From an uncultured Lachnospiraceae bacterium (lineage in GTDB: Bacteria; Bacillota; Clostridia; Lachnospirales; Lachnospiraceae), in contig CANAPP010000012.1 of NCBI GenBank assembly GCA_947363565.1, forward strand, positions 423 through 64,422: 64,000 nt of DNA, in the 5' to 3' direction. Positions 1-64,000 of the stretch are shown one piece after another. The stretch's first letter is position 1. Every line of letters begins with the position of its first letter. Under the pieces are notes generated by a model. The model worked only from the letters and a program-made list of their open reading frames with translations, was not told the origin of the DNA and searched no databases. The position numbers were made by a program, and so were the translations under genes.

Positions 1-498
1 CTTTTTGCGCATCAATTCTCCCATTACCTTAATATATTGATTTAGCCTCCCTACAAAATCATCTGCGCAGTCACTGAATTTTATACCTGTTGCTTTAAAA
101 ACTGCTAATATATCCAGTTCCGCACCCGTTTCCAAAATATATGGACTAAAATATTCTAGTTCCAGGCAATATGTCAACAGATTATTTTTTATTGTCCGCG
201 TTTTCACATACAGTTCCTCCCCTGCCACCAGTTCAGATAATTCACAGTACAATTTATTCAATATTTTTCTGTCATTTACATTCACCGAAAAGGGATTGAA
301 TATTACTTCCACACACTTTGATATATCTTTTTCCTTTTCTCCCTCTGACAGCACAAACCTCCCTTCCATTCCTTCTGACTGACAAAATAGTTCCTGAGTA
401 TATGCCGAAAAATCTGCCGGAGATTCTATCACCCACTCACACATTTTTTCGCTGCTAAATATAATCTGTCCATCCAGCTCTGGATGGACCAGTTTCAC
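1..498 (-). CDS. csn2: CRISPR type II-A protein Csn2 (3'-truncated by window edge)
   Basis: GTG at 498 overlaps the cas2 stop; reads [16 protein letters not shown]... to the window edge; position after cas2 is typical of II-A. Not in the supplied ORF track. Confidence 0.8.
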
Positions 499-815
499 AA
501 TATCACCAACCTTTCATCGCTGTCTAATACCTCACTTTTCACTTCACCAATTATTAAATCCATCTTCGCATACTGTTTTTCTGTTACAGTCAGCAATTGC
601 ACTAACCCTTCTGCCGGACTATTTTTATGTACACTGTCAACAATTCCTTTGACCACTGTTCCGTTTAATGCCAATTTACAGTAAACGGATTCCTGCAGCA
701 TAAGAAATCCGCTTTTCAAAAGGAATTTTCTGAACTTTGTGTATGCTCTCCTTTGTTCCCCGGTAAGTACCGGAAGATCAAAAAACACTAATACTCTCAT
801 AAATCTATAACTCAA
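495..815 (-). CDS. cas2: CRISPR-associated endonuclease Cas2
   Basis: 106 aa, [16 protein letters not shown]...FLMLQESVY, Cas2 signature. Confidence 0.97.
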
Positions 816-1677
816 AACTATAAAAACGAATCAGCGAACTATCATTTTCATTCAATGCATCGAATACACTTTTACAATATATTTTAATTGCATTATTCAC
901 ATACTGAACCTTGCCATCTATTCTAACCTCACGATTGAGCAGATCAACAATCTCCATCTTCTCCTGATGAGAAAACTCTTTTAAATCCATATCAACAACT
1001 TTTTGATCCACCAGGATTCTGAATGGTTCCATCAGATCAGAAGCAAGGTTAAACTGATTAAACATATTGTCATGGAACAGGCCAAACTGTGTAATATAAC
1101 CATTCGCCGTAATTTCTCTGGTAAACGCTGATAAGATAATCGCGTACCCGTAATTAAGCGCAGCGTTTTCCAGAATATCCGCCGTCCTGGTAAAATTCAT
1201 CCCAAATAATGCATTAAAATACACCTTTGCGGCATGTCCCTCCCGATTTGTCTCATCATTCCACTGAATTTCATTTATATATGAATCTAATAGCTCTGAT
1301 TCCCTCCTCCCTAGATATTCCAATAATTCTTTTTGTTTCCTTATCTTCTCTGACACAATCTCTGTCCAGACAGACGCTTTTGTCTCCGGCAGCCATCTTA
1401 TCTGACAACGCACTTTGTTGCTTGTATCATGGCTGCCGTAATAACTGACCAATTCTGATGATGGATTTCGCTTTTCATCGCAAAAGATTACTTTAATCTT
1501 CTTTTTCGTTAATTCTGATAATAAGCTGGCAGTCACGGATACGGCTGTTGATTCAATCAATACCGTTGATATCTCTCCTAAATGAATCTTGGTTATCTCT
1601 TCATTCCGAACTACCATGTAGCCCATTTGGTAATCCAGTTTTGCTCTTCTGGAAATAACAACTATACGCCAGCTCAT
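805..1677 (-). CDS. cas1: CRISPR-associated integrase Cas1 (type II)
   Basis: 290 aa, [38 protein letters not shown] motifs. Confidence 0.97.
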
Positions 1678-4600
1678 ATCTTCTTCAAGTCAATCTCCTG
1701 CTCGTAAATTCCGGTTGGAGACTGATGGATAATGGATATCTGTTTGCATTTAGAAATAACACTGTTAAGCACTAAAATCCCGGCATTTCCGGGGCCATTT
1801 ATTAGTTTCAAATTTGCAGCGCCGCTCTGACACTGGAACATATGTAATATTTCCGATAATACAATACATTTATCTTCTTCACTCAATTCACAGAAAACAT
1901 CCCTGTTATCCGACAAAGTTTTCTGCTGTGCGTTCAACCGGATATGATACACTGTATTGACAATTTTGTCTAAAAAAACATCATACAGCTTTATCAGATC
2001 TGTATCATACAATTCATCATGTCCTCCAAGTACTGCATTTTTATTCTCTTTTCTCCGATTGACATACTTAATGACCTTCTTCAAAATCCTCGCATCCTGC
2101 CCGGAGATCAGCAGTTGATTTGCTCCCTTAAATACCAGCTGATTACCCGTCCTTCCCGACAGCCACATATAAAACCCATCTACCTTAAACAACGTATCAA
2201 TCTTTATTTTGGTTATCAATATTTTAGGATTTTTAAGCCCACGTTCTTTTTCCAGATATTCTCTTGCATTTCTCTCATCCTTTTCAATCTGAGTACACAG
2301 ATAAAGCGGAACATACTCGATGCTTCTCATCTTTGCACCCTTTTTATCCTCCGATTCCACCAGCATGAAATATGTTCCCGTCGCTTTATTATAACCTCCA
2401 TATTTACTGATATCTGCCAGCCTTTCATCGCTGCCCTTTACCGGTACCTGTCCTTTTCCCTTCTTCATAATCTGCTGGTCAAAAAGCCCGCCTTTTACCT
2501 GATAAGAACGCCTTGTTACCAATATATTATTCTTTTCCATAACTCTCTTCACTGTAACTATAGTACCGGCGTTCCCAGCTTTCCATGCTGTCTCGCCGTT
2601 TCTGGCAACATCTGAAGCAAGTATTTTCTTTAGATTATAGCTTCTCCCTGGATGCTCTTTTACATACCATGCCGCATTACTTGTAAATTTGGTATAATAA
2701 ACATTCCCGACTACAATATTGACATAGGCATCCTTCGCGTGATGCAGGTCGTTCATTTCCCTGACCTTGATCAGGCCACACTCTTGTCTGAACCATGATG
2801 CAACTCTCGCTTTTGCATATACAATCTCAGTGTCCGGAAAAATCTGTTTTAATATCGATGCAACAGCCTTCGTCCCCTGTCTTGTCTCCACAAGCTGCCG
2901 GGCAATAAAGCCAGCTAGTTCCGATGGTTCAAATCCGGTTCCTCTCGTCAGCCTCTTATATTTCTCTTTTGATATGAATCCACCATCCAACAACATATGC
3001 CAAAATGATCTCATCTTTTCCCGGATATCTCCACGGATTGGATATTCATCAGTCTTATCCGCATTATACTCCTTCTTTACCAGTACACGATTGTCCAGAC
3101 TATCGTCCATTACCTTAGATTGCGGGTAAATGTGGTCTATATCATACTTTCTGTTATCCCACAGCTCCTCGAGCTCAATCACTTCTCCAGAATACATGCA
3201 CCTGCCTTTCTGCGTATAATACAGGTAAAGCTTATCACTTCTCAGTTTGCTCTCCTCGGTTTTTCCTAATTCATCTGCCCAGTTTCTCTCCTCCTCTCTG
3301 CACTTCTTGTACAAGTCCATCAATTTTTTCTTCCGTGACTCCGTCCGCTTACTTTCAGCCTTTTCGCGAGCCATTTCCACAAATATCCGCTTTGGAGATT
3401 CACCCATCACCTTACAGATTTCCCTTATGACCTGCAGTGTCTGCCAGATTTGACGTCTTACTGCCGGGGAAATATTCATCTGCTCTATGGTCTTATAAGT
3501 AATTTCCTTTGTCCCTTCTCCAACATTTTCCATATCGACCGCTTCTGCAAAATGATATTTCTCACTTAGCACCTGCATCAGATTGTCATTCGTCTCCCAC
3601 ATGGTGCGGATAATCGTCCATATCTCTCCTGTCTCTGGTGCCGGCGCGGTAATCCCCTCCAAAAAATTCCGGCTCAAACGTCCCCAACCTTTATATGACA
3701 GAGAACATATTGCTTTCGCCTGAGATTCAGTCAACTCTGGATAAAGAGTTTCCAACCTCTTTTTCAGCAAACTCTTATCATCTCCAAACAGCGTAATATT
3801 CAAAATAATATTTTCTTTATCATCCTGAGACAACATACAGCCTGTCAGCTTCTCTTTAAAATCATGATATGCCGTCAATGTTCCTTTAAAATCACCGTCA
3901 ACACCTGTGATATCCACATTTTTATCCGCATACCCTTCCCTTACAAGATACCTTATCAGTTTCTTCTGAGTAACTTTCCTATTATGCTGAAACAAGTCCT
4001 CATATATTTTTTGTTTCATTTCAACACTGACAGGCTCTCCATTTAACCGAAGATTATTAAGTTCATTTAATACCATGAATTTACTATACAGCATAGAATT
4101 TTTCGGAAGTACATCTTCATGAATCAAGTATGTGCACTTGCTTGTCATCCTTCTTATGAATGCCTCCGCACTTGCTTCCGCATCTACTATTTTATTAAAA
4201 TTCCACGGATAAACCTTTCCCTCACTTCTTCTCTCCACCCAGTTTGTCTTCTCACCGCCTCTGGATACCCCGTTCAGCGGGCCGACATAATATGGAATCC
4301 TGAAGGTAAAAATATCACGGATCTTACTGCCGTTATCTCTCAGCAATGACACGCGTTCACTCAGGTTCCTGATTATCTCATCCAACTCATACAGATGAAC
4401 TTGATACGGTATTACTCCATTATCCTTCGTCACTTGTCTTGGCAAAAATGTCACCATCTCTATCTCTTCCTGCAGATACTTGGTCTTTGTTTCATCCGAT
4501 ATGACACTTACTACCGTTTTCTTAATATAATCGTAAAATGTTTTCCTGTCACAGCGCTTTCCTTCACGTTCAATTTTTATGCCATTTTTCTTTGTCATAC

Positions 4601-5684
4601 CGATATATGCACTATAATTTGGCAATTTATCGCTTGTCCTTACAAATATATCTTTATAAACCTCCTTACTCAGATTCTCTTTTACCAAATTTTTTAAGTA
4701 TTTTAAGTCTCTCTGATGTTTTTCATAAACCTCAACCTTAGCGTCGGAAATAGATTGAAAATCCCCTAATATATCCGCCAGCACACTCCAATCATATACT
4801 GCCTTAGCCACCTCAACGATAACATACTGTTCCCCTAACTCATCTTCTATTGTTCCAGTATAATCATCATAGTTACTGTCCGCGAAAGAAAGTTTCGGTA
4901 CTTCACATGAATCCATCTCACTATTGCCAAAAATATCACTGAGCTTGACAGTTCCACCAGCCACAAGATTCAAAACTGCCTTTTCACAAGACGTATGCGC
5001 ACCCAGAAGTTTAATCAGCCTTGTTTTCTTCCCTGACCTTGTTAATTTGCTATCCTTTAATACCTCTTCTATCTTTTGAAAGTCTTCGTCCTCTATACAA
5101 AGATGAAAATCAAGCTCCTCGTCTTTTATACTGTTGATATACTGTTGAAAGGTCGTCCGAAATTCTTTAATTTTCTCTATATCTCCCGAAAACAAAAAAT
5201 GTCCCCGATGTTTCATCATATGATGAAGTGCTAAATAGAGAAGCCTAATATCCGGCGTCTCTTCTGTATTCATCAGCCATTTTCGCAGATGATAGATACT
5301 TGGGAACTGCTTATGGTAATCTTTATCTGTATATCCAGCATCTGCAAACAAAGCATACGGCAGCTTTGGACGCTTCCCTTCGATATCTCTCTTATCCTCT
5401 GGCACATATTTGCTCTCTTTCAGCCGCAAAAAAAATCCGGGATCTATTTTATTGATCTCAGCATCAAATAATTCCTGTAAAAGCTCTATCCTCCAATTTC
5501 TCCTGTCAAGTCTTCGTCTCGCCGTTCTGAATCCTCGCCGTTCCTCCGCCGTATTCGCACCGTCAAACAAACGGACACCCCACAGCGCTTTCCCGTGAGC
5601 GCGGATAATCTTATACTCTGTATCAGTAACTGCCCATCCAAGTGAGCCTGTTCCTAAATCTAATCCCATAAAATAATCTGACAT
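1674..5684 (-). CDS. cas9: Type II-A Cas9, 1336 aa
   Basis: RuvC-I GLDLGTGSLGWAV, Arg-rich bridge RRGFRTARRRLDRR, RuvC-II IFVEMARE, HNH YDIDHIYPQS, RuvC-III HHAKDAY; catalytic residues intact. Confidence 0.99.
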   Translation of the reverse strand: MSDYFMGLDLGTGSLGWAVTDTEYKIIRAHGKALWGVRLFDGANTAEERRGFRTARRRLDRRNWRIELLQELFDAEINKIDPGFFLRLKESKYVPEDKRDIEGKRPKLPYALFADAGYTDKDYHKQFPSIYHLRKWLMNTEETPDIRLLYLALHHMMKHRGHFLFSGDIEKIKEFRTTFQQYINSIKDEELDFHLCIEDEDFQKIEEVLKDSKLTRSGKKTRLIKLLGAHTSCEKAVLNLVAGGTVKLSDIFGNSEMDSCEVPKLSFADSNYDDYTGTIEDELGEQYVIVEVAKAVYDWSVLADILGDFQSISDAKVEVYEKHQRDLKYLKNLVKENLSKEVYKDIFVRTSDKLPNYSAYIGMTKKNGIKIEREGKRCDRKTFYDYIKKTVVSVISDETKTKYLQEEIEMVTFLPRQVTKDNGVIPYQVHLYELDEIIRNLSERVSLLRDNGSKIRDIFTFRIPYYVGPLNGVSRGGEKTNWVERRSEGKVYPWNFNKIVDAEASAEAFIRRMTSKCTYLIHEDVLPKNSMLYSKFMVLNELNNLRLNGEPVSVEMKQKIYEDLFQHNRKVTQKKLIRYLVREGYADKNVDITGVDGDFKGTLTAYHDFKEKLTGCMLSQDDKENIILNITLFGDDKSLLKKRLETLYPELTESQAKAICSLSYKGWGRLSRNFLEGITAPAPETGEIWTIIRTMWETNDNLMQVLSEKYHFAEAVDMENVGEGTKEITYKTIEQMNISPAVRRQIWQTLQVIREICKVMGESPKRIFVEMAREKAESKRTESRKKKLMDLYKKCREEERNWADELGKTEESKLRSDKLYLYYTQKGRCMYSGEVIELEELWDNRKYDIDHIYPQSKVMDDSLDNRVLVKKEYNADKTDEYPIRGDIREKMRSFWHMLLDGGFISKEKYKRLTRGTGFEPSELAGFIARQLVETRQGTKAVASILKQIFPDTEIVYAKARVASWFRQECGLIKVREMNDLHHAKDAYVNIVVGNVYYTKFTSNAAWYVKEHPGRSYNLKKILASDVARNGETAWKAGNAGTIVTVKRVMEKNNILVTRRSYQVKGGLFDQQIMKKGKGQVPVKGSDERLADISKYGGYNKATGTYFMLVESEDKKGAKMRSIEYVPLYLCTQIEKDERNAREYLEKERGLKNPKILITKIKIDTLFKVDGFYMWLSGRTGNQLVFKGANQLLISGQDARILKKVIKYVNRRKENKNAVLGGHDELYDTDLIKLYDVFLDKIVNTVYHIRLNAQQKTLSDNRDVFCELSEEDKCIVLSEILHMFQCQSGAANLKLINGPGNAGILVLNSVISKCKQISIIHQSPTGIYEQEIDLKKI

Positions 5685-5760
5685 CTTTTATAGCTCCTTT
5701 GTTATCCCTTTTCGTATATTTTAACATATAATTTATTCATCCGCCTTATTTTTATATAAT

Positions 5761-5875
5761 AAAAAAGCCTGCAAAGCAGACTTTTTGTTCCGCACACTGC
5801 GGGTCATCTAAGATGACGATTTGAATAAATTCTTATTTGAACTTATGATGTAAAATTTAGTATGGTACTAAATAT
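5761..5875 (-). ncRNA. tracrRNA
   Basis: Upstream of cas9. Repeat-like segment 5836-5872 (+ strand TTTGAACTTATGATGTAAAATTTAGTATGGTACTAAA), then minus-strand hairpins GTCATC-TTA-GATGAC and CCGCA-GTG-TGCGG, then AAAAAGTCTGC-TTT-GCAGGCTTTTTT terminator. Confidence 0.85.
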
Positions 5876-5881
5876 ATATTT

Positions 5882-5910
5882 ATCATAACCCTTTTATTAT
5901 CAACCGTCAA
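5882..5910 (-). promoter_or_regulatory. sigma-A promoter for tracrRNA
   Basis: TTGACG-17 nt-TATGAT immediately upstream of the anti-repeat. Confidence 0.75.
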
Positions 5911-5951
5911 GTTTTTCTGGCTTTTTTCCAAAAATTACAAATCATTTGTTC

Positions 5952-6350
5952 TTATCCTTCATTAAACGACCCAATCTCCACCAGGTTCCCTTCCGGGTCT
6001 GCCACATAGCATGTCCGCTGTCCCCAGGGCATTGTCTTGGGCTCCATCACAGGTTTTGCGCCCTTTTTCGTAATTTCCGCAAATATCCTGTCCACATCCG
6101 CATAATCCTCCGCGCCCAGCGCAATCTCATAATGTCCGTTTATCCCGTCGGCATAAGCAAATCCCCGGCCCGTCATCTGCTCAAAGTCGCTCCTGCGGTA
6201 CAGAAGGAACAAAGTTCCGTCTTTTTCCAGAAAAACATTCGTTGTCTCTTCATCTTCCCTGATTCCAAACCCCAGCACGTCCCGGTAAAAACGGACCATC
6301 ACCGCCATGTCCTTCACAAATATTCCAAATCCTTCCAGCTTCATCGCCAT
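5952..6350 (-). CDS. VOC/glyoxalase family protein
   Basis: FYRDVLGF and PWGQRTCYVADPEGNLVEI motifs. Confidence 0.9.
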   Translation of the reverse strand: MAMKLEGFGIFVKDMAVMVRFYRDVLGFGIREDEETTNVFLEKDGTLFLLYRRSDFEQMTGRGFAYADGINGHYEIALGAEDYADVDRIFAEITKKGAKPVMEPKTMPWGQRTCYVADPEGNLVEIGSFNEG

Positions 6351-6373
6351 TCCTCCTCAATATTTTTAAGAAA

Positions 6374-6838
6374 TCAAAACCTTGATTTTTCGTAATTATA
6401 CGGTATGCTCGTCCCTTTGACGACATCCTCGATCTTCTCGATGATCAGCCAGTCGTCCATATTCCCCTGGTGATCGAATTCAAGGGGTTCTATCTCCCTG
6501 ACGTCCGCAAATGCAACAAGACAGAGACATTTTTTATGCCAGCGCACCTTCTGCTTTTCCGTCAGATTGAGCATAGGCTGACGGTCTTTAAGGATTTCCG
6601 TTATCTCCTCGTCAGAAAGCTTGACAAAATTCTCCACCTCCGTCACCTTGGCGCTCGCCGTGATCTTCCCGCTGCCTTTCTCCATAAAGTAAAGCAGTTC
6701 ATCCGCGGACACTCTGCTGTGCGGGATCTTTCTCCCAGCAGCGCCGCGCACCACCATCGTCTTTGTCCCGGCAAGAATCTTATCCAGAACCCTCTCTCCT
6801 TTTTTTCCTGCATTATCGCAATAAACCAAATGAACCAT
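6374..6838 (-). CDS. ASCH/PUA-like domain protein
   Basis: ILAGTKTMVVRG...DELLYF pattern resembles ASCH G-x-K-T-x-x-x-R; strong RBS AGGAGG. Confidence 0.55.
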   Translation of the reverse strand: MVHLVYCDNAGKKGERVLDKILAGTKTMVVRGAAGRKIPHSRVSADELLYFMEKGSGKITASAKVTEVENFVKLSDEEITEILKDRQPMLNLTEKQKVRWHKKCLCLVAFADVREIEPLEFDHQGNMDDWLIIEKIEDVVKGTSIPYNYEKSRF

Positions 6839-6986
6839 CGTTCCTCCTCCTTACTAAACCGGCCGCCACGTTCACAGACCTTATCCGCAGTCTCTGTTAT
6901 CGTCACTCTTTAGCAAATTTATTCCATTATAAAACGGACATCTCATTTCCGATTGTAAAAATGCGACATCCGCCATAATTTTTCCG

Positions 6987-7853
6987 TCAGCCAGGGAAAG
7001 CCTCTCCCGCGCGCTGCGCCAGCGCATACGCTCTCGCCTCCGGGATCGGCGACGCATGGAACCGCTTAAACTCCCGAAGCAGATGGGACTGGTCGGTATA
7101 CCCGTACCGATACACCGCGTCCTGCACGTCAAACTTCGGGCTGTACAAAATATCGCGCCAAAGGTACTGGCAGCGGATCATGGCAGATAGCTGCTTGGGC
7201 GAAACTCCGGTGTACACATTAAAAATCCGCTCAAGCTGGCGGCGCCCTACCGATGTGTTATCCGTAAGACCGCCTATCTTTACATTTCCCCTCTTTAAAA
7301 GTATCTCTGCCATCGCATTTCTGACTGCAGGATGCTCTTCCTTCAAAAAAATGTGTCTAATCAGGATCTTCTGCACCGCTTCCACACGCTCCGTCATATC
7401 CGTCAGTTCAAACAAAAACGGTGCGATTTCCCGTCTCAACTTGGAGAAATGGCAGTCCAAAGGGAAGAAACCGTTCTTCGAGCCCTGCAGGGAATCCTCT
7501 GCAAAAAGTCCGGCGCTCCACGGGTAAAAGCGGACCGCGAACACGGAAACTACCCTCTCGCCGCCGCTTTTAAGCTCTGAGATAAAGGAGCTGTCATTGA
7601 TGCCGCAGAACCGGCCCGCGATGCAATTGTTGGTAAAATCGACGGTAAATATAATATCCATACAGGTGTCCGGGATGACGATTGTTTTTTCCGGACGCTC
7701 TGTAAGTTTCTGCCTGTAAGGATGCCTGGAACCCCAAAAGCATCTGATATAGGGCTTCAACGCTGCGCACGGTTCATACTCCCCGTAGGATGCATTCCGC
7801 AAAAAAGGAGTGGCAGTTATGGGCCGGTACATCTGATGAAAATGCCGCATCAC
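6987..7853 (-). CDS. AraC family transcriptional regulator
   Basis: N-terminal PDTCMDIIF domain; C-terminal RQLERIF...GYTDQSHLLREFKRF. Confidence 0.9.
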   Translation of the reverse strand: MMRHFHQMYRPITATPFLRNASYGEYEPCAALKPYIRCFWGSRHPYRQKLTERPEKTIVIPDTCMDIIFTVDFTNNCIAGRFCGINDSSFISELKSGGERVVSVFAVRFYPWSAGLFAEDSLQGSKNGFFPLDCHFSKLRREIAPFLFELTDMTERVEAVQKILIRHIFLKEEHPAVRNAMAEILLKRGNVKIGGLTDNTSVGRRQLERIFNVYTGVSPKQLSAMIRCQYLWRDILYSPKFDVQDAVYRYGYTDQSHLLREFKRFHASPIPEARAYALAQRAGEAFPG

Positions 7854-8617
7854 AATCCTGCTCCGATATGCGCTGCGAGCATCTTCCTGACCGTCTCCAT
7901 CTCCTTCGCTGTCTTCGGATTGGAATAAGGGATCCGCCCGATGATCCGATCCGCATATCCTTTCTCCCGGATGATCGCAAAAGTCTCATTAAAATTAATA
8001 TCAAAGAAATATGCCAGATAGGAAAGCCAGTAATCCATCTTCGTCTTCCTTGTGGACGACAGGACCGATTCCTTTCTCATAAACTGTCCCAGCACTTCCG
8101 GGCTTATCTCCTCCCGCCCCGCTTCCTCTGCCGACACGCCGATGATTGTTTCCACAGCATCCACAAGCTTCACCCGGCAGTTATCAAGCTTGTCCGCGTC
8201 CCGGATGATCTTCGCGTGAAGCAGCGTCCTCTCATCATCCACTCCTTCCAATCTGAAATCACTGTGCTTTGCGATCGCCGTGCGGATAATACCGTCCCAC
8301 GCATCTTCCTGCACAAACTGCCTGATCATGCCCTCCTCAAAAAGAATCTTCACCCCGAACGCCGCATGATCCATAACATCCGGCTCAAAGCTGTCAAACC
8401 GTTTGATCTGCTCGAATCTTCCGATATCGTGCAAAAGGCCGATAAGCTGCGCAAGCTCACTGTCTTCATCGGAAAGCCCCATGCGCTTCGCGATCTGGCG
8501 GCTGCACTCCGTCACGCCGTAAGTATGGACGATCTTCAGCCGCACCTTGTCATCCTCCCGGTCATAATTGTCAAGATATTGTTCAAACCGCTGCTTTGCA
8601 TATTGTAGATCCATCAT
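7850..8617 (-). CDS. HD-domain phosphohydrolase
   Basis: KIVHT...GLLHDIGRF...KH...RDADKLD. Confidence 0.85.
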   Translation of the reverse strand: MMDLQYAKQRFEQYLDNYDREDDKVRLKIVHTYGVTECSRQIAKRMGLSDEDSELAQLIGLLHDIGRFEQIKRFDSFEPDVMDHAAFGVKILFEEGMIRQFVQEDAWDGIIRTAIAKHSDFRLEGVDDERTLLHAKIIRDADKLDNCRVKLVDAVETIIGVSAEEAGREEISPEVLGQFMRKESVLSSTRKTKMDYWLSYLAYFFDINFNETFAIIREKGYADRIIGRIPYSNPKTAKEMETVRKMLAAHIGAGL

Positions 8618-8694
8618 TCATTCTCCTGCATAAAATCATTATAATTTTGACTATTTCTGCGTTATACGCTATTATATTTATCTGGGCAGAAGAA

Positions 8695-8797
8695 TGCACC
8701 ATAGGTATTCCCTTCCCCATGCCCCTTCGGGGCGTCGGACTTCGTCCGCTGTCTGAATATAGTGTACTGTATCATGCACGATTCGTCAAATGGTGCA
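8695..8797. repeat. IR-bounded intergenic element with two tandem hairpins
   Basis: TGCACCAT (8695-8702) / ATGGTGCA (8790-8797); GCCCC-TTC-GGGGC and CGGAC-TTC-GTCCG inside. Confidence 0.4.
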
Positions 8798-8877
8798 GTA
8801 TATTAATATGATGGCACCAAAAACCCCTGTATGAACCGTAATCTGACCACAACAAATTGATAAGGAGAGTTTCACCA

Positions 8878-9123
8878 ATGAATATGAATTTTAACCAGCT
8901 TGCCATGCTGCAGCAGCTTAGATCCGGCATGGACCGTTTCCGCACTAACCACCCGAAATTCCCGATGTTTCTTAAAGCCATATCCCAGGACGCACTGAGG
9001 GAAGGCACCGTCATCGAGATAAATGTCACGACACCGGAAGGGAAAACTTACTGCTCCAACGTCAGGCTGAACCCAGACGACATGGAGCTTATCGATGCCT
9101 TGAAAAAAATGAATGCGAATTAA
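8878..9123 (+). CDS. small hypothetical protein
   Basis: RBS AAGGAG; natural-looking protein MNMNFNQLAMLQQLRSGMDRFRTNHPKFPMFL. Confidence 0.75.
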   Translation: MNMNFNQLAMLQQLRSGMDRFRTNHPKFPMFLKAISQDALREGTVIEINVTTPEGKTYCSNVRLNPDDMELIDALKKMNAN

Positions 9124-9197
9124 AAGGCTGACGGCCGGTATGCGGCGCAGACTTACCCGGCTTCATCTTTAAATTACATTTTCCCGAAGAAAAAACC

Positions 9198-9226
9198 TTG
9201 CAATAATGCGGCATTTGGGCTAAAAT
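9198..9226 (+). promoter_or_regulatory. sigma-A promoter of purC
   Basis: TTGCAA-17-TAAAAT. Confidence 0.6.
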
Positions 9227-9273
9227 CTGTTTATCTATCCATTATGATAAAATTTTTTAGTGAGGTGTATGAG

Positions 9274-10134
9274 ATGAAACCGATAAAAGAGGGAAAAGTC
9301 CGTGAGATTTACGATAACGGCGACAGCCTGATCATGGTTGCCACCGACCGTATCAGTTGTTTTGACGTGATTTTAAAAAATGAAGTGACCAAAAAAGGAA
9401 CTGTCCTTACCCAGATGTCCAAATTCTGGTTTGATATGACGAAGGATATCCTGCCGAACCATATGATTTCCGTGGATGTGAACGATATGCCGGAATTTTT
9501 CCGCAAGCCTGAATTCGACGGCAACAGTATGATGTGCAAAAAGCTTGAGATGCTGCCGATCGAGTGTATCGTGCGCGGCTACATCACCGGCAGCGGCTGG
9601 GCAAGCTACAAAAAGGACGGAACCGTATGCGGCATCACACTCCCGGAAGGGCTTAAGGAATCCGACAAGCTCCCGGAACCGATCTACACACCGTCTACCA
9701 AGGCAGAGATCGGCGACCATGACGAGAACATTTCCTACAAGCAGAGCATCGCCCACCTGGAGAGATATTTCCCGGGGAAAGGGGAGGAGTATGCGGCGAA
9801 GCTCCGTGACTGCACCCTCGCTCTCTATAAGAAATGCGCGGACTACGCGTTAAGCAAAGGGATCATCATCGCCGATACCAAATTCGAGTTCGGCCTTGAC
9901 GAGAACGGCAATATCGTCATTGGCGACGAGATGCTGACACCCGACAGCTCAAGGTTCTGGCCGGCAGACGGATACGAGCCGGGTCACGGACAGCCGTCCT
10001 TTGACAAGCAGTTCGCAAGAGACTGGCTGAAAGCCAACCCGGACAATGACTGGACGCTGCCGGAGGATATCGTAGAAAAGACCATCAGAAAATATCTCCA
10101 GGGGTATGAGATGCTGACCGGAGAAAAGCTTTAA
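9274..10134 (+). CDS. purC: SAICAR synthetase
   Basis: EGKVREIY, VATDRIS, IADTKFEFG, LTPDSSRFW, DKQ motifs. Confidence 0.97.
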   Translation: MKPIKEGKVREIYDNGDSLIMVATDRISCFDVILKNEVTKKGTVLTQMSKFWFDMTKDILPNHMISVDVNDMPEFFRKPEFDGNSMMCKKLEMLPIECIVRGYITGSGWASYKKDGTVCGITLPEGLKESDKLPEPIYTPSTKAEIGDHDENISYKQSIAHLERYFPGKGEEYAAKLRDCTLALYKKCADYALSKGIIIADTKFEFGLDENGNIVIGDEMLTPDSSRFWPADGYEPGHGQPSFDKQFARDWLKANPDNDWTLPEDIVEKTIRKYLQGYEMLTGEKL

Positions 10135-10140
10135 TCACGC

Positions 10141-10191
10141 AAAGAGCAGGAGACATATCATATCACGATATGCCGTTCCTGCTCTTTTTTT
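10141..10191. terminator. bidirectional intrinsic terminator
   Basis: AAAGAGCAGGA...TCCTGCTCTTTTTTT between convergent genes. Confidence 0.8.
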
Positions 10192-10195
10192 GAGA

Positions 10196-11059
10196 TCACT
10201 CTGCCTTTTTCTCGAAATGCTGGTAATCCTTGGAGTTGTTCCAGTCGCCGCCCCACGTGAAACCATGCTTTTTAAATACTTTATATGCGGTGTCATCATG
10301 GGTGATCATATGCATCCCTTCCTGGCTCCGGTCGATATATTTTTCCATATCCTTGTAATACTTGGCGAAGCTGCCGTCGCTGTCGTATTTGACATAGGGG
10401 TTCTGCAGCGGATTGAGATCAATGGCAAAGCCCGCCGCATGGTTGGAAAGACGGTCTGAATCCGGTACTACCCGGTAATTGAACGCAGAAGTATTGTTGT
10501 GCTCAATGGAATTGGTATCTGAATCTACACTGTCCCCGGTCCAAAACCGATCGATCAGATACATGGAGGCAATCTCGTACTCCTCTGCAAACAGCTCCCT
10601 GAACACCTTTTTACAGTCCTTCGCAATCTTCTTATTAACGATCAGCTCACCCACCTGGAGCTGGTGGTCATAATTATAGTGCAAAAGCTTTAGATAACGA
10701 AGATCCTCCCGTTGGATATTGTTATTTTCAACATAGGACTTTCCGTCAATCTGCTGAAAAATATTATCCTCAATCTTACTGACGGTGAAATACTTTGATG
10801 CCTGGGACAGGTCAACTTCCCCGGCATCCAGTACTGTTCCCGGCTCGATATCAGCGAGGCTTTCAAGATACACGGTGCTGTCTGCTTCGGGAGCTTTACG
10901 TGTGACAGCCGTATCTTCTGTGACGCTTTTTCTTCGGATACCACCGGAAAACAGCATGATTCCCGTAAGGAGCAAAAGCATGATTCCTGTACAGAGCCAT
11001 ACCAAACGTTGCGCCATTTTTCGCCTTCTGATTCTTTTAATCCTTCTCTGCTTTCTCAT
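10196..11059 (-). CDS. M15 family peptidoglycan peptidase (membrane-anchored)
   Basis: N-terminal TM; AFNYR, SNHAAGFAIDLNP, WGGDW, DYQHFE. Confidence 0.88.
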   Translation of the reverse strand: MRKQRRIKRIRRRKMAQRLVWLCTGIMLLLLTGIMLFSGGIRRKSVTEDTAVTRKAPEADSTVYLESLADIEPGTVLDAGEVDLSQASKYFTVSKIEDNIFQQIDGKSYVENNNIQREDLRYLKLLHYNYDHQLQVGELIVNKKIAKDCKKVFRELFAEEYEIASMYLIDRFWTGDSVDSDTNSIEHNNTSAFNYRVVPDSDRLSNHAAGFAIDLNPLQNPYVKYDSDGSFAKYYKDMEKYIDRSQEGMHMITHDDTAYKVFKKHGFTWGGDWNNSKDYQHFEKKAE

Positions 11060-11133
11060 CTATTCCCCTGACCATCCTTGCTTTCCTGCCATCCCCTCCC
11101 CGGACAGCGGCTTTAATCTATCTCTTTCTACAA

Positions 11134-12051
11134 TTAATTTCCCTTCCCATACACCCCAATCTCTGCGATGCAAGTATCATCCCACTGACTTCCTTCATAG
11201 ACGGAACCGATCACCACATCTACCTTTGATGCCAGGCATTCCTCTGAAAATTCCACCCAGTATTCTGTCTTCCCGTCCGGGAAGGTAATGGTCTGAGTCA
11301 CATCACCAACGGTAAGCTCAAGCTCCTTCGGCCGGTTATTCCCGTCGTAATATTCGGCGGAATTCCAGTTGCCGAGCTTAAACGACATATATTTTATATG
11401 ATATGGTTTTTCCAGCTCAAGATGCAGGCTTTCTCCGATCCCATCCCCGGAGACGCCCTCCTGCCAGGAAGTCTTCTCGTTGCCGTCCACAGCTTTTTTC
11501 GCGCCGTTGTCCGTTCCCTCCTGGGAAATAACCGAGCTTGCTGACGCATCCTTTACCGAAAGCTTATAATAATCTTCAAAATCTCCCGGCTCACTGACGA
11601 ATGACAACCTGATCTCTTTTGCTTCATCTTCACTGTCATTTTCCACAGCCCTTTGGTCTTTCGGATCTTCCTTCCCGGAAAGCTCAGCCTCCTGCCTCTC
11701 CTTCACCGCCTGCTCCCGCTCCTCCTTAAGGCGCCTTTCATTGGCGTCCATAGTAGTAAACACGATCCAGATGGCTACGATGAGGAATATCATGATAACA
11801 ACAACCAGCCCGATTATCCCGAGGTATCTCTTCGACTGCTTTCTTTCCCGCCTGCGCATATATTCCCGTCTTTCCTCCCGGTCCCACGACGCAGATGCAG
11901 ACGGAATCCTGCCGGTAACTTCCTTAGAAAGCTGCCTTAATATCTGATCCTCAAGGTCATCCAACGACTGCCGCTCCTCCACATCCTGCCCGCAGTAAGG
12001 GCAGAACATGGAATCGTCCGGTATCTCGCGGTCACAATGTATACATCTCAT
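11134..12051 (-). CDS. zinc-ribbon / TM / discoidin-like (F5/8-type) domain protein
   Basis: CIHC...FCPYCG, TM helix, AVDGNEKTSWQEG...NNRPKEL...DTCIAEI. Confidence 0.75.
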   Translation of the reverse strand: MRCIHCDREIPDDSMFCPYCGQDVEERQSLDDLEDQILRQLSKEVTGRIPSASASWDREERREYMRRRERKQSKRYLGIIGLVVVIMIFLIVAIWIVFTTMDANERRLKEEREQAVKERQEAELSGKEDPKDQRAVENDSEDEAKEIRLSFVSEPGDFEDYYKLSVKDASASSVISQEGTDNGAKKAVDGNEKTSWQEGVSGDGIGESLHLELEKPYHIKYMSFKLGNWNSAEYYDGNNRPKELELTVGDVTQTITFPDGKTEYWVEFSEECLASKVDVVIGSVYEGSQWDDTCIAEIGVYGKGN

Positions 12052-12071
12052 ATCTATTCACCTTTATCCGC

Positions 12072-13295
12072 CTACGGCATCAATATTTTACAGAATTTCT
12101 TCTTTCCTCTCTTAAGGACAAGCCCTTCGCCTGATAGATCTTCGCCCGTGTAAGTTTTGTGGATATCCTCCACCTTTTCGCCGTCCACGGTCACACCGCC
12201 CTGCTGCACCGCGCGCCTCGCCTCAGAACGGGTCGGCACAAGCCCCGCTTTCACGAGCATGGATAAGATATCGATAGCGCCGTCTTCTAAATCCTCAAAA
12301 GAAAGCTCCACCTTCGGCATATCCGCCGCATTTCCCTGGCTAAAGAGCGCCTTAGCTGCCGCCTGCGCTTTTTCGGCCTCCTCTTCGCCGTGGACCAGCT
12401 TGGTCAGCTCGTACGCGAGGATCTCCTTCGCCTGGTTAAGCTGCGCGCCCTCCCATCCGTCCATCTTATCAATCTCCTCAAGGGGCAGGAAGGTAAGCAT
12501 ACGGATGCACTTTAAGACGTCCGCGTCTGCCACATTTCTCCAGTACTGGTAGAAATCATAAGGCGAAGTCTTCTTAGGGTCGAGCCATACTGCCCCGCTC
12601 TGGGTCTTGCCCATCTTCTTTCCCTCGGAATTAAGAAGGAGCGTGATCGTCATGGCGCTGGCGTCTTTGCCAAGCTTGCGGCGGATCAGCTCCGTGCCGC
12701 CGAGCATATTGCTCCACTGGTCGTCACCGCCAAACTGGAGGTTACAGCCGTATTTCTGGTACAGCATGTAAAAATCATAGCTCTGCATGATCATGTAATT
12801 GAACTCAAGGAAGCTTAAACCTTTCTCCATCCGCTGCTTGTAGCACTCTGCCGTGAGCATACGGTTGACACTGAAATGCGCGCCCACATCGCGGAGTACA
12901 TCGATATAATTAAGCCCCAAAAGCCAGTCTGCATTATTTACCATCAATGCTTTCCCTTCGGAAAAATCAATAAAACGGCTCATCTGTTCCTTAAACCGGT
13001 CGCAGTTATGGCACACTGTCTCTGTCGTCATCATCTGGCGCATGTCGCTTCTCCCTGACGGATCACCGATCATGGCCGTACCGCCGCCGATGAGCGCGAT
13101 CGGTTTGTTTCCCGCCTCCTGCAGTCTCTTCATCAGGCAGAGCGCCATAAAGTGCCCCACATGAAGGCTGTCTGCCGTCGGGTCAAACCCGATGTAAAAG
13201 GTCGCCTTCCCATTGTTGATCAGATCCCTGATCAGTTCCTCGTCCGTCACCTGCGCGATTAGACCCCTCGCTTTTAATTCTTCGTAAATTCCCAT
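12072..13295 (-). CDS. tyrS: tyrosine--tRNA ligase
   Basis: GFDPTADSLHVGH, GGDDQWSN, KMGKT, C-terminal S4 domain. Confidence 0.98.
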   Translation of the reverse strand: MGIYEELKARGLIAQVTDEELIRDLINNGKATFYIGFDPTADSLHVGHFMALCLMKRLQEAGNKPIALIGGGTAMIGDPSGRSDMRQMMTTETVCHNCDRFKEQMSRFIDFSEGKALMVNNADWLLGLNYIDVLRDVGAHFSVNRMLTAECYKQRMEKGLSFLEFNYMIMQSYDFYMLYQKYGCNLQFGGDDQWSNMLGGTELIRRKLGKDASAMTITLLLNSEGKKMGKTQSGAVWLDPKKTSPYDFYQYWRNVADADVLKCIRMLTFLPLEEIDKMDGWEGAQLNQAKEILAYELTKLVHGEEEAEKAQAAAKALFSQGNAADMPKVELSFEDLEDGAIDILSMLVKAGLVPTRSEARRAVQQGGVTVDGEKVEDIHKTYTGEDLSGEGLVLKRGKKKFCKILMP

Positions 13296-13319
13296 CTTTC
13301 ATCTCTCCTTTTCTAAATG

Positions 13320-13590
13320 AAAAAATGCCCCTGCCTGTTAAAGACAAGGGCGAAAAACTTTTCGCGGTACCACCTTTTTCACCGGCAATTCACACTGCCG
13401 GCCTTCACAAGCTGCATATACAGCTCTGGCATGATAACGTATGCCGCCACGTCACAGCCTACTCGTAATACAAACACTTACTTTCGGTGTGCAGCTCCAA
13501 GATGTATTCGCAAGCCCTTCCTTCATGCGCCTCTCACCGCCCGGCTACTCTCTGTACGGGTGCAGGGAATGCTACTCCTTCTTTTCAAAG
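13320..13590 (-). promoter_or_regulatory. T-box riboswitch (Tyr)
   Basis: AGAGAG and GGTGAGA stem-I motifs, UAC specifier (13504-13506), T-box AAGGTGGTACCGCG (13363-13376), terminator GCCC..GGGC-TTTTTT before tyrS. Confidence 0.92.
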
Positions 13591-13609
13591 CCTTTATATA
13601 TTTACTGAA

Positions 13610-13638
13610 AGTCTAAAGGATTCTTATGGTTTTGTCAA
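13610..13638 (-). promoter_or_regulatory. sigma-A promoter of tyrS leader
   Basis: TTGACA-17-TAGACT. Confidence 0.7.
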
Positions 13639-13756
13639 CTGGAAATTTTCTTCTTTGTATGTTATTCTTAATAATGTGTATTGTTCATTCCGTCCGCCGT
13701 GACAGCAAATGGTTCATGGCGCCGCAGACTAAATAAGAAATCTGGAGGTTACACTG

Positions 13757-14287
13757 ATGAAATTAATGATCGCATCCGATATCCACGGCTCAGCCTGTTA
13801 TTGCCAGAAAATGCTTGACGCATATCACAGAGAAAACGCCGGCCGGCTCCTTCTTCTGGGCGATATTCTTTACCATGGCCCAAGAAATGATCTTCCGAAG
13901 GACTATAATCCCAAAGCGGTTATCGCCATGCTCAACCCGCTCAAGCAATCCCTTCTCTGCGTCCGCGGAAACTGCGACACGGAGGTTGACCAGATGGTAC
14001 TGGACTTTCCAATCCTCGCCGATTACTGTCTCCTTGAGCTTGACGGCCAGACAATCTTCGCCACCCACGGCCACCGCCACAACCCGCAGTGTCCGCCGCC
14101 CCTGAAATGCGGTGACATCCTGCTGAACGGGCATACCCATGTCCCGGCAAACAAAGATATGGGCGGATATCTCTATATGAATCCCGGCTCCGTCTCTATC
14201 CCGAAGAACGGCTCTGCCCATGGATATATGATCTATGACAGCGGCTTTACGTGGAAAGACCTGGACGGGCGCGCATTGCCTGTCTAG
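13757..14287 (+). CDS. YfcE-like metallophosphoesterase
   Basis: SDIHG, LGDILYHGPRN, RGNCD, ATHGH, GHTH, NPGSVSIPK. Confidence 0.92.
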   Translation: MKLMIASDIHGSACYCQKMLDAYHRENAGRLLLLGDILYHGPRNDLPKDYNPKAVIAMLNPLKQSLLCVRGNCDTEVDQMVLDFPILADYCLLELDGQTIFATHGHRHNPQCPPPLKCGDILLNGHTHVPANKDMGGYLYMNPGSVSIPKNGSAHGYMIYDSGFTWKDLDGRALPV

Positions 14288-14368
14288 GATGATCACGCCT
14301 GAAAATCGATCTCATACCGCGTCCCAAAAGTCAAAAGGCTCCACAGTCTCTTTACTATCTTGGACAGC

Positions 14369-14572
14369 CTATGGGAGATGATGTTCTCTCCGGAATACAG
14401 CGAACACCGTCCAAAGAGTTGTCAGAAACTGCATGATGAATATAAAATCACAGGCAAATCTCCCCCACCTTGAAAGACCGCTTTCTCCGACAAGACCGTA
14501 TCCTATCCCTGCGGCGCTGATGCTGAACACTAACGCCAGTACACTGACCAATATCTTTTCTCTTTTTCGCAT
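14369..14572 (-). CDS. small 2-TM membrane protein
   Basis: RBS GGAGGTG before ATG 14572; two hydrophobic segments. Confidence 0.6.
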   Translation of the reverse strand: MRKREKILVSVLALVFSISAAGIGYGLVGESGLSRWGRFACDFIFIMQFLTTLWTVFAVFRREHHLP

Positions 14573-14588
14573 AATAGCACCTCCTGGC

Positions 14589-15134
14589 TTATTCCCGGTC
14601 GTCCTTCTGCCCGAAGACCTCATTATCTCTCTCCTGATCTTCACACGTCAACGCCGCAAGATAATCCTCCGTCTCTTCCCTGGAACGGAAAATCACGATC
14701 TTTCTCTCTCCTTTATATTTCTCCAGCAACTCATAGATCTGCGGCAGTTCCTTTTGGGGAAAGCCCATGATCCACTGCCTGAACTCCTCATCAAACTCTG
14801 TCTCCTCCCACGGCAGATCCTCCCGCCTGCTCCCGATACGCGCCTTAGCCCCCGCAAGGCAGAGCTCCAGCGGATAATCCAGCAAAAACACCGTATCACA
14901 TGCTTTCAGCCGCAGCTCAAGGGTGCGCTGGTAATTCCCATCGATGATCCACCTGTCCTTTTTTACCATCTCCCGAAGACGTGCATCAAACTCTTCCTTT
15001 GGAATATTGGTCCGGTCGGGCCTGTGCCACAGCATATCCAGATAATATAAAGGCAGGCCCGTCTTTTCATGCAGTTTCTTTGCAAATGTGCTCTTTCCCG
15101 CTCCCGGGCAGCCAATGATCATCGCTTTTAACAT
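14589..15134 (-). CDS. P-loop NMP-kinase-like protein (FlaR/topology modulation family)
   Basis: IIGCPGAGKSTFA, WIIDGNY, VFLLD. Confidence 0.85.
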   Translation of the reverse strand: MLKAMIIGCPGAGKSTFAKKLHEKTGLPLYYLDMLWHRPDRTNIPKEEFDARLREMVKKDRWIIDGNYQRTLELRLKACDTVFLLDYPLELCLAGAKARIGSRREDLPWEETEFDEEFRQWIMGFPQKELPQIYELLEKYKGERKIVIFRSREETEDYLAALTCEDQERDNEVFGQKDDRE

Positions 15135-15219
15135 CCTGTACTCCTTTCATCTATGCTCCCCAATGATTTTCTCCATCCGGGCATACCGATTAAGCATCCC
15201 CTGATCATAATCTCATCCA

Positions 15220-16143
15220 TCACATCTTCTCCTGCTTTTCTAAACATATCACCCGCGCATACCGGTTTTCGGAATCCTCCATGACCTTGATCCTGCCTTC
15301 CCTGATAAACGCTTCAATCCGCTTCGCATACCACCAGTCCCCGACACCGATCGGATTGCTCCCGAGGATATCCCCGATCAGCCTCGCCTCTTTGACCGGC
15401 TCCCCGGTGAGCCTTTTAAAAATGAGGAAATCATAAAATGTCTCCGGAACGCCCGTCACCCTGCCGTTTAAGACCGCGCGCAGCGGACTGTTATCTTCCT
15501 TAAGCCCGCTCCAAAACCCGGCATACATCCTTATCTCTTCGCCGGCCAGGCGCCTTTCCCCTGGCAGAAAGCTGGCGAACTCCTCCGCCGCGACCTCTCC
15601 CCAGTTATGGCAGATGATAATCCTCTTTGATGCAGCGCCGTCCCGACCGGACATTTTCTGGATATATTCGGGAAGCCGCACGGTTCGCACCTCATTTTCA
15701 TAATCCTTTAAAACACTGCACAGATGATAAAATCCACACAACGAATAAGGCGCGCCGCTGTACCACACCCGCACCGGCTCCCCATCCTCAAGGAACTGCT
15801 TAAGCCGGTGAAGCTCTTTTCCGTAAAAAGCGCCCGCCTTCCGCAGCTCTGCATCTATTTCGTCATCCATCCTCCACGCCTCCTGAGCATACAGAGAATA
15901 GATCAGCTCCCTGCGGTAATCACTGTCTGCCGGCTTACGGATATCCCCGATATCAAGCAGGAACGCAAGACAGACGACCTCGTCCGCCGTCCCTTCTATC
16001 CAATGAAAATCTCCTCTCTCCGGCTCCCTTTTCTTCCCAGCAGCCCACACGGAAGTCGGGCCATCCGTCCTCCCGATAATCACCCTATTCTTCGCCACCT
16101 TCATCGCCCCGGCCTCACTCTCGCCGAACAGTACTTCTATCAT
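15220..16143 (-). CDS. DUF1835/DUF3658-like protein
   Basis: MIEVLFGESEAG, LDIGDI, VRVWYS, PLRAVLNG, GVGDWWYAKRI. Confidence 0.65.
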   Translation of the reverse strand: MIEVLFGESEAGAMKVAKNRVIIGRTDGPTSVWAAGKKREPERGDFHWIEGTADEVVCLAFLLDIGDIRKPADSDYRRELIYSLYAQEAWRMDDEIDAELRKAGAFYGKELHRLKQFLEDGEPVRVWYSGAPYSLCGFYHLCSVLKDYENEVRTVRLPEYIQKMSGRDGAASKRIIICHNWGEVAAEEFASFLPGERRLAGEEIRMYAGFWSGLKEDNSPLRAVLNGRVTGVPETFYDFLIFKRLTGEPVKEARLIGDILGSNPIGVGDWWYAKRIEAFIREGRIKVMEDSENRYARVICLEKQEKM

Positions 16144-16203
16144 TGCGTCTCTCCTTTTCTGAACCTGTCAATATCCGTCAGATTTTTATAAAACATCCGC
16201 AGG

Positions 16204-17091
16204 CTAGCTCTCCCTTTTCATCAGCGGATAGAAAAAATATACCGACAACCCCAGCATGATCATGACAATCCCCGCAAGCTGCCTCGGCGCGATCGTCTCT
16301 TTCAGGATAAGAAACGCCAGGATGCATGTCCCCACCGGCTCACCGAGAATCCCCATGGAGACCATGGTCGCCGAGATATCCTTCAAAAGCAGGTTAAACA
16401 CGAACTGCCCGCCGATCGTAGAGATAAACGCCAGTCCCAAAAATGAACACCAGGTCATCGCCGGAAAACCGGAAAGCGGATGTTTATCCATCAATATGTA
16501 TACCAGCAGGAACGCTGCACTGCTGAAATAACTAAGTACCGAGTAAGCGATCACCCCCGTATTCTTTCTTGCCACCTGTCCGATCAGGAAATACAGGCTG
16601 ATCACCCCGGCAGACGAAAGCGCCAGGAAATCTCCGAACAGAGCTGCGCTGCTCACCGAAAAGTCTCCCCATCCGATCACCGCGCTCCCGGCGATCGCGA
16701 CCAGGCATCCGAAAACAGCATCCGGCCTCACCCGCTCTCTTAAAAATAAAAATCCCCAAAGCAGGGAAAATAATGGCTGCATGGATACCAGCACCGTCGA
16801 GCTTGACACCGATGTGAAGCGAAGCGATTCAAACCACATCGTATAATGTACCGCCAAAAGAAAACCGGACAGGATGATACTCAGCGCCTGCCTGCGGCTG
16901 AAAGATACAAACTCCTTCCGGCTCTTTTCGCTGAGCAAAAGAAACGGCAGCAGCACAAGCGCCGTGAACAGCAGCCGGTAAAATGCCGTCACCGGCGATG
17001 GCGCCTCTGACATTTTCACAAAGATCGCCGAAGTAGAAAGTGCCGCCACACCGAAAAGCAGCGCGGTATAATTTTTCGTGGTATTATTCAT
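16204..17091 (-). CDS. EamA/DMT family transporter
   Basis: 10 TM, two repeats, LGEPVG motif. Confidence 0.9.
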   Translation of the reverse strand: MNNTTKNYTALLFGVAALSTSAIFVKMSEAPSPVTAFYRLLFTALVLLPFLLLSEKSRKEFVSFSRRQALSIILSGFLLAVHYTMWFESLRFTSVSSSTVLVSMQPLFSLLWGFLFLRERVRPDAVFGCLVAIAGSAVIGWGDFSVSSAALFGDFLALSSAGVISLYFLIGQVARKNTGVIAYSVLSYFSSAAFLLVYILMDKHPLSGFPAMTWCSFLGLAFISTIGGQFVFNLLLKDISATMVSMGILGEPVGTCILAFLILKETIAPRQLAGIVMIMLGLSVYFFYPLMKRES

Positions 17092-17344
17092 TTTTATATA
17101 ACGCATAATAATCTGCCTCTGCATTCTCCATCATCCGCACATACCATATCCGCACATCATCAAGCGCCTTGTTATAGATGACCGGGGCCAGCTTCTGCTC
17201 AAACAGATCCAATAGCTGCATCTGCTCGATCATCCCGATCTCCTCGCCGCGCTCATCCAGATAAAACGCCTTTATTTCCGCATTAAGCTTTTCCTTCTGG
17301 GCATCCGATAATTTTATCTGCGGTAAATGCTCTCTCTTTCTCAT
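17084..17344 (-). CDS. DUF2164-like protein
   Basis: IKAFYLDERGEEIG...APVIYNKALDD. Confidence 0.75.
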   Translation of the reverse strand: MRKREHLPQIKLSDAQKEKLNAEIKAFYLDERGEEIGMIEQMQLLDLFEQKLAPVIYNKALDDVRIWYVRMMENAEADYYALYKNE

Positions 17345-17397
17345 GCATTTTCTCCTCTGCTCTGTTTCCTTTCCGGATTTCTGTTTTAAAACACGAT

Positions 17398-17495
17398 TCA
17401 CTCTGCCGCCGCCATGCCGTTTCTAAGGGCAACCTTCTGGGAAGCTGTATTGGTATCCCGGATGATCGTACACTCTTCACCCAAATACATTACAT
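17398..17495 (-). pseudogene. C-terminal remnant of RimJ/RimL-type GNAT
   Basis: Reads LGEECTIIRDTNTASQKVALRNGM*, typical GNAT_3 C-terminus, no intact 5' part. Confidence 0.55.
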
Positions 17496-17565
17496 GATGC
17501 CGCGGGCTTCAAAGCCATGTATCGACATGCAAGCATGCCGTATATAGTCTTGAACACTTGCGTCA

Positions 17566-18087
17566 TTACATATTTGCAGCCACAAGCAGCGCAAGAAATG
17601 CAACGACTATGATTGTCCCGGCCACCGCAAGGATATTTAGTATCTTGACCGTCCGTTCCCCCATAATTTTCGAGCAGACGGCAAACAGTCCGATGCCGAT
17701 AATCCCACCGAAGGTATTGCCCAGCAAGTCCGTGATGTCGCTTGCGCCGATGGCAAAGCAATACTGCAGCACCTCGTACATCAGGCTCACCGCAAATATA
17801 GGGAGAACTTTCATGAGGAAACCGATTTCCCGGCAAAGCATCGAAAGATATATACCGAACGGAATGAATACGGCGACATTCAGGAGAATCTCCGACACAT
17901 CTGCTTTTCCGTTCACCACCGCAGAGCCTCCAAATGGAATCAAGTTTATCCCCCTGAGGTTCATATGGCGAAGAAGTTCTAAGTTTAACTCCATTTTGAA
18001 AAGTATGATCCACGTAAGCACGATCAGATACACGGTCAGCAGTCCCAGCGTTACATTTTTTGAACCTGCAGTTTTCTTTTCTTTCAT
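17566..18087 (-). CDS. VanZ family membrane protein
   Basis: INLIPF, LNVAVFIPFG, YEVLQY, DITDLLGNTFG. Confidence 0.88.
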   Translation of the reverse strand: MKEKKTAGSKNVTLGLLTVYLIVLTWIILFKMELNLELLRHMNLRGINLIPFGGSAVVNGKADVSEILLNVAVFIPFGIYLSMLCREIGFLMKVLPIFAVSLMYEVLQYCFAIGASDITDLLGNTFGGIIGIGLFAVCSKIMGERTVKILNILAVAGTIIVVAFLALLVAANM

Positions 18088-18123
18088 CAGTCCAGCTCCT
18101 TTACTTTAAAGTCTTATGGCCAT

Positions 18124-18180
18124 ATTATAGTCTGGACGGATATCGCACTCAAGGTGGTTTTCTCTTAAAATTTGTTAAGA
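18124..18180 (-). promoter_or_regulatory. vanZ-like gene promoter with upstream TCTTAA-N6-TTAAGA site
   Basis: TTGAGT-17-TATAAT (18152-18124); palindrome 18163-18180. Confidence 0.6.
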
Positions 18181-18278
18181 TTATCTGAATGCTTTTAATT
18201 CCTTTTTCTTTTCCTCTGAAAGATTGTTGAATTCTGTATTTGAGACTGCGTCTTCCAACGCGTACAGATACACCTCCC

Positions 18279-18731
18279 TCACTTTTCCCTGTTCTTCCAC
18301 TCCTGCCCAAGGATATCCTTCAGCACTAAAAATGCGTCCAGCTCCCCATACCCGTATTCCGCTTTCAGCTCATCCAGCATCGCCCTGAGTCGCTTTCCAT
18401 AGTCAGGAATATTGACCTGGCTTTGGTACTTTACAAGGATTGGGTATTTCTTCCCCCACGCCTTCGTCCAGTCCACTTTGTCATCTTTCTCCACGCCTGA
18501 CTTCTCAATGGCCTGCTCAATCTCTTTCATGTCAATATCAAAATCAATCAGCTCGTCCAGCGACACATGATATAAAACCGCCATCCTCTTTGACTGGCGG
18601 ATGTCGGGGAGCGTCTCATCTGTCTCCCACTTGGAGATTGTCTGCCTGCTTACTCCCAGCTTTTCCGCCACCTCTTCCTGGGAAAGCCCGCACTTCTTCC
18701 TCGCATGAAATAAACTGTTTCCTAAACTCAT
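18279..18731 (-). CDS. XRE-family HTH regulator
   Basis: LSQEEVAEKLGVSRQTISKWETDETLPD; RBS GAGGTG. Confidence 0.9.
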   Translation of the reverse strand: MSLGNSLFHARKKCGLSQEEVAEKLGVSRQTISKWETDETLPDIRQSKRMAVLYHVSLDELIDFDIDMKEIEQAIEKSGVEKDDKVDWTKAWGKKYPILVKYQSQVNIPDYGKRLRAMLDELKAEYGYGELDAFLVLKDILGQEWKNREK

Positions 18732-18827
18732 CCTCATCACCTCACTTGTTTTGATTGCACAAGTATACCGGCAAATGGGCAAAAAATCCACCAACCGTAT
18801 TTTACAATTCCGCACGTTTTCCTGACA

Positions 18828-19093
18828 TTATAATGCGATCCAGTACCGCTGCGCTGGATCACGCCGTACTTGCTTAAGTCCGACGTATCAGTGACTTCAT
18901 TTTCCAGCACGCTCTTATTTTTCAAAATCGTCCTGCAAGACGGCTCATTCTCCTGGCCGCAGATCACTAACACCCTCTTCTCCTCAAATTGACGGCATAT
19001 AGGCAGGAGCAGCCCAATCATCTGCGATGCATAGCCCTTTTGCCACTCAGACGGGCGGACGCTGTAGCCGATATTTCCCCCGAACCTTAACAT
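18828..19093 (-). pseudogene. 5'-truncated, frameshifted GNAT
   Basis: GGNIGYSVRPSEWQKGYAS...NEPSCRTILKN; CAGCG duplication near 18845 shifts the IQRYWIAL* ending. Confidence 0.75.
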
Positions 19094-19544
19094 AACAGTA
19101 CGCCGCACTGACCACGTCCAGGCAGAAAATAAACTGCATGATGATATTTGCGGCAGCCCTGTCTTTAGACAAATTCCCATCCCGGCAGCATGCGACAATC
19201 CCGCTCACCCCGTACATGGACGACGGCAGCAGCAGCGAATAGTCGAACAGGATAAGAAACCAAACCAGCGGCAGGATGAAGATGTGCAGAAGAAGTACAA
19301 TCAGGATCACCAGGGCGTACACCGGGATATTCGCAAGCTTCAGCAGCAGGCTCCAGAACAAAAGCTGCTTTCCTCTGTACCCGAGCTTAGGCAGGATAAA
19401 GGCGTAGACTATATTCGGCAGAAAGATCAGCGCGCACAGCAATGCCCAGGTGAGAAAAACAGCGCCGCCAAGCCCTTTTGCCGCACATACTGCCAGGAAA
19501 AGATAAGGCGCTGCCAAAAGCAGCAGCATGGGAATCTTTTTCAT
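19047..19544 (-). CDS. multi-pass membrane protein
   Basis: RBS AAGGAG; 4-5 hydrophobic segments. Confidence 0.75.
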   Translation of the reverse strand: MKKIPMLLLLAAPYLFLAVCAAKGLGGAVFLTWALLCALIFLPNIVYAFILPKLGYRGKQLLFWSLLLKLANIPVYALVILIVLLLHIFILPLVWFLILFDYSLLLPSSMYGVSGIVACCRDGNLSKDRAAANIIMQFIFCLDVVSAAYCYVKVRGKYRLQRPPV

Positions 19545-19581
19545 ATGAGGAAGCTCCTTTCTGATATTTTGGGGCTTTTTA

Positions 19582-19689
19582 TCACCCTAACCATCCATTG
19601 TAATATGCGGCCACTCCCAATACTGCACCGATGACCGCTCCCGCCGATGCGGTTACAAGAAGTGCAAATTTTCCCTTCCAGTCATTCAA
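19582..19689 (-). CDS. 35-aa single-TM small protein
   Basis: RBS AAAGGAG, TTG start, MNDWKGKFALLVTASAGAVIGAVLGVAAYYNGWLG*; below the ORF-track cutoff. Confidence 0.5.
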   Translation of the reverse strand: MNDWKGKFALLVTASAGAVIGAVLGVAAYYNGWLG

Positions 19690-19767
19690 TTTAATCTCTC
19701 CTTTAACTCCTGAATAATATATTTTCTTCATCCACCCAACTCTCGTCAGGCTTTTTCTATGATTTAA

Positions 19768-19827
19768 TTAACTCCGCCATCCCATGATAATCGTATCCAC
19801 GTCCTTTACAAAGGACGAATAAGCATC
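19768..19827 (-). pseudogene. fragment of DHFR/RibD-C family gene
   Basis: DAYSSFVKDVDTIIMGWRS* resembles the Y..F...vDt.iMG motif. Confidence 0.4.
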
Positions 19828-19831
19828 CCTT

Positions 19832-20770
19832 TTATCCTTCCACGCTGTATGCAAATGGCAGAAGTTCTTTCGCCCTGACCTTTTTCCTCTGTCCGTTCAC
19901 CGCGAGGATCACCTCGCATTCCGGCATATAGTCAAACAGCATCTGCCGGCAGTTTCCGCAGGGCGGGATGATCTCCTCCCCTTCTCTCCCCCGAACGGCC
20001 ACGATCGCCTCAAACTCTCTTTCACCCTGGGTTATGGCTGTCCCTATAGCGACCTGCTCGCCGCAGGCTCCATGGAGCGAGTAGACATTCACACCCGTAT
20101 ATACCTTTCCGCTGCCGCACCGGACTGCCGCGCCTACCGTATGGTTATAGCTGACCTCATCATAATTTGAACGGATTGCCTTTTGCGCCTGCACGATCAG
20201 CTCCTTATCTTTTTCGGTCAATGTATTCATATTATTCCTCCCAACTTTCCCCTCAGCTTCCGCTGTCTTCTCATACGCGATCCGGGGCGAACCGTCCTCC
20301 ACGTAGATGATGCCGCATCTTTGGAAGCCATTTTTGCTGATCAGATGCTGCATGATACGATTATCCTCATGGGTGTCTACCCGCAGATGGTTGATCCTCT
20401 CCTCGCAGAACGCCACGATCGCATCAAATATACCGTGTACAGTCCCGTCCCCGGCCACACGGTGGAGCGTTCCGTACGCTGTACCGGAAATCCATCCGCC
20501 CTGCTCTATCCTTTCGTATGTCGGCTCTTTCCCAACGATAAATGCGAACACGCCATGTATCACGCCGTCCCTTAGATCCTTCAAAACGTAAAGCTGCCCG
20601 GCGCTGATATCCTCTATGAGCAGGCTCTCCGGCGGGAAACTGTCCTTCCACTGGCTTTCGTTTCCCGACTTTTTCATGAACCCTCTGGCACATTCGTAGA
20701 TACGAAGTATCTGTGGAAGCTCCTGCATGTCCGCATGGCTGACCGTAAGATTATTTTTCATTGCCGTCAT
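19832..20770 (-). CDS. GNAT acetyltransferase fused in frame to cytidine/blasticidin-S deaminase-like domain
   Basis: GNAT part ends ...GSPRIAYEK; deaminase part from 20230 has HTVGAAVR, CGE, PCGNCRQ; internal RBS GGGAGG at 20237-20242. Confidence 0.85.
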   Translation of the reverse strand: MTAMKNNLTVSHADMQELPQILRIYECARGFMKKSGNESQWKDSFPPESLLIEDISAGQLYVLKDLRDGVIHGVFAFIVGKEPTYERIEQGGWISGTAYGTLHRVAGDGTVHGIFDAIVAFCEERINHLRVDTHEDNRIMQHLISKNGFQRCGIIYVEDGSPRIAYEKTAEAEGKVGRNNMNTLTEKDKELIVQAQKAIRSNYDEVSYNHTVGAAVRCGSGKVYTGVNVYSLHGACGEQVAIGTAITQGEREFEAIVAVRGREGEEIIPPCGNCRQMLFDYMPECEVILAVNGQRKKVRAKELLPFAYSVEG

Positions 20771-20883
20771 AGTTCTGCCTCTCCTTTTCTATCACGTAAG
20801 ACCGCAGGCACAGGGCCAGCGCTGCAGCCGACCGCCAGGCAGACGGTCAGCAGCATAGCGCCGGCCAATCGTTTCATCTTCAT
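20767..20883 (-). pseudogene. lipoprotein signal-peptide stub (38 aa)
   Basis: RBS GGGAGG; MKMKRLAGAMLLTVCLAVG-C lipobox, then stop after 18 more residues. Confidence 0.5.
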
Positions 20884-20946
20884 CCTCTTCCTCCCTTTAC
20901 GTCTGATTCTGTGCGCGGGCCTCTGCCCGCACACACGGGACAGCTT

Positions 20947-21294
20947 TCATCTGCGGACAAGTATTCCCTTCATATATGGAGTTTCATTGTGCGTCCGGCA
21001 GATCAGTTCCTTCTCTTCCTCGGTGCAGGAAAGCAGGATCTTGATCTCGGAATCCCGCTTTAGCAAATCGATGATCACCATGACGGCTTCGGCGTATCTC
21101 CCCCCTGCCGTCCCAACCCAAACGTCTATCCCGTCCCCGTCCATCGAGGACGTGTCCTTCAGATATCCGTAATCTGCTTTATAGATGAATCCAGGATATT
21201 TCGGGTGCACGCTGCCCTTCGGCCGGTCAATGACTATCTCAGAGCTTTTCACCAGCTCATCTACAGCTTTCCAAAAATTTTCATCTGCTTTCAT
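20947..21294 (-). CDS. inorganic pyrophosphatase-like protein
   Basis: IDRPKGSVHP, YKADYGYL, DGDGIDVW. Confidence 0.8.
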   Translation of the reverse strand: MKADENFWKAVDELVKSSEIVIDRPKGSVHPKYPGFIYKADYGYLKDTSSMDGDGIDVWVGTAGGRYAEAVMVIIDLLKRDSEIKILLSCTEEEKELICRTHNETPYMKGILVRR

Positions 21295-21317
21295 CTCTTT
21301 ATTCCTCTCATTTCGCA

Positions 21318-21821
21318 TCAATGAATTTCTGCTGCCAGAATCTCCTTTGCAACAGCTTCGGCGGTCTTGCCTTTCGTATCGATCTTCTCCGTCTCTAATA
21401 CCCCGTAAAGCGAAAGCCGCAAGACACTTCGCAAGACAGCGTCTTCTGTGCGGATGCCTTTATCAATATCCTTCCCAAGCCGCGCCTTTAGTGTCTCCTC
21501 GTCGCAGACAAGGGAGATATTCCTGACCTTACAGTTTTTCAGTGAAATGTTCCCTAAAATGTCATCAATGATACCCTGCTCGTGCATGACCCAGCAGAAG
21601 ATCACATTTTCATATACCGTACAGCGAAGGAACTGGTTCAGCAGAAAACAGATATTTTCCATGACCATACTCTTCGTCTCCTCCGTCACCTGAAATGGGT
21701 GGGCATCCCAGCACCAGTCCCCGTCCAAAAATACGCTGTCCGGCAGGCGGCGCTTAAGTATCTGGCATACTGTACTTTTCCCGACTCCCATCGTGCCGCC
21801 GACCAGGTATAATGTTTTCAT
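21318..21821 (-). CDS. AAA/P-loop nucleotide kinase-like protein
   Basis: GGTMGVGKSTVC, FLDGDWCW. Confidence 0.82.
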   Translation of the reverse strand: MKTLYLVGGTMGVGKSTVCQILKRRLPDSVFLDGDWCWDAHPFQVTEETKSMVMENICFLLNQFLRCTVYENVIFCWVMHEQGIIDDILGNISLKNCKVRNISLVCDEETLKARLGKDIDKGIRTEDAVLRSVLRLSLYGVLETEKIDTKGKTAEAVAKEILAAEIH

Positions 21822-21854
21822 ATCCCTTAACCCTCCATCGGATTTTATCACACT

Positions 21855-22391
21855 TTACAACACTTTTTCATAAAGATCATACCAGGGAAGCCCGTATTCT
21901 TCGTATCCCAGGCTTACTGTCCCGATAAACTGATATCCGCGTTTCCGATAAAGCCGTTCTGCGGGAAGATTATCTTTTACGACATCAAGTCGGATACTTA
22001 TGCAGCCCTCCTCCCGTGCGGCCTGTTCAGCAAACATCAATAATTCTGTTCCTATACCGCACTTCAGACAGTCCGGATGGACAGCAAGGGTATAGATTAC
22101 ATAAATATGCTGATAATCATCCCTGGTCAGCCATTTACCGTTTTTATATCCTTCTTCCGGCTCGTGTCTTAAAATGACTGTTCCGACAAGTTTCTTTTCC
22201 ATCCAGGCAACGTACAGCGCATCTTCCTCAAGCCCTTTTTCCGCATCTAAACGAATCGGGTATACGCCTTTTTTCCACCCTGGATAATTTCTGTGGGCTT
22301 CCAAATAATCGCACACTTCCCCGTACAGTTTTCCGATATCATCGAGATCTCCTGCTAAAGCTTTCCTGATCTGAACGCCGTGTTTCATCAT
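21855..22391 (-). CDS. GNAT acetyltransferase
   Basis: LAVHPDCLKCGIGTELL, NLPAERLYRKRGY. Confidence 0.9.
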   Translation of the reverse strand: MMKHGVQIRKALAGDLDDIGKLYGEVCDYLEAHRNYPGWKKGVYPIRLDAEKGLEEDALYVAWMEKKLVGTVILRHEPEEGYKNGKWLTRDDYQHIYVIYTLAVHPDCLKCGIGTELLMFAEQAAREEGCISIRLDVVKDNLPAERLYRKRGYQFIGTVSLGYEEYGLPWYDLYEKVL

Positions 22392-22426
22392 TAACTCCTC
22401 CCATCCTGTCCCGCAGATCAGTCAAA

Positions 22427-22672
22427 TCAACTTAAAGAGCCGCCGTCTTGTTTGATCCTCTTTTTTATCAGCCACATGATCACAAGGAGTACTGAGGCGA
22501 AAATGACCGTGAATACAGCATTAATCTGGATGCTCAGATACCATGGCGCGGATGTCACCAAATACTTGTCAGGGTGCGCATAATAGTCATAACACCGGTA
22601 AATGCTTGTTCCAATAAAAAAGCCTGTCCCACTCCATAAAATAATCGTTAAAAGCCTGTAGATAATCCTCAT
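22427..22672 (-). CDS. small membrane protein
   Basis: Two TM helices, Y...SAPWY motif. Confidence 0.65.
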   Translation of the reverse strand: MRIIYRLLTIILWSGTGFFIGTSIYRCYDYYAHPDKYLVTSAPWYLSIQINAVFTVIFASVLLVIMWLIKKRIKQDGGSLS

Positions 22673-22789
22673 CGCGTCACGCCTCCCTTTCCCTCCCTGC
22701 CCTGGCAGGGCAACAGTTAAATAGATTATAACACATCAGGCACCAAAAATGGTGACGGAATAAAGCATTTCACAAAAACTGCGCCTTTA

Positions 22790-23266
22790 AAAATATCCGG
22801 TTCTACTGTACGCCTGCCGGCTACCATTTTGCCTTTTACTGGCAGGGTGACCGTGATATCTGGGTTAAAATTGAGAGATCTGCAAAAGAATTTTCAACTG
22901 ATGCGCAGGAGATTGCCGCATGGAACAGCTATTACGACGAAAGAGAGAGCACGCTCACTGACCGAATGGTGTTTATCGAAAACAGTAAGGGCGAGAACGT
23001 AGCGACCGCATACTACGATGTCACCGGCCGGGACCGATTGGGCGCCGGCCGGCTGCATTGGAAGACTCGGATACACTCATGCCAGGATTCCGACACAGAC
23101 TACAACGTGGCTTGCGTGCAAAGTGTACCTCGACTTTGGTTTTACCCCTCTTCCCCAAAATGCCGTTAACAGCAGGGACGGCTGGGGGATCATCAAGGCG
23201 CTCACCAACCATGCTGCACTAAGCTCCTTCGACTGTGCAAGTATTGATGAGATCATCGCAAAGTAA
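22790..23266 (+). pseudogene. GNAT pseudogene with internal deletion/frameshift
   Basis: Frame A: AGYHFAFYWQGDRDIWVKIERSAKEF...GRLHW. Frame B: LGYTHARIPTQTTTWLACKVYLDFGF...*. The acetyl-CoA-binding motif expected between them is missing. Confidence 0.7.
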
Positions 23267-23342
23267 GGCCTGGCCTGTGCTTAGCTGTCCTTTGCATTCA
23301 GCCAGACAGCAGTTCATCGTCTCTTCCTCTTCTGCAAAAGCA

Positions 23343-23549
23343 TCAGTCTGCCCTGGCAAAAATGACCGTCTGCTCCTTCATCGAGATTTTCCCGACCTGA
23401 TAGCCGTATTCTGCCAGTTCCTTTTTATATGTTAAAAAGGAATGGTCTATGGGAATTCCCGCGATATCCTGTATCTGCGCGAAGGTCAGCTTAAAAGACT
23501 GTCTCCCGTCGTTTTTCACATATTCCCACAAAGCATTATACTTACTCAT
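23343..23549 (-). CDS. small hypothetical protein
   Basis: RBS GGAGG; MSKYNALWEYV...KLTFAQIQDIAGIPIDHSFL. Confidence 0.7.
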   Translation of the reverse strand: MSKYNALWEYVKNDGRQSFKLTFAQIQDIAGIPIDHSFLTYKKELAEYGYQVGKISMKEQTVIFARAD

Positions 23550-23979
23550 AATCCTTCCTCCACATCATCGTATATTCTTTCTCGCCTGTACCCTCGTCCA
23601 CACCTTCAGACCGAACCACGAACTTCTCTCTCCGATAGAACTGCACCGCCCGCTCATTCTTCTGATATACGTGCAGATAAAGCTCATGCCTTATCCCCTT
23701 CACATGATCTAAAAGCTGCTTTCCGATACCGCTGGAACGCATCCCATTCCGGACAAAGATCCCTGCAAGATAATCATCATCCAGGCCGATAAACCCCGAC
23801 ACTCCGTCTTCGTCTTCAAAAATATACACTTCCGCCTGACCGAGCATCTCCTTCACTGCCTCAAAATGGTCTCTCCAGTACCGGGCCGGGATAAACCCAT
23901 GAGCTTCCAGATTCACACAAAGCCAGATATCCGCGACCTCATTTATATCTTTTTTCCGCCGTCTCCTGATCATGAACAC
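23542..23979 (-). CDS. GNAT acetyltransferase (YjaB-like)
   Basis: GIFVRNGMRSSGIGKQLL, NERAVQFY. Confidence 0.88.
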   Translation of the reverse strand: MFMIRRRRKKDINEVADIWLCVNLEAHGFIPARYWRDHFEAVKEMLGQAEVYIFEDEDGVSGFIGLDDDYLAGIFVRNGMRSSGIGKQLLDHVKGIRHELYLHVYQKNERAVQFYRREKFVVRSEGVDEGTGEKEYTMMWRKDYE

Positions 23980-24581
23980 ACCTCATCCGGCTGCTGGCCG
24001 TCATGCGCCTTCCACTGGCATTCCAGCAGCTCCATCTCGGAAAACACTGCTTTAAAGGAAGAATCCTCCGGTGAGCAGGCATAGACGCCGAACCGTATCT
24101 GCCCCTTCCCATTATGCACATGGCAGACACGCATCTGCCGGAACTCTTTTCCGTCCGCCGAACACTCGATGCAGTAATCATCTTCCCTTCTGCTGAATCT
24201 GTACCACATAGACTTCACCGCCGCGTCGATCACCGTCGTCGCCCAGTCCGAGTATCCGTGATTGGTCACAACGCTGCCCAGATGCTGGTAATTTTCATTC
24301 TCATACTCGACTGAACCCTTGAGCCAGTTGTCACTGTCCAGATACATGACGATACCGCACTGGTCAAACCGATGATGGCTCTCCTCGAATTCTGTCTTCA
24401 CCACAAAGCTGAAATACTTCTCCTCTGTCTCCATCTGAAAGACCGGGGCATTATCATTCTGAAAATGATAATATGTCCTCTGCCACAGATCCGTGTGGGG
24501 CTTTGTGACAACCTCTATCCGCCCTTCCTTTATCGCACAGCTTTCTGGATCTCTTGTCCATACAAATTTTGTCAGATCCAT
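23970..24581 (-). CDS. DUF1349 family protein
   Basis: TDLWQRTYYHF, FDQCG, WLKGSVEYE, YACSPE. Confidence 0.85.
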   Translation of the reverse strand: MDLTKFVWTRDPESCAIKEGRIEVVTKPHTDLWQRTYYHFQNDNAPVFQMETEEKYFSFVVKTEFEESHHRFDQCGIVMYLDSDNWLKGSVEYENENYQHLGSVVTNHGYSDWATTVIDAAVKSMWYRFSRREDDYCIECSADGKEFRQMRVCHVHNGKGQIRFGVYACSPEDSSFKAVFSEMELLECQWKAHDGQQPDEVCS

Positions 24582-24632
24582 CCTGCTCTCCTCCTGCAAC
24601 TTAAATTTTCCGCCGCACTTGCCAGGCGGCAG

Positions 24633-25454
24633 TTAACGAAGCGCCTTCACCGGGCATTCTTTCACGCACTCATAGCACAGGATGCACTCCGTAGCATTCC
24701 GCCGTTTTCTGGATTCCCGGTTCACTTCCACATCCATCGGGCAGGCTTTCAGGCATTTCCCGCACTGGATACATTTACTCTCGTCACAGTGAACCCGCAG
24801 CATGGAATAGTAGCTCATCGGCTTCAGGAAGACTGTGACCGGACAGATGTATTTGCAGAATGCCCGGTTATCCCTGAATACAACTGCGAGAATGATCCCC
24901 ACCGCATAATAGAGCAGATTGCCGCCGATAAAAAGCCGGAACATCATCTCCTCCAGGTCTGCCGCTTTCATCAGGAACAATCCGGTGACCACGGCAAACG
25001 ACAGTGCAAATACTATATACCGGATATACCCCAGCCGCCGCCTTAAGCCCTCCGGCCGCTTATAAGGAAGCAGGTCTAAGACCATCGCCGTCCAGCAGGC
25101 ATATCCGCACCAGCCCCTGCCGAAAAATAACGGCCCGAATATCTTTGCCACCGCATAATGGATCACCGCCGCCTCAAAAACGCCCAAAAACAGATAGTAC
25201 CAAAGCCCCTCTATCTGCATATTTTCCCGGCAGATAATGCCGAGATAGACCAGCATATAAGAGCCCACGGCAAACTGGACAAACCGCCTGGCATACCTTT
25301 TCCCCCGGACAAACAGCGCAAGTCCCCCGGCGATGCACCCGCCGATATAAGTAAAGTTCAGCAGATAAAACAGGTTATCCTTCGCAAGCCACAAGGATAC
25401 CGCAACCGTCTCAAACAGACAGAACAACAATATTGATGGTATATATTTTTTCAT
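24633..25454 (-). CDS. membrane 4Fe-4S binding protein
   Basis: GRGWCGYACW, FCKYICP, CIQCGKCLKACP, CILCYECVKECP. Confidence 0.88.
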   Translation of the reverse strand: MKKYIPSILLFCLFETVAVSLWLAKDNLFYLLNFTYIGGCIAGGLALFVRGKRYARRFVQFAVGSYMLVYLGIICRENMQIEGLWYYLFLGVFEAAVIHYAVAKIFGPLFFGRGWCGYACWTAMVLDLLPYKRPEGLRRRLGYIRYIVFALSFAVVTGLFLMKAADLEEMMFRLFIGGNLLYYAVGIILAVVFRDNRAFCKYICPVTVFLKPMSYYSMLRVHCDESKCIQCGKCLKACPMDVEVNRESRKRRNATECILCYECVKECPVKALR

Positions 25455-25752
25455 CTAAAATCACCCTCTTTGCTTCTTTTTCCATCTTCCGATTTTCTTA
25501 AGAAATTTTATAAACATTTCTGTTTTCTGTCACACCCGCTTCACATTTCCTTACTATAATAATTTTATCGATTAAAGAAGACAGCGGTTGTGCTGACAGG
25601 TTCTGTATGATCGCTGGACTTCGCCTAAACAAATAACGAGTTGACTTTTTCTTTTCAGACAGCCCATATGCCGGACGGCATACAAGTGTTGTCTGTATAA
25701 ACATAGATTTTCCCCTCCAAAGGCCGGTGTTTTTACATCGGCCTCCTCTCTT

Positions 25753-26613
25753 TTATCCGGCTGTATGCTGTCTGCCCGCACGCGTATCTGCATCCGCATT
25801 TATCCTTGTATCCATACTGCCTGAGCGGAAACCTTCCAAATCCGCGGTCACATAAGTATAGCCAAGCTCCTTAAGGCCGTTTATCACCCTCTCCCGCTTC
25901 CTGACCAGCATCTGCAGATCCCTGCTGTCCACTTCAATCCTTGCCGTCTCTTCATGCACCCGCAGGCGCACATTATAAAATCCAAGCTCCCTAAGAAGTC
26001 GTTCTCCCCGCTCTACCTTGCGCATTGCCTCACCGGTAAGCTTCGTGCCGTAGGGAAATCTGGTGGCAAGGCAGGGCGATGCGGGCTTCCCTGATACGGA
26101 CAGCCCGTACTGCTCCGCCAGTCTCCGCACTTCTTCTTTCGTAAACCCTGCTTCGGCCAGCGGGCTGACAATGCCTAGCTCTCTCACTGCGCGAATCCCC
26201 GGACGGTAGGCCATAAGGTCATCCCCGTTAGTCCCTTCCATCACTGTGCCTGCCCCAAGCTTCTTCGCCTCCTTAAGGATGCTCTGGAACAGATATTTCT
26301 TGCAGCGGTAACATCTGTCCTCCGGATTATACAGGATGTCCGCTCCCTCAAGCTCATCAATCTCCAGAACTTTGAATACTGCACCGATCTCTTCTGCCAG
26401 CTTCCCGGCGCTCTCTGCCTCGCCGGACGGATGGAGCATCGTATGCAGAAATATGCCGTAGACAGCCCGGCCGGTCTTTTTTGCCGCCTCACCTGCCATC
26501 TTAAGCAGCAGCCCCGAATCCGCTCCCCCCGAAAATGCAACGATCACGTCCCTTTCCGCAAAAGAAGCCATCATCTTTTTCAGCTTTTCAATCTTCGTAT
26601 GGTCATCCCGCAT
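25753..26613 (-). CDS. larE: LarE ATP-dependent sacrificial sulfur transferase
   Basis: VAFSGGADS, RCYRCK, EGTNGDD, RPG, KPASPCLATRFPYG, DLEGFRSGSM. Confidence 0.92.
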   Translation of the reverse strand: MRDDHTKIEKLKKMMASFAERDVIVAFSGGADSGLLLKMAGEAAKKTGRAVYGIFLHTMLHPSGEAESAGKLAEEIGAVFKVLEIDELEGADILYNPEDRCYRCKKYLFQSILKEAKKLGAGTVMEGTNGDDLMAYRPGIRAVRELGIVSPLAEAGFTKEEVRRLAEQYGLSVSGKPASPCLATRFPYGTKLTGEAMRKVERGERLLRELGFYNVRLRVHEETARIEVDSRDLQMLVRKRERVINGLKELGYTYVTADLEGFRSGSMDTRINADADTRAGRQHTAG

Positions 26614-26623
26614 AGCCCTGTCC

Positions 26624-28039
26624 TCATTCCTGTCCGCAGCCGGATAAAAGCGCTGCCTTTGCTTCTTTTTGTATCCTCTCCCACACCTTGGTGTACGGAA
26701 GATTTTTTGCCGCCGCGATTGCCGCTGCGCTTTCATATTCCGGATAAATCCTTGATTCCCCATACACGTCGCATATCTTGACCTGTGCTTCTCCAAGGGA
26801 AGTCTCTACCTTCCGGACTTCCCTTTTCAGTACCGTCCGCTCCATCTTCACCCGGCGGATTCCGATGGTAGTCGTCTCTTTAAACAGAAGCTCCTCCAGC
26901 GCCGGAATATCCTTTTCGGTGCAGATAACATTAATCTGATATGCCGGGCGGTTCTTTTTCATAAATACGGGCATGTAGCTTACGTCCCTTGCTCCTGCCG
27001 CAAAAAGCCGCTCCATCACATAACCAAGCGCTTCTCCTGTGCAGTCGTCAATATTACTTTCCAGCTTATAGATATCGTCTGTCAGCGTCCTGCCTGTCCC
27101 GGCACCTCTTTCCGTCTCTTCGATGATCATCGTCCTAAGGATGCTTGTCTTTGCGTAATCTCTTTTTCCCGCGCCCATCCCGGCCGCCAGTATCTTATAT
27201 CCTTCCGGAAGCTCATCTGCCGTGCGCACTGCTGCCGCGATCGCTGCCCCGGTAGGCGTCACCAGCTCCGCCTCCACATTTGTCATATGCAGGGCAAGGC
27301 CATGCTCGGCCACAATGTGCATCACCGCTGGAACCGGTATCGGCAGGATCCCGTGGGCACACCGTACGGTTCCTTTCCCCTCATAAAGCTCCGGTATGAT
27401 GATATCTTTTATACCCAGATTGTCCAGGCAGATTGCTGCCGCCGCGATATCTACGATAGAGTCCACTGCCCCTACCTCGTGAAAATGCACACTTTCTATC
27501 GTAGCGCCGTGAGCTTTGGCCTCTGCCGCCGCCAGCACGCGGAATACATCAAGAGCTGTCTTCTTGGCTCCCTCGGTCATTCCCGATTGTCCGATGATCT
27601 CTGCCACATCCTTGAATCCCCGATGTACATGGCTGTGCGTATGAGGGGCATGGGCATGGCTATGGACGTGAGGCCCTTCCCCATGTATATGCTCATGGGC
27701 ATGGCTGTGGTCATGTGGCTCTTCCCCATGTATATGCTCACGCCCTCGCCCCTGCGTCCCATGTTCTCCGCCTTCCTGTCGGTGTCCGTATAAGTAGACG
27801 ATATCATGATCATGGTTGTAATACGGTTCTTCCAGTACCACATTAAAATCGCAGCAGTCCAGCCCCGACTTCTTCACTCTGCTGATCTCAACAGTAAATC
27901 CTTCCAGCGGCAGTGTATCAAGCTGCCGTCTAAGCTCCCGCTCATCCGCTCCCATATCCAGAAGCGCCGCTACCGTCATATCCCCGCTTATTCCCCCGTA
28001 GCATTCAAAATAAATCGCTTTCCGGCTCCTATTTTCCAT
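26624..28039 (-). CDS. larC: LarC nickel insertase with His-rich insert
   Basis: GISGDMTVAAL, HFHEVGAVDS, TPTGAAI, ESNIDD, TTTIGIR, YPEYE; HEHIHGEEPHDHSHA repeat. Confidence 0.93.
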   Translation of the reverse strand: MENRSRKAIYFECYGGISGDMTVAALLDMGADERELRRQLDTLPLEGFTVEISRVKKSGLDCCDFNVVLEEPYYNHDHDIVYLYGHRQEGGEHGTQGRGREHIHGEEPHDHSHAHEHIHGEGPHVHSHAHAPHTHSHVHRGFKDVAEIIGQSGMTEGAKKTALDVFRVLAAAEAKAHGATIESVHFHEVGAVDSIVDIAAAAICLDNLGIKDIIIPELYEGKGTVRCAHGILPIPVPAVMHIVAEHGLALHMTNVEAELVTPTGAAIAAAVRTADELPEGYKILAAGMGAGKRDYAKTSILRTMIIEETERGAGTGRTLTDDIYKLESNIDDCTGEALGYVMERLFAAGARDVSYMPVFMKKNRPAYQINVICTEKDIPALEELLFKETTTIGIRRVKMERTVLKREVRKVETSLGEAQVKICDVYGESRIYPEYESAAAIAAAKNLPYTKVWERIQKEAKAALLSGCGQE

Positions 28040-28123
28040 ATCGTGTATTTCCCTCCTGTAGCTTTAGTTTTCTTCCGAGATGAAAATTCCGCCTATCGAA
28101 ATGATATGCGGAATTTATCGCCT

Positions 28124-28723
28124 TTAATGTATAAATGGTTTCGCAATATACGGTATATATATCATGACCTTTCCCTTGATCATATCGTAGGTAACGGCCT
28201 CGTCATCCACCGCGTCGTTTTCTGTTCCCTTCGTGTAGAATGCCCGGCTGCCGCTTTCATTGTAGTCATCAATCTCGCTGACGATCTGATGGGTGACTGA
28301 CAAGCCCTGGCTGTTTATATAAGTGATCACATCCCCGATCTGAAGCTCCTCCATGGGTATCCCATACGAAAAAACAATACTCCCTTTCGGGATGGTATCA
28401 CCCATACTGTCAGTCATCATGCAGTAACAGTGCAGGTTGAATTTATCCATATTAGTAATGAACAGCGCTACCGCCAGAATCAGTATGATAAATCCTGCCG
28501 AGAAAAATTTGATCGCTTTATATTTTGACGCCGGCTTTGGCTTTACGGAAACTTCTGCCTCTCCGGTGTCGGAAACCGATTCCGGCTGCGCCGCCCTCAG
28601 CTCATCTTCTTTTGGCTTTTCCTCTGGCTCTGCAGCAGACGCTTTATTCTGTAAATCAATCTGAAATAACTCTTCCGGACTCGGAAAATTCCCCGAAAGT
28701 ATGTCAAAATCTTTTTTATCCAT
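28124..28723 (-). CDS. signal peptidase I, SipW/S26B type
   Basis: TM followed by TDSMGDTIPKGS, VTHQIV, TKGTEND. Confidence 0.8.
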   Translation of the reverse strand: MDKKDFDILSGNFPSPEELFQIDLQNKASAAEPEEKPKEDELRAAQPESVSDTGEAEVSVKPKPASKYKAIKFFSAGFIILILAVALFITNMDKFNLHCYCMMTDSMGDTIPKGSIVFSYGIPMEELQIGDVITYINSQGLSVTHQIVSEIDDYNESGSRAFYTKGTENDAVDDEAVTYDMIKGKVMIYIPYIAKPFIH

Positions 28724-28738
28724 ACATTACCCTTTTCT

Positions 28739-30724
28739 TTATTGCTGCTGAATATCCAGATAAAGCAGCGGGTCGATAGCTACTCCGTCCTTCTCTACCT
28801 GAAAATGAAGATGATTTCCCGTAGAATTCCCGGTAGTCCCGCTGAGGCCGATCTGCTGCCCTTTCTCAACCCGATCGCCCGGCTTCACATATACTTTATC
28901 ATGGTGCATATATTTTGTCACCATACCGTTGCCATGGTCGATAGTGACCATATTTCCCGCAGCGCCGCTCGGCCCCGCATAAGTCACCGTACCCGCCAAA
29001 GCCGCATAGGTCGGTATGTGATAAGCGCCTGTTCCCATGTCGATCCCCTTGTGGTATGTACTGGCTCCCGCCGTCGGCGCTGCCCTGTGCCCGAAGCTGC
29101 TGGTCAGCCTTGCACCCGGGCACGGATTGGCGAATGTCCCGATAAGGCCGCTGAACTCATCCAGTGTCATCGCATCCAGCCGGTAAAGGTCATATCGGTT
29201 CATCTGCTGGATCAGGTTCTCGCCGTAGCTTAAGCTCGTCGCCCACCTCTGTCCGATCCTCACCGCAAATGTATTCGCATCCTTTACCCCGAAGGTCAAA
29301 TCCTTATACACTCTCTCCAAAAGAGCGCTTCTGTCCTCAATACATTCCGTATATGTGTTGTACACGCGAAAACCTGCCGTAATGCTGTATCTTGAACCAT
29401 CCGCACGCTGCTCTCCCGTGTTCATGTCCACGCTTCCGGCTGTTCCTGAACCTTTGATCCCGAACAGGTTATTGTACTGATACGCCAGATAGGACAACCC
29501 CTGCCCTTTATCACCCTCTGGGCCGTATTTCCCGAAGCCGGACTCCTGGATGATCTGCGCGATCGTAACTGATGCCGGATATCCTGTCTCGTCCTGACAT
29601 TTCAGCGCCCCTACGACCATCTCCTGCGTGATGAATCCTGGAAGGCCGCTGACGGGCACTTCTACATTGTATTTTACCTTTTCTCTATTGTCGATAAACT
29701 CAGAGGACGGCGCGAAATTGCTGAACATACTGCCGCGCTTCGGCTTGTCTTTCGCAATACCGGTCTTTTTTTTCACCTGCGCCCCGTTATCGGCCTCGTA
29801 TCGGGTATCGCCGGCAACATCCTTTATGCCGCTGCCTTCCTCCGGCTTCTCATAAAGCCCTGCGTCAATCTCGTTCTGCGGAGGCTCTTCGCCCGGGTCT
29901 TCTATTCCGCCCGGAGTTCCTTCTATGTCCGTGGCATTATCATCCTTTGGAATCTCCTCTGTTCCCGTATCGGTTCCATCCTGCGGAGGTTCTTCGCCTG
30001 GAGCCTGTATGTCTCCGGGGTTTTCTTCTGTATCTGTAAGGTTACCGTCCTGCGGAGGTTCCTCTGTTCCGGTGTTATCTTCTTCTTTCGGAATCTCTCC
30101 GGACATTCCGCCGTCATCCTTCGGAGACTCTTCCCCGGCTGTACTTTCCTCTCCAGAGTTCCCATTATTCAATGCATTGTCATCCGCCGGAATTACCGGC
30201 TGATTATCCGCTCCGTCTGCCGGAGCCTGGCCCTGCTCCCCCGACGGCTGCTGCACGTTATCTTCCGCCGGTGTCTGTACCGGATTGCCAGGCGTCTGTA
30301 CCGGCTGATCTTCTGCCGGCTGCTGGATCACCTCACCGGCCGGCTGCTGTGCTGTTCCCTCTGCCGGCTGCTGGATCACTTCGCCGGTAGGCTGCTGGAT
30401 CACCTCACCGGTAGGCTGCTGCACCGGCTCTTCCACTGGTTGCACAGATTCCGCTGCCGGCTGCTGCACTGGCTCTTCTACCGGCTGCACCGGTTCAACC
30501 ACTGGCTGCTGTACAGCTTCCATTACCGGCTGCACCGGCTCAAAGCTTCCTTCTGTTCCCTGTAATTCGTCTGCTGTCGCCGCCTCCCCGGGCACTGTCT
30601 CCTCTGCAACCCCCAGATCCTCACCCTGCCCCGGTTCATCTTCAATACCGAATGTAGCCTGCATTTCTGCCGCAATCAGACATACACTAATTCCAAGAAC
30701 GACGAATACTTTTTGCAATTTCAT
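28739..30724 (-). CDS. secreted peptidoglycan hydrolase: Pro/Gln/Glu-rich linker + GH73 glucosaminidase + M23 peptidase
   Basis: Signal peptide; AQIIQESG, NNLFGIK, WATS (GH73); HKGID, HHD, HLHF (M23). Confidence 0.88.
   Translation of the reverse strand: MKLQKVFVVLGISVCLIAAEMQATFGIEDEPGQGEDLGVAEETVPGEAATADELQGTEGSFEPVQPVMEAVQQPVVEPVQPVEEPVQQPAAESVQPVEEPVQQPTGEVIQQPTGEVIQQPAEGTAQQPAGEVIQQPAEDQPVQTPGNPVQTPAEDNVQQPSGEQGQAPADGADNQPVIPADDNALNNGNSGEESTAGEESPKDDGGMSGEIPKEEDNTGTEEPPQDGNLTDTEENPGDIQAPGEEPPQDGTDTGTEEIPKDDNATDIEGTPGGIEDPGEEPPQNEIDAGLYEKPEEGSGIKDVAGDTRYEADNGAQVKKKTGIAKDKPKRGSMFSNFAPSSEFIDNREKVKYNVEVPVSGLPGFITQEMVVGALKCQDETGYPASVTIAQIIQESGFGKYGPEGDKGQGLSYLAYQYNNLFGIKGSGTAGSVDMNTGEQRADGSRYSITAGFRVYNTYTECIEDRSALLERVYKDLTFGVKDANTFAVRIGQRWATSLSYGENLIQQMNRYDLYRLDAMTLDEFSGLIGTFANPCPGARLTSSFGHRAAPTAGASTYHKGIDMGTGAYHIPTYAALAGTVTYAGPSGAAGNMVTIDHGNGMVTKYMHHDKVYVKPGDRVEKGQQIGLSGTTGNSTGNHLHFQVEKDGVAIDPLLYLDIQQQ
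29860..30560 (-). repeat. coding tandem repeats (QQPxxExx / EEPPQxG)
   Basis: Repeated ggctgctggatcacctcaccgg units and three EEPPQ blocks. Confidence 0.8.
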
Positions 30725-30743
30725 GTCTGTCCACATCCTTTCC

Positions 30744-31355
30744 CTAACGCTTGCGTCTGACCATCCTCTTCATGCTGTCCTGTACAAAATGTTCGACTTT
30801 TGAAAGCGGGATTCTCTCCTTATTCTCAAAAAACTGTTCGTACAGCCACTGCTGCTTTTCTACTTTATCCTTCAGCTTCGCGATTAATTCTTCTCTCTCC
30901 GCAAGAATCTTTTCTTTTTCCTCTAACTGCTCCTTCAGCTCCTGAAGCTGTTCTTCACTGCTCTGTAATTCTCTGTCCAGATTGAGGGTATCCTCCTGCA
31001 AAAGCCGGATCGTCTCCTTATTCTCCCTGAGGAGATTCTCCTGCTTTCTCGTAACCTCTCCTCTCGTGCGGATAGTATCCTTCTGGGCCTTGATCACATT
31101 CTCACTTGTATGAAGCTCACTTTTCTGTCGCTCGATCAGCGCCTCCTGCTCCTTGCTGCGCTCCCAGAGTGCCCGGTAATATGACTCCGCCTCCCCAAGC
31201 TTCTGCGTATATTTTTCATTCGCCTCACTGGCCAGCGCCAGATCCTTCTGAAGCTTTGCAATCATCGTCTGTAACTCCTCGATATAGGCTTCCGTACTCT
31301 TCTTATTATATCCGCCAAACAAACTGCTGTTGATCTTTTTCTCTGTTTCGCTCAT
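30744..31355 (-). CDS. coiled-coil protein with DivIVA-like N-terminus
   Basis: SLFGGYNKKSTEAYIEEL followed by long heptad-rich helix. Confidence 0.65.
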   Translation of the reverse strand: MSETEKKINSSLFGGYNKKSTEAYIEELQTMIAKLQKDLALASEANEKYTQKLGEAESYYRALWERSKEQEALIERQKSELHTSENVIKAQKDTIRTRGEVTRKQENLLRENKETIRLLQEDTLNLDRELQSSEEQLQELKEQLEEKEKILAEREELIAKLKDKVEKQQWLYEQFFENKERIPLSKVEHFVQDSMKRMVRRKR

Positions 31356-31400
31356 TTTCCTTCTCCTATACTTGTATAAACCTAATCGAAATACCGTATT

Positions 31401-31429
31401 ATTATACTCTATTTATCCTGTTCACGCAA
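31401..31429 (-). promoter_or_regulatory. sigma-A promoter of DivIVA-like operon
   Basis: TTGCGT-17-TATAAT. Confidence 0.65.
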
Positions 31430-31453
31430 TATTTCCCCACGACAATTTACAAT

Positions 31454-32209
31454 TTACAGCCCTTTACTTGAGAGGATTTTTTCAAATTTGCCCTTTGACA
31501 ATATTTCGTGCGTGACAAGTTCCCCATCGTAAAAAAGGGAGAATGTTGCAAACGGACAGGGCGCGTTCTTCGCCTCCTCCCCCGACCGGATATGCACTAC
31601 AGAAAGGCTGACTCCCCGCGCCTTTGCCACATCCTCAAGCAGCGGCACGTACTTGGCCGTAAACGGGCACTGATTCGTATAATACAGCACAAATCCCTCC
31701 GGCATATCCTCATGCTTATGGACGTTATCCCTGAAGCGAGGTTTTTCTGCATCTTCGTCAAATGGCAGGTACATCAGCTCAAAATAGGGATCGGCTGTAT
31801 CGGCCGTCCCAAAGCCTTTATACCGCATATATTTCGGGTCTGCCAGGAATCCCATTTTCTTTTTCGAGGACAGGATGACAAGCCCTTTTTTTCCCTTCGC
31901 TTTGCTGTCCCGGATACATTCGCCAAGCAGCAGGCTGGAGTAGCCATGCCCTTTGAACTGCCCGGACACCCACAGGCAGTCAATATACATATAGCCGTCC
32001 GCTTCGACCGGCGCCCACGCATACTCGGCCGGAATGTACTCGATAAAGCATTTCCCGCGGACGTCTCCTTTTAAAAATACCAGCCCCTCGTCTAACCGGT
32101 CTTTCAGCCAATCCTTTTTTGACACCACCTGAACATCCTTTTTGTTCGATATGGCGCAGCAGATATGTTCTTCTTCAATATTTTCATGTGTTATCCTTAC
32201 CAGTTCCAC
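31454..32209 (-). CDS. YoaP-family GNAT
   Basis: EHICCAIS, GKCFIEY, CLWVSG, QCPF, C-terminal YoaP domain. Confidence 0.88.
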   Translation of the reverse strand: MELVRITHENIEEEHICCAISNKKDVQVVSKKDWLKDRLDEGLVFLKGDVRGKCFIEYIPAEYAWAPVEADGYMYIDCLWVSGQFKGHGYSSLLLGECIRDSKAKGKKGLVILSSKKKMGFLADPKYMRYKGFGTADTADPYFELMYLPFDEDAEKPRFRDNVHKHEDMPEGFVLYYTNQCPFTAKYVPLLEDVAKARGVSLSVVHIRSGEEAKNAPCPFATFSLFYDGELVTHEILSKGKFEKILSSKGL

Positions 32210-32330
32210 TATCGCTTACCTCCCCTATTTTTTGTATCGCTGCTGTCCGTCCATGACCGGCAGTTATGCTCTATTATAACAAGGAACCCGCCGTACAGCG
32301 AGTTCCTTTTGCTTCAGATCTTTTATCCAT

Positions 32331-34643
32331 CTATCGGTTCTTTACCAGATTGCCGTCCTCGTCGCGGTAATACTTCGGCACAAAGCTGTCCTTTACCCGG
32401 ATGATGTAATGGACCTTAAACCGTTCGTCATAAGTGCCCTTATATTTTCTCACCCAGCTTTCAAATACTGCCTTGTTGGAATCGTCGCTCTTCACTGATC
32501 TGTCCTTGTGCCACTTCGCATCGTGCCCGCTGGCGAACACCGTCCCGTTGCCGCGGTAAATGTAGGTGTGGCCTATTCCGATGATCACATCGCCCACTTC
32601 AATCTTTCCGTCATCCATAAGAGACCCGAAGGATTTCTTTTTACCGTTAATGACCGTACAATATTTATCCAGCTTGGATTTCAGATTCTTTGAGCCAGAA
32701 TTGTAATTGCGGATATACCCGTTGCCGTCGCCGTAAAACTTCTCGCTGTTGCTGATAATGCCCATGTCCCGGTACGCCCAGTTGGCGATGGACGCGCAGT
32801 TTCCTCCGCGTATCTTGCCTGCAAGCATCTTCTCAAAAGTACCACTCTGGGCAACATATTTGCTGCTGTTGGAATATACCCATTTCTCCCCGTTCTCCAC
32901 GGCCTTCTCGAGCACGCTGTTGTAATAATTGCCGCAGGCCACTATAGCCTCCGGCCCGGTAAGCTGCCCACCGGTATTCTCAACTTTATCTGCCTTGTCC
33001 ACGGATTCTGTCCTGGTGTCTTCTGTCTTATTCTTTGTGCCTGAAGTTCCTTCCGTCTTCTTATCCGCAGAATCTTTCTTGCTCTCTGCCGTATTCGTTC
33101 CGCCTGAATTATCAGAAGAGGCTTCCTTTGAGGCTGTATATGACGGCGTAGTACTACCGTCCGCTAATGTCCGTGTATTCTGGCCGGCTGTCCCTTCTGC
33201 GCCGGAGATCTCTCCTGCCTGGCCGGCTGCCTGCGCGCTGACTTCCTTCGCCTGCTGATCCAGGTCCTTTTCCTCGATCGTTACCGGAATAGACATGGTC
33301 GACGGCCCGATATTACAGAAAACCATCGTCTTGCCTTCGCTGATCGGAGTAATATCCCCGGTCTGGCTCACCTGCGCAATAGAAGTGTCCGCAGACGCCC
33401 AGTTCACTTCCTGCCCTTCCGCTCCTGCGACTTTGATCGTCTTTGTCTTGGATTCTTCCTTCATCGTAACGGAAGAATTACTTAACTGTACGACAGACAC
33501 ATCGCAGGACAGGCTTTTATTATTCGCTGTCGCTGTAATCTTCGCTGTCCCTACGCCGACCCCCTGTAATACACCGCCGGCTACTTTTACTTTGGATTCA
33601 TCGCTGCTGCTCCACAGGACGCTGCTGTTGCCCGCATTGGATAGCTGAAGCTTGGAATTCATCCCTACTGCCGTATACGCGCGCTCGGGAAGCGACATCA
33701 CATGCACCTTTCCGGTAAGCTTCTGCCCTTCGATGGAACAGGTGACATCAGCTTCTCCCCCGTTCACCGCCCGGATATTCCCCGACTCGTCGACACGCAC
33801 CACATCCTTGTTGGCGCTTCTCCACTCGATGCCCTCGGTGTCAAATACTTCGCCGCCGGTAAGCAGGTCAGAATAGACATCACCGGCCTGCAGGAAAATC
33901 TCCGGCTCCTTCATCGCAACAACATTCACCGTCGTGGACAGCGACTGACCGTCCTCTGTCTGGCAGGACACTTCCGCCGTCCCTGCCCCGACGCCCGTCA
34001 CGGCGCCTGTCTCGTCAACCATTGCGACCAGGGGATCAGAGCTCATCCAGCCCTTTGCCTTCCCAATCAGGCTTTCATTGGTACTTAACTGCATCTTGTT
34101 CCCGGCAAACAGGTAGGGCTGATCGGCAGTGATACCTGCTACATAAACAGACTGGGACACCTGGCGCCCGTTATCATTGCAGACAATATCCGCAACTCCG
34201 TCCTTAAGCGCCACAAGCTCACCGTCTACCACATCAACAACTTCTTTGTCGCTGGAATAAAATTCCGCCTCCTCAGACGCGCCGCCTATCCCAAGCTCCA
34301 TCGTCTGCCCGGTGAGCATCGTAAGCTCACTTTCCTCAAATCCGAGAACATATACTTTACACTTCAATGTGCGGAAAGGCACCTTCACTTCCACCTCTGT
34401 CTCGCCCGGCTCGTAGGCCTCTATCCGCCCGCCCGGCCCGGCAGCGATCAGGTTGCCGTCTACAGTCTCGTATTTCGCCACCATCTGAAGCACAGGATTC
34501 GTCAATGCAATCTCTGCATCATCTCCTACCATCATCGACAATGACTCGTCTTTAAGTTCTCCAAAAAGGAATGCGGGAGTAATTGCAATAACCATCATGC
34601 AGACAATAACAACAATTAAAATCTTTGTCTTAATGTTCTTCAA
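32331..34643 (-). CDS. secreted Ig-like (BIG2) repeat protein with divergent NlpC/P60-like C-terminal domain
   Basis: Repeated W.SSD..va.Vd..G.vt....G.a.it motifs; NCASIANWAY and GHTYIY; TTG start after GGGGAG. Confidence 0.75.
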   Translation of the reverse strand: MKNIKTKILIVVIVCMMVIAITPAFLFGELKDESLSMMVGDDAEIALTNPVLQMVAKYETVDGNLIAAGPGGRIEAYEPGETEVEVKVPFRTLKCKVYVLGFEESELTMLTGQTMELGIGGASEEAEFYSSDKEVVDVVDGELVALKDGVADIVCNDNGRQVSQSVYVAGITADQPYLFAGNKMQLSTNESLIGKAKGWMSSDPLVAMVDETGAVTGVGAGTAEVSCQTEDGQSLSTTVNVVAMKEPEIFLQAGDVYSDLLTGGEVFDTEGIEWRSANKDVVRVDESGNIRAVNGGEADVTCSIEGQKLTGKVHVMSLPERAYTAVGMNSKLQLSNAGNSSVLWSSSDESKVKVAGGVLQGVGVGTAKITATANNKSLSCDVSVVQLSNSSVTMKEESKTKTIKVAGAEGQEVNWASADTSIAQVSQTGDITPISEGKTMVFCNIGPSTMSIPVTIEEKDLDQQAKEVSAQAAGQAGEISGAEGTAGQNTRTLADGSTTPSYTASKEASSDNSGGTNTAESKKDSADKKTEGTSGTKNKTEDTRTESVDKADKVENTGGQLTGPEAIVACGNYYNSVLEKAVENGEKWVYSNSSKYVAQSGTFEKMLAGKIRGGNCASIANWAYRDMGIISNSEKFYGDGNGYIRNYNSGSKNLKSKLDKYCTVINGKKKSFGSLMDDGKIEVGDVIIGIGHTYIYRGNGTVFASGHDAKWHKDRSVKSDDSNKAVFESWVRKYKGTYDERFKVHYIIRVKDSFVPKYYRDEDGNLVKNR

Positions 34644-34794
34644 ATCTTTCTCCCCTTTCAACTATATATCTCCACCTTGTAGATTAACATATGTCAGGGG
34701 ATATGTCGATAAAGAATTTTAAATTCGCAATATTTTACAAAAAACCAACAGTTTTCAGCAATTTCCGTGCAGCACAAGCCCGGCAGCGTATGCC

Positions 34795-34875
34795 TTAAGG
34801 ATGTTCCGCCGCATCCTCGATCATCGCCTTCGCACCCCTGTCCTTCACACTTCCTGCTGCCACTATTTGTCCATC
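34795..34875 (-). pseudogene. cysteine synthase (CysK-like) fragment
   Basis: AAGSVKDRGAKAMIEDAAE carries the PLP-lysine motif GSVKDR. Confidence 0.6.
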
Positions 34876-34972
34876 ATTTTAGTAGGTTTATAGGATTTTA
34901 ATTGAAAAAAAGGATTTCTGCGGATATAATTGTATATACGAAGTTAATCCCAAAAACACAGGAGCAGTACTG

Positions 34973-36388
34973 ATGAAGCGTTTTACCTTATTTCTTATGA
35001 TCCTATTGCTGTCAGCAGCCGGATATACCGTTTTTTGCGCCGCGGCAGACTCCAAACGTATATTGCCGGATACTATGGTAAATGATATTGATGTCAGCGG
35101 CATGACGCAGAAAGAGGCCGCCGAGGTATTAAAAAGCGATTCCGAAGCACGGCGCAGCGTCTCCGCATTCACCGTTGCCTTTGAAGGTAAGCATTACCAG
35201 ATAGATGTCAGCGACGCGCTCATCCTGGACTATGAAGGGGCGGCAAGAGAGGCTTACCGGGAAGGGCATTCCTCCTTCTTTAAGAGAGGGATTGCGCGGG
35301 CAAAGGCTTATTTTACCGGTAACCATATTGAGCACCCGCCCATCGCCGAGGATACGAAGGCTTATCATGAAGCCTTAAAAGCCTGCGGGCTTTCAGACGC
35401 CGCGACCGACGTTAAAGACACTTACCAGTTGGAAGAAGGAAAACTTATCCTCACCACCGGAGCCGCGAAAAAACCTGACGAAGAAAGGCTGAAGGAAAAG
35501 CTCATCCTGGCTCTCCAGACAAAGGATTTCCAGACAGTCATCCCCTGCCCCGCGGTTTCCAACGACCTTGAGAATCTTGAGCAGATATATAAGGAAGTCC
35601 ACACCGAGCCCCGAAACGCCACGCTGGACCGTAAGAATGATTATGCCATCAAAGAGGCAGTCACCGGAGTGGATTTTGACAAAGAGAACGCAAAAAAAAT
35701 CCTTCTTGAAACCAAGAAAGGCGACGTCTCCAAGATCGACCTGTTCTATACACAGCCGCAGATCAGTACCGAGGATCTTAAAGAGCACCTGTTCGCCGAC
35801 AGCTTAAGCTCCTACGCGACAAAAGTCACGGGCCGCCAGAACCGGCTGGTCAATGTAAGCCTTGCCGCCGAAAAATGTAACGGAACAATCCTTCTTAGCG
35901 GAGAGGAATTTTCTTTTAACAAAACGGTAGGCGCGCAGAATGCCCAAACCGGTTTTAAGAAAGCCGGAGCTACGTTGAACGGAAAACCAGTACAGGCATA
36001 TGGCGGCGGGATCTGCCAGGTCTCCTCGACCATCTTTGCCGCTGCTCTCTTTGCCAATCTTGAGATTGTGGAAAGATGGGAGCACGATTATGTCTCCAGC
36101 TATATCGCTGCCGGGATGGACGCTGCCGTGGCGTGGAACGAGCTGGACTTCAGGATCGCCAACAACACAAGCTACCCTGTCCGGATTGACGTCGATTACA
36201 GGGACGGTTACCTGACGGTCACTATCCGGGGGACAAAAACAGATGATGCATTTGTAAGGATCCAGACAGAGACGCTTGACACATCTTCCGCAGACTGGCT
36301 GGAGGTCGACACTTACCGGAATGTCTACACCGAAAACCGAAGCCAGCTTTTCACCGAAAAGATTGCCCACAGCGCATACAGGAGATAA
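34973..36388 (+). CDS. VanW family protein with PG-binding repeats
   Basis: NVSLAAEK, FSFNKTVG, GGGICQVSST, GMDAAV. Confidence 0.88.
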   Translation: MKRFTLFLMILLLSAAGYTVFCAAADSKRILPDTMVNDIDVSGMTQKEAAEVLKSDSEARRSVSAFTVAFEGKHYQIDVSDALILDYEGAAREAYREGHSSFFKRGIARAKAYFTGNHIEHPPIAEDTKAYHEALKACGLSDAATDVKDTYQLEEGKLILTTGAAKKPDEERLKEKLILALQTKDFQTVIPCPAVSNDLENLEQIYKEVHTEPRNATLDRKNDYAIKEAVTGVDFDKENAKKILLETKKGDVSKIDLFYTQPQISTEDLKEHLFADSLSSYATKVTGRQNRLVNVSLAAEKCNGTILLSGEEFSFNKTVGAQNAQTGFKKAGATLNGKPVQAYGGGICQVSSTIFAAALFANLEIVERWEHDYVSSYIAAGMDAAVAWNELDFRIANNTSYPVRIDVDYRDGYLTVTIRGTKTDDAFVRIQTETLDTSSADWLEVDTYRNVYTENRSQLFTEKIAHSAYRR

Positions 36389-36412
36389 TAGTAAAAAACC
36401 GGAGGGAACTTT

Positions 36413-36820
36413 ATGATTTCAACAAAAGCACGCTATGCACTCAGAGTAATGACCGATCTTGCCGGGCGAGGAGAGAACGGCTACGTTCCGCTAAAGGATA
36501 TCGCCATCCGCCAGGAAATTTCCGAAAAGTATCTGGAGATTATTTTAAAAAAACTGGTAAAGGGAAATATATTAAAAGGCGCCCGCGGCAAAGGCGGAGG
36601 CTATATGCTGACACGCCTGCCGAAGGACTATACCGTGGGGGAGATCATCGAACTGACGGAAGGTTCTCTCGCCCCGGTTGCCTGCCTGATGCCCGGCGCA
36701 GACGCCTGCCCCAGAAAGGATAAGTGCGCCACATTGCCACTGTGGGAAAAATATAATGCACTTATCCGCGATTTTTTCTATCAGATCACACTGGAAGACC
36801 TGATCAACAATAACTTTTAG
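36413..36820 (+). CDS. Rrf2 family regulator (CymR/IscR-like)
   Basis: MISTKARYALR, RGKGGGY, C-x6-C-x5-C. Confidence 0.92.
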   Translation: MISTKARYALRVMTDLAGRGENGYVPLKDIAIRQEISEKYLEIILKKLVKGNILKGARGKGGGYMLTRLPKDYTVGEIIELTEGSLAPVACLMPGADACPRKDKCATLPLWEKYNALIRDFFYQITLEDLINNNF

Positions 36821-36839
36821 GTATCCTACGCAAATTCTT

Positions 36840-37106
36840 TTATTTTTCTGCCAGAGATCCGTTCTTATCTATCCCGCGGTAAGCCCGGACCGGAATCAGG
36901 ACGCGAGCCAGAAAGACGAGCACCATGGCGGCGGCAGCATACGCCCACGGGATCCTGAAGGGCACCTGCATATTGTTCATGGACGCAAAGAACAGGCAAG
37001 TGACCGGCACGCCGAAGCAGCAACCCGCTCCCGGTAGAACGCCTCTGAAACGCAGAATATCTCTTTTTCCCCGAACTCTTAGATATAACCCTGAAAGGGA
37101 TTTCAT
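36840..37106 (-). pseudogene. probable C-terminal remnant of a permease
   Basis: Hydrophobic ...FRIPWAYAAAAMVLVFL... tail; no RBS or coherent N-terminus. Confidence 0.3.
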
Positions 37107-37144
37107 TTGCCGATGCTGGTCTTTTCTGCCATTTATAAAAAGAA

Positions 37145-38329
37145 TTAACGTGCATTTTTATAAATTTCTACTGCATCATCCAAATTTAATTTTTTCGCGG
37201 AACCTGTATGGTTTCCAGAAGCAATCATACACCGGTTTGCTATATCAAGAATCTGGTCATTGGATGGCCGGATACCAAGTTCACGCATATTCGTAGGCAT
37301 ACCGATATTACCATAAAACTGTTCCATTGCATAAATACCGGCCTCTGCAACTTCTTCATCAGTTCCTTCTAAAGTTATATCCATGACATTTCTTGCAAAA
37401 CGTACAAAACGGTGAAGGCAGTCCTTGTAAACATATCTTGCCCAGCTTGGCCATACTGCAGCAAGGCCGGCCCCATGTGTTACATCAAACATTCCTCCAA
37501 TTTCATGCTCAAGCTTATGGGTCATAAAATCACCGCCGTCATTTCCACACCCAGTCAGATCATTGTGCGCCAGACTTCCAGCCCACATGATTTCGGAACG
37601 CGCATCAAGATTGCCGGGGTTCTCATGCAAAACAACCGCGTTTTTCATCACCGTACGCAGCAAAGCTTCAGCAATCGCGTCTGTAATTTCCAAATTTCCA
37701 CCATTGGTAAAGTAACGTTCCATCGTATGCATCATGATATCAACACAGCCTGATTCCGTCTGGTAATCGGGAAGTGATTTTGTATATTCCGGATTCATAA
37801 TCGAAATCTTCGGCCGTGCAAGATTATCATCATAAGCACGCTTTTCACCGGTTTTTTCGTTAGTGATGACACATCCTTTAGAAGTCTCACTGCCGGCAGC
37901 GGCAATTGTCAGTATACTCGCTACCGGAAGACATTTTTCTGCAATTCTTACATGCTGGAATAATTCCCAGACATCATGTTCCGGTTCCGCCAATCCATAA
38001 GCGATAGCTTTCGCCGTATCAATAGCGCTTCCGCCCCCGATAGCTAACAGAAAATCAACATTTTCCGCTTTCCCAATCCGAATACCTTCATATACTTTGT
38101 CCAGCCTTGGGTTAGGAACAATACCTTCAAGCTCCGAAAAGGATATACCCTCTTCTTTTAAAGAGCATCTGACTTTATCCAAAAGCCCAGAATTCCGCGC
38201 ACTATTTCCCCCAAAAACAAGCAGTACACGAGATGCCCCCAGCCGCTTAAGTTGTTTTCCTGTTTCACGCTCGCTGTCCTTACCAAAGATCACTTCTGTT
38301 GGTGAATAATACTTAAAATTGTTTGCCAT
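37145..38329 (-). CDS. iron-containing alcohol/butanol dehydrogenase
   Basis: GIVPNP, GGGSAID, TIAAAGSE, HTMERY, HKLEHE, HGAGL. Confidence 0.92.
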   Translation of the reverse strand: MANNFKYYSPTEVIFGKDSERETGKQLKRLGASRVLLVFGGNSARNSGLLDKVRCSLKEEGISFSELEGIVPNPRLDKVYEGIRIGKAENVDFLLAIGGGSAIDTAKAIAYGLAEPEHDVWELFQHVRIAEKCLPVASILTIAAAGSETSKGCVITNEKTGEKRAYDDNLARPKISIMNPEYTKSLPDYQTESGCVDIMMHTMERYFTNGGNLEITDAIAEALLRTVMKNAVVLHENPGNLDARSEIMWAGSLAHNDLTGCGNDGGDFMTHKLEHEIGGMFDVTHGAGLAAVWPSWARYVYKDCLHRFVRFARNVMDITLEGTDEEVAEAGIYAMEQFYGNIGMPTNMRELGIRPSNDQILDIANRCMIASGNHTGSAKKLNLDDAVEIYKNAR

Positions 38330-38464
38330 TATTACCGTCCTCTCTTTTCATATAATATTTATTTCCGACAATACTATTATAATTTATGATTTTATATCAT
38401 AATATGATTTTATAGACTATATATAGAAATATACCGCCAATTATGATATGATAATTCTAATATT

Positions 38465-39367
38465 TTGAAAGTAAAAATGATGAGGACCACTATGATGCAA
38501 CCATTTCAAATTGACGAAAATCAAGTAGAACAAATTGAAGGCATGACCACAGAGTACCCTTATTGCCTGCATAAACGGGATTTGACGGATTTTATCATTC
38601 CGTGGCATTGGCATGAGGAATTAGAACTCGGATATATTCAGGAAGGCACCAGTAAGATCGTCACAATCCATGCAGAATATATTATCCGCCAGGGCGACGG
38701 GTTTTTTATCAACAGTAATGTAATGGATATGAAAAAAAATGCCGCTCCGGGAGCACGGGTACTGGAAATCAATCACATATTTCACCCTATTTTCCTGAGC
38801 GGACATTTCAAAAGCCGTTTTGAAAAAAAATACTTAACTCCAGTTATCAATAACCACCAGATAGAAGTTTATATTATCCGGAGGGGGCAGCCAATATCAG
38901 ATAAAATTCTTACAAATCTTTATCGGCTTAAGGAATTTCAAACACATGAGAACATGGAATTTCAAACCAGGAATCTTCTGTCCGAAACATGGCTTTTACT
39001 TTTAGAGGATATACAGAAAAATTATAACATAAATAAAATATCAAAATTTGATCAGTCAGACAGAATCCGAAATATGCTTTCTTTTATTCATAATCATTAT
39101 AAAGATAAAATTACAGTATCACAAATCGCGGATGCCATAGGGATAAGTGAGCGGGAAGCTATGCGCAGTTTCCGCAAAAGTCTTAATCAAAGCCCTATAG
39201 AATACCTGATCTCCTACAGACTTAATGAGGCAAAGAAAATGCTGCGGAACAGTGAGCTGTCTATAACGGAAATATGCTATCAATGCGGGTTCTCTGACAG
39301 TTCCTATTTTGGGAAAACATTCCGCAAAGCCTACGGACTTACTCCAAGAGAATTCCGCTGTCATTAA
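38465..39367 (+). CDS. AraC family regulator with cupin domain
   Basis: PWHWHEELE; CGFSDSSYFGKTFRK. Confidence 0.92.
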   Translation: MKVKMMRTTMMQPFQIDENQVEQIEGMTTEYPYCLHKRDLTDFIIPWHWHEELELGYIQEGTSKIVTIHAEYIIRQGDGFFINSNVMDMKKNAAPGARVLEINHIFHPIFLSGHFKSRFEKKYLTPVINNHQIEVYIIRRGQPISDKILTNLYRLKEFQTHENMEFQTRNLLSETWLLLLEDIQKNYNINKISKFDQSDRIRNMLSFIHNHYKDKITVSQIADAIGISEREAMRSFRKSLNQSPIEYLISYRLNEAKKMLRNSELSITEICYQCGFSDSSYFGKTFRKAYGLTPREFRCH

Positions 39368-39395
39368 TCTTTCTATGCGTATATTTTTGGTGTTT

Positions 39396-39839
39396 TCAGC
39401 ATAAATGGCATTTTTGCCTCATCGGATCATATAACCGCTTATCCGTCAGATGAAATATGACAACATTATCCTTTTCTGAATAGATCCCTGCAACCTTATA
39501 TGTATGCGATAAATCCATGTCATTCATTGTCATAAGCCCATGCACAAACGCCCGGCTTGTCACCTGCATCTGGACATGATTCACAAGATATATCCTGTCC
39601 GGAACCTTGAAGGACAACGTTTCCGTTTTTTTACACGGTGCTACGATGATGGAATCCATACTCCTGTTCACTTTAAGACATATATACGAGGGTGCCCCAA
39701 GAACCCTTACCACATCTTTTCCGATATTAATCGCATTCCCCTTTCCGTAAAAAGATATCTCAAGCCTTACATTCTTTTTTTCGCCCTTCCATAACCGATT
39801 TGGCGCTTCACTGGCTTTCCGGTCCATTATCTCATCCAT
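39396..39839 (-). CDS. hypothetical protein, paralog of recombinase C-terminal domain
   Basis: RBS AGGAG; motifs YICL..N, IIVAPC, TSRAFV, YKVAG, VIFHL. Confidence 0.75.
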   Translation of the reverse strand: MDEIMDRKASEAPNRLWKGEKKNVRLEISFYGKGNAINIGKDVVRVLGAPSYICLKVNRSMDSIIVAPCKKTETLSFKVPDRIYLVNHVQMQVTSRAFVHGLMTMNDMDLSHTYKVAGIYSEKDNVVIFHLTDKRLYDPMRQKCHLC

Positions 39840-39843
39840 TGTT

Positions 39844-40611
39844 TCATCTCCCTGGCTTTTGTATTGATCCGCAGTTTTTCTCCTGTTCCGCAGGATAGTC
39901 AGCGTATGACTGTCCTGTATATTCTCCCAGATATTCAAATATATTCATCTGCCTTGCCTCAACATAATCGTTATAAGATTTACCGATACAGTCCTTATAG
40001 GCATCCGGATAGTATCTCACCTGTTTTTTCTTAATCTCACCTGTTTCTTCATTGACAAATTCCACCGGCCGGGAAGCGAACATGATCGCTTCATCAAGCT
40101 CAAATACCAAAACCAGCCCTTCCCTGGAATTCGCAACATGTCCGAGGACCTTATACCGGCAGCTTAATTTCCATCCCATCAGTTTATACACATTATGGAT
40201 GAAATCCTCGGAGGTAATGTCACGGTTCACCCACTCGTTATCCTTTTGCCGTCTTCTCGCCCACGCCACGGAAGCGCTCTGCTCCTCCGGACACATAACA
40301 ACCGTCAGCTTTCTTTTGTCTGGATGGATCAATGGCAGAATATATTCCACTCCGGCAAACAGACGGACACTGGCCATGTTAAATGTCATCCTGCCGTATT
40401 TGATACTGACCGCCGGCTTCTTCAGCATAGAAAACTGTGTACGGGGCGGCAGGACATAGCCGTCCAGATTTTCATACTCTAACTCCTGATTCTGTGCCAT
40501 CCTTGATTTCACAAGCTGGCGGATCAGTTCCTGGTCACTGTAATTATATGACTGTTCCTTTGCTCCATTCTTTACCTCACCAGCATCCTGAATTATCTCT
40601 ATATCATCCAT
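39844..40611 (-). CDS. hypothetical protein, paralog of recombinase C-terminal domain
   Basis: RBS GGAGG; aligns by eye to recombinase residues encoded at 40940-41310. Confidence 0.8.
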   Translation of the reverse strand: MDDIEIIQDAGEVKNGAKEQSYNYSDQELIRQLVKSRMAQNQELEYENLDGYVLPPRTQFSMLKKPAVSIKYGRMTFNMASVRLFAGVEYILPLIHPDKRKLTVVMCPEEQSASVAWARRRQKDNEWVNRDITSEDFIHNVYKLMGWKLSCRYKVLGHVANSREGLVLVFELDEAIMFASRPVEFVNEETGEIKKKQVRYYPDAYKDCIGKSYNDYVEARQMNIFEYLGEYTGQSYADYPAEQEKNCGSIQKPGR

Positions 40612-40627
40612 GATCAGCCCTCCGCTT

Positions 40628-42517
40628 CTACATCAGCATTAACATTTCTTCCAACTCATCCCCAATCTCTTTTCTGGCAGGGATTTTCCCGATAAGAGGA
40701 TTGTCCGCAATATTTCCCGCCTCTGCCATATCGTCTTCCGAAAGCGAAGCAACTATACTGTCTCTTCTTTTTCGCATTGCGTAAAGCATCCCGGCCCGGT
40801 GTTTTCTCCATTCCTCCATATCCTCATTATATAAATAAAGCTCACTGTTCTTGTACGGTATGTATCTCGAAGGTAACTGCCGCTGCTCTTCTGACAATAC
40901 TTCCGCTGCCTTCTTTACCGTCTTACTTGCTACGATCTGCGGCTCATCAAGAAAGAAGACCATAAGTTTTTTGCCGCCCCTCTCCTTGGTAATACCGCGA
41001 AACCTGAAACTGTATTTTTTGATCCAGTCCTGCTCTTCATATACAGCCGTACAGAAGGCATTGGCTGAAAATGACAGTATCGGACTGCCTTCTTCGTTTT
41101 TCCACCGAAAACTTCCCGATCCATCGCCGCAGTTTCTGATGATGATCGTCTGCAGCAACGGATGATACAAAAGTTCTATATTTGCACAATTATTAAACCT
41201 GTCATGGCATTTTTTATTGAACTTTATCTGTTTATTAGTTATCGTAAGGGTCGGAGTATCCCAGCCGATAAAATAAGCGCTGTGCGGGGCATAGTATCCG
41301 GTAAAATCCATGGAAAGGACTTTACTGTGCTCTTCCCCGCTAATTATCCTCGCCTCATACTCTAAATGTTCATATTCCTCATCACTGTATACACTGCGTG
41401 ACAGTTCCACCAAAGCTTTTCTGTCTATGCCGCTGAAGCCCGGATGGATACTAACGAATCCCTTTAATCTTCCCGTGTTGATCACACGGATATCCGGTAC
41501 GCCATCCACTCTTCTGCTGGATGCCATCATATGTGCTGCTCTTGCTATCTCCGGAGTAACTATCCCTCCATGGTGATTTGGTACAAATGCACTTTCTCTT
41601 ATGCCGTCGTTTTTCATTTTCTTTCCTTTCTTGTAATCAACAGTAATCGTCTTTCTTGCCCTCAAATCTCCCCACCTTCTTTCGTTCATGAGAATATTAC
41701 TGACCATGTCGCCGTTCCAGTCTGTTCTGCCTGTAAGGGTTTTCCGTCCCTTGTCTGTAAGTATTTTTGCTATTTCATCATAAGAATATCCGTAAATGCG
41801 TGCAAGGAATATAAAACGGACAGTCAGTGCCTCATCCTCGACAATGACAAAGCCGCCCTCTGCCGTATGCCTGTACCCCAGCAGATCTGATACCGGGAAC
41901 TGTCCTGTACAGATCCGCTGATCATAAGAGAGTATCATCCTGCGGCTCTTGTTATCCGACTCCCAGTCTGCAAGCATGGCATGGATGGAAAGCGCCTGAT
42001 GGCAGTCTGGATCTAAGGTATAGATATTTTCCGTCTCAAAATAAACGCCTACCGGATGAGAGGGGTTCTTTGTCTTTAAATTGCTGATCTGTTCTATGCA
42101 GTCAGTCATATTCCTCGCAAATCGGGAGACACTGGCACAAAGAATCAAGTCCATCTTCTTATCTGCCGCGTCTTTAAGCATTCTTTTGAATTCCGTCCTT
42201 TTCTTTATTGAAGTGCCGGTTTTCCCTTCATCCGCGTAGATTTCCTGCATCGTCCAGTTCGGAGTTTTACTGATCTTCTCTGTGTAATATTTCGTCTGGT
42301 TTTCAATTGACGACACCTGTTCCTCACTCTTAGTGCTGACTCTGGCGTATACTGCCACAGCCTTTTCTCCTTTGTCCAGAATAGAAGGCTTTGGTCTGGC
42401 CGGATAAAACACAGTCCCTTCCGGTATCCTGGCATTTCGCACCCTCTGCCTTGTAAAAGTTTTCCGTTGTTCTTGATCTGCATCCTGCGGTACCTGGATC
42501 TCTTTTTCTTTGTCCAT
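40628..42517 (-). CDS. large serine recombinase with atypical C-terminal domain
   Basis: YARVST (Ser codon 42335-42337), IYADEG.TGT...R.EF, SVSRFARN, recombinase domain LGY...EDEALTVRFIF; start at 42517 after GGGGAGG. Confidence 0.92.
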   Translation of the reverse strand: MDKEKEIQVPQDADQEQRKTFTRQRVRNARIPEGTVFYPARPKPSILDKGEKAVAVYARVSTKSEEQVSSIENQTKYYTEKISKTPNWTMQEIYADEGKTGTSIKKRTEFKRMLKDAADKKMDLILCASVSRFARNMTDCIEQISNLKTKNPSHPVGVYFETENIYTLDPDCHQALSIHAMLADWESDNKSRRMILSYDQRICTGQFPVSDLLGYRHTAEGGFVIVEDEALTVRFIFLARIYGYSYDEIAKILTDKGRKTLTGRTDWNGDMVSNILMNERRWGDLRARKTITVDYKKGKKMKNDGIRESAFVPNHHGGIVTPEIARAAHMMASSRRVDGVPDIRVINTGRLKGFVSIHPGFSGIDRKALVELSRSVYSDEEYEHLEYEARIISGEEHSKVLSMDFTGYYAPHSAYFIGWDTPTLTITNKQIKFNKKCHDRFNNCANIELLYHPLLQTIIIRNCGDGSGSFRWKNEEGSPILSFSANAFCTAVYEEQDWIKKYSFRFRGITKERGGKKLMVFFLDEPQIVASKTVKKAAEVLSEEQRQLPSRYIPYKNSELYLYNEDMEEWRKHRAGMLYAMRKRRDSIVASLSEDDMAEAGNIADNPLIGKIPARKEIGDELEEMLMLM

Positions 42518-42531
42518 TGCAAACCTCCCCG

Positions 42532-43008
42532 TCATCGGACCGCACGCATGATGGTCGTCTGCCACTCCCTGAAATCATCGGGATTTAAGGAAATGTATTT
42601 CTCCGCCATCTTAGCCAGCTCCTGCAGTTGATTTTCTGCGTTTCCTATTGTATCGATGTGATAATGCTTATCCTCCGTAATGATATCCACACCATTACCG
42701 AATCCCCTGAGCATCTTAAACAAATAACAGAACTCCCTTGTATCCGCGGCGAGATACCCTTTGGTCTGTACGGCAATGCATTCCACTTTCCCACACCTGC
42801 ATTCATGAAGGAGCCTTAACATTTCCGGTCTCTTAGCAATTTCCCTGTTCCCGGTAATGTCAACGTAGACCCCGGCCAGTTCATACTTATCGGATCCTGC
42901 ATATTTGTCCGCATAATATTTCTGATGATACGAAAGGGCATCGTCCCGCCGTTCACCCCACAGCTTTGCCAGCTTCGCATATCCGGCAACCTTTATTTTC
43001 TTACTCAT
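42532..43008 (-). CDS. resolvase-N-like protein lacking catalytic Ser
   Basis: GYAKLA replaces Y.R.S; retains VYVD.TG...RPEMLRLL.EC..GKVECI. Confidence 0.75.
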   Translation of the reverse strand: MSKKIKVAGYAKLAKLWGERRDDALSYHQKYYADKYAGSDKYELAGVYVDITGNREIAKRPEMLRLLHECRCGKVECIAVQTKGYLAADTREFCYLFKMLRGFGNGVDIITEDKHYHIDTIGNAENQLQELAKMAEKYISLNPDDFREWQTTIMRAVR

Positions 43009-43199
43009 CTTTTGTCTCCGTTTCTGTTGGGACACACCCGTCGTCTGGCAGCCGTCAGGGACATTGTTCAGATTTCCGTCAAGACTTATACTAACTTAAC
43101 TGCTCCGTCATGTCCCATATGGTATACGGATACCATAACCACTTTATCTTCACCTCCGCCACGTTTCTTTTCTGCCTTTGATATATCCACTATGGTTAT

Positions 43200-43249
43200 A
43201 TCATAAGACCGAAACGGTTAGTTGTCAATCTAAAACTGTCCAATTTGGA
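43200..43249 (-). promoter_or_regulatory. promoter/operator region of recombinase operon
   Basis: TTGACA-17-TATGAT (43228-43200); palindromes ACCG-AAA-CGGT (43208-43218) and TCCA-ATT-TGGA (43239-43249). Confidence 0.7.
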
Positions 43250-43301
43250 TGCTTAAATTATACCAAAACAGAAATATAATAATAAAGCAGGAGGTATCGT
43301 C

Positions 43302-43625
43302 ATGGAACTAAAAAAAATCCGTATGCAAAAAGGATTAACACAGCAGGCCGTAGCGGATGGCATTCAATGTTCCCCAACTGTCTATGCCCGATACGAACGC
43401 GGCGAAAGGGAACCTTCCATTGAAATGCTGCTTAAACTTTCTTCTTTTTTTGATGTTACCGTAGACTATCTTCTTGGTAATGTTGAAACAACAATGTCAA
43501 CTTTTACAAAATATGAGATGGATCTGGTCATGGCAGCCAGAGGCGCCGATGACCGGGCAAAAGAAGATGCGCTGAATACACTGCGGGCACATCAGATGAA
43601 AAAAGGAAAAGTCTGCCGGGCATAA
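43302..43625 (+). CDS. XRE-family repressor
   Basis: LTQQAVAD...YARYERGEREPS...VTVDYLLG. Confidence 0.92.
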   Translation: MELKKIRMQKGLTQQAVADGIQCSPTVYARYERGEREPSIEMLLKLSSFFDVTVDYLLGNVETTMSTFTKYEMDLVMAARGADDRAKEDALNTLRAHQMKKGKVCRA

Positions 43626-43784
43626 TGAAAAAAGAGGGAAACATCATATATTTATCCTGGAACTGATAAGGATACCGTTTAACGCATCTGGTCTATATGT
43701 TTAAGAAAATAATTGAGCAGCAGGAAAACAATTTATCACAAAGAGGTTGAACAGAAAATGCAATCATTATGCAAAGAGAAAGAG

Positions 43785-43824
43785 AAAAAAGCCGCAATCC
43801 CAGTATTTGCTGGTCATGCGGCTT
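43785..43824 (-). terminator. terminator after guaA
   Basis: AAGCCGCA...TGCGGCTT followed by U-tract on minus strand. Confidence 0.65.
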
Positions 43825-43832
43825 AACTCCAG

Positions 43833-45125
43833 TTATTCAAATTCTATAGTCGCCGGCGGCTTAGGACTCATATCATAGCACACCCGATTCACATTCTCCA
43901 CCTCAGAAAGTATCCGGTTCGTTATCGTCTCCAGCACATCCCAGTCCACCTTCTCCACAGATGCCGTCATAGCATCGATCGTATTAATCGCACGGATGAT
44001 CACCATATACTCAAACACCCGCGCATTGTTCTTCATACCTACAGACTTAAAGTCCGGCACCACGGTAAAATATTGCCATACCTTCTTATCAAGTCCGGCT
44101 TTTGCAAATTCCTCCCGGAGTATCGCATCCGACGCACGCACCGCCTCAAGCCTGTCTTTTGTAATCGCACCCAGGCATCTTACGCCAAGCCCCGGTCCCG
44201 GGAACGGCTGGCGGTAGACCATATCGTAAGGCAGGCCAAGTTCTACGCCGCATGCACGCACTTCGTCCTTGAAAAGCTGTTTCAGCGGTTCTACCAGCTC
44301 GAACTTCAGATCTTCCGGAAGGCCGCCTACGTTGTGGTGGGATTTCACCATCTTCGCTGTCTTCGTCCCGCTCTCGATAATGTCCGGGTAAATGGTTCCC
44401 TGACCGAGGAAGTCGATTCCTTCTAACTTTCTCGCCTCTTCCTCAAACACGCGGATAAACTCCCCGCCGATGATCTTGCGCTTCTGCTCCGGATCCGCTA
44501 CATTTTCAAGCTTGCCTAAGAAACGTTCAGACGCATCTACATAGATCAGGTTAGCGTGAAGTTCATCGCGAAACACTTTTACAACACTCTCGGATTCATT
44601 TTTCCGCATCAGGCCGTGATTAACGTGGACGCACACAAGCTGCTGCCCGATCGCCTTGATGAGCATCGCCGCCACCACAGAAGAATCAACCCCGCCGGAC
44701 AGCGCCAGCAGCACTTTCCTGCCGCCCACCTGCTGGCGGATAAGCTCTACCTGGTCTTCAATGAAGTTTTTCATCTTCCAGTTCGCTTCTGCCTTGCATG
44801 TCCCAAATATAAACTCCTTCCATGCATCCTTATCCGGCAGCGCATCAAACTGCGTATCACATCTGGACTGGGGATAATCGATGGAGATCATCGGGATTCC
44901 CAGGTCATAAAGCTCCGGCCTTACCTCAACCGGCGCTCCGTCTACAATGCGGTTCTCACCGCCGTTAAGTACTATGCCCTTTACATTGTCAAATGCCTTT
45001 AACTCCTCTGCCGTGATATCATGGGGATGGATCTCACTGTATACGCCAAGTTCGCGGATTTCTCTGGCAGCAACTGTGTTCTGCGTGCTGCCCAGATCCA
45101 GAATTACGATCAAATCTTGTTTCAT
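43833..45125 (-). CDS. guaA: GMP synthase with shortened, degenerate glutaminase domain
   Basis: ALSGGVDSS, QGTIYPD, KSHHNVGGLP, RQPFPGPGLG, KPPATIEFE; N-domain lacks catalytic Cys and HPE. Confidence 0.9.
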   Translation of the reverse strand: MKQDLIVILDLGSTQNTVAAREIRELGVYSEIHPHDITAEELKAFDNVKGIVLNGGENRIVDGAPVEVRPELYDLGIPMISIDYPQSRCDTQFDALPDKDAWKEFIFGTCKAEANWKMKNFIEDQVELIRQQVGGRKVLLALSGGVDSSVVAAMLIKAIGQQLVCVHVNHGLMRKNESESVVKVFRDELHANLIYVDASERFLGKLENVADPEQKRKIIGGEFIRVFEEEARKLEGIDFLGQGTIYPDIIESGTKTAKMVKSHHNVGGLPEDLKFELVEPLKQLFKDEVRACGVELGLPYDMVYRQPFPGPGLGVRCLGAITKDRLEAVRASDAILREEFAKAGLDKKVWQYFTVVPDFKSVGMKNNARVFEYMVIIRAINTIDAMTASVEKVDWDVLETITNRILSEVENVNRVCYDMSPKPPATIEFE

Positions 45126-45198
45126 GGGTAATGTCTCCTTAATCTTTTTATCTTTGTCATATTATAGCAGATAAATGCAATAATTGTATACGCATTTC

Positions 45199-46023
45199 CT
45201 ACCACAGTTCCATTTTAAGCTCCTGCACATCCGTCTCTTCAAAATCCGCTGTCATCTGCGCCTTAACCGGAACCACAACTATCGCCTTTTTGAATCTCCC
45301 CGAAGCAGTAATCTTCTGCCGGCTTACAAATCCTTGTTTATTCACCGTACTTACAAGGCTTAAGCTTTCCACCTCCACAGAAGCATGTCCAGGAAGCATG
45401 TCCTCAGCTCCCGTCTGCGCCAAGAGCTTCGCGATGTAATCCTCGGCGATAAAAGACGGCAGCTCGTAGGAATATACTTTATCCGCGCCGTCTTCCTCCA
45501 CACGGATATTCTCAATGTCGCCGGATGCATCTATGACCATATCCGTAATATCCATGATGATTCCGAGGACTTCATCCTGAGACTTTTGCTGCTTATCCTT
45601 CTTTTTCCCGTCATCGGTGTAGTACCATCCGTCTTTGTAATACGCCGTTGACACAGCATCCCCCGGGCTCAGCCGGGTCTCCATGGCCATCTGGAGGTCT
45701 TGTCTGTCCTCTCCTTGTACCGCCTGGATTTTAGCTTCCATCCCGAATTCCCCGTTAATCGTCTTCCCGCCAAGCTTAAGACTGCCCTTTGTAAAAGCCT
45801 TAAATGATGCAAGCGTCGCGGTCTTTTCCATCGCTTCTGCGATAATCTCATTATCCGTGCGGGAATCCATATCGCCTTTGCCCTGCGCGGTATCTTCTGC
45901 GGCTTCTTTTGTCCCTTCTGTCTGGGTCTTTACATTCTCCTGCGTATCAGCCTCATTATGTCCGCACCCGGAACAAACCATCAGGCAGATGAGCGGCAGG
46001 AGCAGTATCTTCGCTATTCTCAT
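45199..46023 (-). CDS. putative lipoprotein
   Basis: Lipobox VCSGC; LolA-like beta-rich body. Confidence 0.7.
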   Translation of the reverse strand: MRIAKILLLPLICLMVCSGCGHNEADTQENVKTQTEGTKEAAEDTAQGKGDMDSRTDNEIIAEAMEKTATLASFKAFTKGSLKLGGKTINGEFGMEAKIQAVQGEDRQDLQMAMETRLSPGDAVSTAYYKDGWYYTDDGKKKDKQQKSQDEVLGIIMDITDMVIDASGDIENIRVEEDGADKVYSYELPSFIAEDYIAKLLAQTGAEDMLPGHASVEVESLSLVSTVNKQGFVSRQKITASGRFKKAIVVVPVKAQMTADFEETDVQELKMELW

Positions 46024-46031
46024 GTCATTTC

Positions 46032-47162
46032 CTACTTTACCGTAACAATCTCATAATCCCTGCTGCCAAGCCCGATCTTCTCTGCATGTGCAAGGCATGT
46101 CTTATATTCGGAGTTCACGGTAGTATTCTCAAAGTGGTCGTGATGGTCGCAGAAATCCGCCTGTTTCATGTTGTCCGCAAGCTGGCTGTTTGGGAGAGGC
46201 TCTGCCTTTAAGCAGGCATCCACACACGCCTGGTCGAGAGCCAACGGGTCAAAGGACGCGAACATCCCGATATTCGGCAGAATTGGCGCATCATTCTCCG
46301 CGTGGCAGTCACAGTTGGGCGATACATCCACGATCAGGGAGATGTGGAAATTCGGCCGGCCGTCTACGACTGCTTTCGTATACTCCGCCATCCGGCAGTT
46401 CAGTACCTTCGTCGCCGCATTGTCCACAAAGTCAATGGCATCAAAATTACATGCCCCGATGCACCGTCCGCATCCGACACAGTTTTCCATATTAATGGAC
46501 ATCTTCTTTGCCGTCTCGTCAAACACAAGTCCGTCATTGGCACACTGTCTCATGCACAGGCGGCATCCCCGGCACAATTCCGGGTCAACAGACGGTTTCC
46601 CGTTTCTGTGCTGCTCCTTCTTTCCCGCGCGGGAACCGCATCCCATACCGATATTCTTGATGGTGCCGCCAAACCCGGTCATCTCATGGCCCTTAAAATG
46701 GGACAGGCTGATAAACACATCCGCATCCATCACCGCGCGGCCGATCAGCGCTTTCTTTATGTACTCGCCGCCCTCAACCGGAACTTCTATATCATCCGTT
46801 CCCTTAAGCCCGTCGCCGATGAGAATCGGGCATCCAACCGTAAGCGGCGTGAACCCGTTTTCCCACGCACAATAAAGATGCTCCAGGGCATTTTTGCGGC
46901 TGCCTGGATAGAGCGTGTTGCAGTCTGTAAGAAACGGTTTTCCTCCAAGCTCCTTCACCACATCCGCCACCGCTTTCGCATAGTTCGGGCGCAGGAAACT
47001 GATATTCCCAAGCTCACCGAAATGCATCTTGATTGCGGTAAACTTGTTATCCATATCAATCTCTCCGATTCCTGCCGCCTTGATCAGGCGTTTCAGCTTG
47101 GTCGGCAGTCCTTCCCCAATCTTCGCCCTGAAATCTGTATAATACACTTTTGATTTTGCCAT
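46032..47162 (-). CDS. DUF362 Fe-S protein
   Basis: IKMHFGE, SHFKGH, KNIGMG, two CxxCxxCxxxC motifs. Confidence 0.9.
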   Translation of the reverse strand: MAKSKVYYTDFRAKIGEGLPTKLKRLIKAAGIGEIDMDNKFTAIKMHFGELGNISFLRPNYAKAVADVVKELGGKPFLTDCNTLYPGSRKNALEHLYCAWENGFTPLTVGCPILIGDGLKGTDDIEVPVEGGEYIKKALIGRAVMDADVFISLSHFKGHEMTGFGGTIKNIGMGCGSRAGKKEQHRNGKPSVDPELCRGCRLCMRQCANDGLVFDETAKKMSINMENCVGCGRCIGACNFDAIDFVDNAATKVLNCRMAEYTKAVVDGRPNFHISLIVDVSPNCDCHAENDAPILPNIGMFASFDPLALDQACVDACLKAEPLPNSQLADNMKQADFCDHHDHFENTTVNSEYKTCLAHAEKIGLGSRDYEIVTVK

Positions 47163-47204
47163 ATCATCTCTCCTATTCTCTAAAATATTTTCTGCAGCAT
47201 CTTC

Positions 47205-48482
47205 TTAATCATTGATCATCATCTTGATAATCTCTTCATTGGTCTCCTTCATGCCGTCCTTGCCGAGACGCCCGATATTGCTGATGGTCGCCTCCACGCC
47301 TTTCGTCACGATGCCGTCTCCGGCATAGAACTGCTGCCCGCGAAGGAACATATTGTATCCTAAGATCCCGGCGTCCACGGATGCGGCAATCTTCGCCGCG
47401 CAGGACGCTTTCGCCCCGTCGCAGACCATGCCTGACACGATAGCCAGCGCGTTGACTACCGTATGTATCACTTCCTCATAGCCGCCGCCCATCAGGTACG
47501 CAATCCCGGCTCCCGCCGCTGCTCCTGCGCTGACCGCCCCGCAGTATGCGGAAAGCCTTCCGATGCCCGTCTTCTGGTGAATCGCCGTCAGGTTGGAGAG
47601 TGCCAGCGCACGGTACATCTTTTCTTCCCCGGAGTTATACTCCTTTGCATACTCCAGCACAGGGAGAGAACATGTCATCCCCTGGTTGCCGCTGCCTGCA
47701 TTGATAATTACCGGCAGCTCGCAGCCGTTCATCCTGGCATCCGAGCCCGCAGCCGCCCTGGCTTTTGCCCTTGTGCGGACATCATCCCCGTAGGTGTCAA
47801 GAAGGACGCTGCCGATATTCGCGCCGTAATCCCCTTTAAGCCCTTCGTCAGCGATAGCCGTGTTGTACTCAATCTGCCTGCCGATGACCTCTTTGATATC
47901 CGCGATGTCCACGCTGTTAATAAAATCCCAGATATCTTCCATATTAAGGAGGGAACGGTCCGTAAGGCCCTCCTCCGTCTCGCCCTCCACCGGGATATCT
48001 AAAAGCTTTTCCCCGTCCTTTTCCACCAGGACGATATTCGTGTGATAGTTGGCAATCCTAACTTTCGCGTAGGAATCTCCTTTTTTCGCCAGAACGATGA
48101 TGTCGAAGGTAACCCCGTTGTCAATATGCTCCACGCTGATTGGCACGGTCTTTAAAAACTCTGCCATCCGCACCGTCTCCTCCTCGGAAACCTCTGCAAT
48201 CACTTCCAGCTCTTTCTCCGCCTTTCCCGCGATAATCCCCGCTGTCGCCGCCGCCGGAATCCCTTTCAGGTGGTTCGTGTTGGGAACAATCACGCTCTTT
48301 ACATTCTTAATAATGCTGCCGCTTGCGCCAATCTCCACGCTGTCCGGCAGTTCCCCCAGAACCTCTCTCGCCTTTGCTGCGGCGTAAGCTAACGCAATCG
48401 GCTCCGTACAGCCCATCGCCGGCACAAGCTCCTCATTGAGAATCTGGATATATGCACCGTATTTTTCATTTGTTCTTTCCAT
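47205..48482 (-). CDS. UPF0597 / L-cysteine desulfidase-like (serine dehydratase alpha family)
   Basis: PAMGCTEP, GSDARM.G, GSGNQG, GRLSAYCG, MVCDGAKASCA. Confidence 0.88.
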   Translation of the reverse strand: MERTNEKYGAYIQILNEELVPAMGCTEPIALAYAAAKAREVLGELPDSVEIGASGSIIKNVKSVIVPNTNHLKGIPAAATAGIIAGKAEKELEVIAEVSEEETVRMAEFLKTVPISVEHIDNGVTFDIIVLAKKGDSYAKVRIANYHTNIVLVEKDGEKLLDIPVEGETEEGLTDRSLLNMEDIWDFINSVDIADIKEVIGRQIEYNTAIADEGLKGDYGANIGSVLLDTYGDDVRTRAKARAAAGSDARMNGCELPVIINAGSGNQGMTCSLPVLEYAKEYNSGEEKMYRALALSNLTAIHQKTGIGRLSAYCGAVSAGAAAGAGIAYLMGGGYEEVIHTVVNALAIVSGMVCDGAKASCAAKIAASVDAGILGYNMFLRGQQFYAGDGIVTKGVEATISNIGRLGKDGMKETNEEIIKMMIND

Positions 48483-48679
48483 CCTAAACCTCTCCTTTAT
48501 CAAGATATTGTACATCCCTTGCTCCTATTATAGAAAATCTGCGTGGATGTTGCAATAGATTTGTTGCCGCCGATTTCGGGAAAATGGATGAAATGCATCA
48601 TATCGCTTGAAAACCTCCCGCAATAACGCTACAATAAACACGGACTGTAAATCAGATTATAGATTAAGGAGATTTTACC

Positions 48680-49501
48680 GTGCAGATTCAGGATAAACTT
48701 ACGATGCCAATCGGCGTCTTCGATTCCGGCGTCGGCGGACTTACCGTCGCCCGGGAGATTATGCGCCAGCTCCCCAGCGAAAATGTCGTATATTTCGGGG
48801 ATACTGCCAGAGTGCCTTACGGCAGCAAGTCAAAAGATACGATTATCCGGTTTTCCAGGCAGATTATCCGGTTTTTAAAAACAAAAGAGGTAAAGGCAAT
48901 CGTCATCGCATGCAATACAGCCAGCGCCCTCGCCTTAGAGACTGTCCAGGCGGAGACGGACATCCCGGTCATCGGTGTTATCGCGCCGGGCGCAAGAGCC
49001 GCTGTAAAGGAGACGAAAAATAAAAAAATCGGGGTTGTGGGAACCGAGGCCACCATCCGCAGCGAGACTTATACGAAAGTGATACGCTCCCATCTCCCGG
49101 GCGCCTCCGTCATCGGAAAGCCCTGCCCGCTCTTTGTGCCGCTGGTGGAGGAAGGCTTTGCAAAGCACTCTATCACAGAGCAGGTCATCGATATCTATCT
49201 GGCCGATATGAAAAACACAGATATTGACACCATGATCCTCGGATGCACCCATTACCCCTTGCTCCGCTCAAAGATTATGGCATACTTAGGGGAGCGCGTA
49301 CATATCGTGAACCCGGCATATGAGACCGCCATGGATCTGAAAGCGGTCTTGAAGGAGCGGCAGATTGCGAATACTTCCGGAACACCCGGCACTTACGAAT
49401 TCTATGTCAGCGACGCGGCAGAAAAGTTCACGAAGTTCGCCAACTCCATCCTGCCCTACGATATCGCGACTACACAGTGTATAAATATTGAAGAGTTTTA
49501 A
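48680..49501 (+). CDS. murI: glutamate racemase
   Basis: FDSGVGG, IACNTAS, LGCTHYP. Confidence 0.97.
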   Translation: MQIQDKLTMPIGVFDSGVGGLTVAREIMRQLPSENVVYFGDTARVPYGSKSKDTIIRFSRQIIRFLKTKEVKAIVIACNTASALALETVQAETDIPVIGVIAPGARAAVKETKNKKIGVVGTEATIRSETYTKVIRSHLPGASVIGKPCPLFVPLVEEGFAKHSITEQVIDIYLADMKNTDIDTMILGCTHYPLLRSKIMAYLGERVHIVNPAYETAMDLKAVLKERQIANTSGTPGTYEFYVSDAAEKFTKFANSILPYDIATTQCINIEEF

Positions 49502-49571
49502 TTTTTACTATGATTTTTCTGGTTTTTCCTATATAATGGTAGATGGGTTTAAAAGATTATGCTATTTTTCC

Positions 49572-49619
49572 TGCATAAATATACACCGTTTTTCAACCCG
49601 TGAATTGCAAAGATATGCA
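49572..49619 (+). promoter_or_regulatory. two ARG boxes (ArgR/AhrC)
   Basis: TGCATAAATATACA (49572-49585) and TGCAAAGATATGCA (49606-49619) resemble TGMAT-N4-ATKCA. Confidence 0.6.
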
Positions 49620-49642
49620 CTTTAATATCAAAGGAGGTACAT

Positions 49643-52600
49643 ATGCCAAAAAGAACAGATATTAACAAAGTATTGATCATCGGCTCCGGTCCCATCATCA
49701 TCGGGCAGGCATGCGAATTTGACTACTCCGGGACGCAGGCGTGCAAAGCCTTAAGAAAGCTTGGCTACGAGATTGTATTGGTAAATTCCAACCCTGCTAC
49801 GATCATGACTGACCCGGAAACTGCCGATGTGACTTATATCGAGCCGCTGAACGTCAGGCGTCTGGAACAGATCATTGCAAAGGAACGGCCGGACGCGCTT
49901 CTTCCCAATCTCGGCGGCCAGTCCGGACTTAACCTCTGCGCCGAGCTTGCAAAGGAAGGCATCCTTGACAAGTATCATGTACAGGTCATCGGCGTACAGG
50001 TGGATGCCATCGAACGCGGCGAGGACCGCATCGAATTCAAAAAATCCATGGATGCCATCGGTATCGAGATGGCAAGGAGCGAAGTTGCCTACACGGTAGA
50101 CGAGGCTCTCGGCATCGCTGACAGGCTTGGCTATCCGGTTGTACTTCGTCCGGCCTACACCATGGGCGGCGCCGGCGGCGGTCTTGTCTACAACAAAGAA
50201 GAGTTAAAGACCGTATGCGCAAGAGGCTTGCAGGCAAGTCTTGTAGGCCAGGTGCTCGTGGAAGAATCTATCCTCGGGTGGGAAGAATTAGAGCTCGAGG
50301 TTGTCCGCGATTCTGAAAACAAAATGATCACTGTCTGCTTTATCGAAAATATCGACCCCCTCGGCGTACACACCGGGGATTCTTTCTGTTCCGCTCCGAT
50401 GCTGACCATTTCCGAGGAATGTCAGGCACGGCTTCAGGAACAGGCTTACCGCATCGTTGAATCTGTGCAGGTCATCGGCGGGACGAATGTGCAGTTCGCA
50501 CACGATCCTGTCACCGACCGCATCGTTGTTATTGAGATCAATCCCAGAACATCCCGCTCCTCTGCGCTGGCATCAAAGGCTACCGGGTTCCCTATCGCCC
50601 TTGTATCCTCTATGCTTGCCGCCGGCCTTACCCTGAAGGACATCCCCTGCGGCAAATACGGGACTCTCGACAAATATGTGCCGGACGGCGATTATGTTGT
50701 CATCAAATTCGCCCGCTGGGCTTTTGAAAAATTCAAGGGCGTTGAGGACAAGCTGGGCACACAGATGCGCGCGGTAGGCGAAGTGATGAGTATCGGAAAG
50801 ACTTACAAAGAAGCTTTCCAAAAAGCGATCCGAAGCCTTGAGACCGGACGGTACGGCCTGGGTCATGCAAAAGATTACGCAGACCAATCCAGGGAGGCAC
50901 TCCTTAAGCTTCTGATCACGCCGTCAAGCGACCGCCACTTTATCATGTACGAAGCACTGCGGAAAGGCGCAGAAGTAGAGGAAATCTTCCAGATTACCAA
51001 AGTAAAGCATTGGTTTATCGAACAGATGAAGGAGCTGGTGGAGGAGGAAGAGGCGCTCACTGCGCACAAAGGCTCTCTTCCGCCGGATGATAAGCTTATT
51101 TCCGCTAAGAAAAATGGTTTCTCGGACAAATATCTGGGACAGATCCTTGCTGTCCCAGAGGCAGATATCCGCAACAGGCGCATCGAGCTCGGCGTTACGG
51201 AGAGCTGGGAAGGGGTACATGTGAGCGGTACCAAAGACAGCGCTTATTACTACTCAACCTACAACGCCGAGGATAAAAATCCGGTAAATACCAACCGGCC
51301 AAAGATCATGATCTTAGGCGGCGGGCCGAACCGTATCGGGCAGGGTATTGAGTTCGACTACTGCTGCGTACATGCTGCTCTGGCCCTTAAAAAGCTCGGC
51401 TTTGAGACAATCATCGTAAACTGTAACCCCGAAACGGTTTCGACGGATTATGACACCTCGGACAAGCTGTACTTTGAGCCGCTGACGCTGGAAGATGTCT
51501 TGAGCATCTACAATAAAGAAAAACCGTTAGGTGTCATCGCGCAGTTCGGCGGTCAGACACCGCTTAATCTGGCGTCCGAGCTTGAGGAGAACGGCGTCCG
51601 GATCCTCGGGACTTCCCCGGCAGTCATCGACCTGGCAGAAGACCGGGATCTGTTCCGGGAGATGATGGATAAGCTTGAGATTCCTATGCCGGAATCCGGG
51701 ATGGCAACTACTGTGGAAGAAGCTTTACAGATCGCAAAAGAAATCGGCTACCCGGTTATGGTCCGTCCCTCCTACGTTCTCGGCGGACGCGGGATGGAAG
51801 TGGTCTATGACGATGAGAGCATGGAAGGATATATGAAGGCTGCTGTAGGAGTCACTCCTGACCGTCCCATCCTTATCGACCGTTTCTTAAATCATGCCTT
51901 AGAGTGCGAGGCAGACGCCATCAGCGACGGGACACATGCATTTGTTCCTGCCGTTATGGAACATATTGAGCTTGCCGGAGTGCATTCCGGCGATTCCGCC
52001 TGTATCATCCCGTCGGTTCACATTTCCGAAGAAAATGTGGCCACGATCAAGGAATATACAAGAAAAATCGCGGAGGAGATGCACGTCAAAGGTTTGATGA
52101 ATATGCAGTATGCCATTGAAAACGGCAAGGTGTATGTATTAGAAGCCAACCCGCGGGCATCCAGAACAGTGCCGCTTGTCTCGAAGGTATGCAATATACG
52201 GATGGTTCCTCTGGCAACGGAGATCATCACCGCGGAGATTACCGGAAAACCGTCGCCGGTTCCGGAACTTAAAGAACAGGACATCCCATATTACGGCGTG
52301 AAGGAAGCTGTCTTCCCGTTCAATATGTTCCAGGAAGTTGATCCGATCTTAGGGCCGGAGATGCGCTCTACCGGAGAGGTCTTAGGACTTTCCCCGTATT
52401 ACGGCGAAGCATTTTACAAAGCTCAGGAGGCAACACAGACAAAGCTTCCGCTTGGCGGCACGGCACTTATCTCCGTAAACCGCAAGGACAAAGAAGAAGT
52501 TGTGGAGATTGCAAAGAGTATCGCAGATGACGGCTTTAAAATCATTGCCACCGGCAATACTTACAAGCTGATCCGTGAGGCCGGAATTGAGGCGGAGCGT

Positions 52601-52870
52601 GTGAATAAGCTCTATGAAGGCCGCCCGAATATTTTAGATATGATCACGAACGGGCAGATTGACTTCATCGTCAACTCCCCCGTAGGAAAGGACAGCATAC
52701 ATGACGACAGCTATCTGCGCAAGGCAGCCATCAAGTCCAAGATTCCTTATATGACGACTATCGCTGCTGCCAGAGCGACCGCAAAGGGGATCCGCTATGT
52801 AAAAGAGCATGGAAACGGAGAGGTAAAATCCCTGCAGGCGCTCCACAGTGAAATCCGCGATAAAGGTTAA
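49643..52870 (+). CDS. carB: carbamoyl-phosphate synthase large subunit
   Basis: GSGPIIIGQACEFDYSG, two ATP-grasp halves, MGS domain. Confidence 0.98.
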   Translation: MPKRTDINKVLIIGSGPIIIGQACEFDYSGTQACKALRKLGYEIVLVNSNPATIMTDPETADVTYIEPLNVRRLEQIIAKERPDALLPNLGGQSGLNLCAELAKEGILDKYHVQVIGVQVDAIERGEDRIEFKKSMDAIGIEMARSEVAYTVDEALGIADRLGYPVVLRPAYTMGGAGGGLVYNKEELKTVCARGLQASLVGQVLVEESILGWEELELEVVRDSENKMITVCFIENIDPLGVHTGDSFCSAPMLTISEECQARLQEQAYRIVESVQVIGGTNVQFAHDPVTDRIVVIEINPRTSRSSALASKATGFPIALVSSMLAAGLTLKDIPCGKYGTLDKYVPDGDYVVIKFARWAFEKFKGVEDKLGTQMRAVGEVMSIGKTYKEAFQKAIRSLETGRYGLGHAKDYADQSREALLKLLITPSSDRHFIMYEALRKGAEVEEIFQITKVKHWFIEQMKELVEEEEALTAHKGSLPPDDKLISAKKNGFSDKYLGQILAVPEADIRNRRIELGVTESWEGVHVSGTKDSAYYYSTYNAEDKNPVNTNRPKIMILGGGPNRIGQGIEFDYCCVHAALALKKLGFETIIVNCNPETVSTDYDTSDKLYFEPLTLEDVLSIYNKEKPLGVIAQFGGQTPLNLASELEENGVRILGTSPAVIDLAEDRDLFREMMDKLEIPMPESGMATTVEEALQIAKEIGYPVMVRPSYVLGGRGMEVVYDDESMEGYMKAAVGVTPDRPILIDRFLNHALECEADAISDGTHAFVPAVMEHIELAGVHSGDSACIIPSVHISEENVATIKEYTRKIAEEMHVKGLMNMQYAIENGKVYVLEANPRASRTVPLVSKVCNIRMVPLATEIITAEITGKPSPVPELKEQDIPYYGVKEAVFPFNMFQEVDPILGPEMRSTGEVLGLSPYYGEAFYKAQEATQTKLPLGGTALISVNRKDKEEVVEIAKSIADDGFKIIATGNTYKLIREAGIEAERVNKLYEGRPNILDMITNGQIDFIVNSPVGKDSIHDDSYLRKAAIKSKIPYMTTIAAARATAKGIRYVKEHGNGEVKSLQALHSEIRDKG

Positions 52871-52887
52871 TCTGAACTAATGGAAAT

Positions 52888-52940
52888 AAGGGCTGTTGCT
52901 TTAGCAGGCCACCCGCCTGCTTTTGCAACAGCCCTTTTTA
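52888..52940. terminator. bidirectional terminator
   Basis: AAGGGCTGTTGC...GCAACAGCCCTTTTT between convergent carB and lysS. Confidence 0.85.
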
Positions 52941-55076
52941 TTAATTCTCCATCGCTTCTGCCACTGACGCTTCGCAGCTTCTCATAGCCTTGATTGTCTT
53001 ATCGAAAAGCTCATCAAGTTCCCAGCCCAGACGTTCCGCGCCCTGGGAAATAACATCCCTGGAGCATCCTGCTGCGAACCGTTTATCCTTAAACTTTTTC
53101 TTTAAACTCTTTACTTCCAGATCCATCGTGCTCTTAGACGGGCGCATCAGTGCGCATGACCAGATCAGCCCCGTCAGCTCGTCCGCCGCAAAAAGTACCT
53201 TCTCCATCTCAAGCTTCGGCTCCTCTTCACTGCAGAGCCCATAGCCGTGAGAGCAGACCGCGTAGATCATATCCTCGCCCACTCCGGCCTCCTGAAGAAG
53301 CTCCGGTGCCTTCTTACAGTGCTCCTCCGGATAAAGCTCAAAGTCGATATCGTGGAGAAGCCCGGTAATGCCCCAGAACTCCTCTTCCTCTCCATAGCCA
53401 AGCTCTTTGGCAAACCAGCGCATCACACCTTCAACTGTCAGAGCGTGCTGGATGTGGAACGGCTCTTTGTTATATTTTTTCAGCAGTTCTAATGCCTGCC
53501 CGCGGGTGATACAGCTCTTCTTCGGCTCACGCGCAGCTTCCTTTTTGCCTGACTGGGAGGCATCGGACGGCTTTTTGTCTAAGGACTTCATTGTCGGAAA
53601 CAACAACACATCGCGGATCGCCGCCGAATCTGTCAGCAGCATGCACATCCGGTCAATGCCGAACCCGATTCCGCCTGTCGGCGGCATACCGATCTCCAGC
53701 GCGTTGAGGAAATCCTCGTCTGTCGTGTTCGCTTCTTCGTCGCCCTGCGCCAGCAGTTCTTCCTGCGCCTTAAAACGCTCTCTCTGGTCAATCGGGTCAT
53801 TCAGCTCCGAGTAAGCATTAGCCATCTCCCAGCCATTCATAAAGAACTCAAAGCGCTCCACATACTCCGGGTTCTCCGGCTTTTTCTTCGTAAGCGGGGA
53901 AATCTCTATCGGATGATCCATAACGAAAGTCGGCTGGATCAGGTGCTCCTCTGCAAACTCTTCAAAGAACAGGCTTAAGATATCGCCTTTTTTGTGCCTG
54001 TCCTCGTACTCTACATGGTGTTTGTTGGCAAGCTCTCTCGCCTGCGCTAATGTTTCCACCTCATTCCAGTCAACGCCCGCGTACTTCCTCACCGCATCAA
54101 TCATCGTGATCCGCTCAAACGGCTTTCCAAGATCCATCTCCACACCGTTGTAGACGATAGTCGTCGTGCCGAGTACCTCTTTCGCCACATGGCGGTACAG
54201 ATTCTCCGTAAGATCCATCATGCCGTTGTAATCAGTGTACGCCTGGTAAAGCTCCATCAGCGTGAACTCCGGGTTGTGCCTTGTATCAAGACCTTCGTTG
54301 CGGAAGACGCGTCCAATCTCGTACACCCGCTCAAGGCCGCCTACGATCAGACGCTTCAGATAAAGTTCCAGGGAGATCCGCAGCTTAAAATCCTCATCCA
54401 ACGCGTTAAAATGTGTCTCGAAAGGCCTTGCCGCCGCACCGCCGGCATTGCTTACAAGCATCGGTGTCTCCACCTCCAAAAAGCCCTGTCCGTCCAGATA
54501 TCTCCGGATAGCGCTGATAATCTTGGAACGCTTGATGAACGTATCCCTGGATTCCATGTTCATGATCAGATCCACATACCGCTGGCGGTAACGCATATCT
54601 GTATTCGTCAGTCCGTGGTACTTCTCTGGCAGGATCTGGAGGCTCTTGGAAAGAAGCTTCACTGCGGATGCATGGATAGATATCTCTCCGGTCTTTGTCT
54701 TAAACACTTCTCCCTCAAGACCTACGATATCCCCGATGTCTAATTTCTTAAAGTCCTTGTACTCTTCTTCGCCGATACTGTCCCTTGCCACATAAGACTG
54801 GATATTCCCCGTCTGATCAAGGATATTGCAAAATGATGCCTTTCCCATCACGCGCTTTTGCATAACACGTCCTGCCAGAGTGACCTGTCTGCCCTCAAGC
54901 TCCTCATAGTGCGCTAAGATGTCAGCCGCATGGTGCGTCACATCATATTTCGTAATGACAAAAGGGTTCTTCCCATTAGCCTGCAGATCCGAAAGCTTCT
55001 CCCGGCGCACCTTCTTAAGCTGGTTCATATCCGGCTCTTTTGCATTATTCTGCTGATTATTCTTCTGTTCTCCCAC
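52941..55076 (-). CDS. lysS: class II lysine--tRNA ligase with C-terminal HD-hydrolase fusion
   Basis: OB fold, [33 protein letters not shown]; then HA...LLHDID...SH...ADELTG. Confidence 0.95.
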
Positions 55077-55191
55077 GTTTTCTCTCCTTTCTGATTCTCC
55101 ATCATAGCCAAACGAAACCCCTCGTCATATGAGGGGTTCTTTTATCTGCATATACAGTCAAAGACGGGAATAACCTGCCGTAAGCAGGATG

Positions 55192-55674
55192 CTATACTGT
55201 GCGGTCGATGGCCAGGATTTTGTACTCCATCATTCCGGCCTGTGTCTCTACCTCTACCACATCGTTGACCTTCCTGCCCATCAAAGCCTGTCCGACCGGC
55301 GACTCATTGGAAATCTTGCCCGCCAGGCTGTTCGCCTCTGTGGAGCCGACAATCTTAAACTCCATCTCCTCGTCAAATGTAATGTCAAATACTTTTACCG
55401 TACAGCCTACATTAATTTTATCATAATCAACTTCATCTTCAACAACAACCTCTGCATTCTTAAGAATACCCTCTAATTCTTCGATACGAGCCTCGATATC
55501 TCTCTGCTCATCCTTTGCTGCGTCGTATTCCGCATTCTCCGACAGGTCGCCCTGCTCTCTGGCCTCTTTAATCTTCTGGGCAACTTCTTTACGCTTTACC
55601 ACCTTCAAATTCTCAAGCTCATCCTCCAGTGCCTTCAGACCCGCATACGTAAGTAATCTTTTCTTTGCTTCCAT
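55192..55674 (-). CDS. greA: transcription elongation factor GreA
   Basis: GDLSENAEYDAAK, ISNESPVG. Confidence 0.97.
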   Translation of the reverse strand: MEAKKRLLTYAGLKALEDELENLKVVKRKEVAQKIKEAREQGDLSENAEYDAAKDEQRDIEARIEELEGILKNAEVVVEDEVDYDKINVGCTVKVFDITFDEEMEFKIVGSTEANSLAGKISNESPVGQALMGRKVNDVVEVETQAGMMEYKILAIDRTV

Positions 55675-55775
55675 TTGTCTAGCTCCTTTTCTTTCTTCGT
55701 TATCACATGCTGCATGTGACTATAATACAAGCAAATTCTGCAAATAGTGTTACTGTAGAAGTAACGAACACTTAT

Positions 55776-55936
55776 GTAAGTCAAATACCCTGCCGCAAGT
55801 AACGGAATTCAAACCTGCAGCACCGCTAAAACAGCATGGCCTCTGACTTCCGCGGCAGTCACCAAATGTGCATGCCCTAAAGGACCGACTTCGCGCCGCA
55901 GGCATACCTGCCCGGCTCATTGCTCGCGGAAATAAA
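55776..55936. repeat. hairpin-rich ~160 bp element (MITE-like or leader RNA)
   Basis: GC-rich palindromic block within AT-rich intergenic DNA; TGACT-N8-AGTCA; starts GTAAGTCAAATACCC, ends GAAATAAA. Confidence 0.45.
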
Positions 55937-55956
55937 GATAATTTCACAATTTCAAT

Positions 55957-55985
55957 ATTATACATAATGCTCTGCGCGATGTCAA
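55957..55985 (-). promoter_or_regulatory. consensus sigma-A promoter (greA-lysS)
   Basis: Perfect TTGACA-17-TATAAT. Confidence 0.8.
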
Positions 55986-56075
55986 CATTTTCCGAACAGA
56001 AAGCATACATTTGCACACAAACGGTTGTGCTTTCATCCTGCATTGATTCATTATATGCAGGATGGCAGATTTTTA

Positions 56076-57029
56076 TTATATCCGCTGATAAAGAAGCTCT
56101 TTTAGTTCCTCGTAGGACTCTGTCTTGTTGATCTCGTCCCTGAGCCTTGCCGCGCCCTTAAGCCCCTTTGTATACCACGCCACATGCTTTCTCATCTCCC
56201 GGATCCCCAGATACTCTCCTTTGAACGCTATCTGCATCCTGGCATGGCGAAGCATCATCCCCCGGATCTCTTCCGGTTCCGGACGCTTGGGCAGCACACC
56301 TGTCTGCTCATATGCCAGAAGCTCTGAAAATATCCAGGGGTTCCCCTGGGCGCCCCTGGCGATCATCACCCCGTCGCAACCCGTCTCCCGGCGCATCTTA
56401 AGGGCGCTTACGCCGGAAAATACATCTCCGTTCCCGATGACCGGGATAGACACCGCCTCCTTGACCTTCCGGATAATGTCCCAGTCAGCCTTCCCGGAAT
56501 AATACTGCTCTCTCGTCCGGCCGTGGACGGCCACTGCCGCAGCTCCCGCTTCCTCGATAATCTTTGCTGTCTCTACCGCATTTACATGATCTGCGTCAAA
56601 GCCTTTGCGGATCTTCACGGTCACAGGCTTTTTTATGGCGCGCACTGTCTTCGACACGATCTCATAGACCAGCTTCGGCCGGTTCATCAGTGCCGAACCT
56701 TCGCCGTTTTTGACCACCTTGGGAACGGGGCATCCCATATTGATATCCAGGATTTGGAAGGGCAGCTCTTCAATCTCCCTGGCCATCCGGCTGATGATAT
56801 CCGCATCCGAGCCGAAAAGCTGCAGGGACACCGGATATTCCTCCGGGTGGATAGAGAGAAGGGCTTTCGTGTTCTTGTTCTTATATTGAAGCGCTTTTGC
56901 GCTGATCATCTCCATACAGAGAAGTCCCGCTCCCTGCTCCTTGCAGAGCAGACGGAACGGAAGGTCTGTGACGCCCGCCATGGGCGCGAGTATATATGGA
57001 TTTTTAAGTTCTATAGCTCCGATATTCAT
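56076..57029 (-). CDS. dusB: tRNA dihydrouridine synthase
   Basis: LAPMAGVTD, DINMGCP, VHGRT, GNGD, ARGAQGNPW. Confidence 0.92.
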   Translation of the reverse strand: MNIGAIELKNPYILAPMAGVTDLPFRLLCKEQGAGLLCMEMISAKALQYKNKNTKALLSIHPEEYPVSLQLFGSDADIISRMAREIEELPFQILDINMGCPVPKVVKNGEGSALMNRPKLVYEIVSKTVRAIKKPVTVKIRKGFDADHVNAVETAKIIEEAGAAAVAVHGRTREQYYSGKADWDIIRKVKEAVSIPVIGNGDVFSGVSALKMRRETGCDGVMIARGAQGNPWIFSELLAYEQTGVLPKRPEPEEIRGMMLRHARMQIAFKGEYLGIREMRKHVAWYTKGLKGAARLRDEINKTESYEELKELLYQRI

Positions 57030-57048
57030 CCAAACACCATTCTACTGT

Positions 57049-57825
57049 TTATCTTTCACGCTTATTTTTTTCGTAAATGATCCTCAGCCCCTTCAGGGTA
57101 AGCTGCGGGTCATAGACGTCGATGACCGGCGTCTCTCTGGCGATGATGTTGCCGAGGCCACCGCTGGCTACCACTTTGGCGTCGGTGTAGCCGGACTCCC
57201 TGCGGATCCTGTCCACGATATATTCCACCTGGCCGATCTGCCCGAATACAATACCTGCCTGCATACTGGACACCGTCTCTTTCGCAAGGATGGTATCCGG
57301 CTTCTTTATCTCTATCGCCGGGAGCATGGCCGCCTGCCCCCACATAGCCTGTGCGGACGTGCGGATACCCGGCGCGATGACCGCCCCCTCAAAAGTCGCC
57401 TCCGGCCCTACGATATCGTATGTCGTCGCCGTCCCGAAATCAATGACGATTACCGGACCGCCGTACAGCGTGTACGCCGCGACCGCATCCACAATACGGT
57501 CTGCACCCACCTGCTTCGGATTCTCCGTCATGATACGGATTCCTGTTTTGATCCCTGCCGACACCACCACCGGCTTGATCCCGAAATATTTGATCATGGC
57601 GCTCCCGAGAGAATGCATGATATCTGGCACAACCGATGCGATGATGACCGCGTCGATATCCCTGCTCGATATCCCTTGACGCTCCACCAGTTCCTTTAAC
57701 ATAATCCCGTACTCATCGGAAGTCCGCGGAAGCTTCGTCGTCATTCGGAAAGTCCCCAGAAGCTCCTCCTTCTTAAACACGCCCAGCGTGATATTTGTAT
57801 TTCCCACATCAATGACTAATAACAT
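57049..57825 (-). CDS. coaX: type III pantothenate kinase
   Basis: [18 protein letters not shown]. Confidence 0.93.
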
Positions 57826-58151
57826 AGATCCCCTCCAAGAAAAAATACCTTATAATACATCTGCAGCGCCGTAAGCAGCTCTTCCTTCTCCCTCCGGAGC
57901 TTTTTGATCTTAAGCCTGCTCCCGATCTCATCAAACATCGGATCAAACTCCCCGGACGTAACTTCGAAATTCAAGCCTCCGTCTTCATCATACACAAGCG
58001 TCAGTATCCCGCCCACGTCATTGACATACAGCACGCACATGATCTTCAGCTCATCCTTGATGCTGTCCGGAAGTGCGTCAAAATCCGGATTCAGATAATA
58101 TTTTTCTTCATAAGAATTCGCGCCGCACAGCACAATCTTTTCTTCGTACAT
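57816..58151 (-). CDS. conserved hypothetical protein (DUF6145-like)
   Basis: [15 protein letters not shown]...DEIGSRL. Confidence 0.75.
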
Positions 58152-58169
58152 ATTCCCTCCTGTCATGCG

Positions 58170-59150
58170 CTACACATAGCCGTATATGCCGCGGACCGAC
58201 ACTTCCCCGGCAAAAACGCGCCTCCTCTGGCCATCGGGCAGCCTGACAATAAGCTCCCCGACTTGATCGATCCCCTCCGCGACGGCTATGTATTCATTGC
58301 CCGGCTCCAATACCTTGACTTCCTGCCCGCAGTTCACTAAGACTGCATCATATGCCTTTTTAAGCCCCGACAGGTCTCCGGACACAAGAAATGTCTCATA
58401 ATTTTTTTCAAACCGCTCCATCACCGCCGCGATGATCTCCGACCGCCGGTAGACCTTATCCGTCTCGCCGCAAAGCGATGCCGCCATCCCGGCAAGCTCC
58501 CCCGGGAACTGCCGTTGATTTACATTAATGCCGACGCCGATCACTACATAATTGACATACATCATCTCCGTCGCCATCTCTGTCAGTATCCCGCATACCT
58601 TTTTTTTATTGATCACGATATCATTCGGCCACTTGATCTTTGCATCGGCGCCCGTCACCTCACGGACCGCCTCAGCCACGCTCAGCCCCATGACCAGCGT
58701 CAGCATCGGCGCCCGGCTCGGCGTAATCGACGGCCTTAAGAGAATCGTCATATAGATGCTCTCTCCCGGCGGCGAACTCCATGTCCGTCCTCTCCTGCCC
58801 TTTCCGGCGCTCTGTCTGTCTGCAATAAAAAGTGTCCCGTGGATACCGCCCCTCTCACCAGAATCCTTTGCACGGTTATTCGTAGAATCTACCTCATCAA
58901 AATATATCACCCTGTTTCCCGCCCAGCATGTCTTAAGCAGGCTGCTGATCTCCGCCTCAGAGATGACATCCGGCGAACTGATCAGCCGATAGCCCCTGTT
59001 CCTTACGGCTTCAATCCCGTATCCCTCTTTCTTAAGCTGCTCCATCACCTTCCATATAGAGGTTCTTGACACCTTAAAATCATCACATAACTGCTGTCCG
59101 GAAATATATGTATCGCTCTCCTTTAATAATCGCAATATCTCATTTTTCAT
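58170..59150 (-). CDS. birA: bifunctional biotin ligase/repressor
   Basis: wHTH; STN, QSAGKGRRGR, KWPND, KVCGIL. Confidence 0.95.
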   Translation of the reverse strand: MKNEILRLLKESDTYISGQQLCDDFKVSRTSIWKVMEQLKKEGYGIEAVRNRGYRLISSPDVISEAEISSLLKTCWAGNRVIYFDEVDSTNNRAKDSGERGGIHGTLFIADRQSAGKGRRGRTWSSPPGESIYMTILLRPSITPSRAPMLTLVMGLSVAEAVREVTGADAKIKWPNDIVINKKKVCGILTEMATEMMYVNYVVIGVGINVNQRQFPGELAGMAASLCGETDKVYRRSEIIAAVMERFEKNYETFLVSGDLSGLKKAYDAVLVNCGQEVKVLEPGNEYIAVAEGIDQVGELIVRLPDGQRRRVFAGEVSVRGIYGYV

Positions 59151-59253
59151 AAATTTTCATCCCTTACACAGACACTATAATGCGACACCATTACCTCGTC
59201 AATACGCAGTAATGGTGTCTTAAAAATCATGATCTTTGTTCTGTTTGTTCCGT

Positions 59254-60204
59254 TTACTCTTCTTTCTCTCCTACTTCCACAACGGACTTCACCAGTCCGG
59301 CAATGCTCTGAATCTCAGATGGGATGATTATCTTCGTCGCCTTGCCGTCCGCTGCTTTCTCAAACGCCTCTAAGCTCTTCATCGTAAGGACCGCCTCGTC
59401 CGCTCCCGCATCCTTCAGGAAACGGATACCGTCTGCGTTCGCCTGCTGCACCTTAAGAATAGCCTCCGCCTCACCTTCCGCCTGACGGATCATGGCTTCC
59501 TTCTGAGCCTCGGCACGTAAAATCGCCGCCTGCTTCTCCGCCTCGGCATCGAGGATCGCCGACTCCTTATTACCTTCCGCAACAAGGATTGTAGACTTCT
59601 TCTCACCTTCCGCCCGCAGGATGGCCTCACGTCTCTCACGCTCTGCCTTCATCTGCTTCTCCATGGCATCCTGGATGGCTGCCGGCGGGATGATATTCTT
59701 AAGCTCCACACGGTTCACCTTGATTCCCCACGGGTCTGTCGCCACATCAAGCGACGCACGCATCTTCGTGTTGATCGTCTCTCTGGAGGTCAGTGTCTGG
59801 TCCAGCTCCAGATCACCGATAATGTTACGCAGTGTCGTCGCGGTCAGATTCTCGATAGCCATGATCGGATTGGCAACCCCATAACAGAACATCTTCGGGT
59901 CAGTAATCTGGTAAAAGACTACCGTGTCAATCCTCATCGTTACATTATCCTTCGTGATGACCGGCTGCGGTGCAAAATCAACCACCTGCTCCTTAAGGTC
60001 AACCTTCCTTGCCACCCGGTCAAGAATCGGCATCTTAAAGTGAAGCCCTGTGCCCCACGTCGTCTGGTACGCTCCGAGTCTCTCTATAACCAATGCCTGC
60101 GCCTGCCTTACGATCCTGATACACGACGTCAGGATCACCAGCAGTACAACAACCACGAACACCCAAAACAAACTGATAATTACGCCAACTATGCTACTCA
60201 TCAT
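59254..60204 (-). CDS. SPFH/band-7 protein (QmcA-like)
   Basis: ERLG.Y, VITKDNV, QMKAERERR. Confidence 0.93.
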   Translation of the reverse strand: MMSSIVGVIISLFWVFVVVVLLVILTSCIRIVRQAQALVIERLGAYQTTWGTGLHFKMPILDRVARKVDLKEQVVDFAPQPVITKDNVTMRIDTVVFYQITDPKMFCYGVANPIMAIENLTATTLRNIIGDLELDQTLTSRETINTKMRASLDVATDPWGIKVNRVELKNIIPPAAIQDAMEKQMKAERERREAILRAEGEKKSTILVAEGNKESAILDAEAEKQAAILRAEAQKEAMIRQAEGEAEAILKVQQANADGIRFLKDAGADEAVLTMKSLEAFEKAADGKATKIIIPSEIQSIAGLVKSVVEVGEKEE

Positions 60205-60639
60205 CTAGTCCTCCTTCTTCCTTACAATCAGTTTGACACCTTGTATTCCTTCAACTACTACAACGGCATCCTTTTCAATCCTTCCGTCCGGTTCATCCGT
60301 CTTCGCCGACCACTCCTGTCCGCTTACCTCAACTTTGCCCTCGGCCTTGAGCGTATCGATATCCCAGGTCACCAGGCCGGTATGCCCGATCAGGCTCTCC
60401 GCATTCGTCTTCTGCCTCTCCTGATTAAAATACTTCACCGCTATGGGCCTTGTCATCACTAGAAGTACAATAGACACCGCAAGAAACACGACTACCTGGA
60501 CGGTAACCCCGAAGCCGATCACCCCTGCAAGGAAAGCCGCCAGTGCTCCTCCCGCAAACCAGATGGTCGTAAGCCCCATCGTCACAATCTCAATGATCAG
60601 CAATACTACGAATATCCCCAGCCAATATACTGTCTGCAT
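60205..60639 (-). CDS. NfeD family membrane protein
   Basis: TM helices plus OB fold (G..WSA), adjacent to SPFH. Confidence 0.9.
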   Translation of the reverse strand: MQTVYWLGIFVVLLIIEIVTMGLTTIWFAGGALAAFLAGVIGFGVTVQVVVFLAVSIVLLVMTRPIAVKYFNQERQKTNAESLIGHTGLVTWDIDTLKAEGKVEVSGQEWSAKTDEPDGRIEKDAVVVVEGIQGVKLIVRKKED

Positions 60640-60774
60640 ATTCTTCCCTCTTTTCTAATGCCTTAGTATCAGTATCTCTTATTTTTGATTTTACTATACT
60701 TTTTCTGAGAAAGCAATGATTCGGCTTTAATGTAATATTAATGTAACAGGAATGTAATAGTTGCTGTATTCTGC

Positions 60775-61566
60775 TTAATCTGCCCGCCGCTGCCTGGCCG
60801 CCTCAAACATCAGTACTGATGCCGCTACTGCGGCATTCAGAGATTCCACCTGCCCGCACATGGGTATCCTGATATACCGGTCGGCACACCCCGCGACCTC
60901 TTCCCTCAGCCCGTTCCCTTCATTTCCGATAAGAAACGCGCTCTTTCCGCGGTAATCTGCCTTATCGTAAGCACAACTCCCTTCAAGATGCGCCGCATAA
61001 ACACATATCCCTTCTGCTTTAAGCTCCCGGACCGTCTCCGGCAGATCGTCCACGTACGTAAACGGCACGCGGTATACCGACCCCATCGTGGAGCGTATCG
61101 TCTTCGGATTATAGACATCCACACAGCAGCCGCTCATGATGATGCCGGTTATCCCCGCCCCCTCTGCTGCTCTTATCATCGTCCCCAGATTCCCGGGATC
61201 CTGGATATTATCAAGAACCAAAAGCAGCGGGTCCTCTCCCCCGCACACTTCCCGGGGCGTCATCTGTCTCTGCCTTACCACGCATAGGATCCCCTGGGGA
61301 GTCTTCGTGTCGGAGACATGCGAAAAGACCGGGTCTGAAAGAATCTCAGCCCGGATACCGGCATCCGCCGCACGCCTTTCCACCAGCTCTTTCTCTTTTT
61401 CAAAAAATGACTGCGCCGCATAAATCTCCAACAGCCCCCCGTGCGGCGCTTCCCTAAACATCCGGATGCCCTCCACGAGGAATATCTTCTCGCTGTCTCT
61501 CAGTTTTTTCTTCTTTTTTAGATTTACCAGACGCTTTACCTTCACATTTGCCGTACTCGTAATCAT
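60775..61566 (-). CDS. TrmH/SpoU RNA methyltransferase
   Basis: IQDPGNLGT, GNEGNG, ESLNAAVA. Confidence 0.93.
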   Translation of the reverse strand: MITSTANVKVKRLVNLKKKKKLRDSEKIFLVEGIRMFREAPHGGLLEIYAAQSFFEKEKELVERRAADAGIRAEILSDPVFSHVSDTKTPQGILCVVRQRQMTPREVCGGEDPLLLVLDNIQDPGNLGTMIRAAEGAGITGIIMSGCCVDVYNPKTIRSTMGSVYRVPFTYVDDLPETVRELKAEGICVYAAHLEGSCAYDKADYRGKSAFLIGNEGNGLREEVAGCADRYIRIPMCGQVESLNAAVAASVLMFEAARQRRAD

Positions 61567-61617
61567 ACCAAAACTCCTGCCTTCTGCCTGATCTGCCCAA
61601 AGGTACCGATACGGCAT

Positions 61618-62307
61618 CTACACCTTGAACCGGTACCCCACGCCCCAGATCGTCTCGATATACTGTGGATTCGAGGTGTCAAGCTCCACCTTCTCGCGTA
61701 TCTTTTTGATATGCACAGTGACCGTAGCAATATCGCCGATAGACTCCATATCCCAGATCTCGCGGAACAGCTCTTCCTTTGTATATACATGGTTCGGATG
61801 GCTGGCAAGGAAGGTAAGGAGATCAAACTCCTTCGTCGTAAAGGTCTTCTCCTCGCCGTTGATCCACACCCGGCGCGCTGTCGTATCAATCTTAAGCCCC
61901 CGGATCTCGATCACTTTATTCTTCTGCGCCGCACTTCCTGTCAGGCGGTCATAGCGCGCCAGATGCGCTTTCACCCGCGCCACCAGTTCGCTCGGGCTAA
62001 ACGGCTTTGTCATATAATCATCCGCCCCGAGGCCAAGCCCTCGGATCTTATCAATATCATCCTTTTTCGCCGACACCATGATGATCGGCGTATTCTTTTC
62101 CTCCCTCACCTGCCTGCAAATGTCAAACCCATCTACTCCCGGCAGCATAAGGTCGAGGATAAACAGATCATAATTCTCCTTCAATGCTTTATGAAGCCCG
62201 CTCTCCCCGTCGTTAGCCACCTCAACCTTAAATCCGCTCAGCTCCAGATAATCCTTTTCAAGATCAGCAATCGCCTCTTCGTCTTCCACAATCAAAATCT
62301 TACTCAT
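61618..62307 (-). CDS. OmpR-family response regulator
   Basis: VEDE, LDLMLP, GADDY.TKPF, wHTH. Confidence 0.95.
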   Translation of the reverse strand: MSKILIVEDEEAIADLEKDYLELSGFKVEVANDGESGLHKALKENYDLFILDLMLPGVDGFDICRQVREEKNTPIIMVSAKKDDIDKIRGLGLGADDYMTKPFSPSELVARVKAHLARYDRLTGSAAQKNKVIEIRGLKIDTTARRVWINGEEKTFTTKEFDLLTFLASHPNHVYTKEELFREIWDMESIGDIATVTVHIKKIREKVELDTSNPQYIETIWGVGYRFKV

Positions 62308-63796
62308 TTACCGGCACCTCCTGATATTTTCTAAGGACAAAATACATCGTCGTCCCCGTCTCCTCCCTGCTTGTCGCCCAGATCTTACCGCCGTGCTCCT
62401 CGATGATCTTTTTCACGATTGAAAGCCCGATGCCGCTTCCGCCCTTCGACGAATTGCGCGAGGCATCCGAACGGTAAAACCGGTCAAAGATATTCGGCAG
62501 ATCCTTTGCCGCAATTCCTTTTCCGTTGTCCTCCAGCTCGATCTGGACGAAATCTCCCACATCCTTTACCCTGAGATTGATCTTTGCCTTCGGCTTATCC
62601 ATATATTTTAACGAATTGTTGATAATGTTGTGGACAACCCGCTTGATCTGCTCTGCGTCAGCGATAACCTTAACCTCCGTGTCCACATAATTGAAAAACC
62701 CAAATTCGACATTTTTCGACTCAAGCTCTAACGATACATCCTCCGCACAGTCATTAAAATACTCATTTACCGAAATAATATTAAAATTATACGGGATCCT
62801 GTTCGTGTCAATCTTCGAGTAAAAGGTCAGCTCATTGATCAGCGTATCCATCTCATTCGCCTTATTGTAAATGGTCCGGATATACTTATCCATCTTCTCA
62901 GGCGTATCCGCCACGCCGTCCATGATTCCTTCCGCGTACCCCTTGATAGCCGTCACCGGCGTCTTAAGGTCATGGGAAATGTTGCTGATCAGCTCCTTAT
63001 TCTCCCGGTCGAACGTAACCTTTTCCTCCGCGTTGCTCCTTAAGCGCTTGCGCATATCCTCAAGATCCATGCAGAGCTGGCCAAGCTCGTCGTCCGCCTC
63101 CGGGCAAAGCTCAAAGTCGAGATTGCCTTCCTTGATATTCTCCGTCGCCGCCCGCATCTTCTTAAGCGGCCCCATAACTCCCCGGTAGATCCAGACAACT
63201 AAAAGACACGCGCTTAAGATCAGCACGATGATAATGCCAAAAAGCATATCGATGAAAAACTGCTCCACCTCCGGGATCATATTGCTGACATCCGTGACGA
63301 TAAATGCGCTTCCTTCCTCGCCGTCCGGATAACGGAAATCCACCTGCCTGACTAACGCCTGTGCCTCGCCGCCGAAATACGCAACATTTTCAACGGGAGC
63401 GTCCTCCTCGCCGTAGGGCGGGAGCTGTCCGATCACATGCTCCGCCTCATCCGAATCCGCTCCGATAAAAATAATCGTCTCATCCTTGCGCACAAGCAGA
63501 TACGTCTTTTTGTCCCTCAGGCTATGATTAAATTCTTTCAGATAGGTCGCATCCTCCATATGCTGCGGGCTGTCCTTCACCATCTGCTTAAGCTCCCGGT
63601 AAGGCTTCTCCGCCAGCCGCGCAAGCACCTCCGTCGAGTTCGACAGAGACTCCACCGTCGTACCGCTGATCCCGTATGCCTTATCAATAGCCCCGAGCTG
63701 CAGCTTTGCAAACACAACGACCAGCGTAACCGACAGAATAATCGGTATAATCGTAATTGTCAAGAATGCAATCAAAAGCCGGTTCCTCAACTTCAT
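62300..63796 (-). CDS. HAMP sensor histidine kinase
   Basis: SHDLKTP, DNGKG, GSGIGL. Confidence 0.95.
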   Translation of the reverse strand: MKLRNRLLIAFLTITIIPIILSVTLVVVFAKLQLGAIDKAYGISGTTVESLSNSTEVLARLAEKPYRELKQMVKDSPQHMEDATYLKEFNHSLRDKKTYLLVRKDETIIFIGADSDEAEHVIGQLPPYGEEDAPVENVAYFGGEAQALVRQVDFRYPDGEEGSAFIVTDVSNMIPEVEQFFIDMLFGIIIVLILSACLLVVWIYRGVMGPLKKMRAATENIKEGNLDFELCPEADDELGQLCMDLEDMRKRLRSNAEEKVTFDRENKELISNISHDLKTPVTAIKGYAEGIMDGVADTPEKMDKYIRTIYNKANEMDTLINELTFYSKIDTNRIPYNFNIISVNEYFNDCAEDVSLELESKNVEFGFFNYVDTEVKVIADAEQIKRVVHNIINNSLKYMDKPKAKINLRVKDVGDFVQIELEDNGKGIAAKDLPNIFDRFYRSDASRNSSKGGSGIGLSIVKKIIEEHGGKIWATSREETGTTMYFVLRKYQEVPVNE

Positions 63797-64000
63797 AAAC
63801 CATCCCCCGAATCAAATCTTGTCTTGTCAAAGAAAAGTATAGCACGAAAAAAGGCGCTTCACACCAAAGCGCCCATAAACATTTATTAAATTTCTATAAA
63901 ACCGGTTCACTCTCTTGCAGGAAATCTGCGCTTATTCCAAATACCCTTTCAGCGCCTCAGCCTTATCCAACTTCTCCCAGGGCAGCTTAACATCCGTACG

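Follow-up and report, generated by a model that had tools for sequence, protein, structure and literature searches.

For the insertion of large DNA into genomes the main tools are large serine integrases, the mechanism of which is understood through their zinc-ribbon/coiled-coil unit. A locus from an uncultured Lachnospiraceae bacterium of the mouse gut raises the question of how a serine recombinase may work when this unit is replaced by another domain, and why that domain recurs in the two genes that follow. In the window, i.e. the whole stretch of 64,000 nucleotides that was analysed, a first-pass annotation had described such an enzyme, with neither a CxxC zinc ribbon nor a coiled coil. 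Its coordinates and content proved correct, and the C-terminal domain which it placed at 40940-41310 corresponds to the domain named X here (40913-41323). The recombinase gene and its parts are the following.

40628..42517, minus strand: large serine recombinase P0001, 629 aa, zinc ribbon absent (Pfam Resolvase and Recombinase only)
41909..42358, minus strand: catalytic (Resolvase) domain, residues 54-203 (PF00239, E=2.8e-22); contains the nucleophile motif YARVS
41522..41839, minus strand: Recombinase domain PF07508, residues 227-332 (E=4.5e-12)
40913..41323, minus strand: X domain, recombinase residues ~399-535 (hhalign)
40631..40912, minus strand: acidic helical C-terminal tail, residues 536-629, pI 4.9 (reached by the hhalign alignment)

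The nucleophile S61 of the YARVS motif is invariant in an alignment of 20 relatives. PDB sequence matches are restricted to the N-terminal 350 residues, a weak one being the catalytic domain of TnpX (2mhc), and the closest NCBIfam family is CcrB (E=3e-22, far below the CcrB cut-off). The reported lack of zinc ribbon and coiled coil held up: Zn_ribbon_recom (PF13408) was not matched at E<=1, DUF4368 (PF14287) gave no match, no cysteine is invariant in a 46-sequence alignment of the C-terminus, and an AF2 model of residues 335-629 (pTM 0.80) contains no long coiled coil, all its helices being of 15 residues or fewer. The tail forms short helices in this model and is partly homologous to the tail of ORF2.

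Three further genes of the same operon resemble parts of the recombinase.

42532..43008, minus strand: P4, 158 aa, a catalytic domain of the resolvase type standing alone, at the head of the operon (Pfam Resolvase, E=1.4e-4)
39844..40611, minus strand: ORF2, 255 aa, a free-standing recombinase C-terminal half (hhalign 98.8%)
40072-40479, minus strand: X domain within ORF2, residues 45-180
39396..39839, minus strand: ORF3, 147 aa, an X domain standing alone (hhalign 97.1% with ORF2, 92.6% with the recombinase)

In the P4 family alignment the nucleophile serine is changed to a conserved alanine and the arginine to lysine (motif KLAKLW); the substitute residues at the catalytic positions are themselves conserved and P4 is, judged from them, catalytically dead. 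The homology of ORF2 exceeds X and covers recombinase residues ~373-585, thus taking in the helices on either side of X and some of the tail. None of its 975 relatives is named or has a Pfam domain.

Compared as single sequences by BLASTP, the recombinase and ORF2 match at E=4e-6 across 199 aa and ORF2 and ORF3 at E=3e-5 across 97 aa, with no match between the recombinase and ORF3. When family alignments from 61 loci were compared by hhalign, all three pairs were joined: recombinase C-terminus and ORF2 (probability 98.8%, E=6e-17, 197 columns), ORF2 and ORF3 (97.1%, E=8e-11, 126 columns), and recombinase and ORF3 (92.6%, E=5e-7, 105 columns). The motif pairing on which the first-pass annotation had based its alignment of the three segments was thereby recovered. 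In AF2 models of recombinase residues 335-629 and of ORF3, both monomers, strands and helices follow one another in the same way, as beta-beta-alpha-beta-beta-(beta)-beta-alpha-beta-beta; block-mean pLDDT is about 78-95 across the recombinase X domain and pLDDT is 84.9 for ORF3. At the level of sequence, these comparisons show the segments of recombinase, ORF2 and ORF3 to be true paralogues.

X is a basic alpha/beta domain of ~130 residues with a pI of about 9, displays an internal pseudo-duplication, and is present in about 2,955 protein clusters. No family of Pfam, NCBIfam or PHROG matches it, nor does any PDB sequence, a profile search of the PDB giving zero matches at E<=10. DUF7765 was considered as its identity and rejected, as 2 of 60 ORF3 relatives match it, at best with E=0.018, below the gathering threshold. 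Foldseek against the PDB returned nothing at E<=1e-3 for either model. Sliding clamps (PCNA / beta clamp) head the list for the recombinase model (E>=6e-3, probability <=0.3, TM about 0.1) and appear for the ORF3 model at E=0.2 or worse; a structure search of BFVD with the models gave uncharacterised phage proteins only. Literature searches yielded no description of the X domain or of the partner genes.

The gene order P4-recombinase-ORF2-ORF3 is kept in nearly all of the 61 loci, which come from many genera of gut Clostridia. The expected co-occurrence of the ORFs with this recombinase clade is borne out, the recombinase being found upstream in 50/53 loci and ORF3 downstream in 55/56; P4 is present in 46/51. 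A sister module, seen in 50 IMG/VR contigs and in GenBank phages, occurs in gut temperate phages (Ca. Heliusvirales) and retains the recombinase and two X-domain genes; the sister family also includes fusion proteins, with junctions at SRKTKLG and KSKKNNN. Accessory content varies, since an AAA_25 gene is absent from 14/46 loci and the sister family has no P4. In all cases the module lies at an element edge. In a tree of X domains, the sequences of both families cluster with others of their own paralogue type (98/92 for the ORF3 types, 92/97 for the ORF2 types), which on this branching shows the triplication to be older than the split of the two module families. Altogether, the X-domain clade extends to roughly 2% of the Clostridia species sampled, to prevalent temperate phages of the gut and to Phi1207.3/Tn1207.1, which are streptococcal macrolide-resistance elements. 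Reading frames are intact in about 55 loci, and dN/dS values of 0.03-0.28 across all four genes (P4 0.04-0.28, ORF2 0.06-0.16) indicate purifying selection.

The genes belong to a segment that is shared with another genome, at the locus L006.

39423..43682, no strand assigned: shared mobile unit of ~4.25 kb (XRE, P4, recombinase, ORF2, ORF3), 88-91% identity with L006
43302..43625, plus strand: XRE/Cro-type HTH regulator (Pfam HTH_3, E=2.6e-18)
43200..43228, minus strand: sigma-70-like promoter TTGACA-17-TATGAT, 11/12 (consensus scan of the XRE/operon intergenic region)

Identity with L006 is confined to this span, the ends of which are approximate to about 10 nt; the flanks are unrelated in the two genomes and the last ~9 codons of ORF3 fall outside the homology. 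Imperfect inverted motifs of the GATAAG type lie near both ends. The window's own genome has one copy of the unit. The L006 copy holds no other recombinase inside the shared span, and a tyrosine integrase gene is located 540 bp past its ORF3. Three further near-identical pairs of units likewise differ in at least one flank, on both sides (L007/L032), downstream (L015/L016) or upstream (L020/L024). Because a unit of ~90% identity thus stands in another genome with other flanks, the 4.3-kb unit looks self-mobile, with the gene at 40628-42517 apparently its only recombinase; given the exchanged flanks, we count its mobility among the points shown. The genes for P4, recombinase, ORF2 and ORF3 lie 4-16 nt apart in a tight operon, for which one strong promoter is predicted, a layout from which co-transcription of ORF2 and ORF3 with the recombinase is probable. 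The XRE gene is divergent from this operon and lies within the ~90%-identical segment common to the window and L006; the position of 43200..43228 suggests its promoter role.

Targeting of guaA, which the first-pass annotation had put up for survey, is not supported. The unit lies 160 bp past the guaA stop, the guaA 3' end is complete, and related units are found elsewhere at unrelated sites, for example within a polysaccharide locus in L006 and adjoining a comM fragment in L003. Relatives from the genus of the window genome keep guaA and not the region downstream of it. Two exact-pattern scans over metagenome contigs gave no match to an empty target site, and neither a circular junction nor an empty site of the unit was recovered. 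MT838295 (5.4 kb, 'Bacteriophage sp.') was considered as a circular form and rejected, as the scaffold is linear and has no repeats at its termini. On its right side the unit is flanked by what remains of the 3' end of a gene for a small acid-soluble spore protein (SASP), and in a relative (G002) a truncated SASP gene lies beside sequence like the unit end, with no module there. SASP genes were dismissed as a general target, as the G002 site is without a module and no other locus involves SASP.

The explanation that we propose, and to which we give about an even chance, is that of a recombination module of a small integrative element, in which an XRE-controlled operon would encode one active recombinase together with three partners that are paralogous to it and non-catalytic. 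The recombinase has lost the zinc-ribbon/coiled-coil unit and carries the basic X domain instead; P4 is a copy of the catalytic domain minus its nucleophile, ORF2 of the whole C-terminal half and ORF3 of X alone. The enzyme would cut and rejoin DNA by the ordinary serine-recombinase route. The X domains of enzyme, ORF2 and ORF3 may contact the outer regions of the attachment sites, one another, or both, and may thereby supply site recognition and synapsis or direction control, in parallel to the canonical zinc-ribbon/coiled-coil unit plus a separate directionality factor; P4 may modulate assembly of the tetramer. DNA binding, hetero-oligomerisation and the need for each partner we infer. That the three X domains form a hetero-oligomer on DNA, perhaps even a clamp-like ring, is distinctly doubtful; such a ring is suggested by their internal pseudo-duplication together with the weak sliding-clamp resemblance.

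Could the partner genes be decaying remnants of recombinase genes once duplicated in tandem, with no present function? Around the loci, recombinase genes in tandem and 5'-truncated modules are indeed common. However, the intact frames and low dN/dS values, the conservation of paralogue-specific residues and the age of the duplications leave this very improbable, and the selection data already contradict it. Taken together, the paralogy, conserved synteny, purifying selection and ancient triplication, which comparison of the genes themselves shows, match a recombination system of several components better than a set of gene fragments in decay. Within such a system ORF2 and ORF3 might act off the DNA, as directionality or regulatory decoys or mimics that bind the recombinase X domain and switch integration to excision. 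They copy the very domain with which they would pair, in canonical systems the C-terminal unit of the integrase is what the directionality factor binds, and the operon layout suggests co-transcription with the enzyme. Yet constitutive co-expression from one promoter would be odd for a directional switch, their X domains share the basic character of the X domain on the enzyme, and two distinct paralogues have been retained since before the family split, so that we consider decoys unlikely.

The module may also be no integrase at all and serve temperate phages as a third recombinase, for multimer resolution, inversion or movement of a sub-element, with ORF2 and ORF3 as accessory proteins of DNA architecture, much as extra resolvase dimers sit at the accessory sites of res. 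In many phage loci two canonical zinc-ribbon recombinases lie just upstream of the module, and Phi1207.3 has them too. Against this stand the unit's presence in different sites without another recombinase in the window, L006, L007, L032 and others, and the invariable position of the module at the element edge; on balance this role appears improbable. Some observations count against the proposed recombination module as well: the zinc-ribbon recombinases of the phage loci could perform integration, in which case the module may have another task there, a tyrosine integrase is found near the L006 unit, Phi1207.3 is a variant in which the recombinase has no X and a single X protein is encoded, accessory content differs between loci, and neither empty site nor circular junction was recovered.

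A large clade of serine recombinases has replaced the zinc-ribbon/coiled-coil unit and spread the parts over several genes, a conserved set that is common in gut bacteria and their phages and without prior study. Should its partners determine the direction or the choice of site, serine recombination would be under a kind of control that is new. The module would then also offer a compact 4.3-kb self-mobile unit for study and assign a function to many 'hypothetical' genes at prophage ends. If the hetero-oligomer exists, this would be the first serine recombinase to have its site choice, synapsis and direction governed by paralogous subunits from genes of their own, which would replace both the zinc-ribbon/coiled-coil unit and an unrelated directionality factor.

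Relatives of the module are known from Streptococcus. Orf2 of Phi1207.3/Tn1207.1 matches the N-terminal profile of the window recombinase clade (E=2e-69) and stops immediately past the conserved hairpin located ahead of X in that clade. Orf3 matches the X-domain profile (E=3e-16), so that a recombinase of the clade is encoded with a small X-domain protein behind it. Like the module of the gut phage loci, orf2 and orf3 of Phi1207.3 lie at the element edge, with two zinc-ribbon recombinases at the opposite end. The recombinase has no fused X, one free X protein is present and P4 is missing; therefore three X domains are not obligatory. The earlier statement that no example had been described needs amending, as orf2 and orf3 are members of the family; it stands insofar as orf2 has been annotated merely as a resolvase and orf3 given no function (PMC4260502). 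We found no functional work on orf2 or orf3 of these mef(A)-msr(D) elements in the literature.

Canonical large serine integrases (PhiC31, Bxb1, A118/LI, SPbeta SprA) are alike in their Resolvase domain with a serine nucleophile, their Recombinase domain and their location at the edges of integrative elements and prophages. The window recombinase differs in carrying an unrelated X domain in place of zinc ribbon and coiled coil. Its partners are paralogous to domains of the enzyme itself, whereas the known directionality factors are unrelated to their integrases. Tn4451/Tn4453 (TnpX) and Tn5397 (TndX) are small clostridial transposons, which one large serine recombinase inserts at several different sites. 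Unlike the TnpX/TndX type, the window recombinase matches neither DUF4368 nor a zinc ribbon; TnpX and TndX act alone, and we know of no paralogous partner genes for them. CcrA/CcrB of SCCmec are similar in being multi-gene serine-recombinase modules, often after a gene for a replication-type ATPase, but in SCCmec each of the two genes encodes an active recombinase of full length, whereas the window module has one catalytic gene and partners that are single-domain copies.

The large serine recombinase P0001 carries a C-terminal domain, here called X (residues ~399-535), that recurs in two free-standing proteins encoded downstream, ORF2 and ORF3. Together with P4, a stand-alone resolvase-type catalytic domain protein, they are encoded by the following locus:

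38465-39367, plus strand: AraC-type regulator gene, one border of the four-gene set
39396-39839, minus strand: ORF3, 147 aa
39844-40611, minus strand: ORF2, 255 aa
40628-42517, minus strand: serine recombinase, 629 aa
42532-43008, minus strand: P4, 158 aa
43228-43200: predicted sigma-70-like promoter, strong by sequence, upstream of the four-gene set
43302-43625: divergent XRE-type HTH gene, upstream of the four-gene set
43833-45125, minus strand: guaA, the other border

The four minus-strand genes, P4 being the first, are separated by gaps of 14, 16 and 4 nt, and their GC content is 0.39-0.47 as compared to ~0.5 in the surroundings. The bordering guaA encodes a protein of just 430 aa whose glutaminase domain is shortened; this short form is kept full-length at 80-85% nucleotide identity in five genus relatives, and contig C4 of this genome holds a second guaA-like locus.

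Pfam recognises a Resolvase (residues 54-203) and a Recombinase domain (227-332) in the recombinase, with no domain past residue 332 and no zinc-ribbon match. NCBIfam and PHROGs match only its N-terminal half and neither ORF2 nor ORF3. Pairwise BLASTP connected the recombinase to ORF2 (E=4e-6) and ORF2 to ORF3 (E=3e-5) and gave no support for recombinase versus ORF3; shallow family profiles reached 97.6% for recombinase-ORF2 and just 11-21% for the ORF3 comparisons. Deeper alignments were drawn from 61 loci in species-representative genomes (46 recombinase C-termini, A4; 59 ORF2 relatives, A6; 60 ORF3 relatives, A5). With these, hhalign gave 98.8% for recombinase-ORF2 (E=6e-17, 197 columns), 97.1% for ORF2-ORF3 (E=8e-11) and 92.6% for recombinase-ORF3 (E=5e-7), which bears out the shared domain proposed in the first-pass annotation. 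Judged by these profiles, the three are true paralogues, ORF2 being a copy of the entire recombinase C-terminal half (about residues 373-585) and ORF3 of the X domain only. X domains have a pI of ~9, in contrast to the acidic tails and ORF2 N-terminus.

AF2 models of recombinase residues 335-629 (pLDDT 79.5, pTM 0.80) and of ORF3 (pLDDT 84.9) have in common the X-domain order beta-beta-alpha-beta-beta-(beta)-beta-alpha-beta-beta, a pattern resembling an internal pseudo-duplication. Since all helices outside X are short in the recombinase model, a coiled-coil arm is predicted to be missing, and a zinc site is unlikely because the C-terminal alignment holds no invariant Cys; the earlier reading of a recombinase with neither zinc ribbon nor coiled coil thus stands. 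Foldseek against PDB returned no match at E<=1e-3 for either model. The top-ranked structures were sliding clamps for the recombinase (probability 0.3 at E=6e-3) and, for ORF3, GAF/PAS domains, all with poor TM scores. BFVD yielded uncharacterised phage proteins only (best, Lactococcus phage KSY1 Gp105, E=1e-5), and the X-domain profile had zero matches to PDB sequences at E<=10. A DUF7765 identity for ORF3 was dismissed as noise, with a weak match in just 2/60 members.

The order P4-recombinase-ORF2-ORF3 is near-universal among the 61 loci, contig extent permitting. The expected co-occurrence of both ORFs with this recombinase clade was confirmed, the recombinase preceding ORF2 in 50/53 loci and ORF3 following it in 55/56; P4 is present upstream in 46/51. 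An AAA_25 ATPase gene, missing from the window, precedes P4 in 32/46 loci. Hosts are mainly Lachnospiraceae, Oscillospiraceae and other gut Clostridia, and an even sample of Clostridia contained the recombinase-ORF2 pair in 9/399 genomes. When P4 is aligned to the catalytic domain, a conserved Ala stands in place of the nucleophile Ser and a conserved Lys in place of the Arg before it (KLAKLW), and later Arg residues are missing too; by its sequence P4 is a conserved pseudo-enzyme. 5'-truncated modules occur at L063:4176, L052:9275, L051:9882 and L022:10008, where the match to complete modules begins within the recombinase gene or ORF2 and upstream DNA is unrelated; in Lachnospiraceae bacterium A4 (L022) ORF2 and ORF3 are the sole remnants.

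A profile from 146 X-domain segments (A7), searched against 1.84 billion proteins, matched 2,955 cluster representatives at E<=1e-3; tightening the cut-off to E<=1e-10 left 1,405. Type B, a sister family with 32-44% identity, is present in 50 IMG/VR contigs and in GenBank Ca. Heliusvirales phages of Coprococcus, Blautia, Dorea, Agathobacter and Faecalimonas; it lacks P4, and its genes are arranged AAA_25-recombinase-ORF2'-ORF3'. In an IQ-TREE phylogeny of both families' X domains, clusters follow paralogue type, not family (support 98/92 for ORF3 types, 92/97 for ORF2 types). Both duplications are therefore older than the family split, each copy having been retained ever since.

Among type B proteins (P0345-P0365, P0282, P0361, P0363), at least 10 join unrelated N-terminal parts (GlmS, TraG-like, GNAT, tape-measure-like, others) to the recombinase exactly at ...|KSKKNNN, always after a NAY codon, and at least six more join exactly at ...|SRKTKLG. 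Junctions so precise suggest either that this recombinase gene contains a recombination site or that a systematic effect of assembly is at work. In viral contigs L127, L142, L122 and L128 two modules stand in tandem within a few kb, either from different families or with one of the two truncated, which suggests repeated insertion at one edge. In Lachnospiraceae phage NatCom_43249 (L149:2955-4866) two extra genes follow ORF3', encoding 338 aa without Pfam match and 312 aa with DUF6551.

Window 39423-43682, a unit from XRE to ORF3, is 88-91% identical to L006 of a mouse-gut Lachnospiraceae, with no match beyond. The L006 unit lies in a polysaccharide-synthesis locus, that of the window between the AraC-type regulator gene and guaA, and in L003 a comM fragment adjoins the module, so that the proposed targeting of guaA is not supported. 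Flanking DNA also changes in three further near-identical pairs: both flanks differ in L007/L032, the downstream one in L015/L016 and the upstream one in L020/L024. In several pairs homology stops within or just past the last ORF3 codons; L001/L002 are 100% identical until 21-24 nt before the ORF3 stop. These flank changes and homology ends indicate that the module marks an element edge. Imperfect inverted GATAAG-type motifs lie close to both unit ends; exact-pattern scans of metagenome contigs recovered neither an empty site nor a circular junction.

Imperfect short direct repeats surround the shared unit (window 43666-43673/39415-39422, CnGATGnG; L006, nCGGGGnn). Serine recombination is expected to leave only a 2-bp core, and the repeats, two cases only, may be chance. 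A terminator-like hairpin lies just past the XRE stop in L006 (6890-6925), L013, L003, L026 and L032; the window unit lacks it (compare 43674-43700), and homology to L006 stops in the hairpin loop, so its XRE-side end may be truncated. The flank there (43690-43746, plus strand) holds a relic of the 3' end of a gene for an alpha/beta-type small acid-soluble spore protein (...YMFKKIIEQQENNLSQRG, stop); intact homologues occur elsewhere in the genome (C10) and in genus relatives, and a 5' part to match it is absent from the unit's other side. In L006 (11821-12942) a tyrosine integrase gene and a helicase gene come directly after ORF3; the unit there adjoins another mobile element. The genes downstream of the identical L001 and L002 modules (L001:9720-16843, L002:4403-10549) differ between contigs; they code for WYL-domain, dynamin-like GTPase and DUF87 proteins and look like swappable defence-type cargo.

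The data fit a self-contained multi-protein serine-recombinase module with long-retained non-catalytic paralogues. A pseudogene reading of the partner genes is ruled out by selection data, dN/dS in close pairs being 0.03-0.28 across all four genes. There is about an even chance that X domains would bind outer attachment-site DNA and/or each other, assuming zinc-ribbon/coiled-coil roles, while P4 would modulate tetramer assembly. That ORF2 and ORF3 are pure decoys or directionality factors seems unlikely, and we likewise doubt a non-integrative 'third recombinase' role for the module in phages; in the 4.3-kb unit, which looks mobile on its own, P0001 is the sole recombinase.

Keyword searches of the literature found no account of the X domain or partner genes, and the Heliusvirales paper leaves integrases unmentioned. 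For Phi1207.3, three resolvases were described, the tandem zinc-ribbon pair orf56/57 was suggested to mediate integration, and orf3 was assigned no function (PMC4260502). Orf2 of Phi1207.3/Tn1207.1 (370 aa, annotated resolvase) matches the recombinase N-terminal profile (2e-69), and Orf3 (138 aa, hypothetical) the X profile (3e-16). This streptococcal element, among the closest known systems, thus shares a recombinase-clade Orf2 and an X-domain Orf3 with the module, but its Orf2 stops before X, directly after the preceding hairpin.
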